Assembly: GCA_963760795.1 (NCBI GenBank)
Contig: CAVXEP010000031.1
Span: 46,493 to 110,492 of the forward strand
Direction: 5' to 3'
Length of the DNA stretch: 64,000 bases
Source of the DNA: an uncultured delta proteobacterium
Lineage (GTDB): Bacteria; Desulfobacterota; Binatia; UBA9968
Every line of letters begins with the position of its first letter. Positions within the stretch are counted from its first letter, which is position 1. Made by a program: the position numbers and the translations under genes. Shown one piece after another: positions 1 through 64,000 of this stretch. The notes beneath the pieces are model-generated. The model saw nothing but the letters and a program-made list of their open reading frames with translations, was not told the DNA's origin and made no database searches.

Positions 1-9
1 GTAGTTTCA

Positions 10-1032
10 ATGGGTTTTATTCAAAATATTCGACAAGTCTACAAAGTTAGCGCGCTTGCTCTTATCGTGGCCCTGAATCCTGGTTTTGTGCTGGCTCAGA
101 GTCTCGATGACCTGCACAAATTGGCCGTCAAGGAAGGCGGGACGCTCAATTTCTATGCGACCTTGGCCCAGATCAATGCCGAAAAAATTATTCCGGTGTT
201 CGAAAAACGATTTCCTGGAATCAAGGTCAACCACGTCGATGCGACCTCGGATAAACTGGTTGCTCGTGCGGTCACCGAAGCGCGTGGCGGTAAGACTTTG
301 GGCGATGTTTTGCAGGTGCCGCTGGAGAATGTGAGTCAGGCTCACGATCAAAAATTGCTGTTGGAAGTCACCCTTCCTGAATCGGCTGAATATCCGCAAG
401 GAATGAAGGGAAGTTTTTGGTTGGCCTCGGATCTTCAATTTATCATTGCGGCCTGGAACACCGGCCTGGTGAAGAAAGAAGAAGAGCCCAAGCAGTATGA
501 GGACTTTGCCGATCCCCGCTGGAAAAACCGCTTGATCGCGGAACCGCGCGATCTCGAAATGCTGATGGGCTTTGCAAAATACAAATATAAGAGTGACGAG
601 AAGGCGATCGACTTGTGGCGCAAGATCGCCGCCAACAACGTCGAATTTCATGCCGGTCATTCTCAGCTCGCTGAGTTGCTGGTCGCCGGTCAGGCGGCGG
701 TTTGTTTGACCTGTTACTCCCATCACTATCCCAGCCGGATCAAGAAGGGCGCGCCCGTCAACTACATGCTGAGCGAGGGCGTGGCTTCGATCAATGGCAC
801 CGCCGTTTTCAAGAACGCTCCCCATCCGAATACCGCGCTGTTGTATGCTCGCTGGGTGGCCAGCCAGGAGGGGCAAAAAGCGATGGCGCAAGGCGGGCGC
901 ACGCCAGCTCATCCCAAGGTCGAGCCGGTGGATAAGACTCGAACCGAGAAGATTTATCCCATCAGCGTTGCAGACATTAAAGAGTTCCCGCGATACGAGA
1001 AGATCTGGAAGGAGATTTTCAAACTGAGATAG
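10..1032 (+). CDS. ABC transporter substrate-binding protein (Fe3+/thiamine-like SBP_bac_6/8 family)
   Basis: 340 aa with a signal peptide (VLAQS) and APHPNTALLYARWVASQEGQ motif; first gene of an SBP-permease-ATPase operon. Confidence 0.85.
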   Translation: MGFIQNIRQVYKVSALALIVALNPGFVLAQSLDDLHKLAVKEGGTLNFYATLAQINAEKIIPVFEKRFPGIKVNHVDATSDKLVARAVTEARGGKTLGDVLQVPLENVSQAHDQKLLLEVTLPESAEYPQGMKGSFWLASDLQFIIAAWNTGLVKKEEEPKQYEDFADPRWKNRLIAEPRDLEMLMGFAKYKYKSDEKAIDLWRKIAANNVEFHAGHSQLAELLVAGQAAVCLTCYSHHYPSRIKKGAPVNYMLSEGVASINGTAVFKNAPHPNTALLYARWVASQEGQKAMAQGGRTPAHPKVEPVDKTRTEKIYPISVADIKEFPRYEKIWKEIFKLR

Positions 1033-1072
1033 CTCGGCGATATCTCACTGCGCCACTTTTCGAGGCTCATTT

Positions 1073-2797
1073 ATGGCGACTGCTGCAATTCCACGTACCG
1101 GAAAAATGAGTATGAGTTTGGATCCGGCGCTGCTGATCCCGGTGGTCGGCGCCGGCGTCCTGGTTTATCTAGCGGTTCTGCCGCTGCTGATGCTGTTTGT
1201 CGGCAGCTTCCAGGCGGAAGTGGCGCCGCGGGAGTTCGTCTACACGCTCAAGAACTACCATGCCGCCTACGCCAGCGAACACACCTACTCGACTTTTCTC
1301 AATTCATTGATCTTTGCCTCGGGTTCCGCCGGGCTCAGTTTCATGCTCGGCACCATGCTCGCCTGGCTCACCGAGCGGACCAATACGCCATTGCGAAATA
1401 TTTTCGTGCCTATCGCCGTGGTGCCGTTGATTCTTCCCGGCGTTTTGGAATCGATCGCGTGGATTTTTCTGTTGAGTCCAAAGTTCGGTTACATGAACGT
1501 CTGGCTGATGAATTTGTTCGGCCTGCAATCGGCGCCGTTCAACGTCTTTTCCTTGCCGGGCATGATCTGGGTCCATTCGGTGGGGCAGGTGCCATTGGCC
1601 TTCTTATTAATGGTCGCCGCGTTCAAATCAATGGACCCCTCCTTGGAAGAATCGGCGATGATGTCCGGCGCCAACACCTGGCAGACGTTTAGGCGGGTCA
1701 CGTTAAGGCTGCTGATGCCGACAGCGGGCTCGGTGATGCTTATCCTGTTCGTGCGCACCCTGGAATCCTTCGAGACCCCGGCGTTGATCGGCATTCCGGC
1801 GCGCATCTATGTTTATACCAGCGAGATTTACCTGGCGTTCAACGAGTATCCACCGGATTATGGGCGCGGCGGCGCGCTGGCAGTGGGCTTGCTGCTGCTA
1901 AGCGCGATCGGCGTGTGGTTGTACACGCGCGCGACCAAAGAAGGAAAGAAATTCCAGACCGTCACCGGCAAAGCGTTTCGGCCGCGGCAGTTCGATCTCG
2001 GGGCCTGGCGCTGGGCCGGTTTCGCATTTCTTACAGGCTACTTTTTATTCGTCGTGCTGCTGCCGTTTTTAGTCTTGTTCTGGGCCTCCTTCCTGCCGTT
2101 CTTCGCGGCACCGAGTTGGGATGCCGTCAGCAAGCTCAGTCTCGACAACTATCGTTATCTCGGCGGTTTTCGACCCTTTTGGGATGCGATGCAAAACAGC
2201 ATCATCCTCTCGACGTTGACCGCGACGGTGGCGATGGTGCTGACTTCGCTGGTCGCGTGGATCGTTTACAAGAGCCGGTTGCCGGGCTCGTGGATCCTCG
2301 ATTTTCTCGCCTTCGTGCCGATTACGATCCCCGGTATCGTCATGGGCATGGCATTGATCCTGCTCTATGTCGCTTTTCCTATTCCGATTTACGGCACGAT
2401 CTGGGTTTTGCTGATCGCCTATGTCACCCGCTTTATTCCGTACGGCATGCGCGCGGCCTCGGGGTCGATTTTGCAAATTCACAGCGAATTGGAGGAGGCC
2501 GCGGCGGCCTCCGGCGCTTCCTGGTGGGAATCGTTCAAACGGGTTACGTTGCCGCTCTTGCGGCCCGGCTTGGCGGCGGGTTGGATTTACATCTGCATCG
2601 TGTCGTTTCGGGAATTTTCCACGTCAGTGTTGCTCGCCACCGGCGAAAGCCGGGTGCTGTCAATTCTGCTCTTCACCATGTTCGAGCAAGGACAGGTCAC
2701 CGTGGTCGCGGCCATCGGGGTTTTGATGATCGTTACCTTGCTTTCGATCGTGGGGATCTTCTACAAGCTCACCGGCAAAGTAGGCATCCAAACATAA
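1073..2797 (+). CDS. ABC transporter permease (fused two-domain, FbpB-like)
   Basis: 574 aa, hydrophobic, two EAA motifs (LEESAMMSGA; LEEAAAASGA). Confidence 0.9.
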   Translation: MATAAIPRTGKMSMSLDPALLIPVVGAGVLVYLAVLPLLMLFVGSFQAEVAPREFVYTLKNYHAAYASEHTYSTFLNSLIFASGSAGLSFMLGTMLAWLTERTNTPLRNIFVPIAVVPLILPGVLESIAWIFLLSPKFGYMNVWLMNLFGLQSAPFNVFSLPGMIWVHSVGQVPLAFLLMVAAFKSMDPSLEESAMMSGANTWQTFRRVTLRLLMPTAGSVMLILFVRTLESFETPALIGIPARIYVYTSEIYLAFNEYPPDYGRGGALAVGLLLLSAIGVWLYTRATKEGKKFQTVTGKAFRPRQFDLGAWRWAGFAFLTGYFLFVVLLPFLVLFWASFLPFFAAPSWDAVSKLSLDNYRYLGGFRPFWDAMQNSIILSTLTATVAMVLTSLVAWIVYKSRLPGSWILDFLAFVPITIPGIVMGMALILLYVAFPIPIYGTIWVLLIAYVTRFIPYGMRAASGSILQIHSELEEAAAASGASWWESFKRVTLPLLRPGLAAGWIYICIVSFREFSTSVLLATGESRVLSILLFTMFEQGQVTVVAAIGVLMIVTLLSIVGIFYKLTGKVGIQT

Positions 2798-2804
2798 GAG
2801 AAGG

Positions 2805-2886
2805 GTTCAAGTCGTTCAAACAGTTCAAGCCGTTTGAATGGAGCGCAGCGTTTTTGAATCGGAGCGAAGCGGTTGAACGGTTGAAC
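2805..2886. repeat. Intergenic 9-nt-period repeat with inverted arm (GTTCAA... / ...TTGAAC)
   Basis: GTTCAAGTC GTTCAAACA GTTCAAGCC ... TTGAACGG TTGAAC; related units at 6804-6842. Confidence 0.7.
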
Positions 2887-2897
2887 CAAGAGAAAAT

Positions 2898-4001
2898 ATG
2901 ATCGAAATAAAGTCTCTGGTTAAAATCTACGAAGACGGCGAGCACGCGGGTGTCAAGGCCGTCAACGACATATCGTTCACGGTCGAAGAAGGGCGTTTTT
3001 ATACTTTGCTCGGACCCTCGGGCTGCGGCAAGACCACCACCTTGCGCTGCATCGCCGGTTTGGAAAAGGCCAATGGCGGCGAGATCCTGGTCGCCGGCAA
3101 AAAGGTTTTTTCGGCCACCGACGGCACGTTCGTGCCCGCCTACCGTCGCCCCATCGGTATGGTTTTTCAGAGCTACGCCATCTGGCCGCATATGACGGTA
3201 TTCGAAAACGTCGCGTTTCCTCTGCGCGTGGGAAAACAGAAAGTCAGTAACGCTGACGTGCAAAAGAAGGTTCGCACCGCTCTGGAGCAGGTGGAATTGG
3301 ACGGCTACGGAGATCGCATGGCCACGCAGCTCTCCGGCGGGCAGCAGCAGCGCCTCGCGCTGGCCCGCGCCTTGGTGCGCGAGCCGCTGGTGCTGCTCTT
3401 GGACGAGCCGCTCAGTAATCTCGATGCCAAACTGCGCGAGCGCATGCGCTTTGAGCTGCGCGAGTTGCAGCGCCGCCTGCGCATCACGACCCTCTACGTA
3501 ACCCATGACCAGATCGAAGCCTTGTCGATGTCCAATGTCATCGCGGTGATGAACTCCGGCGTCATCGTCCAGGAGGGCGGGCCGCGGGATATCTATCTGC
3601 AACCAAAAACCAAATTCGTCGCCAACTTTATCGGTTCGACCAATCAGATGACCGGCCAGGTGACCAGACTGGAAGGAAACGGCACGGCGACGGTTCGCAC
3701 CGACGACGGCGAGATCTCTTGCGGCATCCTCGATGGCTTGGCTGCGGGCAGCAAGGTGGTTGTCGTGGTGCGGCCTGAGAGCATTAACCTGCACCTGCAG
3801 CAGCCAACCAACGGTTCGAACATTATCGCGGGTAAAATCGGCGCTGCCATGTTTTTGGGTGAATACGTCGACTGCACCATCGAGCTCGGCAAGAATGTTT
3901 TGCAAACTCATCAGCGCTACACCTTGCAAGTCCGCCGCGGCGATCCGGTCTGGGTCGAGTTGCCGGCGGGTGAGTGCATGGCGCTGCCCACCGATCGGTG
4001 A
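2898..4001 (+). CDS. ABC transporter ATP-binding protein (FbpC/PotA-like, C-terminal TOBE)
   Basis: Walker A GPSGCGKTT, signature LSGGQQQR, Walker B LLLDEP. Confidence 0.95.
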   Translation: MIEIKSLVKIYEDGEHAGVKAVNDISFTVEEGRFYTLLGPSGCGKTTTLRCIAGLEKANGGEILVAGKKVFSATDGTFVPAYRRPIGMVFQSYAIWPHMTVFENVAFPLRVGKQKVSNADVQKKVRTALEQVELDGYGDRMATQLSGGQQQRLALARALVREPLVLLLDEPLSNLDAKLRERMRFELRELQRRLRITTLYVTHDQIEALSMSNVIAVMNSGVIVQEGGPRDIYLQPKTKFVANFIGSTNQMTGQVTRLEGNGTATVRTDDGEISCGILDGLAAGSKVVVVVRPESINLHLQQPTNGSNIIAGKIGAAMFLGEYVDCTIELGKNVLQTHQRYTLQVRRGDPVWVELPAGECMALPTDR

Positions 4002-4117
4002 GCGTGACTGGCAAACTTTCGAGATCTTTTGCCCTCTCTTGTACCGTTGCCCCTAAGCGTTAAATCCACTAGAAATATTCTTCGAGTCAAAGGACGACTC
4101 AGGAAGGTTGCCTATCG

Positions 4118-5110
4118 ATGCTTGCGAAATCGTTAACCGTCATCGCGCTCACGGCGTCAGTTTTTGCTGGAACAACCGCAATCCTGCCGGCGCAGGAAAA
4201 GCTCAAGGTCGTTTATAGCTCGGCGGATGCCACCAACTTCGTCTGGTACGCCGCCCAGGATGGCGGCTTCTACAGAAAACATGGACTGGAAGTCGAGCTG
4301 ATCTTCGTGCCCAGTTCGACCACAGCGGTGTCGAGCATGATCGCCGGCGACATCCAGATCGGTAACAACTCCGGCGGCACCGTGGCCAGCGCGGTGGTCA
4401 GCGGCGCCAACCTGGTGCTCACCGGTTGCTATATCAACACGCTGCCCTATGAGCTGGTGGTGCATGAGTCGATCAAAACCGCCGACGATCTGCGCGGCAA
4501 AAGCGTCGGCATCAGCCGCGTCGGCAGCGCGTCGGACTCGGCGGCGCGGGTTTTGGTCAAAGGACTTGGATTGGAACCGGTAAAGGACGTGCCGATCTTG
4601 CAAGTCGGCGGCACCGCCGAGCGCGCGGCGGCGTTTCGCGGCGGACGGATCGTCGGTTTTCCGTCGCCTCCTGGCGTAATACACCTGGCTCAGGGCATGC
4701 CCCATCGTATCCTCATCAGCACGGCGGATTTTCAGAAGCGCTACGAGTTTCCGTTCATCTGCTCATCGACAACCAAGACTTTTCTCAGCGCTAGGCGCGA
4801 CACCGTGCGCCGGGTCACTATGGCGCTCATCGAAGCGACCCATTTTTTGAAAACGCGCAAAGAGGAGAGCAAAAGATTCATCGGCAAGTTTGCCCGCCAG
4901 AACAATCCGAGATATTTGGAAGATTCCTATAATGCCATGGCCAAGCTGCACGACCGCGTGCCCTTGGTCGGACGGGCCGGCGCCGAAGAGCAGCTTAAAG
5001 AGTCCCTCAGCCGCAAACCCGGCGCGACGATGAAATTTGAAGATTGGGTCGACGACAGCATTGTCCGCGACCTCGACAAGAGCGGCTTCATCGACAAGGT
5101 CTACAAGTGA
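4118..5110 (+). CDS. ABC substrate-binding protein, NMT1/THI5/SsuA family
   Basis: Signal peptide; G.F.KHGLEVEL and DLRGKSVGISRVGS motifs. Confidence 0.85.
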   Translation: MLAKSLTVIALTASVFAGTTAILPAQEKLKVVYSSADATNFVWYAAQDGGFYRKHGLEVELIFVPSSTTAVSSMIAGDIQIGNNSGGTVASAVVSGANLVLTGCYINTLPYELVVHESIKTADDLRGKSVGISRVGSASDSAARVLVKGLGLEPVKDVPILQVGGTAERAAAFRGGRIVGFPSPPGVIHLAQGMPHRILISTADFQKRYEFPFICSSTTKTFLSARRDTVRRVTMALIEATHFLKTRKEESKRFIGKFARQNNPRYLEDSYNAMAKLHDRVPLVGRAGAEEQLKESLSRKPGATMKFEDWVDDSIVRDLDKSGFIDKVYK

Positions 5111-5123
5111 TTCGCGAGAAATT

Positions 5124-5196
5124 GAGGTCAGATGCCAGAAGTCAGAAATCAGATCATCAGACGGACCTCGACTTGGTCCTCTGACCTCTGATTTCT
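5124..5196. repeat. Intergenic 7-nt-period inverted repeat (AGGTCAG-like units / TCTGACC units)
   Basis: AGGTCAG ATGCCAG AAGTCAG AAATCAG ... TCTGACC TCTGATT TCT. Confidence 0.7.
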
Positions 5197-5216
5197 CGAC
5201 CATCTGGTGAATCAAC

Positions 5217-5807
5217 ATGATCGTCGCTGTAGTCCTTTCCGCCGGCGAATCGAGCCGCATGGGCCGCGCCAAAGCGTTGTTGCCGATCGACGGGCAGACA
5301 TTTATCGAGCGGATCGTCGGCGCGCTCAAGCAGGGCGGCATTGAGCGCATCGTCGTGGTTCTGGGTTTTGAGGCCGAAGAGCTGGGGCGGCAAATCGCCC
5401 ATCTGCCGGTGGAGATACTCGTCAATCCCGACTATCGACTTGGACAGCTATCATCGCTTCAGGTTGCCCTGCGCCATTTAGAATCGGACAAGAGTTGCGC
5501 CGGTATGATGGTTCATTTGGTCGATCATCCTTACATCGATCCTAAGCTCGTGCGCCTCATGCTCCAGCGCTTTGACGAGTCGACGCACTCGATCGTTGTC
5601 CCGCGCCACCACGGCAAACGCGGCCACCCGGTGATTTTCTCGCGCAAGTTGTTCGATGAATTGCTGAGGGCGCCCATGGACCAGGGCGCCAAGGCGGTGG
5701 TCAATGCCCACCGCGACGACACCTTGGAGATTGACACGGAGGATGCCGGCATCACCCTCGATATCGATACGCCGGAGCTTTACCGGCAACATGTGAAAGG
5801 TGAGTAA
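5217..5807 (+). CDS. Molybdenum cofactor cytidylyltransferase-like nucleotidyltransferase (MocA family)
   Basis: LSAGESSRMGRAK, GHPV and DIDTPE motifs; MCD-type Mo-hydroxylases are present in the window. Confidence 0.85.
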   Translation: MIVAVVLSAGESSRMGRAKALLPIDGQTFIERIVGALKQGGIERIVVVLGFEAEELGRQIAHLPVEILVNPDYRLGQLSSLQVALRHLESDKSCAGMMVHLVDHPYIDPKLVRLMLQRFDESTHSIVVPRHHGKRGHPVIFSRKLFDELLRAPMDQGAKAVVNAHRDDTLEIDTEDAGITLDIDTPELYRQHVKGE

Positions 5808-6779
5808 ATGGCAAAACTGAAATTGACCCTGGCTTGTGGCGACTACGATTTTCTCCGTCCGCTCATCAACGGCGAGATTCAGCCACAGGGGATCGAGCTG
5901 AATGTGCTGACCATGGCTTCGCCGGAGCGCCATGGCCGCATGTTGAAACATGAAGAGTTCGATGTCTGTGAGCTATCGTTGGTGGGCTATCTGGTGTCCC
6001 GCGACAAGGGTTGCGGCTACAACGCCATCCCAGTGTTCCCACACCGCCGCTTCCGCCATCAGTACATGGTCAAGCGCACCGGTTGCGGCATCGAGAAACC
6101 ATCTGACCTAAACGGTAAAAGAATTGCGCTCGATACTTTGCAAAATTCCGCCGGACTGTGGATGCGCGGTATCTTGCAGGATCATTACAACGTCGATTTG
6201 AAGACCATCGAGTGGTGGTGCCAGGAGGCGGAAGACATTCCGTTCGAACCGGCCGCCTGGATGAACGTCAAGCGCGTGCCCCAAGGCAAAAACATCGACC
6301 AGATGCTTATCGACGGCGAGCTCGAAGCGTCGCTCTATCCCGAAACCCTGCCGTCGATGCGCGCCGGCAATGCGAAAGTTGCGCTGCTTTTCCCCGACCC
6401 GAAGAAAGCCGAGATCGAGTATTATCAAAACGGCGGCCACTTCCCGATCATGCACACGGTGGTGGTGAAGAATCATATTCTCCAAAAACATCCCTGGGTC
6501 GGCATCAGCCTGGTGCAAGCCTTCGAGCGCGCCAAGCAGATCTGCTACAGCCGCAACAGCGACCCGCGCAGTTTCGCCCTGGTCTGGGTGCAAGATCTCA
6601 TGCGCGAGCAAAAGGAGATCTTCGGCGCCGACCCCTGGCCGTACAATCTGGACGACAACCGCAAGGCGTTGGAAGCGGTGATCCGCTACGAGTTCGAGCA
6701 GGGTATGATTAAGAAGAATGCGCAGGTCGAGGAATTGTTTTTTGCGCCGAGTTTGGAGCGGATCCAGCATTACGTGTGA
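5808..6779 (+). CDS. 4,5-dihydroxyphthalate decarboxylase-like / periplasmic-binding-fold protein
   Basis: LTLACGDYD, IPVFPHRRFRH, FPIMHTVV and DPWPY motifs typical of this family. Confidence 0.8.
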   Translation: MAKLKLTLACGDYDFLRPLINGEIQPQGIELNVLTMASPERHGRMLKHEEFDVCELSLVGYLVSRDKGCGYNAIPVFPHRRFRHQYMVKRTGCGIEKPSDLNGKRIALDTLQNSAGLWMRGILQDHYNVDLKTIEWWCQEAEDIPFEPAAWMNVKRVPQGKNIDQMLIDGELEASLYPETLPSMRAGNAKVALLFPDPKKAEIEYYQNGGHFPIMHTVVVKNHILQKHPWVGISLVQAFERAKQICYSRNSDPRSFALVWVQDLMREQKEIFGADPWPYNLDDNRKALEAVIRYEFEQGMIKKNAQVEELFFAPSLERIQHYV

Positions 6780-6803
6780 CCGCTTCGCGGTTTTTTTCGG
6801 GAG

Positions 6804-6842
6804 GTTCAAAACGTTCCAATCGTTCAAGCCGTTCCAAACGTT
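6804..6842. repeat. Intergenic 9-nt tandem repeat, same family as 2805-2886
   Basis: GTTCAAAAC GTTCCAATC GTTCAAGCC GTTCCAAAC. Confidence 0.7.
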
Positions 6843-7019
6843 TTCGGACTTTCCTAGTCAGACGCACAGTCGCTGCGTGTCGGTCTTAGCTCTTGCCAGA
6901 TCCTTGTTAGTTGTTGGGCGGCGTGCTAGAAATCCGTCAAATTGAATATTTGGCCGCTCGCGGGCCGAGCAACGCGACGATCTGTTTTGACAATTTAAAA
7001 CAATAAGGGGAGTTTGATT

Positions 7020-7526
7020 ATGGCGATTAAAGTCGGCGATCATTTACCGGGTGGGACGCTTAATGAATTCATCGAAGTTGAGCGCGAGGGTTGCAGCATC
7101 GGCCCTAACACCTTCAAGGTGGAGGATTTGGCCAAAGGAAAGAAGATCGTTATTTTCGGCTTACCCGGCGCTTTCACACCGACTTGTTCCGCCAAGCATG
7201 TGCCCAGTTATGTCGCCAATTTCGCTGCCTTGAAGGCCAAGGGCGTGGACGAGATCTGGTGCTTGTCGGTCAACGACGCCTTCGTCATGGGAGCATGGGG
7301 CAGAGATCAGCAGACCGCCGGCAAGGTCCGGATGATGGCCGATGGCAGCGCCGAATACGTCAAAAAACTCGGCCTCGAAAATGACATGACGGCGCGTGGC
7401 ATGGGCGTTCGCTCCCAGCGTTTTTCCTTGCTGGCGGATGACGGCGTAGTGAAGTCGCTGAATATCGAGGGCCCCGGCAAATTCGAGGTCAGCGACGCCG
7501 GCACAATGTTAAAAGTTTTGGCTTAA
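7020..7526 (+). CDS. Peroxiredoxin, Prx5/type II family
   Basis: PGAFTPTCS, VNDAFVMGAW and RSQRF motifs. Confidence 0.95.
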   Translation: MAIKVGDHLPGGTLNEFIEVEREGCSIGPNTFKVEDLAKGKKIVIFGLPGAFTPTCSAKHVPSYVANFAALKAKGVDEIWCLSVNDAFVMGAWGRDQQTAGKVRMMADGSAEYVKKLGLENDMTARGMGVRSQRFSLLADDGVVKSLNIEGPGKFEVSDAGTMLKVLA

Positions 7527-7651
7527 GCGCGCACCTAACGCTCGACCGCGGAGCGGCCCATCCGTTTCAGGAGTTCGACATCAGTACTCGATCATTTCTC
7601 GGTAGATCAAAACGTTCAAAATGTTTTCGGATGTGCGAGGTTTTGGCTTCC

Positions 7652-7735
7652 GTCATACCGGCGCTGGCTAGTATCGAGTATTTTCCGCGGCCAGAATTGA
7701 GCGCAAGCCTGGATGCCGGCCTACGCCGGCATGAC
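7652..7735. repeat. REP-like inverted pair; single copy also at 14836-14862
   Basis: GTCATACCGGCG ... CTGGATGCCGGCCTACGCCGGCATGAC; second copy CTGGATGCCGGCCTGCGCCGGCATGAC. Confidence 0.7.
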
Positions 7736-7760
7736 AAGTGGTCGGTGTCTACAGTGCCCT

Positions 7761-8960
7761 TTAAGTGATCGGCCTTGCTTTTTCAACGGTGCCAATTGGC
7801 GTGGGAAACACAAATTCCTCGTCGCTCGCATTGTCCAACCCATAGCGGACTAATTCGTTAACATCCAACTTCGCCTCGTCCGCCGTCACTTCATCCAATC
7901 TTGCCTTGGTCGCGGGATGTTTGGGGACGAACAGCTGGCAGCAGTCCTGGTCGGGGACTGACGAAATATCGAAGGTACCGATGCGGCGCGACTGGTCGAC
8001 GATCTCTTGCTTATCCATGCCCACCAACGGGCGCAGGATCGGCATGGCTATCGCTTGTTGAATCACCGTCATGTTTTCTAACGTCTGCGATGCCACTTGG
8101 CCTAAGCTCTCGCCGGTGATGAGCGCTTTGGTTTTTTCTTTTCTGGCGATTTTCTCAGCGATGCGCAGCATCATGCGCCGGTACAGCACCACGCGCAGCG
8201 GACGCGCGACCGCGGCGACGATCTGCCGTTGAATCTCGCCGAAGGGAACCATATAGAGCCGCGATTGAAACTGATGGCGCGTCAACAGCGTGACCAGGTC
8301 GCGCACTTTGTCCTGGGAAGTCCTGTCCTGGTAAGGCGCGCTGTGAAAGTGCACGAAGATCACCCGGCAGCCGCGCTGCATCATGCGGTACGCTGCCACC
8401 GGCGAGTCGAATCCGCCGGAGATCAGTGACATCAGCCTTCCGCTGGCGCCCACCGGCAGGCCGCCGGGGCCGAGCAGTTTGTTGAAACCGAAGAACGCAT
8501 CCTTGGGCAAGACTTCGACGAAAACGGTGAACTCGGGGTTAGTCAGGTCGACTCGCGCGCCGGATTTCTCTTGCACCGCCGCGCCTAATTGGCGATTGAT
8601 CTCCACGGAGTTTAGCGCAAAATTTTTGTCGCCACGCTGGGTGTCGATACGGAAGCTGGTGAATTGGCTGCCATTAATCCCGGTGAGGATTTGCCTGCGC
8701 AATTCGTCGATATCGCGCTCGGTGCGCCGGACTAAAGAGAAATTGGCAATACCGAACACACTGGAAATCCGTTTGATGATAATTTCGGGCGCGATTTCGT
8801 TCCTGAAGTTCAAAAGCAAGCGGGCATGGAGACTGCGGATTTCCTTGGCGCCCAAGTCTTTGACCGAGGCGAGGATGTTGCGCTTGAGCATCTCGGTGAA
8901 GTAAGCCCGGTTGCCCTTTTTGAGGGCGATTTCGTGATAGCGGATCAGAACGGAATCCAT
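7761..8960 (-). CDS. thiI: tRNA 4-thiouridine synthase ThiI (short form, no rhodanese domain)
   Basis: YHEIALKKGNR, THUMP domain, PP-loop SGGFDS, GESLGQVASQT. Confidence 0.95.
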   Translation of the reverse strand: MDSVLIRYHEIALKKGNRAYFTEMLKRNILASVKDLGAKEIRSLHARLLLNFRNEIAPEIIIKRISSVFGIANFSLVRRTERDIDELRRQILTGINGSQFTSFRIDTQRGDKNFALNSVEINRQLGAAVQEKSGARVDLTNPEFTVFVEVLPKDAFFGFNKLLGPGGLPVGASGRLMSLISGGFDSPVAAYRMMQRGCRVIFVHFHSAPYQDRTSQDKVRDLVTLLTRHQFQSRLYMVPFGEIQRQIVAAVARPLRVVLYRRMMLRIAEKIARKEKTKALITGESLGQVASQTLENMTVIQQAIAMPILRPLVGMDKQEIVDQSRRIGTFDISSVPDQDCCQLFVPKHPATKARLDEVTADEAKLDVNELVRYGLDNASDEEFVFPTPIGTVEKARPIT

Positions 8961-9045
8961 GCACGAGAACTAACAGATTCAAGCGGCTTTTGCATGCAAC
9001 CGGCGCTATGGTAGTATCCCCGACAACAATCAAGAGGAGTGAGCG

Positions 9046-9372
9046 ATGAGCAACTTCAAGAAGCTAGCCGATGCCATGAGTTTTTCAGCGGAGAAGATGA
9101 AAAAGAATGGCGTCTTCGAGACCGAGCGATTCTTCTGCGACACCTACTGTTTCGAGCCAGGCCAAGAGCAGAAAGCGCACAGCCACACCCATGAAGACAA
9201 GATCTACTACGTCCTCGAAGGGCGCGGATCCTTCACCGTCGGTGCTGAAGAACGAGAGTTGGGAGCAGGGGAGATCGCCTTGGCGCCCGCCGGCCAGAGC
9301 CACGGTGTCGCCAATCGCAGCCAGGCGCGCCTGGTGACCCTGGTCTTCGTGACGCCCAAACCGCACCATTAA
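9046..9372 (+). CDS. Cupin domain protein
   Basis: HSH...YYVLEG.G and PAGQSHGV cupin motifs; GAGGAG RBS. Confidence 0.85.
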   Translation: MSNFKKLADAMSFSAEKMKKNGVFETERFFCDTYCFEPGQEQKAHSHTHEDKIYYVLEGRGSFTVGAEERELGAGEIALAPAGQSHGVANRSQARLVTLVFVTPKPHH

Positions 9373-9398
9373 ATTCTAGCGAAACGAACCAAGAACTG

Positions 9399-9568
9399 GA
9401 AATTCGAAGCTCAAATCCGAGACTCGAAACAAATTCAAATGATGAAAACCTAAACATCTACAAATGCTCCAAACGGTAAGGATCTCATTTACTGTTTTGG
9501 ATTTTCTGATTGTGAATTTACTTTGGTTGCGGTTTGTTTCGGATTTAGATATTCGAAATTCGGATTTG
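9399..9568. repeat. AT-rich intergenic imperfect inverted repeat with 7-nt periodicity
   Basis: AAATTCGAAGCTCAAATCCGAGACTCGAAACAAA versus TTTGTTTCGGATTTAGATATTCGAAATTCGGATTT. Confidence 0.65.
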
Positions 9569-9594
9569 CCTAAGTTAACCAAACACAAGAAACT

Positions 9595-10017
9595 ATGACA
9601 CCTGAACAAGAAGCGGTGGCGCAAGCCAACCAGAGTTTTTATCGCGCCTTCGAAACTCTCAAGATCGAAGCCATGGAAGCAGTGTGGTCAAAAGACGCCG
9701 ACATTCAATGCGGTCATCCAGGCTGGCGCATTCTGCGCGGCTGGGGCCCGGTGATGGAGAGCTGGAAAAGGATTTTTGAAAATACCCCGGCAGTGCAGTT
9801 CACTTTGACCGACGTGAAGATCGAAGTGCGCGGCGGGCTCGCCTGGGTGACGCTCTATGAAAACTTGAACAGTTCGATCGAAGGTCAGACTTTCTCCGCC
9901 GCCATTCTGACAATCAACATGTTTCAAAAGAGCGCGGACGGCTGGCACATGATCCTGCATCACGGCTCGTCAGTGTCGCAGCCGCCGGATCAGGACGAGA
10001 GTAATACGGTTCACTAG
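9595..10017 (+). CDS. SnoaL/NTF2-like protein
   Basis: ANQSFYRAFE, HPGW and W.M..HH.S motifs. Confidence 0.85.
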   Translation: MTPEQEAVAQANQSFYRAFETLKIEAMEAVWSKDADIQCGHPGWRILRGWGPVMESWKRIFENTPAVQFTLTDVKIEVRGGLAWVTLYENLNSSIEGQTFSAAILTINMFQKSADGWHMILHHGSSVSQPPDQDESNTVH

Positions 10018-10051
10018 AGTTCTCCGTCAGATTCGCCTTAGGCAATTAAAT

Positions 10052-10228
10052 ATGAAAGCTTGGGTCCGACGCACTGCGGGGATTCTCTTCATATTGGCGC
10101 TTTTGGTTGTATTCATGTTCTCGTATCCAAGTCTCTATGACCTGCTCGGCAAGGTCGCGACAATTTCATTGTGGTTCGTGCTGATCTTCGCATGCGAAAT
10201 GTTTTGGAATTATCTCATCGATGAATAG
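10052..10228 (+). CDS. Small two-TM membrane protein (58 aa, below ORF-track cutoff)
   Basis: Translated by hand: MKAWVRRTAGILFILALLVVFMFSYPSLYDLLGKVATISLWFVLIFACEMFWNYLIDE; fills the gap between same-strand genes. Confidence 0.5.
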   Translation: MKAWVRRTAGILFILALLVVFMFSYPSLYDLLGKVATISLWFVLIFACEMFWNYLIDE

Positions 10229-10245
10229 ATACGAGGCGAATCGAG

Positions 10246-10969
10246 TTGACATCCAAGCCTCTCGATAAAAAAGTTGCAGTTGTCACCGGTGCGGGCCGGG
10301 GCATTGGCCGCGCCATCGCCATCGCCCTGGGCAAAGCCGGCTGTACGGTCTACCTAACGGCGCGTACGGCGCCGGAACTGATTTCTGTACAGCAAGAGAT
10401 CCTTGCGGCAAAAGGCCAAGCTCGAATCATCCAAGCCGACCTCACCCGCGACGATGATCTGCACTCGTTGGTTCAGGCCTGCGGCTCGGTAGATTTTCTC
10501 GTCAACAATGCCGGCTGGGGCAAGCGCGCGTCGGTGCGTGCGCTCGCGCATCGACGACTGGGATCAAACATTCCGCGTCAATCTGCGCGCGCCGATGATC
10601 CTCGCCAAAGAGTTTTTGCCGGCGATGATCAAGAAAGGCGAGGGCGCGGTCGTCAATATCGGCTCGGTGTCGGGCAAAAGCGGCGAAGCCAATAGCGCCG
10701 CCTACTCAGCCTCGAAGTTCGGCCTGATCGGTTTTACCCAATCGCTCTTCGAAGAAGTCCGAGAGCATGGCATCAAAGTCGCGGTGATTTTGCCGGGTTT
10801 CGTCGACACACCGATGATTCCGCCGGTGAAACATCTGGACCGCAGCAAGATGATTCAAGCCGACGACATCGCTCAAGCAGTGCTCTATGTGCTCAACGCG
10901 CCAGCGACGGCTTGTCCCGTCGAGATTACAATTCGACCGCAGCGCACGCCTGGAGGTAACTCTAATTAG
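10246..10969 (+). CDS. Short-chain dehydrogenase/reductase (frameshift near 10540, probably a sequencing error)
   Basis: TGAGRGIG and NNAG in ORF 10246; YSASK in ORF 10508. Confidence 0.85.
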
Positions 10970-10988
10970 CCGGCGGATTGGTTAGTTA

Positions 10989-11020
10989 ATTGAATCGAAC
11001 GAAGCGTCTTACAGTTCAAT
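10989..11020 (+). repeat. Type-1 ATTGAACTG-armed site, copy A
   Basis: ATTGAATCGAACGAAGCGTCTTACAGTTCAAT; 19/20 identical to 50314-50333. Confidence 0.65.
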
Positions 11021-11220
11021 CCTGAGGTCGGGACTAGGATGTCGGCTCGCCACAACTCCTGAACAATTCTTTAATCTAGAGGCGCAGATTAAACTGTTTT
11101 TTTATCAGTTATCTCTCCTGCTACCGAGCCGCTCGGACTCCCCTCAGGATTTGACAGCAAAAACCATAAACTGTAACCCTATAGGAAAGAAATTCTAAAG
11201 TTGTTTGTGGAGGAGATCCG

Positions 11221-12286
11221 ATGTCCATGATCGATGCCGATACTCATGTCGACGAGTGCGAAGAAACCTGGAAAAAGTTAGAGGGGACGCAATACGCCAA
11301 GTACATTCCGGTGACGACGACGATGCCGCCGGACGAGGCTACACGGGCCGGCTACAATCCGACCAACAGCCGCTGTTGGGTGGTCGAAGGGAGGCTGCAA
11401 AATCGGGCGATCCGCGATGATATCAACCATCCTCCCCGGGTATTTCGCGAGCTTCAGGACGTGGCGGGCCGGGTCGCGCACATGGACAAGATGGGCGTCG
11501 CCGTGCAGGTGATCTTCCCGACGTTTTTCATCCGTTACAATACCAGCAACGCCGAGGCGGAATTGGCGTTGACCACGACCTACAACCGTTGGATTGCCGA
11601 GAAATGCGCGGCGACCAATGGGCGGCTGCGCTGGGCGGCGGTGCTGCCGTTCCTTAGTCCCGACAAAGCCGTTGCCGAGGTGCGTTGGGCGAAAGAGCAT
11701 GGCGCCTGCGGCATTTTCAAGCGCGGCTTCGACCTTGACCGGTATGTGACCGATCCGCACTTCTTTCCAGTTTATGAGGAGGCCAGCGCCCTCGACCTGC
11801 CGCTGTGCATTCACACCGGCCATCCGCTCCCGGGCCATGAATGGGACCGCGGCTTTCCGATCATGTATTCCTGTTACGCCGTGGTCAGTTCCGGGGTCGC
11901 CAAGAAGTTTCCCAAACTAAGATTTGGTTTCATCGAGTCGGGAGCGTCCTGGATTCCCTATACCATCTCCCAGTTGGGCGCGGTGAAACGCCAATCGCTG
12001 CGCGGTCAAGGGGACGCGCTTGCCCAATCTTTATGAATTGGAACCCGAGATGTTCCGCGCCAACCGGTTGTTCGTCACCATCGACCCGATCGACGACATC
12101 GAGTCGATTCTCAAGTTCGGCACGGAGGACAACCTGATGATCGGCACCGACTATAGCCACACCGACATCTCCGCCAACCTGAGCGCTTTGGACGAGGTGC
12201 GCGGCTGGGTCGACGAAGGCCGGATCAACAGCACCCAGGCGCACAAGATTCTCGAGAGCAACTCCAAGGAGTTCTACCGGCTGTAA
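11221..12286 (+). CDS. Amidohydrolase_2 family protein (frameshift near 12010)
   Basis: IDADTH, IHTG, FIESGASW and GTDYSH motifs across ORFs 11221 and 12020. Confidence 0.85.
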
Positions 12287-12313
12287 AGAATTCGGACTCC
12301 GAATCGGATTGTT

Positions 12314-12467
12314 AGCCGCAAAGAACGCAAAGGGCACAAAAAAGAATTCGGAATATCTCCCGCAAAGGCGCCCAGGCCGCAAAGTTCAGAGCAGAAAGGG
12401 AAACCTATCCTCTCGAACCTTTATCATTCTCCTCCGAACTTGGCGTCTTTGCGCCTTGGCGGGAGAA
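12314..12467. repeat. Intergenic inverted repeat family (CGCAAAG...CTTTGCG); relatives at 30999-31085 and 61905-61933
   Basis: TCTCCCGCAAAGGCGCCCAGGCCGCAAAGTTC versus GAACTTGGCGTCTTTGCGCCTTGGCGGGAGA. Confidence 0.7.
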
Positions 12468-12590
12468 AGATCGTAATCCAACGGTTCGACGTAGGCGCGG
12501 GTTTGAATCCCACCCATACTTTTTTGTTGAACAACTTCCTAAAGAATTCCATGTTTGCGCCGATGGATGCTTAAAGGCATATCTGCGCGC

Positions 12591-13346
12591 ATGGCTAAAA
12601 ACCTTCCCAACTACTACATTATTCTTCGAGTTCAGCACAACGCATCGGTGGATACGATCAAAGCGAGTTATCGCACGCTAATGGTGACGATGAAGATGCA
12701 CCCGGATCTGGGCGGCGATCACGAAGTCGCGGCACAGATCAACGAAGCCTACGCGGTGCTCAAGGATGTGGCGAAACGGGCTAAATACGACCGCATGTAT
12801 TTGCTGCAACGGCTTCAGGCGGCACAGATGGCCGCACGCGAGCGGGAGCAAAGAACCGCAAACGCCGCCCGCCCGACTGCCGGATCGGCAAGACGGGAGA
12901 ATCCTGCGCCGCATGACGGTGATCGGAAAGCCGGTCATTGTCCTTTCTGCGATTCCGTGCTGCCCAATCGGATCACATCGGCGAGCCGCTGTGAGCGCTG
13001 CCGAAGCCCATTATTTACGCCGCCAAAGGCGGGATCGTTCGGTCGTGAAATTTTTGGCCGGCGTGGCACACCGCGCATACCGAAGAGCCACTTCGCCACT
13101 GTCCACCCGAAGGGGCAGGCGCAAGCCATGACCGTCAAGATGCGCGACCTATCTTTGACCGGGATAAGTTTTTACTCGGAAATCGCCCTTGAGCGTGAAC
13201 AGATTTTTAAGTTTCGCGATGCGTCCCTGGAAGCCCTCGCTGTGGTGGTGTCGAGCGGCAAGCGCGGCCAGTGGTATTCAGTACACGCGAGACTGCTAAC
13301 GGTTTCCTTTCACCAGGTTGGTGTCTTTGTGTCGGCCAGTCGATAG
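12591..13346 (+). CDS. J-domain protein with Zn ribbon and C-terminal PilZ domain
   Basis: NYY.IL, HPD, INEAYAVL; CPFC...CERC; RRGTPR and DLSLTG (PilZ RxxxR / DxSxxG). Confidence 0.8.
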   Translation: MAKNLPNYYIILRVQHNASVDTIKASYRTLMVTMKMHPDLGGDHEVAAQINEAYAVLKDVAKRAKYDRMYLLQRLQAAQMAAREREQRTANAARPTAGSARRENPAPHDGDRKAGHCPFCDSVLPNRITSASRCERCRSPLFTPPKAGSFGREIFGRRGTPRIPKSHFATVHPKGQAQAMTVKMRDLSLTGISFYSEIALEREQIFKFRDASLEALAVVVSSGKRGQWYSVHARLLTVSFHQVGVFVSASR

Positions 13347-13395
13347 AGTTCAGCGCCAATAGTTCAATGAAAAATTCGCCGCGTTGATCGAGTGA

Positions 13396-13484
13396 ATCTC
13401 CCCCTTTTGAAAAAGGGGCAAGGGGAATTTTCTCGAGGGTACAATCCCAAATCCCCTTAGTCCGCCTTTTTTCAAAGGGGAGAT
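13396..13484. repeat. Intergenic nested palindrome (CCCCCTTTTGAAAAAGGGG family)
   Basis: Two copies in inverted arrangement between convergent genes. Confidence 0.65.
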
Positions 13485-13520
13485 TCCCAACATTTTACTA
13501 AACGTGGCTCAGAATTCTGG

Positions 13521-14198
13521 CTATGCACAAAGCTCAGCTAGTCGGGCCAGCCCCACTTCTTCGAGACTTTTCACGATCAGATTAGCCTCTCCGAGCAGTT
13601 CAGCTGCATGGGAGTTGGTGACCGCCAGACACTTCATGCCGGCGCTACGGGCGCCTTTGATGCCTTCTTTGGAATCTTCGATGACGACGCATTCACTGGC
13701 TTGGATGGTGTCACTGTCCTGCGCATTCAACGCTGCCAGCGCTTGCAAAAAAATATCCGGTTCCGGCTTGCCCCGTTCGACGTCCTCGGCGCTGACGACG
13801 GCTTTGAAGTGATGGATTAAGTTTGCGGCAGTGAGGATGGTTTCGATCTCGTTGCGCAGGGCACCGGATGCCACGGCCAGCGGCAGACTTTGCGCCAAAT
13901 CGGCGACCAGTTTCTTGACGCCAGGAAAGATCGCCACATGATTGCGGATCGCTTCCTGGTAGTAGACGGCTTTGCGCGCGATTAATTCCGCCAGCTTCTC
14001 TTGGCTCAAGGGCCGGTTGTGCTCGCGATAACCGAAGCTGAAGGCGCCACGGTCGTCGAAGCCCAGATAGCGGGCATAGTAGGCGTCATTAGTTAACTCA
14101 ATGCCTTCTTCGGCAAGAACCTTTTGGAACAGTTCGAAGTGAATCGGCTCGTCGTCGACGATGATGCCATTGAAATCGAAAATGACCGCGCGCAGCAT
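13521..14198 (-). CDS. HAD-superfamily phosphatase (subfamily IA)
   Basis: FDFNG, KPEPD and IEDS motifs. Confidence 0.9.
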   Translation of the reverse strand: MLRAVIFDFNGIIVDDEPIHFELFQKVLAEEGIELTNDAYYARYLGFDDRGAFSFGYREHNRPLSQEKLAELIARKAVYYQEAIRNHVAIFPGVKKLVADLAQSLPLAVASGALRNEIETILTAANLIHHFKAVVSAEDVERGKPEPDIFLQALAALNAQDSDTIQASECVVIEDSKEGIKGARSAGMKCLAVTNSHAAELLGEANLIVKSLEEVGLARLAELCA

Positions 14199-14257
14199 GC
14201 CGTTAACTTACAGGATTCGTCTTTTGTTTCAACGCGATCTGCGCTAGATAGGAATCC

Positions 14258-14809
14258 ATGGCAGCAGATCATCATGAGGCGCACCACGCCGGCCATGGGC
14301 ATGGCCATATCGAGTACCGGTTTTGTCCGAAGTGTGGCGGTGGGTTGGATAAGAAGATAGTCAAAGCGAGCGAGCCGAGACGGTTGGTTTGCCAAGCCTG
14401 TGCATTTATTTTCTACCAGGATCCCAAAGTCGTCGCCGGCACGGTGTTCACGCTGAACGGCGGCATTGTCCTGCTCAAGCGTGGCGTCGAGCCGGCGCTG
14501 GGCAAGTGGGTGTTTCCCGGCGGTTACGTCGACCGCGGCGAGAGCGTGCAAGACGCGGCGGTGCGTGAGACCAAGGAAGAATGCTTGCTCGACGTCAAGC
14601 TCGGGCCGCTGCTTAATGTTTACTCCTATCCGCGGTCGCCCAATGTCATCGTCGTCTACACGGCGGAAGTGGTCGGCGGCACGCTGACGGCCGCCGATGA
14701 GTCGACCGATGCCGCAATCTTTGCGCCCAAAGAAATGCCCTGGCATGAGCTCGCCTTCGACAGCACCAGGGACGCGCTTAACGACTACATTCGCGCTTAT
14801 CTAAAGTAG
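14258..14809 (+). CDS. Zn-ribbon NUDIX hydrolase with His-rich N-terminus
   Basis: CPKC...CQAC; Nudix box GGYVDRGESVQDAAVRETKEE. Confidence 0.9.
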   Translation: MAADHHEAHHAGHGHGHIEYRFCPKCGGGLDKKIVKASEPRRLVCQACAFIFYQDPKVVAGTVFTLNGGIVLLKRGVEPALGKWVFPGGYVDRGESVQDAAVRETKEECLLDVKLGPLLNVYSYPRSPNVIVVYTAEVVGGTLTAADESTDAAIFAPKEMPWHELAFDSTRDALNDYIRAYLK

Positions 14810-14922
14810 CGGATCGTTTGAAAGTTTCTGAGGCTCTGGATGCCGGCCTGCGCCGGCATGACGGATTTGGGTTGATACATCACTGACATTTGGGTCAGTG
14901 GATTTGCTCGCCAAACAACAAA

Positions 14923-14954
14923 AGGCCCGCGAGCTTGAATCAAGCTGCGGGCCT
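14923..14954. terminator. Hairpin terminator between convergent genes
   Basis: AGGCCCGC(G)AGCTTGA / TCAAGCTGCGGGCCT preceded by an A-run. Confidence 0.6.
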
Positions 14955-14976
14955 CACTGCTTTATTGCGGATCAGG

Positions 14977-15285
14977 CTAACCTAAATCGACCAGTACGTC
15001 ATCGCCTTCGACTTGGACGTCATACTTTTCCGTGGGCAGGGCCGGTATCAATTCGTTTTCGCCGGTGGTGACGTTGTAGCGCCAGCCATGCCAGGGACAG
15101 ATCACGGTGGTACCATCCAGCTCACCTTCGGCGAGCGGGCCGCCGCGGTGGCCGCAGACATCGTTGATCGCGTAGAACTTGCCGTCGACATTGAACACAC
15201 CCACGGCTTTGCCGTCGATCTCTAAGCTTTTGCCGCAACCGCCTTTGACTTCATCGGTTTTGCAGACTTTTACGAAATTGGCCAT
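14977..15285 (-). CDS. Rieske [2Fe-2S] ferredoxin
   Basis: CGH...CPWH motif. Confidence 0.95.
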   Translation of the reverse strand: MANFVKVCKTDEVKGGCGKSLEIDGKAVGVFNVDGKFYAINDVCGHRGGPLAEGELDGTTVICPWHGWRYNVTTGENELIPALPTEKYDVQVEGDDVLVDLG

Positions 15286-15348
15286 TGCCGAAGTTCCTTT
15301 CTGAGCTGGAGCAAATTTCCGCCTAATATACGGAGTTGAGACATGGAT

Positions 15349-16440
15349 TCAAGGGCCGGGGTATGCGGCGGGGACGATCGGTCTTGTGGTTAGGGTCGCG
15401 GCGAATTCACTGCCGCCATGGCTTACGGTCAACTTGGTGCCCGGCGTCCAGCAGTCTTTGTTGACGTAAGCCCAAGGCAATTGGCCGGTGCAGTGCGAAG
15501 GAGACGACGGAGCTGGTGATCTGGCCGACCTCTTTGTTGCCGGCGCTGATCTTGTCGCCAGGGCTTGCCGGCGTGTCACCATCGAGCAAGAGCCCGCAGA
15601 GTTTCTTGTTGACATGGCCGCGCGAGCGGATGCGCTCGACCACTTCCTGGCCCAAATAACAGCCCTTGGTGAAACTCACGGCGTCATCCAAGGCAACTTC
15701 AAGTAGCAGATTATCTTCGGAGAAATCAATACCGTACCGAGGAATACCGGCTTCGATGCGCAAGATATTCTGTGCCTGTTCGCCGACCCAGGCGGCGCCC
15801 AGTTCGGTTAACCGTTGAGCAAAGCCCGCGAGCTGAGAAGTTTGCACGATCAGATCGAAGCCGTCATGGCCCGTACGATCGGCGCGCACGACGCAGACCG
15901 GAGTGGCGTCGAATTGCACCATGCCATGGTGATTAGGTTGCAGCCGGCAGCTCGGCGTTGGCAAACAGCTTGGTCAAGCATCACTTGCGCCCGTGGCCCC
16001 TGCAGCGACAGCATTTTCCATTGCTCATTGGGATCGTGGATCTCCACGTCGTCGGCGACTAGATAGCGATTGAGATGGGTGAGAATCTTTTCTTTCAGCG
16101 GCTCCCAAAAGTCCAGGTAGAAAGAGTTCAGCGAACACAACACGCGCAGGTCGGCGACCACCTTGCCTTGTTGGGTAAGAATCGTGGCCTGCTGGCCGTC
16201 GAACATTTTTAGCGGTCGCAGATCGTTGGATAGCATGCCTTGCAGATAAGGCAGCCGGTCCTCGCCGGTGAATTGCAGCATGGCGCGATTGGCTAGGTCG
16301 AACAGGCCGGCGGATTCACGAACCGATTTGTATTCGCTCGCCGGATCGCCGAAATGGTCGGGCAATCGCCAGCCATCCCGTTCGATGAAAGTCGCCCCCT
16401 GGCGTTCGTGCAAATCCGCTAGTGTCGATCGCTTTGCCAT
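15349..16440 (-). CDS. GcvT/YgfZ-type folate-binding aminomethyltransferase family protein (two frameshifts)
   Basis: GLFDL, LSLQGP, RIEAG and KGCYLGQE motifs spread over ORFs 15850, 15407 and 15349. Confidence 0.85.
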
Positions 16441-16559
16441 AGCTGGGAAAATATACCGTCATGCGTTGCCATTGACAATGCCAATGGCCGCTTCTCGATC
16501 ATTGATAGATAGTTCACCGGTGTGATAGACAGATAATATCTTAAGATGGAGGTGTCTTC

Positions 16560-17028
16560 ATGGCAGGACTTGAAGGGCAAAAAGCGCCGGCGTTCACCTT
16601 GGCGGGGAGCGACGGCAAACAACATTCGCTAGCTGAGTACGCTGGCAAAAACGTCATTCTGTGGTTTTATCCGAAAGACGATACACCTGGCTGAACCAAA
16701 GAAGCGTGCGGGTTCCGCGACGCTATCGATACCGTTACGCAAAGCCAATACCGTGGTTGTGGGTGTCAGCCCGGATGGCATCGATTCGCATAATCAGTTC
16801 ATTAGCAAGTTTAACCTGCCGTTTATGCTGCTCGCCGACCAGCAGAAAGATACCATGAAGGCCTATGGCGCCTGGGGACCGCGCAAAAATGCCGCGGGCG
16901 AAGTCTCGGAAGGGACGATTCGCTCGACCGCTTTGATCGGCCCCGATGGCACGGTAAAGAAGCATTGGATTCCTGTCACTGATCCCGGCGCGCATCCGGC
17001 TGAAGTTTTGGAATTCCTCGGTAAGTAA
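16560..17028 (+). CDS. bcp: BCP/PrxQ peroxiredoxin, predicted selenoprotein (Sec at TGA 16692-16694; one extra base near 16732)
   Basis: GGAGG RBS, then MAGLEGQKAPAF...YPKDDTPG-TGA-TKEACGFRD; aligns with DNTPGCTKEACGFRD of the paralogue at 20662; continues into ORF 16753..17028. Confidence 0.85.
16703..16724 (+). promoter_or_regulatory. Candidate bacterial SECIS hairpin
   Basis: AGCGT-GCGG [GTT] CCGC-(G)-ACGCT, starting 8 nt after the TGA; the Cys paralogue lacks the lower stem. Confidence 0.65.
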
Positions 17029-17044
17029 GTAATCGAAAACCGTA

Positions 17045-17090
17045 GCTGAGGGAGCGCTGCCGATTTTTCATGATGGCGCGCTCCCTCAGC
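17045..17090 (+). terminator. Strong stem-loop between the Sec-Prx and LysR genes
   Basis: 13-bp perfect stem GCTGAGGGAGCGC/GCGCTCCCTCAGC, no U-tail. Confidence 0.5.
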
Positions 17091-17110
17091 GGCGAACCTC
17101 TCGGCATTCC

Positions 17111-18023
17111 ATGGCGAAAATCAAAGCCGACCTCGATCTCCACAAATTAGAAATTTTCTACTGGGTCGCTGAACATAAGAGTTTTTCTCAGGCTGCCGAG
17201 CTGCTCTCACTGCGCCAGCCCACTATCAGCGCGCATGTCCAAGAGCTCGAAAAAGCGGTTGGCGGCAAACTGCTCTACCGCATGCCGGGCAAGATCAGTC
17301 TGACGCCATTGGGCCTCATGCTCGCCGAACGGGCGAAGAATCTGCTCGCCTTCAAACGCGAAACCGTTGCCGCTGTGGAGCAGTTTCACGGCACCCTCAG
17401 CGGCGAGCTTTGGGTCGGCGGCAGCAGTGTTCCCGGCGAATATCTCCTGCCGCAAAAGCTCGGCGAGTTCACCAAAAAATTCCCCCAGGTAAAACCGATC
17501 CTGCGCATCGGCGATTCCGCCGGCGTGATCGCCGATCTGTTGGACGGCAAAGTTGAGATCGGCTTTGTCGGTTTTAACGACGATGACGACCGGCTCATTT
17601 TCGAAAAGATCTGGGACGATGAAATGATCGTGGCCGTGCCCAAAGGCCATCCATGGAGTACGCGGAAGGCGATTGAAGTCGCGCGATTTGCGCAGTGAAA
17701 AATTCATCTCCCGCGAACACGGCTCGGGCACGCTGGACTCAATCGGGAAATTGCTCGCCAGGCGTAAACAGCCTGCCCGTGAGCTATTGAACATCACCAT
17801 GGAACTCGGCAGCACGGCGGCCGTGAAAGAAGCTTTGATGGCCGGTTACGGTTTTTCGATTCTATCACGCATATCGATTCGCCATGAGCTCGACCAAGGC
17901 AGCATCGTCGAGGTGCCGATCCGCGGCGTGAAACTCGAACGGGGCTTTTACCAAGTTTTTCATAGCCGCCGGCCGTTCCATCCCATCGCCCAAGCGTTTC
18001 GCGATTTTCTCAAACGCCGATAA
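17111..18023 (+). CDS. LysR-family regulator, CysL-like / selenium-metabolism-associated type (frameshift near 17675)
   Basis: HTH SFSQAAELLSLRQPTISAHV; GGSSVPGEYLLP, GDS, SREHGSGT and ELGSTAAVKE motifs. Confidence 0.85.
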
Positions 18024-18068
18024 CTGCGGCAGTTTTTTTCATCGAAATTTTTATCTCCGCGGTCTTAC

Positions 18069-18083
18069 ATAGCTAATTTCTAT
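18069..18083 (+). promoter_or_regulatory. LysR-type box ATAG-N7-CTAT
   Basis: ATAGCTAATTTCTAT (T-N11-A dyad) 30 nt upstream of the 18114 start. Confidence 0.6.
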
Positions 18084-18113
18084 TTAGTATATAGCCTAAA
18101 TGGAGGACAAGTT

Positions 18114-19472
18114 ATGGCACTGCCGTTAAAGAGCCGCGGTCCGAGCGCTGCCGAGCAGTTGCGTGACAGGTTGGTCGATGCCTGGGCGCGTTCAGACAAG
18201 CTTTTCAACATCGTTGGCACGGGCCAAAGTTTAACCAAGCCGATCGTTTGGCGTCATCCGTTTATTTTTTACATCGGTCACTTGCCGGCGTTTTCCTGGA
18301 ACCAGGTTTGCGGCGGTATTCTGCAATGGCCGTCTTTCAACGCTTATTATGACGATCTGTTCTGCCGCGGTATCGATCCCGACGTCGACACCGGCGAATG
18401 CCACTGGCACCCGGAGGTTCCGGAAGAATGGCCAAGTCTTGAGCAAACCGTCAGATATCGTGACCGGGTCCGGCGCGCGCTTTTAGAGTCTACCGAAGCG
18501 ATTGCCTATTGTCGTTCCAGCGATCTGTTGGCCCAAGGCGGGCGCGTCTTTGAGCTGATCTTGGAGCATGAATACATGCATCAAGAGACTTTGCTCTACA
18601 TGATGCAGCAGATGGCGCCTGGCGATAAAGTCCGGCCGCGAGAATCTTTCCGTTACTCATTCGGGCGCGCCGCGAGGGTGGAAAGCATTCGCATACCGCG
18701 TGGCAAAGCCCGGCTGGGAGCGTGCTTCGAGGATCTCACTTTCGGTTGGGACAATGAGTTCTCTGATATCACGGTTGATGTCGCAGGCTTCGCGATGGAC
18801 TCTTTGCCGGTTACCAATGGCGAATATCTCGAGTTTGTTCTTTCCGGTGGGTACGCGGCGCGCCGCTACTGGCGCGCGGATGATTGGCACTGGAAGGAAC
18901 TGGAGAAGAAACAGCATCCGACCGGTTGGTGTAAGCAGGATCACACCTGGTCATACCGTGCCATGTTCGACCACTTACCGTTGGAACAAGTGGCTAGCTG
19001 GCCTGTCTACGTAAGTCTGGCGGAAGCGCGCGCCTATGCAGCTTGGCGCGGCAAACGCTTGCCGACGGAAGCCGAATATCATCGCGCCGCTTATTACGGT
19101 CCGGACGAACGGGAGTCGACTTATCCCTGGGGTGACGCGCAGCCGACAGCGCGGCACGGCAACTTCAATTTTACCGCCTGGTCGCCACAGCCGGTCGGCT
19201 CGCACCCCGCGGGTGCGAGCCGTTGGGGAGTTCAAGAGCTGGTCGGTAATGGTTGGGAGCTGACCGATACACCGTTCGCGCCGTTGCCGGGGTTCACGCC
19301 TTATATGACGACCTATCCCGACTATTCCAAGGATTTCTTTGACGGCAAACATTTTGTCGTCAAAGGCGCCTCCTGGGCCACCGATGCGGGACTGCTGCGG
19401 CCAAGTTTTCGCAATTGGTATCAAGCACATTATCCCTACGTGTTCGCCAAGTTTCGCTGTGTCGCGGATTGA
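18114..19472 (+). CDS. EgtB/Egt1/OvoA-family non-heme-iron sulfoxide synthase (DinB_2 + FGE-sulfatase domains)
   Basis: RHPFIFYIGHL, RGIDPDVD, EHEYMHQETL iron triad, RLPTEAE, GNGWE, FFDGKH, SFRNWYQ. Confidence 0.85.
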   Translation: MALPLKSRGPSAAEQLRDRLVDAWARSDKLFNIVGTGQSLTKPIVWRHPFIFYIGHLPAFSWNQVCGGILQWPSFNAYYDDLFCRGIDPDVDTGECHWHPEVPEEWPSLEQTVRYRDRVRRALLESTEAIAYCRSSDLLAQGGRVFELILEHEYMHQETLLYMMQQMAPGDKVRPRESFRYSFGRAARVESIRIPRGKARLGACFEDLTFGWDNEFSDITVDVAGFAMDSLPVTNGEYLEFVLSGGYAARRYWRADDWHWKELEKKQHPTGWCKQDHTWSYRAMFDHLPLEQVASWPVYVSLAEARAYAAWRGKRLPTEAEYHRAAYYGPDERESTYPWGDAQPTARHGNFNFTAWSPQPVGSHPAGASRWGVQELVGNGWELTDTPFAPLPGFTPYMTTYPDYSKDFFDGKHFVVKGASWATDAGLLRPSFRNWYQAHYPYVFAKFRCVAD

Positions 19473-19498
19473 CCCGTGCTCAATCGAAAGGATTAAAC

Positions 19499-19780
19499 AT
19501 GAAAGCTGTTTGGCAGAACACAGTCGTCGCCGAATCAAACGAAACCATCGTCGTCGAAGGCAATCATTACTTTCCGCCGGATTCGATCAAGAAGGATTGC
19601 TTCGCGCCGAGCGACACCCACAGCACTTGTCCCTGGAAAGGCTTGGCCAGTTACTATCACGTCAAGGTGGGCGAGCAAGTCAACCAAGATGCCGCTTGGT
19701 TCTATCCCGAACCGAAGGAGGCGGCCAAGTCGATCAAAGACTACGTCGCGTTCTGGCGGGGCGTGACGATCAGCGAGTAG
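19499..19780 (+). CDS. DUF427 family protein
   Basis: VEGNHYFPP, CPWKG.ASYY and AAW.YP motifs. Confidence 0.9.
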   Translation: MKAVWQNTVVAESNETIVVEGNHYFPPDSIKKDCFAPSDTHSTCPWKGLASYYHVKVGEQVNQDAAWFYPEPKEAAKSIKDYVAFWRGVTISE

Positions 19781-19793
19781 CAATTCCGCCTTG

Positions 19794-20594
19794 ATGAACA
19801 CTTTAAAGCTCGCTTCCTGCATGGCGGAGAACACCGAAGATTTCTGTCGAGCTATCGCCGAGTATCTCCAACGGAAGCTCAATGTCCCGACGGAGTATGT
19901 CACCGGGATACCATGGCAGGAGCGTGAAGCGCTCTTCGATGGCGGCGAGATTCAAGTGCTTTGGCTCTGTGGATTACCCTACGTGCACAAGGCCGACCTT
20001 GCCGAGAGCAGCATGGAGTTGCTCGCCGTGCCGATACCGGTGGGAGAGCGCTATGGATCGAGACCCGTTTATTTTTCCGACGTGGTCGTGCGCCGGGACA
20101 GCACTTGCCGATCTTTCCGTGACCTGCGTGGCGCGACCTGGGCTTACAACGAGCCGCGCTCCCATTCCGGTTTTAACGTCGTGCGCGCGCATCTGTTCGA
20201 TCTCGGCGAAGTCGATCATTTTTTTGCCGCGGCGGTGGAAGCCGGCGCCCATTCCAAGTCGTTGCAAATGATCTTATCGGGAGCCGTCGACGGCGCGGCC
20301 ATCGACAGCACCGTGTTGGAGTGGCTCGGCGGCCAGCGGAATGATCTAGCGGATGAGATTCGCGTGATCGACACCATCGGGCCGAGTCCGATTCCGCCCT
20401 GGGTGATCTCGCGCCAGGTTGCGCCATCCCAACGGCAGGCGCTGCGCCAGTTGCTCGGCGAGATGCATCTCGATCCCGCTGGCCGCGAGGTCCTCTCGGA
20501 TGGCCGATGGTTGCGTTTTACCGCGGCCAATGATCACGATTACGATCCGATTCGGGCGATGGCGCTTAAGGCCGAGCGGGTTTCGTTAGTTTGA
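19794..20594 (+). CDS. PhnD/SsuA/transferrin-fold binding protein, no obvious signal peptide
   Basis: CGLPY, YFSDVVV, SHSG and AAIDS motifs. Confidence 0.8.
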   Translation: MNTLKLASCMAENTEDFCRAIAEYLQRKLNVPTEYVTGIPWQEREALFDGGEIQVLWLCGLPYVHKADLAESSMELLAVPIPVGERYGSRPVYFSDVVVRRDSTCRSFRDLRGATWAYNEPRSHSGFNVVRAHLFDLGEVDHFFAAAVEAGAHSKSLQMILSGAVDGAAIDSTVLEWLGGQRNDLADEIRVIDTIGPSPIPPWVISRQVAPSQRQALRQLLGEMHLDPAGREVLSDGRWLRFTAANDHDYDPIRAMALKAERVSLV

Positions 20595-20661
20595 TCGCCT
20601 GTGATAAATGATTCGTCAGCTTATTGAATATCCCGTCGACAACCCTAGGAGGAGTTGACCC

Positions 20662-21129
20662 ATGGCTAGTTTAGAAGGTAAAAAGGCCCCGGCCTTTAGT
20701 CTGGAAGGCAACGATGGCAAGACGCATTCGCTAGAAGACTACAAAGGCAAAACCGTCGTGCTGTATTTTTATCCAAAGGACAACACGCCCGGTTGCACCA
20801 AGGAAGCCTGCGGGTTTCGCGATCTGAATGCGGCATTGAAAAAATCAAACGCCGTGGTCATGGGCGTCAGTAAGGATAGCCTCGACTCGCACAACAAGTT
20901 TGTCGAGAAGTTTAAATTGCCTTTTGTGCTGTTGTCCGATCCGAAGCTCGAGATGATGAAGAAGTACAGCGCTTACGGCAAAAAAATGATGTACGGCAAG
21001 GAAGTGCAGGGAACGATTCGTTCCACCGTCGTCATCGGTCCCAAGGGTGACGTGATCAAGCATTGGACTACGGTCAAGAAAGCTGAGGAACACCCGCAAG
21101 CAGTGCTCGACTATCTAAAAAATAGTTAG
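20662..21129 (+). CDS. bcp: BCP/PrxQ peroxiredoxin (Cys form)
   Basis: YPKDNTPGCTKEACGFRD; AGGAGG RBS. Confidence 0.95.
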   Translation: MASLEGKKAPAFSLEGNDGKTHSLEDYKGKTVVLYFYPKDNTPGCTKEACGFRDLNAALKKSNAVVMGVSKDSLDSHNKFVEKFKLPFVLLSDPKLEMMKKYSAYGKKMMYGKEVQGTIRSTVVIGPKGDVIKHWTTVKKAEEHPQAVLDYLKNS

Positions 21130-21172
21130 CGCCGCGCTCTTAAACGGCAACGTTGTCGTTGGCTGTCAAGAA

Positions 21173-21224
21173 TTGACAACCGGCCTTTAAGGGGTATGAT
21201 CCACACCACATTAAAACAAACTAT
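21173..21224 (+). promoter_or_regulatory. Sigma70 promoter plus downstream LysR-like box
   Basis: TTGACA-16 nt-TATGAT; ATTA-N7-CTAT at 21210-21224. Confidence 0.6.
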
Positions 21225-21244
21225 CTATCGAACAGGGAGGACCT

Positions 21245-22343
21245 ATGGATCGCCGTGAATTTTTGAAACAGGGCTTGTCCGCCTCGGCGGGATTGGCCTT
21301 GGCCGGTATGCCGAAATTCGCCGGTTGGGCGCACGCCGATGATCCGACCAAGTGGCGCACTTTCGAGGTGACGACGACTATCGAAGTGAAGGATCCGGTG
21401 GGCGGCGTGCGCACGTGGATACCCGTGCCGTTAACCAGCGCCACGGATTATTTTAAGCGCGAACCTGATACCTGGACGGGCAACTTCAAAGCCGCCCGCG
21501 CGGTGCAATACGACAAGTACGGCACGGGCCTGGTTTTCGCTGAATGGGCTCCCAGCGAAAAGGCGCCGGCATTGGAAGTGAAGAGCCGCTTCATGACCCG
21601 CGACCGTCAGGTCGATGTGAACGGCAAGCCCAATGCCGCGATCAAAGAGAACCCGGCGGTGCTGACTTATTTTCGCCAACCGTCCAAGTTAATCCGCACT
21701 GACGGCATCGTGGCGACGACCTCGAAGAGCATCGTGATGGGATTGAAAACCGATGTCGATAAGGCCAAAGCGATTTACGAATGGATTGTCGACAATACCT
21801 TCCGCGATGCCAAGGTCAAGGGCTGCGGCATCGGTGATATTTCCACCATGCTAGAAAGCGGCTACTTGGGCGGTAAATGCGCCGATCTTAATGCCCTGTA
21901 CGTCGGTCTCGCCCGCGCCGCGGGTTTGCCGGCCCGCGACGTCTACGGCGTGCGTGTCGCCGCCTCTTCGGAATTCAAGAGCCTGGGCCGGGCCGACGAT
22001 ATCACGGGGGCACAGCACTGCCGCGCTGAAGTTTATCTCAATCAGTATGGCTGGCTGCCGATAGATCCGGCTGACGTGCGTAAAGTTGTCCTCGAAGAGA
22101 ACCTGCCGGCAGAGCCATTGCCGCTGACCGATCCCAAGGTGAAGCGCGCGCGCGAGAAACTTGTTTGGCGCCTGGGAAATGAACTGGCTGCCGTACAACT
22201 ACGCCCACGACGTCAAGCTGCCTAATTCCAAACTTTCGGAAGTCGCGTTTTTCATGTACCCGCAGTTGGAAACCGCCAATGGCCGGCGTGATAGTTTGGA
22301 CCCGGCGAATTTCAAATACACGATCAAGTCAAAAGAAGTCTAG
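21245..22343 (+). CDS. Tat-exported transglutaminase-like cysteine-protease-fold protein (frameshift near 22160)
   Basis: MDRREFLK Tat motif; triad GKCAD / QHCRAE / PIDP; C-terminus in ORF 22161..22343. Confidence 0.85.
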
Positions 22344-22368
22344 AGCGAAATTTTCGACGATGACCTAG

Positions 22369-22404
22369 ACAAGGCCGCCACAATTTGGCGGCCTTGTTAT
22401 TTTT
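22369..22404 (+). terminator. Rho-independent terminator
   Basis: ACAAGGCCGCCA-loop-TGGCGGCCTTGT followed by TATTTTT. Confidence 0.75.
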
Positions 22405-22472
22405 GCCGGCTCATATTCGCGGAGGGTATCCAGGAGAGGGCGGACACGTGGATCCGCCGCTGCTTTTAGAAC

Positions 22473-23332
22473 CTACCTGCTCAGGGCCTCTTGAATTGCC
22501 CGGGCGACGTAAACGTGGGTGAGATGGGCGCGGTACTCCGACGAGCCGTTGATATCTTCGATGACTTCGATATTGCGGGTTGACTCAGCGGCGGCTTCCT
22601 CGATCAACTTCTGGTCGAGTTTTTTTCCAGTTAACATCTGTTCGGTGCGCTCGGGCCGGTAGGCTTTGTCAGCGACACCGGTGATGCCGATCGCCGCGCG
22701 GCTGCATGTGCCGGCGGCATCGATAGCCAAGCGCACGGCGACTCCGGTGACGGCGAAACCGGAAGAGCGTGGCGCGGCTTTTTGATAGGCAGTCTTGTCG
22801 TTGCCGGTTATCGGCACCTTGATTCCAGTGACGATCTCGTCCGGCTCCAGCACGCTCATCAATAAACCGAGAAAGAAGTCGTCGCACTTCACAAAGCGCT
22901 CGCCGCTGGGACCGAAGACGCGAATCTCGGCATCGAGGGCGATTACAGCCGCCGGCCAATCGCCGGCCGGATCGGCGTGGGCGATGCTGCCGCCGATGGT
23001 GCCGCGGTTACGCACCTGCACGTCGGCGATGGTGGTGGCGGTTTGCGGCAGCAGCGGACACTTGGCTTTGAGCAGGTCGGAATATTCAATCTGCTCGTGA
23101 GTGACCAGCGCGCCGATGATGAGATTGTTGCCGTCTTCGCTTATGGTATCCAAGCCGGGGATGCGGCCGATGTCGACGATGTAGGCAGGCTTTGACAAGC
23201 GCATTTTCATCAGCGGCAGCAAGCTCTGCCCGCCGGAGAGAATTTTTACATCGTCTCGATGATCCGCGGAAGACCTTTAACCGCGTCGGCGAGAGATCGG
23301 GGCGCAAAGTATTCGAAGGAGCCGGGTATCAT
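22473..23332 (-). CDS. Mo-hydroxylase FAD-binding subunit (CoxM/CutM-like; frameshift near the 5' end)
   Basis: MIPGSFEYFAP start; SGGQSL; QVRNRGTIGGS; DPAGD. Confidence 0.85.
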
Positions 23333-23334
23333 GA

Positions 23335-25761
23335 CTAGAAAGTCCTCCGCTCTTTTTCCGGATTGTGATTGATCAGACGCCACACCGCCTCGGGTGTGAT
23401 CGGCAGGTCGCAAACTTTCGCGCCGTAGGGTTGCAAGGCATCCTCGACTGCACTGGCGATGGCGGCGGGCGAGGGGATCGCCGCGCCTTCGCCGGCGGCC
23501 TTTTGCCCAAGCGGCGTGAACGGCGAGGGCGAAGGCTGGTGGACGACTTCGACGCGCGGAGTTTCCGCGGTGGAGCATTTGCCGTAGTCGAGATAGGTGA
23601 TGGTCAACGGTTGGCCTTCCGGGCTGTACATGAAGCCTTCGCCCAGGGCGACGGCGATGCCATGAGCAGCTGAGCCGTAGACCTGGCCGTTGACGACATC
23701 GGGATTGATCACCGTGCCGTTGTCGCCGACGATCAAATAGCGCAGCACATGCACCGAGCCGGTGTTTTTGTCGACTTCGACAATCGCCGCATGGGCGCCG
23801 GCGGAAAAGGTAAACTGCGCGCGTACTCTTCGGTCGGCGCCGGGCACGATGTTCGGTTTGGCATGGGGAAACATGTAGTAGAAGGTCGCCTCAAGCCCTG
23901 GTTCCATATCGTCGGGGATCAGATGCTGGTTGTTGTAGGCGATGCGGCCCAACTCGGCGAAGGTGATTTGCTTCGCTGCCGCGCCGGGCACTTTCACTAC
24001 GCTGTCTTCAATCGTCAGTTCGGACGCCTCGACTTTCAGATTAAACGCTGCGAGCTTGAGAACTTTCTCGCGCAGCTTGGTCGCCGCGCCGTGGATCGCG
24101 CCAATGTCGTAGAGATGGAAATTGTTGCCGCTATTGGCCGCGGCCACGCCCCAGGAGGACAGATCGCTATCGAAGGGGATACTGGTGCTGAATCTGTCCG
24201 GTGTCGAGCCGAGGATATCGGCGGCGACTTGCGCGGTGGTCGTTTCATGGGCCTGGCCGCAGTTTGGCGAACCTAAATGAAGCGACAGCGTGCCGTTCTT
24301 TTCCAGCTTGATTTTCGCGCCGTTGACGCCGCCGGAGCCGGGCGGTTCTTTCATCTCGGGAAAGATCGCCATATCGCGCGCCGCATTGCGTCCGCCGGGC
24401 TCGACACCGACGACGATGCCGATGCCGATCAGCTTGCCTTGTTCGCGCGCTTGCTTTTGCTCTGCGCGCAACTTGTCGTAGTCGATTTTCTCTAAAAGGG
24501 TTTTTAGCAGGCCGGGGTAATCGCCGCTATCGTAGACGTTGCCGCTGATGGTCGTGTACGGCATCTCGTTGGCCTGGATGAGATTTTTCCGGCGCACTTC
24601 TATGGGGCTCAAGTTGAGCGCCTGGGCGACCCGGTCCATCATCCGTTCCCAGATGAAACACATGCCCGGCTTGCCGATGCCGCGGTTGGGGATCACCGGA
24701 CATTTGTTGGTTACCACCGCGTTGCCTTCCATGTAGATCGCCGGTGTCTTGTAGGTGTTCGACAGATTGTTGAGCTTGTTGGTGAAGTGAATCGTCAGCG
24801 TGCTGATGGAGCCGCCGACATCATCATATTCTTTAAATTTAAGACCCAACACCGTGCCATCGTTCTTCACCGCCGCTTCAGCTTCGATTTCCTGGGCGCA
24901 GGCATGGCCGCCGGCCATCATGTGTTCCGTCCGGTCCTCGATCCATTTCACCGGCCTGCCGGTTTTCATCGCCAACAGCGACACCAGCACGACGTACTTG
25001 CGGATTAAATGAATCTTTTGGCCGAAGCCGCCGCCGACATCGGGGATGATCACGCGGATGTCTTGCAGCCCGAGGGCTTCGCGCAGGCCGTCGTAGATCA
25101 CTTCCGGCACCTGAGCGGTCACCCAGACGGTAAGCCGTTTGCTCGCCGCGTCGAAGGACGCGATGACGTTGAACGGTTCCAGCGGCGTCGAGCTGTAACG
25201 ATGAATTTTTAATGTCTCGGTAACGACACGGTCGGCAGATTTAAACGCCGCGTCGATGTCGCCATATTGCAGCGAGCCGGTCCAAGCCAGGTTGCTGCCG
25301 AGCTCGTCGAACAATGCAGCCGACGAAGGTTTGATCGCTTCGTGGACATCGACGTTGGGGCGCAGCGGCTCGTAGTTGACTTGGATTAATTCGAGGGCAT
25401 CTTCCGCCGTGCCGCGATCCCACGCCGCCACCGCGCCGATCGGCTCGCCGACGTAACGAACTTTGTCCACCGCGCCGGCGTACTCGTCAATTGGTCTTTT
25501 CAAACCAGCGGCGTAACGGCCGGGTTTGAATGGCTTGGTGAGTTTCTTGACATCATCGGGTGTGATCACCGCGAAGACGTTGGGATGGGTCAGCGCCTCG
25601 GACGGATCGACGGAAAGTATTTTTGCATGGGCGTGAGGACTGCGCAGGATCATCGCCTGGAGCATGCCCGGCATGGTGAAATCGTCGGTGAAAAGACCGC
25701 GGCCAGTGACATGGCGCGGTCCTTCTTTGCTGCGCGAACGGTTGCCTACGAACTTAGCCAT
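23335..25761 (-). CDS. Xanthine-dehydrogenase-family molybdopterin large subunit
   Basis: RSPHAHA, VGGGFGQK, PNRGIGK loop, KAAGEG. Confidence 0.9.
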   Translation of the reverse strand: MAKFVGNRSRSKEGPRHVTGRGLFTDDFTMPGMLQAMILRSPHAHAKILSVDPSEALTHPNVFAVITPDDVKKLTKPFKPGRYAAGLKRPIDEYAGAVDKVRYVGEPIGAVAAWDRGTAEDALELIQVNYEPLRPNVDVHEAIKPSSAALFDELGSNLAWTGSLQYGDIDAAFKSADRVVTETLKIHRYSSTPLEPFNVIASFDAASKRLTVWVTAQVPEVIYDGLREALGLQDIRVIIPDVGGGFGQKIHLIRKYVVLVSLLAMKTGRPVKWIEDRTEHMMAGGHACAQEIEAEAAVKNDGTVLGLKFKEYDDVGGSISTLTIHFTNKLNNLSNTYKTPAIYMEGNAVVTNKCPVIPNRGIGKPGMCFIWERMMDRVAQALNLSPIEVRRKNLIQANEMPYTTISGNVYDSGDYPGLLKTLLEKIDYDKLRAEQKQAREQGKLIGIGIVVGVEPGGRNAARDMAIFPEMKEPPGSGGVNGAKIKLEKNGTLSLHLGSPNCGQAHETTTAQVAADILGSTPDRFSTSIPFDSDLSSWGVAAANSGNNFHLYDIGAIHGAATKLREKVLKLAAFNLKVEASELTIEDSVVKVPGAAAKQITFAELGRIAYNNQHLIPDDMEPGLEATFYYMFPHAKPNIVPGADRRVRAQFTFSAGAHAAIVEVDKNTGSVHVLRYLIVGDNGTVINPDVVNGQVYGSAAHGIAVALGEGFMYSPEGQPLTITYLDYGKCSTAETPRVEVVHQPSPSPFTPLGQKAAGEGAAIPSPAAIASAVEDALQPYGAKVCDLPITPEAVWRLINHNPEKERRTF

Positions 25762-26227
25762 TTTTCATTCCCTTTGCCGCTTCCTTGACCGCGTCGACGA
25801 TCTGCACATAGCCGGTGCACATGCACAGATTGCCGGCTAGAGCTTTGCGGATCTCGTCTTCCGATGGATCGGGGTTTTTCTGCAACAGCGCATGGCTAGT
25901 CATGACCATTCCAGGCGTACAATAACCGCACTGAAACGCATAATTCTTGACGAACGCTTCCTGGACTGGATTAAGCTCGCCGTCCTTGGCCAAGCCTTCG
26001 ATGGTGGTGATCTCCCGCCCGTCGGCTTGGACGGCGAAGTGCAGGCAAGATTTGACAACTTTGCCGTCCATCAAAATCGAACATGCGCCGCACTCGCCGA
26101 TGACGCAGCCGACATGAGTGCCGGTGAGGCCGATGGTCTCGCGCAGAAAATGGGCAAGCAAGATGCGTGGCTCGACCTCATCTTCGTACCGCCGGCCATT
26201 GATAGTGACACGTATGCTTCGTTTCAT
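25754..26227 (-). CDS. Mo-hydroxylase 2Fe-2S small subunit (CoxS-like)
   Basis: GCVIGECGAC, QCGYCTPG, NLCMCTGY. Confidence 0.95.
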   Translation of the reverse strand: MKRSIRVTINGRRYEDEVEPRILLAHFLRETIGLTGTHVGCVIGECGACSILMDGKVVKSCLHFAVQADGREITTIEGLAKDGELNPVQEAFVKNYAFQCGYCTPGMVMTSHALLQKNPDPSEDEIRKALAGNLCMCTGYVQIVDAVKEAAKGMKNG

Positions 26228-26547
26228 AAGGCCGGAGAATATCTGTAGAGATTCAGTGAATCAAGCTTGGCATCTCCCGTGTCTTTTCCAGCCATCCATT
26301 CGAACACGCGCGTAAGGCCGTCCGCGTCTTCGCCGGCTGCGTCGAAAAACCCGTTGTCATAAATCATCCAGTATGAAGCTGGCCCGAGACGATTTTGGCC
26401 GTTCCGTTAAGTCCACTCATGAACTAGCGAATACTAATTCACTACCCTTACGTGGACCCGGCGTGAGCGTTGGGATTTTGTTGTGCCAGCGTGGTATTGA
26501 TAGAACCTTAGAGTTGATTCATGAACTTATAGTATGGAGGCACTACA

Positions 26548-26679
26548 ATGAACCAGAATGCTAAACGTAACTTGCAACGGCGTAAGCGCCAAGCGGCGCG
26601 GGTGTCTAATCGAGAGTATTTTAAGCAAAAAAAGGAACTCACCAATACCGTGCCTGCCACAAAGGCCAAAGTGGCGTAA
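26548..26679 (+). CDS. Small basic protein (43 aa, not in ORF track)
   Basis: GGAGG RBS 7 nt before ATG; MNQNAKRNLQRRKRQAARVSNREYFKQKKELTNTVPATKAKVA. Confidence 0.55.
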   Translation: MNQNAKRNLQRRKRQAARVSNREYFKQKKELTNTVPATKAKVA

Positions 26680-26803
26680 TTCTCCGTTTGCTCAGCGACG
26701 ATCAGGCAAATCGGGCAACGCACCGGGCGGGACCTGCGCGAGCGTTGATCCAAGAATCAAGTCAGTGGCCTACCAAGGGAGCTTGGAGTGGGGTCAGCCA
26801 TCT

Positions 26804-27733
26804 TCACGTTTTTGGGCGTTTGCTATGGCTATCGACCGTGCGGGTTGCTTGCCGGATCGATCGAAGATTAGCGGCAAAAGCAGCCACCGCAAGCACAGAG
26901 AACGCGCCACCGATCATCAAAGTCCTGGGCGTGCCAACTGAGTGGGCAATGACACCGAACAATAGGCTGCCCAATGACTCGATACCGCGGCGTGCCATGA
27001 CAAAGAGACTCATGACCCTGTCACGCTTCTGGTCTTCGACGATGCTCTGGACGATGGTGTTGCTCGATGCCATCTGCATCATCAAGGAGACCCCTAGCGC
27101 CAGAGCGATAATCAATGCCATCGCCAGCGATCGCGTGAACGACAAAGCTATCAGGCCGACGCCATAAATGGCGCCGGCGATCACAATAATCTCGGCCAGC
27201 CCTTTGAGACGCCTGCGTGAGGCGAGAAATATTGCGCCGCCCAGAGCGCCGACGCCGGTGGCGGACATCAGGTAGCCGAAGACTCGAGGGCCTCCGCGCA
27301 AGATGTCTTCGGCAAATACCGGCATGAGCAGCGTGTAGGACGCGGCGATAAGACTGACCGCCGCGACCAGCATTAAGATTGATCTTATGGGCACCGAAGC
27401 GAAGGTATACGCGGCGCCTTCCAGGATCGCCGCCTTAAAATCAAGCGGACTGGCGGAATATGTCTTTTCCGGGATTTTCATCAGGAACAGCGCGCCCAAG
27501 ACTGCCAGATAACTCAAGCTATTGAGAGCAAAACAGGGCCCCTCTCCGACCACGGCGATGAGGATGCCGGCGACGGCGGGGCCTACAAGTAGTGCGCCGT
27601 TAAAAACGAAAGAGTTTAATGCGATGGCATTGGAAAGGTTCTCTCTTTCCTCGATGATATCGACAATGAAGGCTTGGCGCTTGGTAATATCGAAGGCGCT
27701 GACGACGCCAAGGAGTCCGCCGAGAACGAGCAC
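26804..27733 (-). pseudogene. MFS transporter (MFS_3/DUF894 type), 5'-truncated
   Basis: Begins at about TM4 (AFD...RQAF...NAIALNS); only ~100 bp separate it from the upstream gene, so the N-terminal helices are missing. Confidence 0.7.
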
Positions 27734-27832
27734 ATGCCGCCGGGCTCAGAGCACGCTCACTGGGTCGAATCCCCACAGCTTGCTGCGTGGTAGGCAAGAC
27801 CCGGTGGTCGGGAAATTATTTGGTGAGAAAGC

Positions 27833-28693
27833 TCAACCGGCGCGCGCTATTGCTTCGTTCGCGGCGCGGGGGACCAAGACTTTCACAAGCTCGCGTTTGT
27901 ACTCGGCAGAGCCACGATTGTCGTCGGTGGGATCGCATTCGCTGGCGGCGATTTCGCCCATTTCGCGCAATCGTTCATCATTGATGGCTTTGCCGCGCAA
28001 AATCGCTTCGGCTTTCTGAGCGTGAACTATCGTCGAGGAAACCGAATTGAGGCCGAGCCGCACATCCTCGCAGATGCCATCCATTGTTCGCACAGTGATC
28101 GCCACACCGACCGTGGCGAAATCTTCGACACTGCGCGGCGTGAATTTGATATGCGACCAGCCCTGGCGGGTCGCCGGCGGGACGTGGATTTCGGTTAACA
28201 GTTCGCCGGGCTCCATGGCGGTTTGATAGTAGTCGATGAAAAACTCGTCCAACCGCAGTGTGCGCCGCCCCTTGCTACTGGTTAGCGTCACCTCGGCATC
28301 GAGAGCGATCAGGCTGGCACCTGGATCGGTCAGCGGATCGCCGGCGGCGAGGTTGCCACCGACGGTACCCATGTTGCGGATGCGCGGCTGAGCCACCTTA
28401 CGAAAAGTTTCGTGGAGCAGCGGATAATGCTGCTGCACGGCTTTGGAAAGTTCGACGTCACGATGGCGCGCACCAGCGCCGATGCGCAGGCCGTCTTTGG
28501 CGTTGTAGCTGATTTTGTCAAACTTCGGCAGCCGCGCCAGGCTGATGACCACTTTTGGGGTGAGCAAACGCTGGCGCATCATGATGATCAACGAAGTGCC
28601 GCCGGCAATGACCCGGCCGTCGTCGCCATGCTTTTCCATCAAAGCGAAGACTTTTTTCAGCGTCGTCGGTTCCTGGTAGTCGAAACGGATCAT
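27833..28693 (-). CDS. Mo-hydroxylase FAD-binding subunit
   Basis: IAGGTSL, RIRNMGTVGGN, DNRGSAEYK. Confidence 0.9.
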   Translation of the reverse strand: MIRFDYQEPTTLKKVFALMEKHGDDGRVIAGGTSLIIMMRQRLLTPKVVISLARLPKFDKISYNAKDGLRIGAGARHRDVELSKAVQQHYPLLHETFRKVAQPRIRNMGTVGGNLAAGDPLTDPGASLIALDAEVTLTSSKGRRTLRLDEFFIDYYQTAMEPGELLTEIHVPPATRQGWSHIKFTPRSVEDFATVGVAITVRTMDGICEDVRLGLNSVSSTIVHAQKAEAILRGKAINDERLREMGEIAASECDPTDDNRGSAEYKRELVKVLVPRAANEAIARAG

Positions 28694-30969
28694 GATTTTT
28701 TCTCCCGCAGGGCGCGGAGAATTTTCTCAGGCGTGATCGGCAGAGTTTTTACCCGCACGCCGACGGCGTCGAAGATGGCATTATTGATGACCGCCGCAGT
28801 GGGGTCCATGTTCAGTTCGCCTAACCCTTTGGCGCCAAAGGGTCCTGTGGGTTCGTAGGAGTCGGCGAAGGCATGCTGTAACGGCGGCATGTCGCGCATG
28901 GAGGGAATACGGTAATCGGAAAAATTGGGATTGAGCGGCCGGCCTTCATCGATCTGCAAACCTTCGGTTAGCGCGTAGCCGATGCCTTGGGCCAAGCCGC
29001 CCTCGACCTGGCCTTCGGCGCCGATGGGATAGATCACAGTGCCGCAGTCGGAGGCAACGACCATTTGTAATACTTTAACCTGGCCGGTTTGCGGGTCGAC
29101 ATGGACTTGCGCCGCTTGCACGCCGTAATTGTAAGCGCCCGACTCGTTACCGAAGCGCGTGCTGTCCGGGAGCACGGAGTCGGCGTCGAAACTGCCGGAA
29201 CCGACAATCGGCGCGCCGTTATGGCGGAATAAGCGCGCGCGGGCGACATCGGAGACGGTCACCGCCTTGCCTTCGGCGCCTTTGACGAAAATCCTGCCGT
29301 CGCGTGATATCAAGTCGGCGGCGTTGGCCTCCAACATCTCGGCGGCTTGCTCGAAAAGTTGCTGTTTGACGTTGGTGGCGGCGTTCTTGACCGCGTTGCC
29401 ACTGACATAGGTCAAGCGGCTGGCGAAAGCGCCCAAACAGAATGTCGTCAGATCGGTGTCGGCGCGGGAGATTTCCACGTCCTCCACCGGCACGCCCAAC
29501 TCTTCGGCGGCGATCTGGCACATTGCCGTGTGCACGCCCTGACCGCATTCGCCTTCGCCGCTCAGAATCAGCGCCTTGCCATCTTCGTTGATCTTGATGG
29601 TCGCCGAGCTGCCGTCGTAATCACCGAAATGGCGCTTGCCGCTGACGTGCACCGTGCAGGCCAAGCCCAAGCCCGTGTTTGGCGTTTTGTTGGCGCGCTT
29701 GGCTTTCCAGTCGATCATCTGCTCAGCCATGTCGAGACATTGCTTGAGCTCGCAGCTGGTGACGCGATTGCCATGGGGCGAGACGTAGCCGGCTTCTGCG
29801 GCGTTGATTCGGGCTATCTCCAACGGATCGATGCCGAGCGCGTGGGCGCCCAAATCGATGGCTTGCTCCACCGCCCATTCCGCCGATGGATTGCCGAAGC
29901 CGCGGAAGGCGCCGGTGGGGATCTTGTTGGTATAGATCAGCTTGGCTTCGAGCTTGACGTCGGAGTACTTGTAGCAGGTGTCATGGCGCATCGCCGCGAC
30001 GCCGGTGATCGCCGGCGCCTTGGCCGAGTAGGCGCCGTTGTCGGCGATGACGTTCAATTCTTTGGCACGGATGCGACCGTCTTTTTTGAACCCCAACTTG
30101 ACGTTGATCTTCATGAATACCCGCGGCCGGCAACCGGCGAGAAACTCTTCCTCGCGCGTGTTAATGACGCGCACCGGCTTACCCGCCTTGCGCGCCAGCA
30201 CGGCGCAGACTAAAGCATTGTTATCGTCGCAGGACTTGCCGCCGAAACCGCCGCCCACGGCACTCTGAATAATCCGCACGTCGGTCTCGGGCACGCCGAG
30301 AGCCGTAGCGATGCGATAGCGCGCGTTGAACAACGTCTGGGTATTCATGTAGATCGTGTATTTGCCGCTGGGCGCATACTCGACCACGCTGCCGATGGTT
30401 TCGATGGCGCAGTGCCACTGCGGCATACTGGTGAAGGTGTCCTCGACGATGATGTCCGAGTCGGCGAAGGCTTGAGCGATGTTGCCCCGTTCCAAGTCCA
30501 AGTGCATGGCGATGTTGTTGGGCTTGTCGTCATGCACCAATGGCGCGCCGTCTTGCATCGCTTCCTCGGCGTCGAACACACCGGCCAAGGGCTCCCAATC
30601 CACTTCGATCAAATCCAGCGCCTCCTCGGCGATGTCCGGATCGATGGCCGCCACCGCGGCGACCTCTTCGCCGACATAGCGGGTCTTGCCAACAGATAGA
30701 ATATATTGGTCGGCGAAAAACGCGCCCCAGGGTTTTTTGAGAGTGTCTTCGGCGGTGACCACTGCGCGCACGCCGCGCAGCTTCTCGGCCTTGCTGGTGT
30801 CGATGGCGCGGATGCGCGCGTGGGGGTAGGGACTGCGCAAGATTCTGCCGGTAAGCATGCCGGGCAAATGAATGTCGGCGATGAACTTCGAATCGCCGGT
30901 GACTTTGTCGAAGCCCTCGACGCGCTGAACGCGCTTGCCAACGACGGAGAAGTTTTCTGATTTAGCCAT
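28690..30969 (-). CDS. Xanthine-dehydrogenase-family molybdopterin large subunit
   Basis: RSPYPHA, GGGFGGK, AFRGFG, GAKGLGE. Confidence 0.9.
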   Translation of the reverse strand: MAKSENFSVVGKRVQRVEGFDKVTGDSKFIADIHLPGMLTGRILRSPYPHARIRAIDTSKAEKLRGVRAVVTAEDTLKKPWGAFFADQYILSVGKTRYVGEEVAAVAAIDPDIAEEALDLIEVDWEPLAGVFDAEEAMQDGAPLVHDDKPNNIAMHLDLERGNIAQAFADSDIIVEDTFTSMPQWHCAIETIGSVVEYAPSGKYTIYMNTQTLFNARYRIATALGVPETDVRIIQSAVGGGFGGKSCDDNNALVCAVLARKAGKPVRVINTREEEFLAGCRPRVFMKINVKLGFKKDGRIRAKELNVIADNGAYSAKAPAITGVAAMRHDTCYKYSDVKLEAKLIYTNKIPTGAFRGFGNPSAEWAVEQAIDLGAHALGIDPLEIARINAAEAGYVSPHGNRVTSCELKQCLDMAEQMIDWKAKRANKTPNTGLGLACTVHVSGKRHFGDYDGSSATIKINEDGKALILSGEGECGQGVHTAMCQIAAEELGVPVEDVEISRADTDLTTFCLGAFASRLTYVSGNAVKNAATNVKQQLFEQAAEMLEANAADLISRDGRIFVKGAEGKAVTVSDVARARLFRHNGAPIVGSGSFDADSVLPDSTRFGNESGAYNYGVQAAQVHVDPQTGQVKVLQMVVASDCGTVIYPIGAEGQVEGGLAQGIGYALTEGLQIDEGRPLNPNFSDYRIPSMRDMPPLQHAFADSYEPTGPFGAKGLGELNMDPTAAVINNAIFDAVGVRVKTLPITPEKILRALREKKS

Positions 30970-30998
30970 GATTGATGCGCTCGCGGTTTTCTCGGATT

Positions 30999-31085
30999 AT
31001 CTCGCGCCAAGGACGTCAAGGGCGCAAAGCAAAACTTATGGGTACCTTTCCGAAGTTGGTGTTCTTTGCGCACTTGGCGCGAGAC
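30999..31085. repeat. Intra-operon inverted repeat, same family as 12314-12467
   Basis: TCTCGCGCCAAG...GCGCAAAG versus CTTTGCGC...CTTGGCGCGAGA. Confidence 0.7.
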
Positions 31086-31104
31086 ATTATCGCGTCGAGA
31101 TGAA

Positions 31105-31656
31105 TCAGCTCGTTTTCGCAACCGGTTTATAAACGTCCAAGCTCTGAATCTTCGCGGTCGTCTCGCGCTTGCGAAAAGCGTAGTCGGGATCGGTCTTGCC
31201 ATCGACCACCGCCATCACCGATTCGAGAATTTTATAATATCCCGTGCAGCGGCACAGGTTGCCCGACATCCATTCTTTGACTTCTTCTTCGCTGGGTTTA
31301 GCGTTTTCGTCGAGCAAGGCTTTGGCAGCCATGATCTGGCCCGGAGTGCAGATACCGCACTGGAAACCGCCGTATTCGATAAACGCCTGCTGGAGCGGAT
31401 GGAGCTTGCCGTCCTTCGCCAAACCTTCGATGGTTTCGATCTTCTTGCCCTCGCAGCCGGCGGCTAGAGTCAGACACGAACTGACCAAGCGGCCATCGAG
31501 GATCACGCTGCACGCGCCGCACACACCGATGCTGCAACCTTCCTTGGTTCCAGTGAGATCCAGAGTGTCGCGCAGCACTTGCAGCAACAGCCGATTGGCT
31601 TCGACTTCAACTTCATAGTTTTGGCCGTTGACGGTGAGCGTCAATTGCTTTTTCAT
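31105..31656 (-). CDS. Mo-hydroxylase 2Fe-2S small subunit
   Basis: GCSIGVCGAC, QCGICTPG, NLCRCTGY. Confidence 0.95.
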   Translation of the reverse strand: MKKQLTLTVNGQNYEVEVEANRLLLQVLRDTLDLTGTKEGCSIGVCGACSVILDGRLVSSCLTLAAGCEGKKIETIEGLAKDGKLHPLQQAFIEYGGFQCGICTPGQIMAAKALLDENAKPSEEEVKEWMSGNLCRCTGYYKILESVMAVVDGKTDPDYAFRKRETTAKIQSLDVYKPVAKTS

Positions 31657-32065
31657 GTCGGCGAACATAGCCTGAGTCGGCGACGGTTTCAATGTTGCAA
31701 GTGTGCAAAAGCGGGGGAGGCGCGCGGCGGTGCTATCGGAAGTTCCACGCGCAGTTAGATTTCTCGATGAGTGCTCTGCCTAGTGATTGGGCAAGCTGCT
31801 CGCAAAATCGGCACGCGATACTGCTAGATTTTTTCGATCCCATGGCGAACTTGCGTATATCCTAGGTATATCTATTCCGAATCGATGGTTCATTAAAAAA
31901 TACGATATTGGCCCGCAGCTTGCTCTCTATCCTTCCTGAAACTTTTTACTAGACTGGCGATTCAGGTATGATATAGCCGCTAATTAAGCGGGCTTAGCGT
32001 GCCATTATCCTGATCGTCAAGATTTATCCTGAAACACAGTGCCGGGCGTGGACAAGGAGATCGAC

Positions 32066-33138
32066 ATGACGAACAAAAAGCTGCCGTGCTTAATCCTGGC
32101 GCTGATCGCGCTTGCCAGTCTCAATGTCCAGTCAACGAGCGTGCTCGCGCAAAGCACCCGCGCCACTGACCCGAGCTTCGAAAAGCTCGCCAAAGAGTTA
32201 TATCCGAAAGCAAAAAAAGAAGGTTCGTTGGTGGTCTATACGATTTGGGATATCGAGCATATCCGCTCGATCCTGGCGGCTTATAACAAACGATTTCCGG
32301 ACATCAATACTAGCTATTGGCAGGGCACTCGCTCCGAGATCATCGCCCGCACCTTGACCGAATTTCAAGGCGACCAGAAAAGCACGACGTGATTCTCAGC
32401 GAAGGCGCGCCGGTGGTGCTGCGCGCCGCGGGGGCGATCGAGCCGTACAACACCGTGCAAGCCGGCGCGCTGCTGTTGCACGACCCGACACTGCCGACGG
32501 TGAGCCTGCAGATCATGGCGCTTTCCTACAATACCAAAAAGCTTAAAGCCGAAGAGCTGCCGAAAAGCTGGGAGGATGTGATCAATCCCAAATATAAAGC
32601 GATGGTGGCGCTCGACGATCCACTGCGGGCTGGGCCGTTGAGCGGATTGCTCGCGGGAACGAAGGAGTACTGGAAAGACGATGCGCGCTGGGCCAAATTT
32701 ATTCGCGGCCTCAAAGCGCTCAATGTCACGGTGCATAAAAGCACCAGCGCGATGTTTCGCCTATTGATTGCCGGCGAATATTCCATCGCTATGCCTTCGC
32801 TTCTGCACGACGTGGTCGAAGAGAAAGAAAAGGGCAGTCCGGTAGACTACGTGAGAAGCGCTGCCCCGATTATTTCGGCGCAACAGTTGGGCATCTACGG
32901 CAAAGCGCCGCATATCAACGGCGCCAAACTATTCGCCGAGTGGATGATCGCGCCGGAGGGACAGATGGCGGTGGCGGCAGTGGGACGGGAAGTGTCGCGC
33001 AAAGGAATGAAATCCAAAGCGTCGGTCGAGAGCGCGTGGGGCAGCAAGGTTAAACCGATCCCGCTCATCAATAGCGCGTATTCCGAAGACCCGCGCAAGT
33101 GGCTCGATGCCAACGTCAAGCCCTTGTGGGAAAACTAA
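32066..33138 (+). CDS. ABC substrate-binding protein, paralogue of 10..1032 (frameshift near 32385)
   Basis: Signal peptide, AKKEG, LPKSWED, APHINGAKLFAEW. Confidence 0.8.
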
Positions 33139-33228
33139 CAGTGAAATGCTGCATGCGAGCTGGGAGCCGTAAAAGTGTCGAACGAGTGCCATCCGGTGAG
33201 GCTTCGCAATGCTTAAAGCAAAAGAGCG

Positions 33229-34515
33229 ATGATTAGTCAGCAGCAACAAGCGGAAGTCATCAAAAGGATCGACCGTGATGAGCTGGCCGCGCTCACTAAA
33301 GACCTCGTCGATATTCCAAGTCCGACCGGTTCGGAAAAAGCGCTCGGCGAGTTTATTCTCACCTGGTTAAGCCGCCACGGCATCAAATCCGTGCGTCAGG
33401 AGATCGGCCCCGAGCGCCTCAACGCCGTCGGGATTATCGAAGGCGGCGCCAACGGCGTTTCGCTCATGATCAACGGCCACATGGACACGAGTTACACTGG
33501 CACCGCGGAAGATGCGATGTTCTGCCGCACCCTGGAGCCCGATGACGATCTCAAAGGCGTGGTGCGCGACGGCAAAGTGTTCGGCCTCGGCGCTTCCAAC
33601 ATGAAGTCCGGACTCGCCGCCTTTATGATCGCCGGAAGGGCGATCCGTGAAAGCCGTGTGACGCTGAAAGGCGATCTGATTCTCGCCGCGGTGGCTGGCG
33701 AAATCTCACGCACGCCGGTCGGTCCCTATCAGTCGGAAGCGTATCGCGGCGAGGGCACCGGGACCATTCACTTGTTGACCCATGGAATTCAGTCCGACTA
33801 CGCCATCGTGGCAGACCGCTCGGGCCATTCCATCGTGTGGGCGCAAAACGGCGTGACGCAGTTCAAGGTCAGCACCTTTGGCGATCCGCACGCGGCGTGG
33901 GGCGTGACCCGCGAAGAGAAAGCACCGGAAGCTTCGAGCGCCATTTTGAAAATGATCAAAGTCTTGCAGGCGATCGATGGCTGGGCCGCCGAGTTCGAAC
34001 GCGCGCACGTTTATTCCTCGCCGCATGGCCCGCTGGTGCCCAAGGTCAATATCGGCTCGATTCAAGGCGGCGCGCCGTTCCGGCCGAACTACTATCCCGG
34101 CGTTTGCTCGATTTACGTCGACGTGCGCACGCCGCCGGAATTGCGTCCGGTGCAGGTGCAGCGTGAGCTCAAGGCGGTGCTCGCCAAGCTCGGCATCGAA
34201 TACGAGATCGAAATGTATGCGTCGAAAATGGGTTACGAGGCAAAAAAAGTCGGCGCGGTCATCAAAGTTCTGGAAGACAATTATCTATCGCTATTCGGCA
34301 AAAAGACGCCGACTCCGACCGGGGTGCATGCGAGTATCTGGACCGACACGAATATTTACAATGAAATGGGCATTCCGGCGTGTAAATTCGGGTTGGGCGG
34401 CGGACGTTGGAAGTTTCGCTCGGAACAAATCGATATCGAGGATATCTACCAGGCGGCGCAGGTTTATGCATGCGCTGCGCTGGAGATCTGCAACTGGGAT
34501 AAACCGCGAGCTTAA
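33229..34515 (+). CDS. M20/ArgE-DapE family metallo-deacylase
   Basis: NGHMDT, GLGASNMKSG and VAGE motifs. Confidence 0.85.
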   Translation: MISQQQQAEVIKRIDRDELAALTKDLVDIPSPTGSEKALGEFILTWLSRHGIKSVRQEIGPERLNAVGIIEGGANGVSLMINGHMDTSYTGTAEDAMFCRTLEPDDDLKGVVRDGKVFGLGASNMKSGLAAFMIAGRAIRESRVTLKGDLILAAVAGEISRTPVGPYQSEAYRGEGTGTIHLLTHGIQSDYAIVADRSGHSIVWAQNGVTQFKVSTFGDPHAAWGVTREEKAPEASSAILKMIKVLQAIDGWAAEFERAHVYSSPHGPLVPKVNIGSIQGGAPFRPNYYPGVCSIYVDVRTPPELRPVQVQRELKAVLAKLGIEYEIEMYASKMGYEAKKVGAVIKVLEDNYLSLFGKKTPTPTGVHASIWTDTNIYNEMGIPACKFGLGGGRWKFRSEQIDIEDIYQAAQVYACAALEICNWDKPRA

Positions 34516-34536
34516 TTTTAGTCCAGGGGTTTTTCC

Positions 34537-34707
34537 ATGGAAGAGCAGCTGCGAAAAATTAACCGCGAATACACTTTCAATCTCAGCGAAGCGGAAATTC
34601 AAACCATCACGCGTCGGGCCGAGGAGTTCGAGCGCCTGTTTCGCTGTTTGTATGAGGTCGATCTGAGCGATACGCCGCCGTTGCTGAAACTCGACAAAAG
34701 GCCTTAG
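34537..34707 (+). CDS. GatC/AtzG-like small amidase accessory protein (56 aa, not in ORF track)
   Basis: MEEQLRKINREYTFNLSEAEI...LYEVDLSDTPP; ends 2 nt before the amidase start. Confidence 0.6.
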   Translation: MEEQLRKINREYTFNLSEAEIQTITRRAEEFERLFRCLYEVDLSDTPPLLKLDKRP

Positions 34708-34709
34708 CC

Positions 34710-36153
34710 ATGGCCGTCGATGCTGTCGCCGCAACCATTAGCGAACTGGCGCCGCTCCTACGCCGCAAGAAAATCTCTCCGGTGGAGCTGACCGGGCTCT
34801 ATCTGGCAAGGGCGAAACGGCTCAATCCGCTCCTCAATGCCTACATTACTCTGAGCGAAGAGCAGGCTCTTGCCGATGCGGCTCGAGCCGAACGGGAAAT
34901 CCACCAAAACCTGTATCGCGGGCCGCTCCACGGTGTTCCGTTTTCAATCAAAGATAATCTTTCGACGCGGGGTGTTAGAACCACGGCGGGTTCGAAGATT
35001 CTCGCCGATTGGGTTCCCGACTTCGATGCCACGGCGGTACAAAGGTTGAAAGATGCCGGCGCGATCCTGCTCGGCAAAACCAACATGCACGAATGGGCGC
35101 TCGGCGGCACGACGATCAATCCGTTCTATGGCACGACACACAACCCCTGGAACGTCGACTACATTGCCGGCGGGTCGAGCGGCGGTTCCGCGGCCGCGGT
35201 GGCGGCAGATCTGTGCCTCTGCTTCCATCGGCACGGACAGCGCGCAATCCGTGCGTAACCCCGCTTCCATGTGTGGCATCGTCGGACTGAAGCCAACCTA
35301 CGGGCGAGTGAGTCAGTACGGCACGGTTGCCGGAACCGGCGCCTATTCGACGAATCATACAGGCTTGCTGACTCGGACCGTGGAAGATTGCGCGCTGGTG
35401 CTGCAGACGATCGCGGGTCATGATCCCAAAGATTCGCTCAGCGCCAATGCGCCGGTGCCGAACTATTCGCTCGGCATTGGCAAGGTAGTCAACGGTATGA
35501 AGGTCGGTATTCTGCGCGGCTACTTCGATGAATTCATCGCCAAAGAAGTTAGCGCGAGTATCTCCCAAGCCGTGGCGGCGTTGAACTCACTGGGCGTGCA
35601 AACCGAAGAAGTGACGACTCCGCATCTGGGTCTAATTCCAGCGATCAAAGTTTGTACCAGCCGGGTCGAAAATGCCGCCGCCCACGATCGGTATCTACGT
35701 ACCAAGGCAAACGAATACAGCAAAGCGACGCTACACAGCTATATTGCCGCTTTACTGACGCCGGCGGCGACCTACGTGATGGCGCAACGGGCGCGGCGGA
35801 TTGTCTGCGACGAGTTCGATGATCTGCTGAAGCGCGTGCAGTTGCTGATCTTGCCGACGATCGGTTTTCCCGTGCCGACGATCGATCAGTGCCAAGCTGG
35901 CTATGTGGAATTCGACGGCAAAAAAATACCGCGGCAAGATTGCCGCGGCGGACTCGAAAGCTTTTGCTGCATCCCGTTCAACGTCACAGGTTTGCCGGCG
36001 ATCAGCTTGTGTTGCGGTTTTTCCCAGTCGGGATTGCCGCTGGGTTTGCAGATTATCACCGGCTCTTTTCAAGAGCCATTGCTATTCCAAGTGGCGCACG
36101 CTTACGAACGGCTCACTGACTGGTACAGGCGCAGGCCGACTCTGCCAGCGTAA
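34710..36153 (+). CDS. Amidase-signature (GatA-like) amidase (frameshift near 35218)
   Basis: GPLHGVPFSIKD, GGSSGGS, GTDSAQSVRNPA. Confidence 0.9.
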
Positions 36154-36158
36154 AATCA

Positions 36159-37817
36159 TCAGACCGATCGGCCCGAGTGGGTCTTGCCCCAGCGCGCGCG
36201 CATGGTTTTCATGGTGTCGCCCTCGCCGACTTCGACGCGGGTTTGGCGCAAGCGCTCCCAGACTTTTTCATGCTCGCTTTGCGCCGCCAGATCGGCTTCC
36301 TGGGACAGGTCGTCGGGCCAATAACCCATCAGATAGCCATGCCAGGGTTCCTGCGGTTCGAGATTGGGCAAACCCAACTCTTCCCACAGTTGTTTGGCCC
36401 GCACCATGAATTCCTTCTTAGGCAGCGACAGCGGCGGGAAGTCTGCCTTGCGCGTGGCGTCGATCAAAACAGACGACTCGGAATGGTCGTAACGGCTCGA
36501 CGGGTGGGTACAGACCATACCGATGGGTGTGGCGCCAAACGGCCGGTCGGTAATAATTTTAAAATCCTTGTGCGGTTGCGAGCGGTGCGTGATCGCCCAA
36601 GTGACCGCCACCGGGTCTTTGATATTGATGTCCTCGTCGCAAGCGACGACCATCTTGCCGACCCGATCGCCGTAATCCAAGATCGCTTGCATCACTTGGC
36701 CCGGCTCTTCGTCGTTGCGCTTCTTAAGACTGACGGCGACGTAGGGGCGCAGATTCACCAGCGGCTCGATTAAATGCACATCGTGGACGCTGTCAAAGCC
36801 TTTCTTGATCAAATAGCGCTTGATCAACGTCGACATGCCCATGGCCTTGATCTTTGAGCTTTCACTCGGCGTCACCTGGCTGATGATCGACACCCAAATG
36901 GGATTTTTCCGGTGCGTGACGCATTTCAATTCGAACATCAAGCTCAAAGTGCGCGGATCGATATAACCCATGGACTCTCCGTAGGGGCCTTCTTCCTCCA
37001 TGTACTGGGTCGGGATAATGCCTTCCAAAACGATCTCCGAAGTGGCCGGCACCTCCAGGTCGACGGTCTTGCACTTGATCAATTCTACTGGCGCTCCCTG
37101 GAGACCGCCCGCCAGCGCCAACTCATCGACATCCGGCGGCACTTTCTGCGTCGCAGCGTAGGACACCACCGGGATCGTGCCGACGACGATGGCGACTTCT
37201 AACGGTTTGCCCATGCGCCGGCATTTCTCCCATTGGTTCGACAAATCTTGCGGCGTGCCGGTCATGAGGCCGGCGCAATCCGGTCCTTTGATCAGACCGC
37301 GGTAGTTGCCGACGTTGCGCTGGCCGGTCTCCGGATCCTTGGTGATCCAGTGACCGGCGGTGATGTACGGGCCGTTGTCGAATCCGGGCGTGGAGATTGG
37401 CACGGCGAATTCGTTGATCCCGCCGTGGGCGAGCAGATCGGCGCCCATGTGTACTTCTTCCTGGGCCGGGCCGCTGTCGACCATGATCGGCGCGATCAAA
37501 TTATCGAGCGCATGAATCCAGCGATCGGGAACTTCCTCCGGTTGGCATTTAAGTCCCAGCGAATAAATCGCCTCCGAGCCGGACAGGCCGCCGACTAAAA
37601 CAGAGCAATTGTACTTGTGGCCTTTGCCGTCGACGACATTGTCGAACAAGAAACCGCGCCGCTGCGCTTCGGCGATGCCGCCGCGATACTGCCAGCGCAC
37701 CAGCGGCTGCAGCTCGTTGTCTTTGTTGATTTCTTTGGTGATGCGATAGAGCTTCTCGTGCTTTTCCAGTTCGCCGATAAATTCGCGCAGATCGTGATAG
37801 GGCTTGGCAAAATTCAT
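36159..37817 (-). CDS. UbiD-family prFMN-dependent (de)carboxylase
   Basis: DLREFI, NVGNYR, EIVLEG and EEGPYGE motifs. Confidence 0.9.
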   Translation of the reverse strand: MNFAKPYHDLREFIGELEKHEKLYRITKEINKDNELQPLVRWQYRGGIAEAQRRGFLFDNVVDGKGHKYNCSVLVGGLSGSEAIYSLGLKCQPEEVPDRWIHALDNLIAPIMVDSGPAQEEVHMGADLLAHGGINEFAVPISTPGFDNGPYITAGHWITKDPETGQRNVGNYRGLIKGPDCAGLMTGTPQDLSNQWEKCRRMGKPLEVAIVVGTIPVVSYAATQKVPPDVDELALAGGLQGAPVELIKCKTVDLEVPATSEIVLEGIIPTQYMEEEGPYGESMGYIDPRTLSLMFELKCVTHRKNPIWVSIISQVTPSESSKIKAMGMSTLIKRYLIKKGFDSVHDVHLIEPLVNLRPYVAVSLKKRNDEEPGQVMQAILDYGDRVGKMVVACDEDINIKDPVAVTWAITHRSQPHKDFKIITDRPFGATPIGMVCTHPSSRYDHSESSVLIDATRKADFPPLSLPKKEFMVRAKQLWEELGLPNLEPQEPWHGYLMGYWPDDLSQEADLAAQSEHEKVWERLRQTRVEVGEGDTMKTMRARWGKTHSGRSV

Positions 37818-37917
37818 AGAGTTTTGGTCTATGAGTTTTTTTCTGGTTAATCAAGGCCATTCGGGCCATTTTGCTTGCATATTTCCCGGCGAATCGTAAA
37901 ATTGACCGTGCCTTCCG

Positions 37918-39321
37918 ATGTCACTGAAAATTTTCAACACACTGACCAACGCTAAAGAACTATTTACGCCGCTGACGCCCGGCCACGTGCGCATGTATGT
38001 CTGCGGCGTGACGGTGTACGACTCGGCGCATATCGGCCATGCACGCTCGTTTTTCACCTTCGACATCATCTATCGCTATTTGAAGTTCTCCGGCTTCGAC
38101 GTTGCCTACGTGCGCAACTTTACCGATGTCGACGACAAGATCATCAATAAGGCCAACGCTGAGAACGTGAGCTGCGACACCATCACCAGCCGCTACATCG
38201 AAGAGTTTGCCCAAGACGGGGAGAGCCTGGGTTGGCTGTGGCCGGCGCGGGAACCGCGCGCCACCGAGCATATGGCTGAGATCATCGCCATCATTGAAAA
38301 GCTTGCAGCCAAAGGACTCGCCTACAGGGTCGACGGCGACATGTATTACGCGGTTTCGGGCTTCGCCGATTACGGCAAGCTGTCGCGCAAAAAAATTGAT
38401 GAACTCGAAGCCGGCGCGCGGGTGGAAGTAGACGAGCGCAAGCGCTCGCCTCTGGATTTTGCCTTGTGGAAATCGAGCAAGCCGGGCGAGCCGACTTGGG
38501 ATAGCCCTTGGGGTCCCGGGCGGCCGGGCTGGCATATCGAATGTTCGGCCATGAGCACCAAATATTTGGGCCAGCCATTTGACATTCACGGCGGTGGTCG
38601 GGATTTGATTTTTCCTCATCATGAGAACGAAATCGCCCAGTCCGAAGGCGCCTTCGGCCAAGCCTTGGCGCGCTATTGGATTCACGCCGGCTTTCTCAAC
38701 ATCAATCAAGAAAAGATGTCCAAGTCGCTGGGCAATTTTTTCACCGTTCGCGATATTCTTGGTGAATTCGATGCGGTGGCGTTGCGCCATTTTTTTCTCG
38801 GCAGCCATTATCGTAATCCACTGGATTTCTCTAAAGATGGCTTGGCTGAGGCGAGCAAAGCGGCCGATCGAATCTTCGATACCATCGAGCGGTTGGGTAA
38901 ATCGATCAACACTAGCGCCCCGGCGACCGCCGATGGCGCGTTGATGGAATCGTTCCGTCAGGAGATGGATGATGATTTCAACACGCCGCGGGCGCTGGCC
39001 TTGATCTTCGACGAGGTGCGCGCGCTCAACAAACTGCTCGATCAGAAAAAGGCCAAGGGGATCGAGGCGCGCTATGAGGCGCTTCTCGCCATGTGCGATG
39101 TTTTAGGGCTGCTGCAGGAAGGTTATTTTGAGCGCAAGAAACAGCGCTGGTTAAAAAACGGCATCCTATCGGAAGGTGAGATCCTAGCGGCGATCGGCCA
39201 GCGCAACGAAGCACGCAAAGCCAAGAATTTTTCGGAAGCGGATCGAATTCGCGATGAGCTCAATCGGCATGGAGTCGCGATCGAGGACACGCCGGAGGGG
39301 ACGATATGGAAAGTAAGATGA
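37918..39321 (+). CDS. cysS: Cysteine--tRNA ligase
   Basis: CGVTVYD, HIGH, GRPGWHIECS, KMSKS. Confidence 0.98.
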   Translation: MSLKIFNTLTNAKELFTPLTPGHVRMYVCGVTVYDSAHIGHARSFFTFDIIYRYLKFSGFDVAYVRNFTDVDDKIINKANAENVSCDTITSRYIEEFAQDGESLGWLWPAREPRATEHMAEIIAIIEKLAAKGLAYRVDGDMYYAVSGFADYGKLSRKKIDELEAGARVEVDERKRSPLDFALWKSSKPGEPTWDSPWGPGRPGWHIECSAMSTKYLGQPFDIHGGGRDLIFPHHENEIAQSEGAFGQALARYWIHAGFLNINQEKMSKSLGNFFTVRDILGEFDAVALRHFFLGSHYRNPLDFSKDGLAEASKAADRIFDTIERLGKSINTSAPATADGALMESFRQEMDDDFNTPRALALIFDEVRALNKLLDQKKAKGIEARYEALLAMCDVLGLLQEGYFERKKQRWLKNGILSEGEILAAIGQRNEARKAKNFSEADRIRDELNRHGVAIEDTPEGTIWKVR

Positions 39322-41120
39322 TGGGCGGGGCTGGTGGCGGATTCCTTATTGCCGTTGGGTTGTGGTCGGCGGCGGCTGGGAGTTGGTCGGTCCTGGCGCA
39401 GGAAACGGCCAGTGGCGGCCAAGCGGAGATTAATTTACGGCGGTCGGCGCAGAGCCGGCCTTACCAGGGGCGCGAAGTTGAAGGCGAGGAGCGCCAAATC
39501 GCCCCTGGGGATACTCTGTGGCGCATTTTGGTGCGCGACAAAGGTTTGCCCGGACAGCACTTTCATAGTTACATTGTGGTTATTCGCGGGCTGAATCCGC
39601 AAATCAAAGATCCTGAAATCCTCCGGGTCGGCGACAAGATTTTTATCCCGCTGCGGCCAGATCAAGTCGCTGGCGCACGCCCGGTGTCGGACCTATCGGC
39701 AGATCGCTCGAACAGCGGCCGGGGAACCACGACCAACTATCGAGTCAAAGCCGGCGAGCATCTCTACCAAATCCTGCGCGAACAGTTAAAGCCCACCGAC
39801 GAGCTCAAATTGGCGCAGTATTACGCTTTGGTCAAAGACTTGAATCCTGAACGCAAGAACTGGGATAGCATATCCGAAGGCGAAATCATTCGCTTACCGA
39901 TGCTAGGCCAAGGGAATCAAGTCGCGGCAGCGCCGGCGCTCAAGTCTTTGCGGCCCGGTGAATCCACACCGGCGGAAAATCGTCCGACGTTGGAATCTCG
40001 GCCAACGAGTGAAACTAAACCGGCTGCCGCCACGCTCGATCGCCGTCAGGCGCTGCGCGCGCCGGCCAAGGAAAACATGGCGCTGTTCGCCAAAGTCGCT
40101 GAGGCGATCGGCGGCGAAGTGCAAAATAGCGGTGAAGAAGTGATATCGATCATCGATGGCAACCTTCGTTTCGACAAGGCGAGCTATCCGGTGGTGTACA
40201 GTGCCGCACTACGCCAGAAAGTGGTAATCGACCCGGACGGAAAAATTCCCGCGTCCCTGCGTAGCAAGCTGGCGGATCCAAGAGTCGGCACAGCGATCGT
40301 GCCGATGGCCAACGGCGTTTCGATCCAAAATGCGGTTAGCCAATTACTCGCTGGATTAGGCTATCAATCGCTGCCCACCGACCGGCCGGTAATCGTTCAA
40401 GAAGAAGGGGTTGCCTACGAGGCCACAGGTAGCTGGATGGCGCTGGCGCCGGCGCAGAGCAAACAGACCCAGGAAGTTTATGTCATCAGTTTGGCCGAAG
40501 AGGCTGGGGAAATTCCCGACTATCTAAAGAGCCAGTTGCAAAAAAACGGCTTGCATCTGCAAGATATCCTGGTGTCGGCTGCGCCGATCCAACCGGCGCA
40601 GCCGGCCAGAAGCGAGTCCAAGGATGTCTTGACCCAGGTCAAAACCTGGCCCCGTGATAAGCGCGAGATGGTCGATGCGCTGCTGTTTGCCTTCGGTGTG
40701 CCGTTCGGCGTGGCGGAAAGCATTTCCGTGCAGCTGCGCGACGGCCTGCGCCTCGATGCCCGCAGCGATCGCGTTTTTGACTTCTCCGGCAAAAAGACCG
40801 CGCTGTTTTTCCAACGTCCCGACAGCGAAGTCGTAAAGGCACTGCAAGAAACTCAAGGGGTGCGCGCTGTCGCCCTCGATCTGACCACCTTAAGTTCGCG
40901 GGAAGTGATCACCCGTATTGTGAATCTTTTAGGTGACCAGACCGCCTATCGCGAGCATCGTTTCCCGGCGGCCCAGGGCGCGGCAAAAGATCGCTTGACG
41001 GTGACCGCTTGGGGATTTCATCTGCCGCAGCGCTCGATGTTTGTCACCGACCGGCAGATTCCGGCTGGATTACACCGCTTCTTTTTTGAAAAAGGGCTGG
41101 ATATCGTCTATTTTCAATAA
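39306..41120 (+). CDS. Exported LysM-domain protein
   Basis: Signal peptide; two LysM-like repeats (GDTLWRIL...LNPQI; GEHLYQIL...LNPE). Confidence 0.75.
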   Translation: MESKMMGGAGGGFLIAVGLWSAAAGSWSVLAQETASGGQAEINLRRSAQSRPYQGREVEGEERQIAPGDTLWRILVRDKGLPGQHFHSYIVVIRGLNPQIKDPEILRVGDKIFIPLRPDQVAGARPVSDLSADRSNSGRGTTTNYRVKAGEHLYQILREQLKPTDELKLAQYYALVKDLNPERKNWDSISEGEIIRLPMLGQGNQVAAAPALKSLRPGESTPAENRPTLESRPTSETKPAAATLDRRQALRAPAKENMALFAKVAEAIGGEVQNSGEEVISIIDGNLRFDKASYPVVYSAALRQKVVIDPDGKIPASLRSKLADPRVGTAIVPMANGVSIQNAVSQLLAGLGYQSLPTDRPVIVQEEGVAYEATGSWMALAPAQSKQTQEVYVISLAEEAGEIPDYLKSQLQKNGLHLQDILVSAAPIQPAQPARSESKDVLTQVKTWPRDKREMVDALLFAFGVPFGVAESISVQLRDGLRLDARSDRVFDFSGKKTALFFQRPDSEVVKALQETQGVRAVALDLTTLSSREVITRIVNLLGDQTAYREHRFPAAQGAAKDRLTVTAWGFHLPQRSMFVTDRQIPAGLHRFFFEKGLDIVYFQ

Positions 41121-41134
41121 TCAATGCCGCATGT

Positions 41135-41211
41135 GCGCCCGTAGCTCAACTGGACAGAGCATCAGACTTCGAATCTGAGGGTTGGCGGTTCAAATCCGTC
41201 CGGGCGCGCCA
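41135..41211 (+). tRNA. tRNA-Arg (anticodon TCG)
   Basis: Cloverleaf, anticodon arm TCAGA-CT-TCG-AA-TCTGA, GGTTCAAATCC T-arm, CCA end. Confidence 0.95.
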
Positions 41212-41255
41212 TTTAATTTAGCAACCTATTTTTCCAAACCTCATCGACTCCGTCT

Positions 41256-41753
41256 ATGCGTCGCTGCTGTTTCATCGTTGTCTTTCGGTTTAGCCTAGGC
41301 TCTGAGCAAGCTCTCGACGCGCAACCGCGCCACCTCTACAGCAGTGCCGCGGTATCCGGCATTCACCTGCCGGTGTGGCCCGCCAACGATATCGGACTGT
41401 CTCAAAAGTATGGTTTGAGCGTCGATGTGGTGGTCATCAGCGGCGGCACCGTTGGCATGCAATCGCTGCTCGGCGGCAGCACGGAGACATCATCGAGCTC
41501 TGCCGCCATGGGTCCGATCAATAACGTGTTGGTCGGCGGTGACGCGGTTATCATTGGCGGCGTGCTCAACAAAAATCTGCTCAAGTTCGTCCCCCGCAAG
41601 GAAATCCGCGAAGTCGACCCGGAATGGCTGTCGCCGCAGGCGACTAATTTGGTTTCGGAACACAAAGTCGTGGTCGGCTTGCTGGCAACCTGTCGTCACG
41701 GACAGCATCAAGTGGCCGATCCCGAAGGTAACTTTCTCGACGTGTCCGAGTAG
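41256..41753 (+). pseudogene. Degenerate NMT1-type ABC SBP fragment
   Basis: KYGLSVDVVVISGG...SLLGG resembles 4118..5110, but only ~115 aa precede unrelated sequence. Confidence 0.6.
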
Positions 41754-41771
41754 TCACAGCGCGGCATTTCG

Positions 41772-42212
41772 ATGCAACAGCCCACACGCAAACAAATTGA
41801 CGTTGTCGCCGGGCTAGTCTTCGATGGCCAAAGACTGTTGGTTTGCCAACGCCACCACAAAGCTGCCTTTCCGCTCAAGTGGGAGTTTCCCGGCGGCAAA
41901 GTTGAAGCCGGGGAGTCGGCCACCGCCGCCTTGGCTCGCGAGCTTAAAGAAGAACTTGACATCGGCACCGGTGACTTAAAATTATTTCATCGCCACAACC
42001 ACGCCTATGCCGAGGGGCCGGATGTCTCGCTAAGCTTTTATCAGGTCCTGGATTACCAAGGAGTCATAAAAAATCTAGTATTCGAACAGATCGCCTGGTC
42101 GAGCCTGGCCGAATTAGCGAGTTTTGACTTTCTCGAAGGGGATTTGCCCCTGGTCAATCAATTGGCGAAAGGGGATTTGTCGGGCCAATTTATCGTCGCT
42201 GGCAAAAAATAA
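41772..42212 (+). CDS. MutT/NudG-like (d)NTP pyrophosphohydrolase
   Basis: WEFPGGKVEAGESATAALARELKEEL. Confidence 0.9.
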   Translation: MQQPTRKQIDVVAGLVFDGQRLLVCQRHHKAAFPLKWEFPGGKVEAGESATAALARELKEELDIGTGDLKLFHRHNHAYAEGPDVSLSFYQVLDYQGVIKNLVFEQIAWSSLAELASFDFLEGDLPLVNQLAKGDLSGQFIVAGKK

Positions 42213-42244
42213 CAGGTTCGTGACGGATTGCCGGCCCCATTAAT

Positions 42245-42273
42245 TTGACAGCCCGCCGTTGCGCAGCTATTCT
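42245..42273 (+). promoter_or_regulatory. Sigma70 promoter
   Basis: TTGACA-17 nt-TATTCT. Confidence 0.65.
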
Positions 42274-42302
42274 AGCGCAACTACGAACTTCTCCAGTATT
42301 TC

Positions 42303-42911
42303 ATGACACGTATAATCATAACTCTTGCCGCCGTTTGTCTACTTGTTGCCGCGGCGCATCCCGCGCGCGCCGATGTCTACATGTTCAAGGACAAGCAGGG
42401 GGTTTTGACCTTCACCAATGTGCCAAACCACACGGGTTACAGGCGAATACTTAAAGATAGTGGCGCCTCGCTCGGCGGCGGCGCTGTGACCGGCGCGGCC
42501 TTTGACGACTTGATCAGCTCCGCGTCGGGTCGCTACAACGTCGATCCCGATTTAATTCGCGCCGTGATCAAGACCGAATCCGATTTCAACAGCAACGCGC
42601 GCTCGAACAAGGGCGCCATGGGGTTGATGCAGCTCATGCCCGATACTGCGCGCTTGCATAATGTCAGCGATGCTTTCAATCCCAATGAAAACGTCGATGG
42701 CGGCGTGCGCCATCTACGACTGCTGCTGGAACGTTACCAAGGCAATCTCGAGTTGTCGCTCGCGGCGTACAATGCCGGAGCCGGCGCGGTGGAAAAGCAT
42801 GGCGGCATCCCCCCGTATAACGAGACCCGCGAGTATGTCCGCAAGGTCCTGCGCTTTTATGACGCGTTTCGCGGTACGAGTCTCAATTCTCTCCAGCAAG
42901 CCCGACAATAG
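42303..42911 (+). CDS. Lytic transglycosylase (DUF4124 + SLT)
   Basis: IKTES, GAMGLMQLMP, AAYNAG. Confidence 0.92.
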   Translation: MTRIIITLAAVCLLVAAAHPARADVYMFKDKQGVLTFTNVPNHTGYRRILKDSGASLGGGAVTGAAFDDLISSASGRYNVDPDLIRAVIKTESDFNSNARSNKGAMGLMQLMPDTARLHNVSDAFNPNENVDGGVRHLRLLLERYQGNLELSLAAYNAGAGAVEKHGGIPPYNETREYVRKVLRFYDAFRGTSLNSLQQARQ

Positions 42912-42946
42912 CGCGTAGCTTTCTATAGTAGTTTCTTCGAGGTCCC

Positions 42947-43516
42947 ATGGTTTGGACACTACCGAACCTGCTAAGTCTATTTCGCATTCTGATTATCCCG
43001 CTATTGGTTTATTTGTTGAGCTTTCCTGACCGCCGCTCGTCGCTTTGGGCCGCCGCGCTCTTCCTGGTGGCCTCGATTACCGATTATTTCGACGGCTACT
43101 TCGCCCGGCGCAACAAGAGCGTCTCCGAGCTTGGCAAGATCCTCGATCCATTGGCGGATAAGCTGATGGTCGCCTCCGCCTTGATCATGCTTGCCGCCAT
43201 GGACCGAACCGGAGAGCCCAGCGTGCCAGCCTGGTTGGTCGTGGTGATCCTCGCCCGCGAGAGCGCGGTCACGGTGCTTCGCGGGATCGCGCTCGCCGAC
43301 GGCATCGTCATGCAAGCCGAGACCCTGGGGAAATATAAGTTCATCATGCAGGCCTACGCCGTCGTCGGCCTGCTGGTGCATTATCAATACTGGGGTTTGG
43401 ATTTCTTTGTCGCCGGGATGTATTTCCTGGTGCTTTCCGCCGTGATCGCCGCCTGGTCCGGCATCAACTATCACGTGAAGTTTTTTCGCCTGCGACTGGC
43501 CCGCAGCGCCCGCTAA
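42947..43516 (+). CDS. pgsA: CDP-diacylglycerol--glycerol-3-phosphate 3-phosphatidyltransferase
   Basis: PNLLS..R, DYFDGYFAR, GKILDPLADK; pgsA-tRNA-Gly linkage. Confidence 0.93.
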   Translation: MVWTLPNLLSLFRILIIPLLVYLLSFPDRRSSLWAAALFLVASITDYFDGYFARRNKSVSELGKILDPLADKLMVASALIMLAAMDRTGEPSVPAWLVVVILARESAVTVLRGIALADGIVMQAETLGKYKFIMQAYAVVGLLVHYQYWGLDFFVAGMYFLVLSAVIAAWSGINYHVKFFRLRLARSAR

Positions 43517-43529
43517 ATCGCCAGCGAAA

Positions 43530-43558
43530 TTGACAAAACCCAGGCCATCATGTAGAAA
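43530..43558 (+). promoter_or_regulatory. Sigma70 promoter of tRNA-Gly
   Basis: TTGACA-17 nt (ending TG)-TAGAAA. Confidence 0.65.
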
Positions 43559-43568
43559 ATTACTCGAT

Positions 43569-43645
43569 GCGGGTGTAGCTCAGTTGGCTAGAGCGTATGC
43601 TTGCCAAGCATAAGGTCGTCGGTTCGACCCCGATCACCCGCTCCA
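43569..43645 (+). tRNA. tRNA-Gly (GCC)
   Basis: Anticodon arm TATGC-TT-GCC-AA-GCATA; CCA end. Confidence 0.95.
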
Positions 43646-43648
43646 CTT

Positions 43649-43879
43649 TCAAGCCCTTGGGAAACCGGGGGCTTTTTTTTCTAGTGGGGTAGGGGAGGTA
43701 TTCGCCTTGGAGCCACTTTGCACCGACTTTGCACTTTCCCGAACCTGCGACTCGACCAAATCTCGCACACTGTCGGCATCGCGCATGTACTTGGCGTAAT
43801 GCTCTTCAATAGTTTTTATGGAGTCGCCAATCTGCGCGCTTACAAATGGTGAGCGGGACGCATTCACTTCGAGAGACAT
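43649..43879 (-). pseudogene. C-terminal remnant of a tyrosine integrase
   Basis: FVSAQIGDSIKTIEEHYAKY resembles box II and the catalytic Tyr; abuts the tRNA-Gly 3' end. Confidence 0.6.
43651..43680 (+). terminator. Rho-independent terminator
   Basis: AAGCCCTTGG-GAAA-CCGGGGGCTT plus T-run. Confidence 0.8.
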
Positions 43880-44144
43880 CGCTTCTCTCCGATAGACATC
43901 AGCGCGCCCGTTTTTCTACATGGACTCCCACAGAATCGACCACCGGTTCCTACGACCTACTTATTCGTAGTCGCGAGAGAGGAGCGTTTTCAGGGCGACC
44001 CCATCCCTGCCCGGCAGTAAACCGTTGGAGGTTCTCCGGGCGCGCTTGCACCTCCCTTCACCGGCATTTTAGGAGCCTGCGCTCCGCATTCACTGTCACG
44101 GTTGCCCGTGGCACACATGCTGCGTTGCACCGCAACAACTGAGC

Positions 44145-44457
44145 ATGCCTGTGAAAATCACCACGACAGCAGCACTGATATGCGGGTCTTCATTTTTCCT
44201 GACGACACACGGCCAAGCCGAAGAGCATTACATTTACAAAGATCCGCAGGGCGGAGCTGGTGATCTCAAACCAAAAGTCGCCGGCCGGAAGCACCATTCT
44301 GCGCAAACTCGATCTACCGGAATTCCGCGAAACTCAAATGCAACAGGTTCAAGAGAGCAGCAACAGGCAAGTTGGAAAGCTCACCCAAACAGGAACAAAA
44401 GAAATAACCTCGTGGCTCGCCGTGAGGTCGATTCGTTCACTGAAGGAGCTTGAATGA
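44145..44457 (+). pseudogene. DUF4124-like small exported protein, frameshifted
   Basis: Signal peptide + YIYKDPQG, continuing as VISNQKSPAG in another frame. Confidence 0.5.
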
Positions 44458-45262
44458 ATCTTTTCTATGCTTTGGCGATCATTGGTGCCGCGATTGTTTT
44501 CGCCGGAAACAGCGCGGAAGGACATCCAAGGGAAGTTTACTATGCAATCGCGGCTGGCTTCTGGATTCTGACAGTCGTGCTTGCACAAACGCTGCTTTGA
44601 AGAACGCCAAGGGCTCGAAATCGAGGTTAGACTTGTTAGGCAAGCGCATCCGGACAGATTAACGGTGTCAATCTGGAGTTCATCGAAGCGCCGACGTGTG
44701 CAAGCGCACCATGATGGGATACATCAATCTGTTGTGTCGAGGTGTTATCCTCGCAGCCGTTGATAGCAACTCGACCATCCTCTGCCATACAGCGCCGATT
44801 TAGATTCACTGAGCGATAGTGGGAGGAATTGATCCATGCGCCGACTCGTAGAAATAATCGGCGGGGTATTCGTGGCACTGGGGATTATCTGTGTCCTTGG
44901 TGGATCCATGGTATCGACGGTGAACCCCAACGCCGCTAACGTGTTGTGGACCGGCATCGTCACGATCTTGGTCGGCTGGCTGATATGTTACCTCGCCCAT
45001 AGAAAGCCCTGATAAGTGCGACGAGTTGGGGAAGTTCAAAGCCTCGAAGCAAAACTCCCTACATAAACAAATTCTTCCCGACGCAAGAGAGAGCTGAACC
45101 TGAAAGCCCAACAGTCGCTAAAAAATGGATCGACGACGGCAAGCCCGGCGTCTTCTAATCCACTGCCGCGCCGAGATCCGGCGCCTAATGGAACAATCTA
45201 GGATTTGTGGATTGCCGGTCAGGCAAAACCCGGCCCCTTGTCATTACTTAGGAGTACGACAT

Positions 45263-45592
45263 GAAGAGGAACGCCGAAAGTCAGCGGCGGACATGGAAGA
45301 CAAGAACGAAAAACATATCGTGACCCCGGGACGGATCGTTCCGCTGCGAGAGCTATTGGGGCAAATGCTGCTGGAACTCAAGCGGCCTGCCGAGGCGCTC
45401 AAAGAGTTCGAGGCGTCGCAGATCCGCGAGCCAAACCGTTTTCATGGATTTGCCGGTGCCGCGCAGGCGGCGGCGCAAAGCGGAAACTCCGCCAAGGCCA
45501 AGCAGCACTATACCCGGCTCGTTGAACTGGTTGGCAAAGGCGGGCCGCGACCGGAACTCGAGCAGGCAAAGACATTCCTAGCACAGCGATGA
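45263..45592 (+). pseudogene. C-terminal fragment of a TPR-repeat protein
   Basis: AADMEDKNEKHIVTPG...RELLGQMLLEL...EPNRF; N-terminus absent. Confidence 0.6.
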
Positions 45593-46125
45593 GTCGCACT
45601 ACCGGAGCGTGCGAGCTTGGGAAATGGAGTCGAATGTTTGCGCGGCGGCGAGCGATTGTCACGCTTGCCGCCGTATTCGGGCTTGGCACGGGCTCGCCGT
45701 GTTTGTCGGACCCGGCGGAAACTACTCCTGAAGTTTCGGCGCAGGACCCTGATTACGTTAGCGGCAGGAAAGCCCTTGAGGCAAAAAACTGGCCCTCCGC
45801 TATTAAGTCATTTTCGTTGGCCGCAGAGCGCAACCCCCGTAACGCTGACATCCAGAATTACCTCGGATACTCTTACCGCAAATCAGGAAAGCTCGATCTC
45901 GCATTCACGCACTATAATCAAGCTCTCGCGCTAAATCCTCGGCACCGGGGTGCGCATGAATACATCGGGGAGGCGTACCTCATCAAAGGTGACCTAAAGA
46001 GCGCGCAGAAGCACCTCGCTGCGCTGCGCGAGATCTGTTCACTACCGTGCGAAGAGCTCACGGATCTTGAGCGCGAGATCGCGAAGCACATCAAGAAACC
46101 AGCCGCGAGCCGTTCACGCCGATAA
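45589..46125 (+). CDS. Exported TPR protein
   Basis: NADIQNYLGYSYRK, HRGAHEYIGEAY. Confidence 0.8.
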   Translation: MSRTTGACELGKWSRMFARRRAIVTLAAVFGLGTGSPCLSDPAETTPEVSAQDPDYVSGRKALEAKNWPSAIKSFSLAAERNPRNADIQNYLGYSYRKSGKLDLAFTHYNQALALNPRHRGAHEYIGEAYLIKGDLKSAQKHLAALREICSLPCEELTDLEREIAKHIKKPAASRSRR

Positions 46126-46351
46126 CATGGATGCAAATCCAGTCGGGATCCGTCACTTTCTCCGTATGGTATCCGGCGCTTTGTCACACGGTGCCGGCAT
46201 AGGCACCATCGGAAGAGGCGCGCCGAGGCCCCAGCGCTGCCTATTTTCCTACAGCTCCCGCGTGGTAAGATTTCCGCATGTGCCGCCGATACAAAGTTAC
46301 CCCCGGTGAATTTTCTGATCTCAAACTACGCTTCAGAGGGTTATCCACGAT

Positions 46352-47146
46352 ATGAGTCCCGCCCTAATCAACAACAAGCACGGGAGAGAAAAACGCCTCA
46401 ATAGCTGTTGCGATGATCATGTTTTTGTTCGGAGCGATGGCACCGCTCCATGCGGCCAGGGGCTTTACGACTGGAAATCAGCCGACATGAATTCTCAGCG
46501 AGGAGATAGAAGAACGTTTCCACCTTCCTCTTGCTCGATTGTTTTTTGGAAAGTGGCGGGCAGATTCTGCCAGTTATGGGCTGTGTTGGATTTCCATTCT
46601 TTCAAGCAAAGAAGATTGTTGGGATATAGAAGTCTGACCCGAGCGCTACGATTGGCTGTGTTAATTTTTGTCACTGGCTGCGCCACATTGCAGATAAGCG
46701 TCGGGGAGGACAAGCGTCTATTCGCTCCTCTCGTCGGTCCCACGGAAGGAATCGAACAAGCGCAAATACCGCGGGTAACCCGACGTCGATTCGTGAGAGT
46801 TGAGTTTGATCTGTTATATGGCACGGATGATCCCTCTGAGCCCAAAGGAGCGAACAGAGGTCATTTCCTATTGAATCTATTCGACGATGCCACTTTCAAA
46901 GCCGTCCTCAATCGCCGCGAGGTGCGATCGGACAAGAGTTTTACATGGTTTGGCCGTGTGGAAGAGATTGAAGACAGCCAGATAACTCTGGTTGTCGAGG
47001 ATAGCGTGTTGGTTGGAAACATCAGAGTACCCGACGCTTCTTACCAAGTTCGCTACATCGGTGAAGGTGTCCATGTCGTAAATCACATTGATCCCCGAAC
47101 CTTTCCACCCGAGTCGGCACCTGTTGTCGTTCCCAGTGGCCGGTAG
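46352..47146 (+). CDS. Stand-alone reprolysin prodomain-like lipoprotein (true start probably near 46615)
   Basis: Lipobox LIFVTGC; the C-terminal ~120 aa align with the N-terminus of 47238..49280. Confidence 0.7.
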   Translation: MSPALINNKHGREKRLNSCCDDHVFVRSDGTAPCGQGLYDWKSADMNSQRGDRRTFPPSSCSIVFWKVAGRFCQLWAVLDFHSFKQRRLLGYRSLTRALRLAVLIFVTGCATLQISVGEDKRLFAPLVGPTEGIEQAQIPRVTRRRFVRVEFDLLYGTDDPSEPKGANRGHFLLNLFDDATFKAVLNRREVRSDKSFTWFGRVEEIEDSQITLVVEDSVLVGNIRVPDASYQVRYIGEGVHVVNHIDPRTFPPESAPVVVPSGR

Positions 47147-47237
47147 CGCTGCCAGCTCTGTTAAGTTCGGCGCAGTCGTTTATGGCTGAATCTGAAATAC
47201 TACTTAAGAGGACCGATCAGTAAAGGAGTATACCTCG

Positions 47238-49280
47238 ATGCATATCTCCAAAATAGCGATGATTGCGATCGCGGGTGTTTTCAGTGTCTTGGGCGTCAGC
47301 ATACCCGGCCATGCCCAGTGGCTGTTTACTGAATTGCCGAATGCCGTAAATGCAGTTGACCGAGACGCTGCTATCGATCCAACGATTATCCGCTCCCGCT
47401 TGGTTGAAATTGACTGGGGGCTGATCAACAGCACACAAAGGGGCGCTCAGGCTCGCGTCGGCCAGGACGCCGGGATGTTATTAAATTTCTTCCAGGATAT
47501 CGTGCTCAACGCGGTTTCCGACCGCAGCGAAGTTCGGACCCGAGAAAATTTCACCTGGCATGGCCACATCGATGGCGTCCCAGATAGCCAAGTAATTTTA
47601 GTCGCGCTGGATGGCGTGTTGGTCGGTAATATTCGAGCCGCGGGGAGATATTTCCAGGTCCGGTACATCGGAAATGGTGTGCACGTGGTACGGGAAATCG
47701 ATGAATTAAGTTTCCCACCCGAGGGCGAGCCCATTCCAATAAACCTAACGAGCCCCAGCGCGCTTAAAATACCTGAGCAACGAGCAGCCGACAGCGGTGC
47801 GAGATTTGACGTGATGGTGCTCTACACTCCGGCCGCGCTGGCCGCCGGCGGTGGCACCGCCGCCATGACGGCATTGGCGAATTTAGCGGTAGCGGAAACC
47901 AATACCGCCTATTCCAGGAGCGGCGTGATCCCTCAGGTTCGCTTAGTTTACACTGGTGAGGTCAGCGATTATACGGAAGTAGGAGATTTCAATACGGACT
48001 TGAGTCGGTTGCGCAGTCCCTCGGATGGGTTCATGGATGACATTCATTCTTTACGCAATGCGGTCGGTGCCGATATGGTTTCGCTCATCATCGAAGGCAA
48101 CGGATCCCTCTGCGGAATTGGTTACATCATGTTAACCGAGTCCGCCGGGTTTAACGAGAGCGCGTTTAGCGTAAGCGCGCGCAATTGTGCCACGGGAAAC
48201 TATACCTTCGGCCATGAATTGGGCCACAACATGGGCCTTCGACATGACCGGATCGATGATCCGGCGAATGGTGTCTTCCCACATTCACACGGCTACGTCG
48301 ACGTCATCAACAATTTTCGCGATATCATGGGCGTGGCATCTGGGTGCGGCGGATGCCCGCGAATACAAAATTTCTCGAATCCGAATGTTTTCTATAACGG
48401 ATTTTCCACCGGCGTGCCGCAGAGTGCGCCAAATTCAGCGGACGCGGCGGCGTCGCTCAACGCCACCGCATTCACAGTGGCCAATTGGAGACAGGAAGTT
48501 GCACAATCCACTGTGCTCGACACTATTCTTGATTCCGGGCCGGCAGTCGAAGGAGGTACGACCAACAGCACCACGGCGGTCTTTACTTTCACCTCAACTG
48601 TTCCGTCAGCCACGTTCAAGTGCAGTCTCGACACGGCGCCGTTCACCGTATGTACAAGCCCCAAAACCTATACTAGGCTACGGGCCGGCTCTCGTAACTT
48701 TAAAGTCCATGCCATAGCAGGGGGTGTTAGCGATCCGACCCCTGCAAGCTTTGGCTGGATCATTGATACTATAGCGCCAAATACAACGATCACAGTCTTC
48801 CCTGCGTTGTTGACGAAAAATCCCATCGCAACGTTCGAGTTTATCTCGACCGAGTTGGGTGGTGGTTTTCAGTGCAGCTTGGACGCAAGCCCGTTCACGC
48901 CTTGCACCAGCCCTTTCATCTCCGGCGCCCTGGCTGATGGTAAACACAACTTTCAGGTAAAGGCCCTCGACTCCGTCGGCAATGCAGACAGGTCGGCGGC
49001 CAAGGCCAAGGCGTGGACAGTCGACACGACTCCGCCGATAACCACTATAATGGGAAAACCGGCGAATCCAACGACGTTCACGAGCGCGACGTTTAGGTTT
49101 AAGTCCGAGATAAAAAGCACATTCGTGTGCAAGCTGGACGACGGCGCGTTCGAAGCCTGCAAGAGTGGCAAGAGATACATCGGGCTTCTGCCTGGAGCTC
49201 ATACTTTCCAGGTGCAGGCCACTGACGCAGCTACGAATGTCGAACAGATACCGGCAATTTACAGCTGGACACAGAATTGA
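47238..49280 (+). CDS. Secreted M12 (reprolysin-like) metallopeptidase with three Ig-like repeats
   Basis: Signal peptide; HELGHNMGLRHD, DIM Met-turn; three F.C.LD...F..C repeats. Confidence 0.9.
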   Translation: MHISKIAMIAIAGVFSVLGVSIPGHAQWLFTELPNAVNAVDRDAAIDPTIIRSRLVEIDWGLINSTQRGAQARVGQDAGMLLNFFQDIVLNAVSDRSEVRTRENFTWHGHIDGVPDSQVILVALDGVLVGNIRAAGRYFQVRYIGNGVHVVREIDELSFPPEGEPIPINLTSPSALKIPEQRAADSGARFDVMVLYTPAALAAGGGTAAMTALANLAVAETNTAYSRSGVIPQVRLVYTGEVSDYTEVGDFNTDLSRLRSPSDGFMDDIHSLRNAVGADMVSLIIEGNGSLCGIGYIMLTESAGFNESAFSVSARNCATGNYTFGHELGHNMGLRHDRIDDPANGVFPHSHGYVDVINNFRDIMGVASGCGGCPRIQNFSNPNVFYNGFSTGVPQSAPNSADAAASLNATAFTVANWRQEVAQSTVLDTILDSGPAVEGGTTNSTTAVFTFTSTVPSATFKCSLDTAPFTVCTSPKTYTRLRAGSRNFKVHAIAGGVSDPTPASFGWIIDTIAPNTTITVFPALLTKNPIATFEFISTELGGGFQCSLDASPFTPCTSPFISGALADGKHNFQVKALDSVGNADRSAAKAKAWTVDTTPPITTIMGKPANPTTFTSATFRFKSEIKSTFVCKLDDGAFEACKSGKRYIGLLPGAHTFQVQATDAATNVEQIPAIYSWTQN

Positions 49281-49439
49281 TTTGTTTTATAGGGAACTTT
49301 TCTCCGTTCCTGGGCTTCAGCCTTCGGGCGGTCGCATGGAACCTCAAGCTTAGGAGAATTACAGTCCTGCGATGACAAAATCCTCGTTCGGCCTTACAGG
49401 CTCAAGACTAGTTAAATAAGCGGCTATGACGCCCAGCTC

Positions 49440-49988
49440 ATGAAATGGGGCTTGGTGCCATTTTGGGCGCCCGATCCTTCCATCGGCAATTGGATGATCA
49501 ATGCGCGTGCCGAGACGCTGATGGAAAAACCATCCTTCAAGCGACTGGTCGAGCAGCGGCGATGCCTGGTGCCGGCAGACGGTTTCTATGAGTGGCGGGG
49601 CGAAGGCAACCAGAAGTTTCCTATGTTGATCCGGTTGAAGAACAAAGAGCCGTTCGCCTTCGCCGGCTTATGGGACTCTTGGCGTAACCCACAGTTACCT
49701 GAGGAAGTGCTCAACACTTTCACGATCATCACCACCGATCCAAATACCATACTCAAGCAGATCCACAACCGCATGCCGGTGATCTATGACCAGGAGATGG
49801 GCAAGCAGTGGCTCGGCGAGGGTGTCGGATCGAGGTCGATGAAGCTCGCCGCGATTATGCGGCCACTACCGGCACAATACATGGAAGCCTACGAGGTCTC
49901 CAAAATGGTCAACGCGCCGGCCAACGACCGATCTGAGTGCGCCCGTCCGGTACTCGGCGGTCAGGTGTTGGATGGTAAGAATTATTGA
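49440..49988 (+). pseudogene. SOS-response-associated peptidase (SRAP/YedK), 5'-truncated
   Basis: WGLVP, NARAET, GFYEW and HNRMP present; N-terminal MCGR catalytic Cys absent. Confidence 0.8.
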
Positions 49989-50305
49989 GCCTAGCGTGCT
50001 TGCCGCATTACTAATAAAAAGCATTGCTGTCCTGGACCATTCGCCGCCGTCTAAACTAGGGCAGAGACAACTAATCGCTCCTCGCAAACGCCGTGCTTCA
50101 CCTGTCGAAGCATGAAATCGACCGTGAAACGTACATGGCCGAGTATTGGCTTGGCCCTGATCAACTTATCGCCAAAGACGTTCGCCAACTACAAAGCTCC
50201 CGTCCCGGCTACCATCCGTACGGTAAAAGCGACTGGATCGGACGATATACCTGGGCATGGTGGCGGACAAATATCGCAGCGACTACGGGCGAGTGAACTT
50301 GTGCC

Positions 50306-50333
50306 ATGGGACTGAAGCGCCTTACAGTTCAAT
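50306..50333 (+). repeat. Type-1 28-bp site, copy B
   Basis: ATGGGACTGA AGCGCCTT ACAGTTCAAT. Confidence 0.65.
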
Positions 50334-50352
50334 GCTACCGCGCTTTTGACGC

Positions 50353-50553
50353 TTGACTTTGATCAAGCAGGTGCAACAATCTCATCATGGGTTCGTCCCA
50401 GCTCTTGTATGTGCCGGAGTTCAGCAAATCGCCCCGGCCGAAGCGCAGTTCAAGACTCAGACCGTGGACTACAAACACGCGGACACCGCGTTGGAGGGTT
50501 ACCTGGCTTATGACGCCACCGGCACCGGCAAGCCGCCCGGTGTTCGCCTGTAG
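50353..50553 (+). pseudogene. N-terminal fragment of a dienelactone-hydrolase-family protein
   Basis: TQTVDYKHADTALEGYLAYD...GKPPGV, then stops. Confidence 0.6.
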
Positions 50554-50661
50554 CATAGCGGCGGTAGCCGATAAGGAAATGGTTTCGAGTTATGCCGGAC
50601 CAACTCATAGGGCACGCTCGCAGCTTAGGTCAAGTATCAGTGTTTAGAAGCGAATACGGCA

Positions 50662-50984
50662 AAGAGTCTCTCAGAAAGGGAGGGTGAATTAGATGGAGCT
50701 GTTGAAACGTTTGTCAATCGACGAAGATGGTCAAGGTCTCGTTGAGTACACTTTGATCGTGGTCTTGGTGGCGCTCGTTTTTTGGGTCGCCGTTAAGAAT
50801 ACTAACATTGCTAATGGATTGTCGAGTGGTTGGAGCAAGGTTACGGCTTGCGTTGGCTCGACCTCAACTTGCGATTCGGCATCCTAGTTCTACAACTTTT
50901 CTGCGCATTGATGGCACCGGTAACTTCTTGCTGTCAATTCGCATTGAGACGATCCAATAGCCACTCAGCGGAGAGATAACCGTG
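50662..50984 (+). repeat. ~320-bp Flp-pilin unit, copy 1 (copy 2 at 51791-52112)
   Basis: Shared RBS region, pilin gene and ~100-nt downstream hairpin region. Confidence 0.9.
50693..50887 (+). CDS. flp: Flp/Fap (type IVc/Tad) pilin
   Basis: G|QGLVEY prepilin motif, hydrophobic helix, C-x6-C tail. Confidence 0.9.
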   Translation: MELLKRLSIDEDGQGLVEYTLIVVLVALVFWVAVKNTNIANGLSSGWSKVTACVGSTSTCDSAS

Positions 50985-50986
50985 AA

Positions 50987-51003
50987 ATTGAACTGAATTC
51001 TCC
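50987..51003 (+). repeat. Type-2 site ATTGAACTGAATTCTCC
   Basis: Exact reverse complement at 56632-56648; begins 2 nt after the Flp-unit homology ends. Confidence 0.6.
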
Positions 51004-51173
51004 ATCAGATTCAAATCGCCCGACGCATCGTTGGACTATTCGATGTGCGATTAGGTATCAAAGCGCCGCAATACATTCGGGAGAGTCGTTCTGCGGATTA
51101 TTCACTGACTTGGAAACCTCGTAGCCGTCCATCAACTCGGCGGGCAGAATCGGCAATTTCCAGAGGTAAAGAG

Positions 51174-51199
51174 TGGCGTCCCCGACGGGATTTGAACCC
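51174..51199 (-). mobile_element. att scar: 26-bp copy of the tRNA-Glu 3' end
   Basis: TGGCGTCCCCGACGGGATTTGAACCC, identical to 59714-59739. Confidence 0.9.
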
Positions 51200-51328
51200 A
51201 TAAAGCCATCTTCTCGTAAGCTCCAGCATCTTCCAACTATCCGAAATTACTACAAAGAGAAAATGCGCAAAGTCGGCTAAGTTCCGCCTTCGTGCAACAT
51301 CTATCGTGAAGTATTCGAGAAGTGACGG

Positions 51329-51613
51329 TTGAAAGTTGCGTTACCCATGATCGATGACGAGATTTCATCCGCTCCGCCTTCACAAAAGACACCAGCACCA
51401 CCGCTAAAGGGCGAAAGGCGAGCCCTCAAGCATGGGCTTACCACCATGAAGCAAGCACTTTCGGCGACGCAAAAGTCTTACTTTTGTGCTGTGACTAGGC
51501 TAGCCAAATATCATAAGAAAGCACCGGATCAGCTCAGCAAGGAGGACATTCGAGCTTGTGTATTTGACGAAAACGGGCGCCGAGCCCAAAGCGCGACAGC
51601 GGCCATGGGGTGA
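51329..51613 (+). pseudogene. Fragment containing a phage-integrase N-terminal SAM-like domain
   Basis: SATQKSYFCAVTRLAKYHKKAPDQLSKEDIRA. Confidence 0.6.
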
Positions 51614-51820
51614 AAACCTGATAGATTTACTCGTGAAAGGTAAGATACAACGAGCGTAAACAGCCCATGAAGATCGAATACAGGGGTTATTGTATCGAAG
51701 TCACAGCAAAGCCAATGGACGGTTTTTGGGCAGCAGACATTTGAATTTGGACGTTAAATCAAAAGATGACGCCCATAAACGACTGGGCGGAAGAGTCTCT
51801 AAGAAAGGGGGTGAATTTAG

Positions 51821-52015
51821 ATGGAGCTGTTGAAACGTTTGTTAGTCGAAGAAGATGGTCAAGGTCTCGTTGAGTACACTTTGATCGTGGTTTTGGTGGC
51901 GCTCGTTTTTTGGGTCGCCGTTAAGAATAGTGATATTGGTAATGGATTGTCGAGTGGTTGGAGTAAGGTAACGGCGTGTGTTGGTACGCCCTCAAGTTGC
52001 GATTCGGCATCCTAG
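51821..52015 (+). CDS. flp: Flp/Fap pilin, variant copy
   Basis: 55/64 aa identical to 50693..50887. Confidence 0.9.
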   Translation: MELLKRLLVEEDGQGLVEYTLIVVLVALVFWVAVKNSDIGNGLSSGWSKVTACVGTPSSCDSAS

Positions 52016-52152
52016 TTCTACATCTTTCCTGCGCATTGATGGCAAGGGTAACTCTTTGCTGTCAATTCGCATCGACACGACTCAATAGCCACTCAGCGGA
52101 GCGATAGCCGTGTAAAAAAAATCGACTTATGGCGTGTAACCATTGAAAAGAA

Positions 52153-52196
52153 TGGCGCGCCTGGAGGGACTTGAACCCCCAACCCTCAGATTCGTA
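52153..52196 (-). mobile_element. att scar: 3' half of a tRNA-Arg(ACG)
   Basis: Reverse complement TACGAATCTGAGGGTTGGGGGTTCAAGTCCCTCCAGGCGCGCCA (anticodon loop to CCA); differs from tRNA-Arg(TCG) at 41135. Confidence 0.85.
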
Positions 52197-52279
52197 CAAG
52201 ATCACGGTGCCGGTGCCGGGTGATCTTATAGGCGCTGTTCAAGCCACCATTGAACCGGTGCTGGACCCCGTATAAACAA

Positions 52280-53655
52280 GATTATTCACCCACTGACCGT
52301 CATCGACAAGCTGATCAAGAAAAACGAGCTAGCGCCTCGCCTTCGACTTCGACAAAGACGGCCGGCTGCCATGGGACACAATCATTTACAGCTGCATCAA
52401 AAAGAGCGGTAAAACTACGCTCAACGGCGCCATCACGCTGGCATGGGGCTTCACTCAGGAAGCGCCCAACGAAATCTTGATCCTCGCCAACGACCTTGAG
52501 CAAACCCTCGCCCGTGTGTTCAAGACCATGGAAGGCATCATCCAGCACAATCCCGAACTCAAGCGCGAAGCCGAGGTGCAGGCCCGCAATATCTACCTTG
52601 CCAACGGCACAACGGCGACGGCTATCAGTGGCGACTACCAGGGCGCCGCGGGCTCTAACCATGGCTTTGTTGGCTATGACGAATTGTGGGGCTACACCAG
52701 CGAAGCATCAACCCGCCTATGGGAAGAGTTAACACCGGTTCCCACCCGCAAGAACTCAATCCGGTTCATTACCACCTATGCCGGCTTCGAGGGTGAGTCA
52801 AAACTGCTTTGGGATTTATATAAGCAGGTCGTTAGTCCGGATGAGCACCCCGAGGGTTAGGGCGAGCGGCTGCACCCAGACTTACCGATCTTCGGCAATC
52901 GCGAAGCCAGGATCTTCGCCTACTGGGACCATGAACCGCGCATGGCCTGGCAGACCCAAGAGCATTACCAGAGCCAGAAGAAAACCCTGCGGCCTGGAAC
53001 CTATCTTCGCCTGCATGAAAACAAGTGGGCGACTGCCGAGGAAGTCTTTATCACGCCGGAAATGTGGGACCCGTGCGTCAATCAGTTGCACCGCCCGAGC
53101 ATAACCGACCGTGAGCGGCTTTTTGTTGGCGTGGACGCCGGCATCAAGCACGACAATGCGGCGCGCGTGGCGGTGCGCTGGGATGAAGCCGGCGAGAAGT
53201 TGATACTTGTCAGCCATCGAATCTGGAAGCCCACGCCAAGCCAGCCCTTGGACCTGGAAAACACCGTTGAAGAGGACCTGCGAAGCCTAAACGATCAAGG
53301 CGACGTGATGGAAATACTCGCCGATCCTTACCAGATGCACCGATCCATCACCACGCTACAGGCGGCCGGCTTGCCGATCCGCGAGTTTGCCCAGACTCAA
53401 GCCAATTGCACTTTGATGGGTCAGACGCTCTTCGATCTACTCAGCGGGCAAAATATAGACATCTACCCTAGCGACGATTTGAGACAACAAGCATTGGCGA
53501 CGATAGCGGTTGAGAATCCCCGCGGCTGGCGGATCGCCAAAGAGAAGGCATCGAAGAAAATCGACGCTATTGTCGCGCTGGCAATGGCGAGTGTTGCAGC
53601 CATGGCCCACGGGGGCGAGATCGGTAGCCGTGCGGCGAGGGGGTTTAACTTGTAG
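52280..53655 (+). pseudogene. Phage terminase large subunit remnant (in-frame TAG at 52858-52860, damaged 5' end)
   Basis: YSCIKKSGKTT Walker A, VGYDE Walker B, ITTYAG; RNase H-like VGVDAG and KKIDAIVALAMA; ORFs 52477 and 52942 share one frame. Confidence 0.85.
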
Positions 53656-53765
53656 GCGCATGCCCCACGGAAGCCATCGCGCCAGTCCGCGGACCTGTCT
53701 ACATTGGCCAGACGTTCGAGCTTCCGGCAACGGTTATCTGCCAGTCAGACCATGGCACCATCACC

Positions 53766-54302
53766 GTGCTTGCCGCTTTCGCCAGCGAGCAGATGAGCCT
53801 AAGACGCCATATCGAAACCATTGTGAAGCCGTGGCTAACGGCCAACGCGCCGTGGGTGTTTTCAAATCGCCGGTTAGTGTTGGGCATTGTCGAGGAAATA
53901 GATACCGATGCACAAAATGAGTTTGCGCAGACGCTTAACACGGCGTTGGGCGGCAGTTGGGATCCGGCTTGCCACCCCTGGGAGACCCGCAAGGATTCAA
54001 TGCTTGACGTATTTGGCAAGGTACAGCCATTCACGATAAAGCCGGCGCTTCAGATCAATCGAACCGAAGCGCGACTCTTGGTTGAAGCCCTAAGCGGCCG
54101 GTGGAGCTATGAGCAAGACAGACGCGAGACAAGCGCACCGTTTGGCACTACATCGCCAATGCGTTCTCGCTGTGCGTCGATCGGATCGACCCTGGTGCGC
54201 CGCCACCATTGCCGGAGTTTAAAGCTGTTTGGGCTCGATTTGACCCGAGGCGAGTTACTGGAGCGAGGCAACGGTAAATTTGGTGGAAGCCGGGGGAATT
54301 GA
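53766..54302 (+). CDS. Hypothetical protein downstream of the terminase (probably frameshifted)
   Basis: Protein-like ORF on the same strand; no motif recognised. Confidence 0.4.
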   Translation: MLAAFASEQMSLRRHIETIVKPWLTANAPWVFSNRRLVLGIVEEIDTDAQNEFAQTLNTALGGSWDPACHPWETRKDSMLDVFGKVQPFTIKPALQINRTEARLLVEALSGRWSYEQDRRETSAPFGTTSPMRSRCASIGSTLVRRHHCRSLKLFGLDLTRGELLERGNGKFGGSRGN

Positions 54303-54655
54303 CGCCGGAGAGGGCGCCACAATTGCCTGCGGTAGATGAAAACATCATTATATTCTACGTTAAAAAGCTTATTCTATCAATTTTTTACGTTCTAAAAAGT
54401 TTCTACCATGGTAGTATTATTAAGATCGTTGGTTCAGCATTAATGATTCTATTTTCTACGTTAAAAAATGGTCTGTTCGCTAGGGCACCCGAGGAAAAAC
54501 CCATCCCTGTAAAATATTGCCCGGCGGTAAAAAATTCCAGCGGGTCAACGCGATCAATTTATGGAAAGCAAACGCCTGGTTGTTGATCGAGTTTTTTGGC
54601 ACCGACCCGGCTATCGGTCACATCGTCGGCATCGAACTAGGAAAGGTAATTTGAA

Positions 54656-54901
54656 ATGGAATATTATCTTGACATAGCGCCTAAGATTTTACTTTGGGCA
54701 ACCGTTATCATTATCCTTGCGCCGGTCATTGTAGCACTCGGAGCATTCCTACTGGTTACTTCCATTTTCGTTTACGCATATATCGGCTCAATTATTTTCG
54801 AAATTATCCAAGAGAGCGTTAGAAATGCCAAGAGAAAAATAAACAAAAACGAGTTCACCATCCACATCAGCGGTGGCCCCATCTCGCCACATATCGGATG
54901 A
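54656..54901 (+). CDS. Small AT-rich membrane protein
   Basis: 81 aa with a long hydrophobic segment; AAAGG RBS. Confidence 0.45.
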   Translation: MEYYLDIAPKILLWATVIIILAPVIVALGAFLLVTSIFVYAYIGSIIFEIIQESVRNAKRKINKNEFTIHISGGPISPHIG

Positions 54902-55063
54902 ATCCGACGCGGCCCCTAAGACGGACATTGAAAGAATCCGGCCTCCTGGCTCGGCAAGTAGAGTCGGCCTCGGCGCCGCTCCGTTGCAAACCCCCTTGGG
55001 GTCAGAGTGACGCCTTACTCTTAAAGAATAGACATTTGACGATTACGCGGTAGAATATTTTCT

Positions 55064-55567
55064 GTGAATAATATGAGAAAGGGCCGTCCACCGAAATTTC
55101 AAGAACCGCGCCGGCCCGTCACCGTGACTCTTCCTGAAAGCACACTCGCGAAGCTCGCGGCTATCAATCCTGACCGTGCGCAGGCGATCGTAAAGGCGAC
55201 CCATGCGGCGATGCCGCGTAAGGCGAACGGTCATAAACGGGTTGAGCTAGTCGAAGTCATGCCAGGGCTAGGCGTGCTTATCGTTGGACCTAGCCGTTAT
55301 CTGCAAAAGATCAAATGGCTTCGATTGGTGGAGCTGGCACCGATGCGCTATCTGCTGGTGGTCCCCTCGGGCACCGCAATCGATTCTCTCGAGGTAGCCA
55401 TTATCGATCTGCTCGAAAACCTCGACCCGGGCGAGGAGTGGGAAAAGGGCACCCTGGAGCAGCTCAGGGACATGATGCGCACCTTGCGGCTCGGCGGCAA
55501 ACTCTCAAAGGCGGAGCTCATGTTCATCGACACAACAACGATGAAGGGTTCAGGTCTTGTTGCTTGA
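55064..55567 (+). CDS. Hypothetical protein with RHH-like N-terminus
   Basis: GRPPKF...PVTVTLPESTLAKL; TAGACA-16-TAGAAT promoter-like sequence upstream. Confidence 0.65.
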   Translation: MNNMRKGRPPKFQEPRRPVTVTLPESTLAKLAAINPDRAQAIVKATHAAMPRKANGHKRVELVEVMPGLGVLIVGPSRYLQKIKWLRLVELAPMRYLLVVPSGTAIDSLEVAIIDLLENLDPGEEWEKGTLEQLRDMMRTLRLGGKLSKAELMFIDTTTMKGSGLVA

Positions 55568-55933
55568 CAGGCATCGCCTTGACAACGGTGCCCGCGTGAG
55601 GCCCAACAATCTTTGCAAATTTTCAATTATTAGCGTCGTGAGCTCGTAGAATCGATGCGGTAGCCGGCGCCAAGTGGATGCCCATGTTTGAACAGTCGTA
55701 AAACACAATGACTATTGCCGCTATTACTCCGAAAAGGCCAAACAGAAGTATTGGGGTACATCAATCCTCCCTTTGTTTGATCCCAATCGGCCCGAACAAG
55801 ATTTTCAAACTTCAGGCCGTCTATATTTTTGCCCCCTATCGCTGATGCGGTTTGATTGCAAGGGCAACCCCGGATGTTCGCGAGCCCCCCGTTCTGGTCG
55901 GTGTCTCTATTCGCGTAGAGCCCGGCCGCTTTT

Positions 55934-56484
55934 TTACTTCGGTCTCTTCGTTCCTCGCTTCTTTTTCGCCTCAGCTATTTTACTCGCTGACCGTTTCTTT
56001 TTTCTGGCGCGATATTCTCTTGCCATCACTACATTTGCACATTTCCTTGAACAATAGTTCGGCGTTCCCTTGCGTGGCTTCCGCATTGGAACAAAACAGG
56101 TATCGCAGTTTGCGCAGTGTAGGAAATCACCTTGCGTAATATCCGACATGAACAATATGAAGGTGGGGCTGCAAATACTTGGCTGGGAAAATCCTTGCTG
56201 CGGAACTGGTAAAAGAATCGTCCGGTTTCGGGGTCGGTGTCGAGGAGCAGTGTTTCCATCTTGATTGGAAATTCGTGTCGTCCCACGTTTTGATCAAGGT
56301 GTCGCTTTAGTTCGTGCTGAGCGATCTTGAGTCCATCTGGCGTTGCCGCTCTGGCGAAGTCACTCTCTTTATTCGATCGGTCTCGCCGCAAGTTGTACAA
56401 TGCGATGTGAAGATCATCGAGGAGTTTTTCGCGCTTACCGTTTGTCATTGTCCATGGTTCGACGTTTGCAAATCGAAGCAACAC
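55934..56484 (-). CDS. CGNR-type zinc-finger protein (frameshift near 56160)
   Basis: CANCDTCF...YCSRKC.N.....YRARKK at the C-terminus; N-terminus in ORF 56029..56484. Confidence 0.65.
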
Positions 56485-56584
56485 CTTGAGGCGGGGGATA
56501 TAACTTTTCGCCTCTGGGAGTAAGGTGATTTACGGCGTGAGGCGACAGGTATTCGTCGATGGGGAAGAGCAGCTTCAGCCTGAG

Positions 56585-56648
56585 ATTGAACCGAACGACG
56601 CTTCAGTTCGATCATGTAGGACTGCTTTGTAGGAGAATTCAGTTCAAT
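56585..56648 (-). repeat. Adjacent type-1 (56585-56612) and type-2 (56616-56648) sites
   Basis: ATTGAACCGA ACGACGCT TCAGTTCGAT cat GTAGGACTGC TTTGTAGGAGAAT TCAGTTCAAT. Confidence 0.65.
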
Positions 56649-56666
56649 CCTGGCATCGCCGCATGG

Positions 56667-56795
56667 TTACTTAATCACCTTATCCGCCCTTGCCAGCACG
56701 TTCGGCGGATTCGTCAGGCCGATCTGCTTCGCCGTTTTTATATTAATCACCAACTCGAATTTTGTCGGTTGCTCGACCGGTAGGTCGGCAGGCTT
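56667..56795 (-). pseudogene. C-terminal remnant of an ABC_sub_bind (DUF534-type) protein
   Basis: Translated by hand: [42 protein letters not shown]. Confidence 0.85.
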
Positions 56796-56854
56796 GGATC
56801 AATTTGTAAGATTTGTAAGAATGGCTGGGGTTTCTTATGGAACGACGCCGCGGA

Positions 56855-57466
56855 TCATTTGGTTTTCCCCGAAGAAGCGGCGCTCTCTTTGGCGAGACGC
56901 GCACGGGTCTCCATTAGGACTTTTCCGAGCAGATTCTCCCCCTCGCCTCGATAAACGCCCCAAATCTTATCGCCCCACCAATTTGTCTCCTCGAGGTAGC
57001 GGTCTCCCGTCGCCAAAAGTTTTCTTGCAAGCTCAGGATTCTGCGAGTGTTTCGCCCATACCACCTCGCGCATCGTCCGCATCTCGCTCGCCTCCCAAGC
57101 CGCTCTGTCATAGCGCTTGGCGCGAGAGAGTTTCCTCGCCGGGTCGGCTTCGAGCTTCGTGAACACATCGCGGTCAGCCTCTGGATATTTCCCCGACTGA
57201 TAGGCCGCCTCCGCCGAGCCGTAGACTCGGCCCTCCCACTCGACGCGGCAGGGGAAATAGTTGCTCAGCCAGCGATACTCGGCGACGAACCCCCCGATTT
57301 TCCTAGCATCGTGGACAACGCCCTCGAATTTGTCATCCCAGTTGAGTTTCTTCGCTATCGCGGCGGTAGCGGACGCTGCCGGTAGGGCAGGCGCCTTAGC
57401 CAGGATCAGTGCGGTAGCAATAATGAGGAACAGCAACGAAAGCAATGGTGAGCAAGAATGTTTCAT
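56855..57466 (-). CDS. NADAR (YbiA-like) protein with N-terminal signal peptide
   Basis: LSNY, SAEAAYQSGK, LLATG, E...GDKIWG, GENLLGKVLME; MKH + hydrophobic leader. Confidence 0.88.
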   Translation of the reverse strand: MKHSCSPLLSLLFLIIATALILAKAPALPAASATAAIAKKLNWDDKFEGVVHDARKIGGFVAEYRWLSNYFPCRVEWEGRVYGSAEAAYQSGKYPEADRDVFTKLEADPARKLSRAKRYDRAAWEASEMRTMREVVWAKHSQNPELARKLLATGDRYLEETNWWGDKIWGVYRGEGENLLGKVLMETRARLAKESAASSGKTK

Positions 57467-59013
57467 GATGAAGCGACGAATAGCAAATTTAAACATCTTC
57501 CTGCAACGAAACTAAGCGAGCATGCGATAGGATCTCGTGACTTGCACGTAAAGACCGAGTTGAGGTCATGGCGCGTTCCGACGATGCTTCGGGGACCATC
57601 CCTGGATTCGAGTTCAGTTGCGTTGATCAGCGATCGGACGTGCCGGTTCTGGGGTGTTCCGCGTTGCGGAACATCTTCCGGCACCTTCGCGTTTTTCAAT
57701 ATCCCCTGCGCTCTGAAGACGTTCAAAAAGAAGTTTTGGCGTAGCTTTGCCGTGTCGGCAATCGTCTCTTCCGCCGCTTCAAGCGTCACGTGAATGTCGG
57801 TGACACCCACAGCCACGTTATCGGTCACCAAAACCGCGGCATAAACGTCAGTTTCAGCGCCGCGAGGCGAGGCGTGAATGGCGTCGATAACGTGATAGAG
57901 CTCTTGGTCGACCGTATTCACTCGTCGGCTCTTGATGCGCTTGGCCCATTCGGTTGTTTCCACCACCACGCTTTCAACCGACGCGTGAGTGGATTGCAGG
58001 CGGACAAGACCCACGGCCCGATTGCGAACCAGGTGAACAAGAACGCCTTGCCTTTTTTCTCTGGGGAACGGGTCGCCGTTCATGACGCTCGTCGGTGCCA
58101 CGATCTTGCCGACCCACTCGGGCGCATCGATGGCGCCGGCGCTGCCCAGGAAGGTCACCAGCGGACGAGAATCGGGAGAGCATTCATAGATCGCTTCGAT
58201 GAGATCTCCGGAACGGCTGGCAAAAATCCGGTTGCCGTTGATCGAGATTAAGAGCACCTTCTTGCCGTTGACGTTCGGGTACCAGAGCGCTCGCAATGAT
58301 TCGTCCGAGAAGGTCTCCGGCCGTTCAAAACCCATTTTGCCCAACAGCAAACTTGCATCACTCATGAACCCAATGACGACAGTATCGGGATTGCGAATGC
58401 CGTATTTCTTGAAGAAGGTAAGATATTCGCTGCTAGGAGATACGGCAGACATGAACACTTTGAGCGATTTGCTGAACGATGGCAGGCGCAGACGATGCCT
58501 GCGCTTCATGTCTTCGTCGGCGAATTTTGCCATGTAAAGGAGCCGAATGATGGTTTTCAAAGCTACTTCTCTACCGTTCTGCCCAATGAGGATATAATCC
58601 CACTTGCCGCCATCGAGTCGCCCCGCGAACACGCGAATCTCGCCGGTTTCTTGGTCTTTCTTGAGCGGTATCACGGAGCGATATTGACCCCGTATGTGAG
58701 CACGCACGTCAGCCTCCAACCCGCCGTAGAACAACACCCTTTCCGCGCCCAGAAAGAGTTCCTGATACTCACCGAAACGCCTGAAGCCGTACCATTTCTG
58801 ATCGAATACCGCTCCCTCGCGTTGGTTTTTCTCGATGAGTCGTTGCGCATGGTCAACGATTTCGTGGGTTTGGTCTTCGAATGATACCTCCCGCGGGGGC
58901 GCGGCGCTTTGGATCTCGTTGCTGATGGGCTCAACAACTTCGGGTCCCAGGCTACATGAGAGCGTAAGCCCAAGACTTACGATAGCGAAAATGCTGACAA
59001 GTCGTCGGTTCAT
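57463..59013 (-). CDS. Lipoprotein with C-terminal nucleoside-phosphorylase (PNP/UDP)-like domain
   Basis: MNRR...LTLSC lipobox; FLGSAGAI, ET..W, VDQE and LVTDN resemble NP-I motifs; ATGA overlap with the NADAR gene. Confidence 0.65.
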   Translation of the reverse strand: MNRRLVSIFAIVSLGLTLSCSLGPEVVEPISNEIQSAAPPREVSFEDQTHEIVDHAQRLIEKNQREGAVFDQKWYGFRRFGEYQELFLGAERVLFYGGLEADVRAHIRGQYRSVIPLKKDQETGEIRVFAGRLDGGKWDYILIGQNGREVALKTIIRLLYMAKFADEDMKRRHRLRLPSFSKSLKVFMSAVSPSSEYLTFFKKYGIRNPDTVVIGFMSDASLLLGKMGFERPETFSDESLRALWYPNVNGKKVLLISINGNRIFASRSGDLIEAIYECSPDSRPLVTFLGSAGAIDAPEWVGKIVAPTSVMNGDPFPREKRQGVLVHLVRNRAVGLVRLQSTHASVESVVVETTEWAKRIKSRRVNTVDQELYHVIDAIHASPRGAETDVYAAVLVTDNVAVGVTDIHVTLEAAEETIADTAKLRQNFFLNVFRAQGILKNAKVPEDVPQRGTPQNRHVRSLINATELESRDGPRSIVGTRHDLNSVFTCKSRDPIACSLSFVAGRCLNLLFVASS

Positions 59014-59286
59014 TTTATGTTCAAACAAACTGGCCATTTCGCCTGCACAATTGCCGGTAACATTGATTTTAAGCCTTGCCCGACGCCACCCGGTGAGACC
59101 TAAAGGCAAGAGCAATGCCAGGGACAGGAGCTACAGAGGATGCAAGGCAAGGTAAAGATTTAACTGAGAAAGTTTCGGTAGTGGGCTTTGGAGACCCAAG
59201 GCCTGGCGTAAACAAAGTAGTCATCTGACTACGCGGGTACAAATCGATTCAGTGGAGAAGCGTGGAAGAATGAAATTCGCGGTAGG

Positions 59287-59314
59287 ATTGAACTGTACGA
59301 TGCTACAATTCAAT
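59287..59314 (-). repeat. Type-1 28-bp site, copy D
   Basis: ATTGAACTGT ACGATGCT ACAATTCAAT (10-bp arms, 8-bp spacer). Confidence 0.65.
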
Positions 59315-59352
59315 TGCAGCCGTAACGACTAAGCTCACCTGCACCGAAGCTG

Positions 59353-59658
59353 TTGGACGGAATGAAAAAGCATCGGGTAACTGAAAGCGATTATTTTTTC
59401 ATCAACAAAGAGGGCGCGCCGATCGATCCGGATCAGTGGCGCAAAGACTACTGGTATAAGGCGCTGCGAGCGCTGGGTATCCGGGAGCGTAAGTTTTACA
59501 ACACCAGGCACACGTTCATCAGCTTGGCGCTAACTGCGGGCGAAAATCTGAAGGGCATCGCCGAGCACTGCGGGACGTCGGTGATCATGATCGAAAATAA
59601 TTATGGGCGATACATGCGCGCCGACTGGCGATCGCTTTATGGAGTTCAGCAAGGGTAA
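59353..59658 (+). pseudogene. C-terminal remnant of a tyrosine integrase
   Basis: YNTRHTFIS...IAEHCGTS..MIENNYG; directly beside tRNA-Glu. Confidence 0.85.
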
Positions 59659-59713
59659 AACTGAAATGCCGGGTGAAATTTCAGTTTCAAAGTTTGCAAG
59701 TGTTGGGAATGGT

Positions 59714-59791
59714 TGGCGTCCCCGACGGGATTTGAACCCGTGTTATCGGCGTGAAAGGCCGGTGTCCTGGGCCGAGCTAGACGACGGGGAC
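59714..59791 (-). tRNA. tRNA-Glu (TTC)
   Basis: Reverse complement GTCCCCGTCGTCTAG...CTTTCAC...GGGGACGCCA. Confidence 0.95.
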
Positions 59792-59795
59792 GAAC

Positions 59796-59871
59796 TGGTG
59801 AGCCGTGCTGGATTCGAACCAGCGACCCTCTGCTTAAAAGGCAGATGCTCTACCGCCTGAGCTAACGGCTC
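59796..59871 (-). tRNA. tRNA-Lys (TTT)
   Basis: Reverse complement GAGCCGTTAGCTCAG...CTTTTAA...CGGCTCACCA. Confidence 0.95.
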
Positions 59872-59974
59872 GTCGCTGGCGGAAAAAATCGAACTTCTTT
59901 AATAACGGGATTATCCCACTAAGTCAAACAAACGGTAGCAATTCCGTCGGCTTAAGCCGAGCAATTTACCGCAG

Positions 59975-60808
59975 TCATTTTTGTTTTGGATCGAGCAGGT
60001 CGCGCAATCCGTTGCCCAACGTGTTGAAGCTGAGAATTGTTAGAAAAATCGCCGCGGCGGGGAAGGCGATCATGTGCGGATAGCTGCGCATGGCGCGGTA
60101 GCCGTCTTGCGCTAGCGTGCCCCAGCTGGTGCCCCAACTGCTGTAAGGGTCGTTGATGCCGATGCCGATGAAGCTAAGCGTCGATTCCGCCAGGATCGCT
60201 GACGGGATACTGAACGTCAACGTCACAATAACCGGACCGACAATGTTCGGCATGATATGACGCAGCAAAATTCGCGTTCTGGACGCACCTAACGCGCGCG
60301 CGCTTTCGACGAATAAAAACTCCTTTGTCTGCAAGACCTGGCCGCGGGCGATGCGCGCGAATCGAACCCATGACACCAAACCGAGGGCGACCAAGAGACC
60401 GCCGATGTTCCGGCCGAAAAGCAATGACAGCAAGATAAAAATCAGCAGGTCCGGCAGACCGTAGAAAATATCGACGATGCGCATCATCAAATGATCCCAA
60501 TTGCCGCCTTTGAAGCCGGCGATCAATCCATAGCTGGTGCCGAGCAGGAGCGAGATCAGGGCGGTGCCGAGCCCCACCGCTAATGACACTCTAGCGCCGT
60601 AGAGCACGCGCGTTAGCACGTCGCGGCCGAGACCGTCGGTGCCCATCCAATGGCTGGCGTTCGGAGTTTGGAGCATTTGTTTTTCTTCCAGGCCGCCGAG
60701 AGCATAGGGTGCGATCCACGGCGCCAGACAGGCGGCTACGAACACCAGGCCGACAAAGAGCGCGCTCAAGGCGATGACGAGGTCAAATGGCTTGCGTGGA
60801 GAATCCAT
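59975..60808 (-). CDS. oppC: Oligopeptide ABC permease (OppC-like)
   Basis: GTDGLGRD, FVESARALGAS, LGNGLRDLLDP. Confidence 0.88.
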   Translation of the reverse strand: MDSPRKPFDLVIALSALFVGLVFVAACLAPWIAPYALGGLEEKQMLQTPNASHWMGTDGLGRDVLTRVLYGARVSLAVGLGTALISLLLGTSYGLIAGFKGGNWDHLMMRIVDIFYGLPDLLIFILLSLLFGRNIGGLLVALGLVSWVRFARIARGQVLQTKEFLFVESARALGASRTRILLRHIMPNIVGPVIVTLTFSIPSAILAESTLSFIGIGINDPYSSWGTSWGTLAQDGYRAMRSYPHMIAFPAAAIFLTILSFNTLGNGLRDLLDPKQK

Positions 60809-60813
60809 GAACG

Positions 60814-61731
60814 CTATTCGACCCGGATGCGCGGATCGACGAAGCTGTAGAGCAGATCGACGATCAGGTTGGCGCATACCAGCAGCGCCGTGTAGACCAG
60901 CGTGACGCCCATGATGAGCGGATAATCGCGATCGGTAACCGCGGTGATAAAGAAACGGCCCATGCCGGGGATGGCGAAGACGAACTCGACGACGAAGGAA
61001 CCGGTCAGTAGCGCTGCTGCAAGCGGTCCCATGACCGTCAATACCGGGATCAGCGAATGGAGCAGAGCATGCTTGGCGATCACCATGGACTCTTTTAAAC
61101 CCTTAGCCCGCGCGGTTCGGACAAAATCTTCGCTCATGGTTTCGATCAGTGTCGAACGCAACAGCGATGCGAGAAACGCCGTGGGCGCGGCGCCCAGCGT
61201 TATCATCGGCAAGATCACGCTCGACCAGTCGTCCCAGCGGCCGATTTGTAACCAACCCAGTTGCAGCGCCACCGCCCAGATCAGCAGCGCTCCCAAGACG
61301 AAATTGGGCAGCGAGATGCCCAGCGCGGCGATGGACATACAGATGCGATCGATGAACGAATTGCGAAAATAAGCGGCGCAGAGCCCGACCGGAAAGGCGA
61401 CCAGGACAGCGAACAACATCGCCAAGCCGCCGAGAACAACGGACGTTGGCAACGTCTCCGCGATGATCTCGGTGACGCCGCGATCGAGGTATTTGTACGA
61501 TGGGCCCAAGTCACCTTGAACGACGCCGCCCAGGTAGCGCAGGTACTGTTGCCACAGCGGCTCGTCGAGATGGTACTTGGCTTCGAGATTGGCGATCACT
61601 TCCGGCGGCAGTTTTCTTTCGCTGTCGAAGGGGCCGCCGGGAGCGATGCGCAGCAGTAGAAACGTCAAGGTCGCGACGACCCAGAGGACCAGCAGGCCAT
61701 GCAGACATCGTTTCAGCAACAAGCGTAGCAT
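60814..61731 (-). CDS. oppB: Oligopeptide ABC permease (OppB-like)
   Basis: APGGPFD, GDLGPSY, FVRTARAKGL, DPRIR. Confidence 0.9.
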   Translation of the reverse strand: MLRLLLKRCLHGLLVLWVVATLTFLLLRIAPGGPFDSERKLPPEVIANLEAKYHLDEPLWQQYLRYLGGVVQGDLGPSYKYLDRGVTEIIAETLPTSVVLGGLAMLFAVLVAFPVGLCAAYFRNSFIDRICMSIAALGISLPNFVLGALLIWAVALQLGWLQIGRWDDWSSVILPMITLGAAPTAFLASLLRSTLIETMSEDFVRTARAKGLKESMVIAKHALLHSLIPVLTVMGPLAAALLTGSFVVEFVFAIPGMGRFFITAVTDRDYPLIMGVTLVYTALLVCANLIVDLLYSFVDPRIRVE

Positions 61732-61751
61732 GGTGCTAGAGAGTAAAACTT

Positions 61752-61933
61752 ATCTCACCACGAAGTTCGCGAAGGTTTCGCTTAATCATTATTTCGAACT
61801 TCGTGATCTTCGTACTATTATCCCTGGTAATTTGCGTGGCTCGCACAAATTGTCCGAGCGCCAAATCCAAGAGGGCGGGTTTCAAACCCGCCCTTACCAA
61901 TCCCGATTTGCGCCCTTGCGTTCTTTGCGGCCA
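61752..61933. repeat. Cluster of intergenic palindromes including REP-like AGGGCGGGTTTCAAACCCGCCCT
   Basis: CACGAAGTTCG/CGAACTTCGTG; GGGCGGGTTT/AAACCCGCCC; CTTTGCGGC arm. Confidence 0.7.
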
Positions 61934-62046
61934 TTCTTCAATTCGGTCGCGGCTTTGCCGCGCTAGGTCGTGGTGAATACCGTCCTCGATTCGCAGGTTG
62001 CGGCATTGGCGAACTACAGCCTTCGCGGTGGATTCGAATTCCTTCA

Positions 62047-63414
62047 TTACCCCGCGATAGTCGCAGAGTACTCTTCGAGCTTCTTTTCCAGCCAACGGGT
62101 GTTGACCTTGCCGCTGCGGTAGTCGTCGTCGGCGATGACGACTTTCAAAAACGGGATCAAGGTATCGATGCCTTCGACGTGAAAATGCTCTAGCGCCCGG
62201 TTAGTCGCATCGGCCGATTCCTGCCGGTTCTTTCCGTGGACGATCAGTTTCGCCAAGAGTGAATCATAATAGGGCGGCACGAAGTAGCCGGAGTAACAGT
62301 GAGTGTCGAGTCGAATCCCTGGTCCGGTCGGTCCCTGCCAATTGGAGATCAGGCCGGGGCAGGGGCGGAAGCCATGCTGCGGCGACTCGGCCGTGATACG
62401 GCATTCGATGGCGTGGCCGTTGAAAGTGATATCCGACTGCTGATAGGGCAACGGCTCGCCGCTGGCGATGCGCAGCTGCTGGGCGACCAGGTCGACGCCG
62501 GTGATCATTTCGGTGACCGGGTGCTCGACCTGGATGCGCGTGTTCATTTCGAGAAAATAATAGGCGCTGGTGTCGTTGTCGTAGATGAACTCGATGGTGC
62601 CCGCGCTCTGGTAGCCGATGCTGCGCGCCAAGGTCGCCGCGGCTGTGCAGATTTGCGCCCTCACTTCCGCCGGCACGGCGTAGGCGGGCGCTTCTTCGAC
62701 GATCTTCTGATGCCGCCGTTGCAGCGAGCAGTCGCGCTCGCCTAAATGGATCACATTGCCATGCTGGTCGCCGAGGATTTGCACTTCGATATGGCGCGCG
62801 TTGCCGACGTAGCGTTCCATGTAAAGCGTGTCGTTGCCGAAGGCCGCCCGCGCCTCGGCGGCCGCTGTGCGAAAGGTATCTTCGATCTCCTGCTCGTTCC
62901 AGACTAATTTGATACCGCGCCCACCGCCGCCGGCGGAGGCTTTGAGCAGCAGGGGATAGCCTATGTCTTTAGCTAGCTGGGCGGCTTCGTGCGGATTGCG
63001 CGCATGATCCGACCCCGGCACCAGCGGCACGCCGGCTTTGCGGGCGACTTTACGGGCTTCGAGCTTGTCGCCCATCATCGTGATGTTCTCAGCGCTGGGA
63101 CCGACAAAAATAATCTGGTTGTCGACGCAGGCTTGTGCCAACGCGGCGCGCTCGGAAAGAAATCCGTAGCCGGGGTGGAGCGCGTCGCAGCCGGTGCCCT
63201 GGGCGGCGGCGATAACGTTCTCGACTTTGAGGTAGCTATCAATAGATTTCGCTGGACCGATGCAAACAGCGCGATTGGCCATCTTAGCCGCCATGCTTTC
63301 GCGATCGGCATCCGACACCGCGGCGACGGTTTCAATACCGAGACTTTGACAGGCGCGAATCACGCGCACGGCGATCTCGCCGCGGTTGGCGACCAATACT
63401 CGGGAAACGCTCAT
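62047..63414 (-). CDS. accC: Biotin carboxylase
   Basis: ANRGEIA, HPGYGFLSE, GGGGRG, RDCSLQRRHQK, EMNTRIQVEHP. Confidence 0.95.
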   Translation of the reverse strand: MSVSRVLVANRGEIAVRVIRACQSLGIETVAAVSDADRESMAAKMANRAVCIGPAKSIDSYLKVENVIAAAQGTGCDALHPGYGFLSERAALAQACVDNQIIFVGPSAENITMMGDKLEARKVARKAGVPLVPGSDHARNPHEAAQLAKDIGYPLLLKASAGGGGRGIKLVWNEQEIEDTFRTAAAEARAAFGNDTLYMERYVGNARHIEVQILGDQHGNVIHLGERDCSLQRRHQKIVEEAPAYAVPAEVRAQICTAAATLARSIGYQSAGTIEFIYDNDTSAYYFLEMNTRIQVEHPVTEMITGVDLVAQQLRIASGEPLPYQQSDITFNGHAIECRITAESPQHGFRPCPGLISNWQGPTGPGIRLDTHCYSGYFVPPYYDSLLAKLIVHGKNRQESADATNRALEHFHVEGIDTLIPFLKVVIADDDYRSGKVNTRWLEKKLEEYSATIAG

Positions 63415-63433
63415 GGAAACTCCTGAAGCAAGA

Positions 63434-63480
63434 AAAAGGGGACAGGCCGCTTTTCGCTAGGCGAAGAGTAGTCTGTCCCC
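63434..63480. repeat. Intra-operon inverted repeat GGGGACAG...CTGTCCCC
   Basis: AAAAGGGGACAGGC...GTCTGTCCCC. Confidence 0.6.
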
Positions 63481-63495
63481 GAACGAAGCTAACAG

Positions 63496-63986
63496 TTACG
63501 GTTTGACGATGATCAAGGGCTGGCCGAACTCGACGAAGCCACCGTTGGGCGCGATCACTTCGACGACGGTGCCCTTCACTCCCGCGCGCACGCTGTTGAA
63601 GACCTTCATCACTTCGATCAGACCACAGGTGGTGCTCTCCGTTACTTGCTGGCCGACGGTCACAAATGGCGGCGCGCCGGGTTCTGGCGCCACATAGAAA
63701 GTTCCCAGGATCGGTGCCGTGACGGCGACGTGGCCGGCGGGAATCGCGCGGCTTTCGGCGCGGTTGCCGAAGCGGCGGGAGCTGCCGCGGGTTTGAGCGC
63801 AAACGCCGGAGCCGCTGCGGCTGGAGCTGCGCTGATCGCTACCGGCTGCGCGGAGTTGCCCAGGGGGATCGGATCGCCTTTACTAACGGTGATTTTCAAT
63901 TCGCCGACTTCAAGCTGAAAATAGTCGAACTTCGACTCGTCGATTAGCTTCAAGATATGCAAGACATCATCTTCGCTGAGTTCCAT
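63496..63986 (-). CDS. accB: Biotin carboxyl carrier protein (frameshifts near 63690-63740)
   Basis: Ala/Pro-rich linker; EVMK biotinylation motif; VEFGQPL. Confidence 0.88.
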
Positions 63987-64000
63987 GACTTCTACCTTTC

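Follow-up and report, generated by a model that had tools for sequence, protein, structure and literature searches.

A candidate cassette system of paired 28-nt sites with a linked Xer-like recombinase in an uncultured delta proteobacterium and its relatives

Short sites of two types (T1 and T2) in an uncultured delta proteobacterium (Binatia, UBA9968), in its congeners and in related soil bacteria appear, from sequence comparison, to be the recombination junctions of a modular system. The reading that we favour, and hold to be reasonably probable, is a cassette system akin to dif modules or integrons that has its own dedicated recombinase, for which the literature searched offered no counterpart. 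The site system resembles integrons and the dif modules of Acinetobacter, and belongs to neither. The window analysed here is a stretch of 64,000 nt from this genome, in which the copies are eroded remnants rather than an active-looking array and sit in a decayed, variable island by tRNA-Glu and tRNA-Lys. A preliminary description of the window had proposed pdif-like modules moved by an unidentified recombinase; its modular, putative recombination sites stand, while for the recombinase there is now a Xer-like candidate, located elsewhere, between T2 and an inverted T1.

Sites in the window

All six sites of the preliminary description were located where it had placed them (Table 1), and by weight matrix two T1 and two T2 are strong copies, the remaining two T1 being degenerate. 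The genome-wide site search that it had suggested was run with 28-nt weight matrices trained on 46 T1 and 53 T2 sites from other genomes, and returned 4 T1 and 12 T2 in the 6.58-Mb genome against 0 in the reversed-sequence control; four of these 16 sites fall in the window (T1 at 56585 and 59287, T2 at 50987 on the plus strand and 56648 on the minus strand). Allowing at most one mismatch, the window contains 24 occurrences of the 9-mer ATTGAACTG where 12.2 are expected, 24 being reached in 0 of 100 shuffles. An 11-6-11 geometry fits the matrices better than the 10+8+10 dyad first described: T1 and T2 have the same outer arm, ATTGAACTGAA, followed by a type-specific 6-nt spacer (CGACGC in T1, TTCTCC in T2) and an inner arm (tTCAnT.. 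in T1, atCaA.. in T2) that is weaker than the outer one.

Table 1. Sites, cargo and neighbouring features in the window
Feature	Position	Strand	Evidence
Degenerate solo T1, 1-nt deletion, intergenic	10994..11020	-	Below matrix threshold; covariance model 12.6 bits, E 0.73
Degenerate solo T1, upstream end of mosaic Flp unit	50306..50333	-	Below matrix threshold; covariance model 11.9 bits, E 1.1
Mosaic cargo: ORF 50353-50553 (no Pfam match), then Flp copy A (ORF 50693-50887)	50334..50986	+	
Solo T2, 28 nt	50987..51014	+	Matrix score 37.3, 0 control matches; covariance model 19.3 bits, E 0.014 over 50981-51050
26-bp exact copy of tRNA-Glu 3' end (59714-59739)	51174..51199		blastn 100% over 26 nt
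Complete composite unit	56579..56654	-	Covariance model 85 bits, E 2.4e-19; matrix T1 41.8, T2 42.4
ABC_sub_bind C-terminal fragment, 43 codons	56670..56798	-	PF04392 profile positions 253-293 of 293, E 1e-5
Cargo between T1 (59287) and composite unit: NADAR-domain ORF 56855-57496 and 550-aa ORF 57463-59115	56855..59115	-	NADAR domain E 1.1e-20; 550-aa ORF without Pfam match at E up to 1
Solo T1	59287..59314	+	Matrix score 37.2; covariance model 23.4 bits, E 0.0012
Weak phage-type integrase remnant	59353..59658	+	Phage_integrase E 0.0034, 17.6 bits, under cut-off, profile positions 90-165

In the mosaic unit, Flp copy A matches Flp_Fap under the cut-off (E 4.2e-4) and the segment 50662-50987 is ~90% identical to 51791-52115. 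The homology of copy A both to Flp copy B and to the closest relative, G019, stops exactly at the T2 outer arm, and the alignment thus bears out to the base the earlier observation that this T2 begins where Flp homology ends. At the unit's opposite end, contigs of public runs terminate in or traverse the degenerate T1, and the T1 copy at 10994-11020 is absent from G019, whose alignment over that intergenic region is poor.

Read on the minus strand, the composite unit consists of T2 (56648 to 56621), a variable segment (V) and an inverted T1 (plus strand 56585-56612); by the preliminary description's own coordinates its two sites are 19 nt apart (56613-56631) and not 3 nt. Truncated genes do lie near the sites, namely the ABC_sub_bind fragment, which stops 21 nt short of T2, and an N-terminally truncated SRAP gene, while no Pfam match at E up to 1 backs the labels CGNR and PNP. 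The copied tRNA-Glu 3' end forms one border of the island, which measures ~8.5 kb. The integrase remnant adjoins tRNA-Glu and tRNA-Lys (tRNAs at 59714-59871) and is context only, outside the site system.

Composite units and cargo arrays

T1 and T2, first taken for separate site types, each form half of a single composite unit of ~70 nt, which runs from T2 through ~20 variable nt (V) to an inverted T1. Across 28 aligned units the centre varies, whereas the two arms and the two spacers hardly change; the outer arms can pair as a stem of at least 9 bp, and a GTAG-like head occurs on about half of the T1 sides. Units are present in 25 of 31 congener genomes, at 0-67 copies each (67 in G017, 13 in G000), and the core 13-mer has 59 occurrences in 41 genomes against 4 for its reversed control. 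They form arrays on long contigs (up to ~2 Mb, G018:C13), within which same-type sites are direct repeats. Among the matches listed, beyond which there are 121 further ones, the units of each of five array contigs lie on a single strand (8/8 on G018:C11, 7/7 on G017:C5, 6/6 on both G017:C21 and G043:C54, 5/5 on G017:C12).

Along cargo transcription the elements follow in the order T1, cargo, T2, which was first noticed in the window and is a general rule in the arrays of the congeners, and some array cargo genes are on the opposite strand. The cargo is diverse (ABC_sub_bind, TENA/THI-4, GH65+HAD, a response regulator, methyltransferases, MgtC). ABC_sub_bind genes in five array loci (L039-L043) have an inverted T1 54-78 nt upstream in 7/7 cases and a T2 7-56 nt downstream in 4/7, and the array proteins are 45-56% identical to the L039 query copy, yet the sites are nearly invariant. 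None of the 34 ABC_sub_bind paralogues elsewhere in the window's genome, outside arrays, has either T1 or T2.

With T1 a dyad 54-78 nt upstream of start codons and T2 just past stop codons, T1 might be an operator or promoter, and T2 a terminator-like element, of co-regulated genes bound by a dimeric transcription factor. The preliminary description had itself set a fixed promoter distance against its proposal, and the distance of T1 from start codons is roughly fixed. The site-free paralogues argue against regulation, as do the solo sites adjoining truncated genes, the coincidence of sites with homology breakpoints and the sites flanking a recombinase gene (31/31 testable metagenome loci, see below); nor does a T run follow the stem. 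This reading, already disfavoured, is extremely improbable.

A recombinase gene between T2 and inverted T1

The gene of a 301-aa Xer-like tyrosine recombinase is flanked, in other genomes and in metagenomes, by T2 and an inverted T1, together forming an element of ~1.01 kb (1009-1018 bp in 23/24). Within the genus it occurs in G018 only (the assemblies being incomplete), as a frameshifted pseudogene between T2 and an inverted T1, while homologues with 86-93% identity in the genomes of 4 other species have T2 upstream; over these five species T2 is found in 5/5 and an inverted T1 directly past the stop codon in 4/5. Metagenome counts rest on 36 near-full matches tabulated, of 72 loci: an inverted T1 follows the gene in every testable case, and T2 lies 74-88 nt upstream in 22/34, the other 12 loci having another conserved upstream sequence instead. 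Contigs L148, L149 and L151 are 99.6-99.7% identical in the element and 100% in the left flank and differ in their right flanks, the switch in L149 falling inside the T1 spacer.

A search for a recombinase beside the sites, as recommended earlier, succeeded in other genomes and metagenomes and failed in the window's genome (89% complete assembly), where the best match to the cognate recombinase has 30% identity; nor was it found in the incomplete assembly of G017, despite the 67 units. The element may assemble as separate ~1 kb contigs, but its absence from genomes with units still counts against the proposed system. In profile searches the protein scores under the cut-offs for XerC, XerD, XerA and IntI, and resembles tyrosine-type DNA invertases weakly (51 bits, cut-off 222).

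An intact array runs cargo gene, T2, ~20 nt of V, inverted T1 and next cargo gene, by which each cargo is bracketed by an upstream inverted T1 and a downstream T2 with the conserved outer arms facing it. The position of V can alternatively be taken by the recombinase gene. In the system that we propose, the enzyme would bind the sites, exchange strands within the spacer and pair sites of equal spacer, such that T1xT1 or T2xT2 recombination between direct repeats would take out or insert a 'cargo + V' pair, presumably through a circular intermediate, whereas successive T1xT1 and T2xT2 events between two arrays could exchange a single cargo, by analogy with what has been proposed for dif modules. 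The window's copies would be what such events left behind, orphaned and in part decayed. The proposed model makes no detailed prediction of solo sites and mini-units.

The ~70 nt unit could instead be a selfish MITE- or REP-like element with terminal inverted repeats of ~14-16 bp, and the 1-kb recombinase element its autonomous parent, in which case the cargo would be immobile and arrays and mosaics would stem from insertion preferring existing copies together with RecA-dependent repeat recombination. Unit and recombinase element do end alike (T2 left, inverted T1 right), and the stem formed by the outer arms, the wide range of copy number among congeners, the common contig breaks at sites and the many recombinase homologues on contigs of ~1.0-1.1 kb, as expected of a multicopy repeat, would all fit. 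REP/REPIN elements are likewise intergenic hairpins of ~70 nt made of two inverted short palindromes, and the GTAG-like head adds to the likeness. We nevertheless judge a selfish element unlikely: among the matches listed the units of the five array contigs are uniformly oriented, T1 and T2 keep fixed distances from cargo start and stop codons, simple tyrosine-recombinase recombination cannot excise inverted ends, no target-site duplication was seen in the few flanks inspected by eye, and V does not resemble the recombinase leader (its mean best local score is 6.29, that of shuffled sequence 6.32). Unlike REP/REPIN with RAYT, moreover, the units are clustered and co-oriented rather than dispersed, are linked to an integrase-family tyrosine recombinase and are unlinked to Y1 (RAYT-type) transposase genes, 10/12 loci of which are without nearby units.

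An inversion system of the phase-variation or shufflon kind, in which the recombinase flips its own gene or cargo and switches expression, with module mobility secondary, would draw on the constant inverted arrangement of T1 and T2 around cargo and recombinase gene, on the array cargo found on the opposite strand and on the weak similarity to invertases; a 1-kb recombinase gene between inverted sites also resembles the hin segment of Salmonella. In the R64 shufflon, Rci acts on several asymmetric sites (one arm conserved, the other weak), which lie within one gene and support inversion only, and in both R64 and Hin the recombinase gene lies beside or within the segment flanked by inverted sites. 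The asymmetric arms and the gene placement are thus alike, but the sites described here are intergenic, their cargo genes are whole and unrelated, and same-type sites are direct repeats. The T1 and T2 spacers are, furthermore, different and strongly conserved; with tyrosine recombinases unlike spacers should block complete exchange between sites, so complete T1xT2 exchange should be blocked. An unsystematic look met no contig pair with both orientations of one cargo, and we consider inversion quite unlikely as the main function.

Junctions and likeness to known systems

Among array loci, 7 of 15 high-identity segment pairs end at most 10 nt from a site edge, and of the eight that do not, four are an IS copy and tandem repeats. 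One pair of 1524 nt (99.3% identity) starts at a T1 outer arm and stops in the next direct T1, 7-9 nt into its spacer, and another of 914 nt (98.4%) extends from a T2 arm as far as an inverted-T1 arm; on one side its flanks are unrelated, on the other they are no more than paralogous. More generally, near-identical segments of different arrays or contigs start and stop at sites, sometimes inside the 6-nt spacer. These seven pairs, the Flp stop and the spacer switches suggest that the sites behave as recombination junctions, as the breakpoint comparison proposed in the preliminary description had anticipated. Homologous recombination between identical repeat segments of 25 nt could alternatively have produced the junctions, in which case the sites would merely mark where similarity stops. 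In the best segment pair the two V regions show a 5-nt indel and several substitutions, against ~98% identity in the remainder, a divergence that one clean site-specific event would not predict. Read-level evidence comes from assembled contigs, which often break at sites; in contigs of runs X1 and X8 (two studies) the T1 at 59307 is joined via 23 other letters to 56629 (T2 onward), and this joint may reflect a collapsed repeat instead of a circle.

The claim that the sites are unlike dif and attC was borne out. The genus has a dif candidate, single-copy in 22/31 genomes, whose presumed XerD arm has 6/11 positions in common with the T1/T2 outer arm, and T1/T2 are ruled out as the genus's own dif. 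They are equally ruled out as classical attC: of four relatives tested, three have true IntI genes (445-468 bits, where the cut-off of 265 is passed by 0/14 control genomes), and the attC beside them, with CTAAC...GTTAGGC ends, differ in sequence.

The units might still be unusual attC of an integrase-less cluster, served in trans by the integron integrases of the genus. Like attC clusters, the arrays are co-oriented and consist mostly of single-gene units with diverse cargo and a short, imperfectly palindromic site close behind each ORF; the linked enzyme is a simple-type (CB+CAT) tyrosine recombinase, as in integrons; and the unit ends carry the minimal AAC...GTT of R''/R' boxes, by which attC are defined. 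We hold this to be very unlikely. The real integrons of the genus carry classical attC, the fetched intI flanks (~8 to 30 kb per side) contain no units, and G000 (best 94 bits) and G017 have units without IntI. While attC are conserved mainly as structure, the arms and spacers here are conserved in sequence, with compensatory change in 0/9 predicted pairs, and each half is itself a dyad core site. The linked recombinase is not IntI, reaching 65 bits against 265, and its gene lies inside the unit rather than at an array head beside attI.

The proposed cassette system also comes close to the dif modules of Acinetobacter Rep_3 plasmids, and the pdif-like architecture suspected earlier parallels that described in PMC13141974, with 28 bp pdif sites of 11-6-11 geometry, inversely oriented boundaries and two alternating module types, all of which T1/T2 share. 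That paper has rearrangement take place between sites with identical or near-identical spacers, and proposes that a C+D pair moves by excision and integration and a single module by forming a cointegrate that is then resolved at another pair (PMC13141974). In the arrays described here the conserved arms point inward around the large cargo, and the weak arms around the small V or recombinase segment. Unlike dif modules, T1/T2 do not resemble the host dif, fall into two fixed spacer classes, have a second module type that is usually just ~20 nt, and lie on long contigs of soil bacteria instead of small plasmids; a single dedicated Xer-like recombinase is encoded between paired sites, whereas dif modules use host XerC/XerD. 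Simple Xer-like recombinases borne by mobile elements appear in PMC8138268, which also mentions Rci, as XerT of Helicobacter islands and the integrase of phage Brujita. The enzyme described here would likewise be carried by, and act for, a mobile element, but one of ~1 kb, comprising a gene and two heterotypic sites within module arrays, where those islands and that phage are, on this account, large and have a single integration site.

Sites and the composite unit

All six copies of the two 28-nt recombination-type sites (T1 and T2) reported in the preliminary description are present in the window where it had placed them. Their 9-mer core occurs 24 times in the window with at most one mismatch, against 12.2 expected, a count reached in none of 100 shuffles. 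Weight matrices trained on 46 T1 and 53 T2 sites, all from other genomes, found 4 T1 and 12 T2 in the 6.58-Mb genome and none in a reversed control; the six sites are therefore beyond chance. Four of these 16 matches lie in the window, and the remaining two copies are degenerate (see table). The two sites at 56.6 kb, which had been described as 3 nt apart, are 19 nt apart by that description's own coordinates.

When all genome copies were listed with their flanks, T1 and T2 proved to be the halves of one imperfect palindrome of ~70 nt, hereafter the unit, which reads along the upstream gene as T2, ~20 variable nucleotides (V) and an inverted T1. The outer arms of the unit, AGGATTGAACTGAA and its complement, are able to pair with each other. 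The outer arm is strong and common to both site types, the 6-nt spacer is type-specific and strongly conserved, and the inner arm is weaker. The window holds one complete unit, three solo T1 (sites lacking their partner) and one solo T2, and truncated genes adjoin the sites, as had been described.

The RNAalifold consensus retained the 9-bp outer stem alone, with 0 compensatory pairs, so that the conservation is of sequence, as expected for protein-binding sites. On single-strand folding the full unit was mildly stabler than shuffles (z -2.0 and -1.2) and solo sites had no extra stability over shuffles. Rfam at the gathering score returned four tRNAs and nothing else, and over 56540-56700, with E up to 10, one chance snoRNA match and nothing more. 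Two variants were also observed, namely 'mini-units' of ~30-35 nt with outer arms 12-16 nt apart, and solo T2s followed ~25 nt on by a shared motif, ..GTCCGAG(T)TTTGxCGAGAAC.., which replaces V and T1 and may be another recurrent module start.

Sites, units and other features, in window coordinates unless a genome (G), contig (C) or fetched locus (L) is named; G000 is the genome of the window
Feature	Position	Description
T1	56585	weight-matrix match
T1	59287	weight-matrix match
T2	50987	weight-matrix match
T2	56648 (-)	weight-matrix match
T1	50306-50333	degenerate, under weight-matrix threshold
T1	10994-11020	degenerate, under weight-matrix threshold
Complete unit, sole copy	56579-56654	85 bits, E 2.4e-19 (covariance model)
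T1 logo		ATTGAACTGAA-CGACGC-tTCAnT.. (46 sites)
T2 logo		ATTGAAcTGaA-TTCTCC-atCaA.. (53 sites)
Mini-units	G000 C9:104199; L012 613; L035 1503; L026 1480	
Solo T2 with shared motif	G000 C12:441215 (-), C32:68962 (+); L014 154; L041 15836 (-)	
Array	G018:C11	8/8 listed units on same strand
Array	G017:C5	7/7 listed units on same strand
Array	G017:C21	6/6 listed units on same strand
Array	G043:C54	6/6 listed units on same strand
Array	G017:C12	5/5 listed units on same strand
IS91-family element	L041 ~7590-10105 (G017:C23); also G017:C18, G013:C14	Y2_Tnp + Zn_Tnp_IS91
Recombinase loci with ..CTGGCGAACCGGCCTGCCGGACAG.. replacing T2	L155, L160, L162, L164-L166, L168, L170, L171, L176, L189, L192	
Candidate chromosomal dif	G000 C16:207077-207104	AGTTTACATAA-TATATC-TTATCAGACCT
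Variable island	44-59.7 kb	not collinear with G019
Direct repeat of tRNA-Glu 3' end	51174-51199 and 59714-59739	26 bp, exact; brackets ~8.5 kb
Terminase-nuclease fragment	52942-53655	inside the tRNA-Glu-bracketed ~8.5 kb
Weak integrase remnant	59353-59658	inside the tRNA-Glu-bracketed ~8.5 kb
Flp-pilin paralogue segments	50662-50987 and 51791-52115	about 90% identical
tRNA-like 3' end	~52140-52200 (-)	after Flp copy B
Unrelated repeat	61755-61990	~200 nt

Arrays, cargo and junctions

A scan of 41 related genomes gave 59 matches to the 13-mer core and 4 to the control, and by covariance model the unit is present in 25 of the 31 genomes of the genus, at 0 to 67 copies each (13 in G000). The tallies over 31 genomes include the unpublished G004, with one unit match and two matches to the dif candidate treated below, and no claim is made on that genome alone. 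Units cluster in arrays at a spacing of roughly 0.7-4.5 kb and, among the matches listed, lie on one strand per array contig; the strand counts refer to these listed matches, beside which there are 121 further ones.

The cargo, i.e., the gene or genes between T1 and T2, is diverse and includes ABC_sub_bind, TENA/THI-4, a GH65-HAD fusion, a response regulator, methyltransferases and MgtC. As previously proposed from two cases, arrays follow as a rule the order T1, cargo, T2: among the seven ABC_sub_bind genes checked in five array loci (L039-L043), an inverted T1 lies 54-78 nt upstream of all seven and a T2 7-56 nt downstream of four. Because none of the 34 ABC_sub_bind paralogues elsewhere in G000 has a T1 or T2 beside it, the sites are not a general regulatory feature of this family. 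Clustering of the ORFs within ~1.5 kb of units gave ABC_sub_bind genes and shadow frames only, and no recurring recombinase.

Site-specific recombination would be expected to gather breakpoints into two peaks in the spacers, homologous recombination to leave their profile flat. Among the 15 segment pairs with at least 88% identity between array loci, seven have an end no more than 10 nt from a site edge; four of the other eight are an IS copy and tandem repeats. One pair (L041/L095; 1524 nt, 99.3%) starts at the outer arm of one T1 and stops in the following direct T1, 7-9 nt into its spacer. Another (L039/L040; 914 nt, 98.4%) has a T2 arm at its start and an inverted-T1 arm at its end, with two different ABC_sub_bind C-terminal fragments before it, unrelated DNA after it and a V that is oddly divergent inside the match. 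The stop of Flp homology at T2 was also borne out, since copy A matches copy B and the closest relative (G019) to the first base of the outer arm and no further. Three loci with a recombinase element, i.e., T2, a recombinase gene and an inverted T1, have the element and left flank in common and differ in their right flanks (L148, L149 and L151), and in L149 the switch of partner falls inside the T1 spacer.

We consider a composite-site module system, with recombination of its modules, to be the probable reading. A selfish miniature element combined with homologous recombination is unlikely. Of the marks of a MITE or IS element with a DDE-type transposase (terminal inverted repeats, target-site duplications and a transposase gene in full-length copies), the inverted ends are present; the full-length copy carries a tyrosine recombinase gene and no DDE-type transposase, and no target-site duplication was seen by eye in the few flanks read. 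Derivation of the unit from the recombinase element by internal deletion was rejected, V not being similar to the leader.

In four of five aligned copies, an IS91-family element has inserted within a T1 or T2 spacer, directly ahead of (G/A)TTC; its accessory integrase is a 299-aa integrase-family gene upstream. We read these insertions as target preference and not as the mobilising enzyme.

The linked recombinase and known systems

In a related genome (G018), a frameshifted XerC/D-like gene lies between T2 and an inverted T1, which its stop codon abuts. Relatives of this gene at 86-93% occur in genomes of four other species, whose records are titled Candidatus Binatia, 'uncultured delta proteobacterium' and, in one case, a Pyrinomonadaceae assembly; including G018, T2 is upstream in five of five and an inverted T1 follows the stop in four of five. 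At two loci, a methyltransferase gene separates two recombinase elements 2.1 kb from each other, and because the paired copies are close paralogues, as read from translations, the system looks like one with a single recombinase. The metagenome search gave 72 recombinase loci, from which 36 near-full matches were tabulated and 36 partial ones dropped. An inverted T1 lies 26-35 nt past the match in all 31 testable loci, a T2 precedes it by 74-88 nt in 22 of 34, and both flank the gene in 20 of 29, the element measuring 1009-1018 bp from arm to arm in 23 of 24. Twelve loci without T2 carry another conserved upstream sequence instead, ..CTGGCGAACCGGCCTGCCGGACAG.., which may be a third site type.

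The recombinase (P0001, 301 aa) has a SAM-like and a catalytic domain, the architecture of simple Xer-like recombinases, and XerD is the closest solved structure (1a0p, E 2.3e-38). It scores below the NCBIfam equivalog cut-offs for XerC (201.6; cut-off 335.15), XerD (201.5; 329.6) and XerA (195.5; 220), and is also under the IntI cut-off. At E <=1e-20 the protein collection contains at least 983 members related to P0001, many on contigs of ~1.0-1.1 kb. A cognate recombinase was not found in the G000 assembly, which is 88.9% complete and has a best match of 30% identity. The enzyme that the preliminary description could not name has a candidate in the Xer-like gene linked to the sites elsewhere, but not in G000 itself. 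The proposal of pdif-like modules was largely right in kind; what underlies the sites is probably a composite-site module system equipped with an Xer-like recombinase of its own, of which the window holds scars only.

The most likely excision, re-entry and exchange reactions are inferred from this architecture. Strong arms face the cargo, and V or the recombinase gene is faced by the weak ones. Recombination between two direct T1 copies, or between two direct T2 copies, would release a 'cargo + V' circle or, alternatively, a self-sufficient 'cargo + recombinase' circle, for which any further site of that type could serve as a point of entry. A T1xT1 event paired with a T2xT2 event would let two arrays exchange one cargo, and the difference in spacers should prevent T1 from recombining with T2. 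An inversion switch, in which the segment between inverted sites flips as in shufflons, fim or hin, is quite improbable: T1 and T2 are inverted partners but carry different 6-nt spacers, whereas invertible segments need inverted partners with a matching crossover, and same-type sites are here direct repeats in arrays.

An integron cassette implies IntI in the genome, normally next to the array, and attC sites have R''/R' boxes (RYYYAAC / GTTRRRY) and a folded structure conserved more than sequence. The arrays resemble integrons in their co-oriented short cassettes with a site after each ORF. The best IntI score (TIGR02249) in G000 was 94 bits against a cut-off of 265, and another array-bearing genome (G017) also lacks IntI; three of four relatives tested (G013, G014 and G018) have IntI with classical attC sites adjoining, and the fetched flanks of these intI genes hold no units. 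As arms and spacers are, moreover, conserved in sequence, classical integron cassettes were rejected. Only AAC...GTT fits the attC boxes, ATTGAAC deviating at position 4. A crude scan for classical attC found almost none in the array loci, a weak scan that also missed known sites in L059, and an attC-like stretch seen by eye (L039 18280-18350) failed it. The intI loci of G018, G013 and G014 (L057, L059, L060 and L061) contain blocks of 3-5 tandem 9-bp repeats, GTTCAAnnC, ~0.8 kb apart near the integrase genes and alongside classical attC sites.

At three mismatches or fewer, the dif candidate is matched in 22 of the genus's 31 genomes, once in each of 20 and twice each in G004 and in G019, and has 0 matches in the control. 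The outer arm shares 6 of 11 positions with its presumed XerD arm, and with classical attC beside intI and units absent there, the earlier view that the sites are neither dif nor attC holds. The host XerC/XerD dif system was set aside, the sites appearing unlike host dif and a separate recombinase being linked to them. REP/REPIN sequences with RAYT were likewise rejected, 10 of 12 loci of the Y1 (IS200-like) transposase Y1_Tnp in G000, G017 and G018 having no unit within ~1.5 kb. Plasmid dif modules are closest: PMC13141974 describes 28-bp sites in which 6 bp separate two 11-bp arms, their orientation alternating so that two module types take turns. The T1 and T2 logos and the order and orientation of the arrays fit that site definition, and the likeness appears to hold point for point (11-6-11 28-bp sites, inverse orientation, alternating types, like-spacer reactions).

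More tentatively, these arrays could be a third independent gene-cassette platform beside integrons and dif modules, in which soil Binatia-like bacteria assemble single-gene modules into chromosomal arrays, reshuffle them and exchange them by means of two heterospecific 28-bp sites and a single Xer-like recombinase that the system itself encodes. This would be natural recombinase-mediated cassette exchange, with the recombinase gene itself a module and 'cargo + recombinase' circles self-mobilising. No description of such a system was found in the search listings, abstracts and passages of papers covered, and the supplementary subgroup tables of PMC8138268 might place the recombinase. Were the reading correct, integrons (IntI, folded attC) and Acinetobacter plasmids (host XerCD, pdif) would not be the only settings of cassette-style gene capture; in uncultured soil bacteria, arrays of up to eight or more modules would be organised by a compact recombinase from another Xer-like lineage together with two orthogonal duplex sites. 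The P0001 family would then be a new marker for accessory-gene arrays in metagenomes, part of the ABC_sub_bind expansion and mosaic decay in these genomes would be explained, and genome engineers would gain a small recombinase of interest to them, one that works as a single protein and has two heterospecific sites in nature.

The island of the window

Taken alone, the window is a modest finding, in which orphaned scars account for truncated, patched-together genes. Collinearity with G019 (about 93%) starts only at tRNA-Glu and tRNA-Lys, so the island offers no empty-site comparison; outside it, G019 lacks the solo T1 of 10994, yet alignment of that intergenic region is too poor for an insertion to be defined. 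An old integration border is marked by the upstream copy of the tRNA-Glu 3' end, and the bracketed stretch resembles the scar of an old integrative element or prophage. The assembled contigs of sequencing runs covered at most 38% of the sampled words, and only covered parts are interpreted. Contigs of two of these runs, from two studies (X1 and X8), go from T1 at 59307 through 23 V-like letters to 56629, so that elsewhere the 2.7-kb NADAR module has a full unit at that end. The joint is compatible with a circle, a tandem copy, identical flanking units or a collapsed repeat, which contigs cannot separate.

Two gene labels of the preliminary description, CGNR and PNP, had no Pfam support, and a dienelactone-hydrolase fragment at 50353-50553, an impression only, was discarded for the same reason. 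The tRNA-like 3' end in the table was not called by ARAGORN and is shared with G019. The repeat at the right of the island, unrelated to T1 and T2, has at least 30 copies at ~80% identity in G019, with several more found in G022, and is perhaps a further miniature element.
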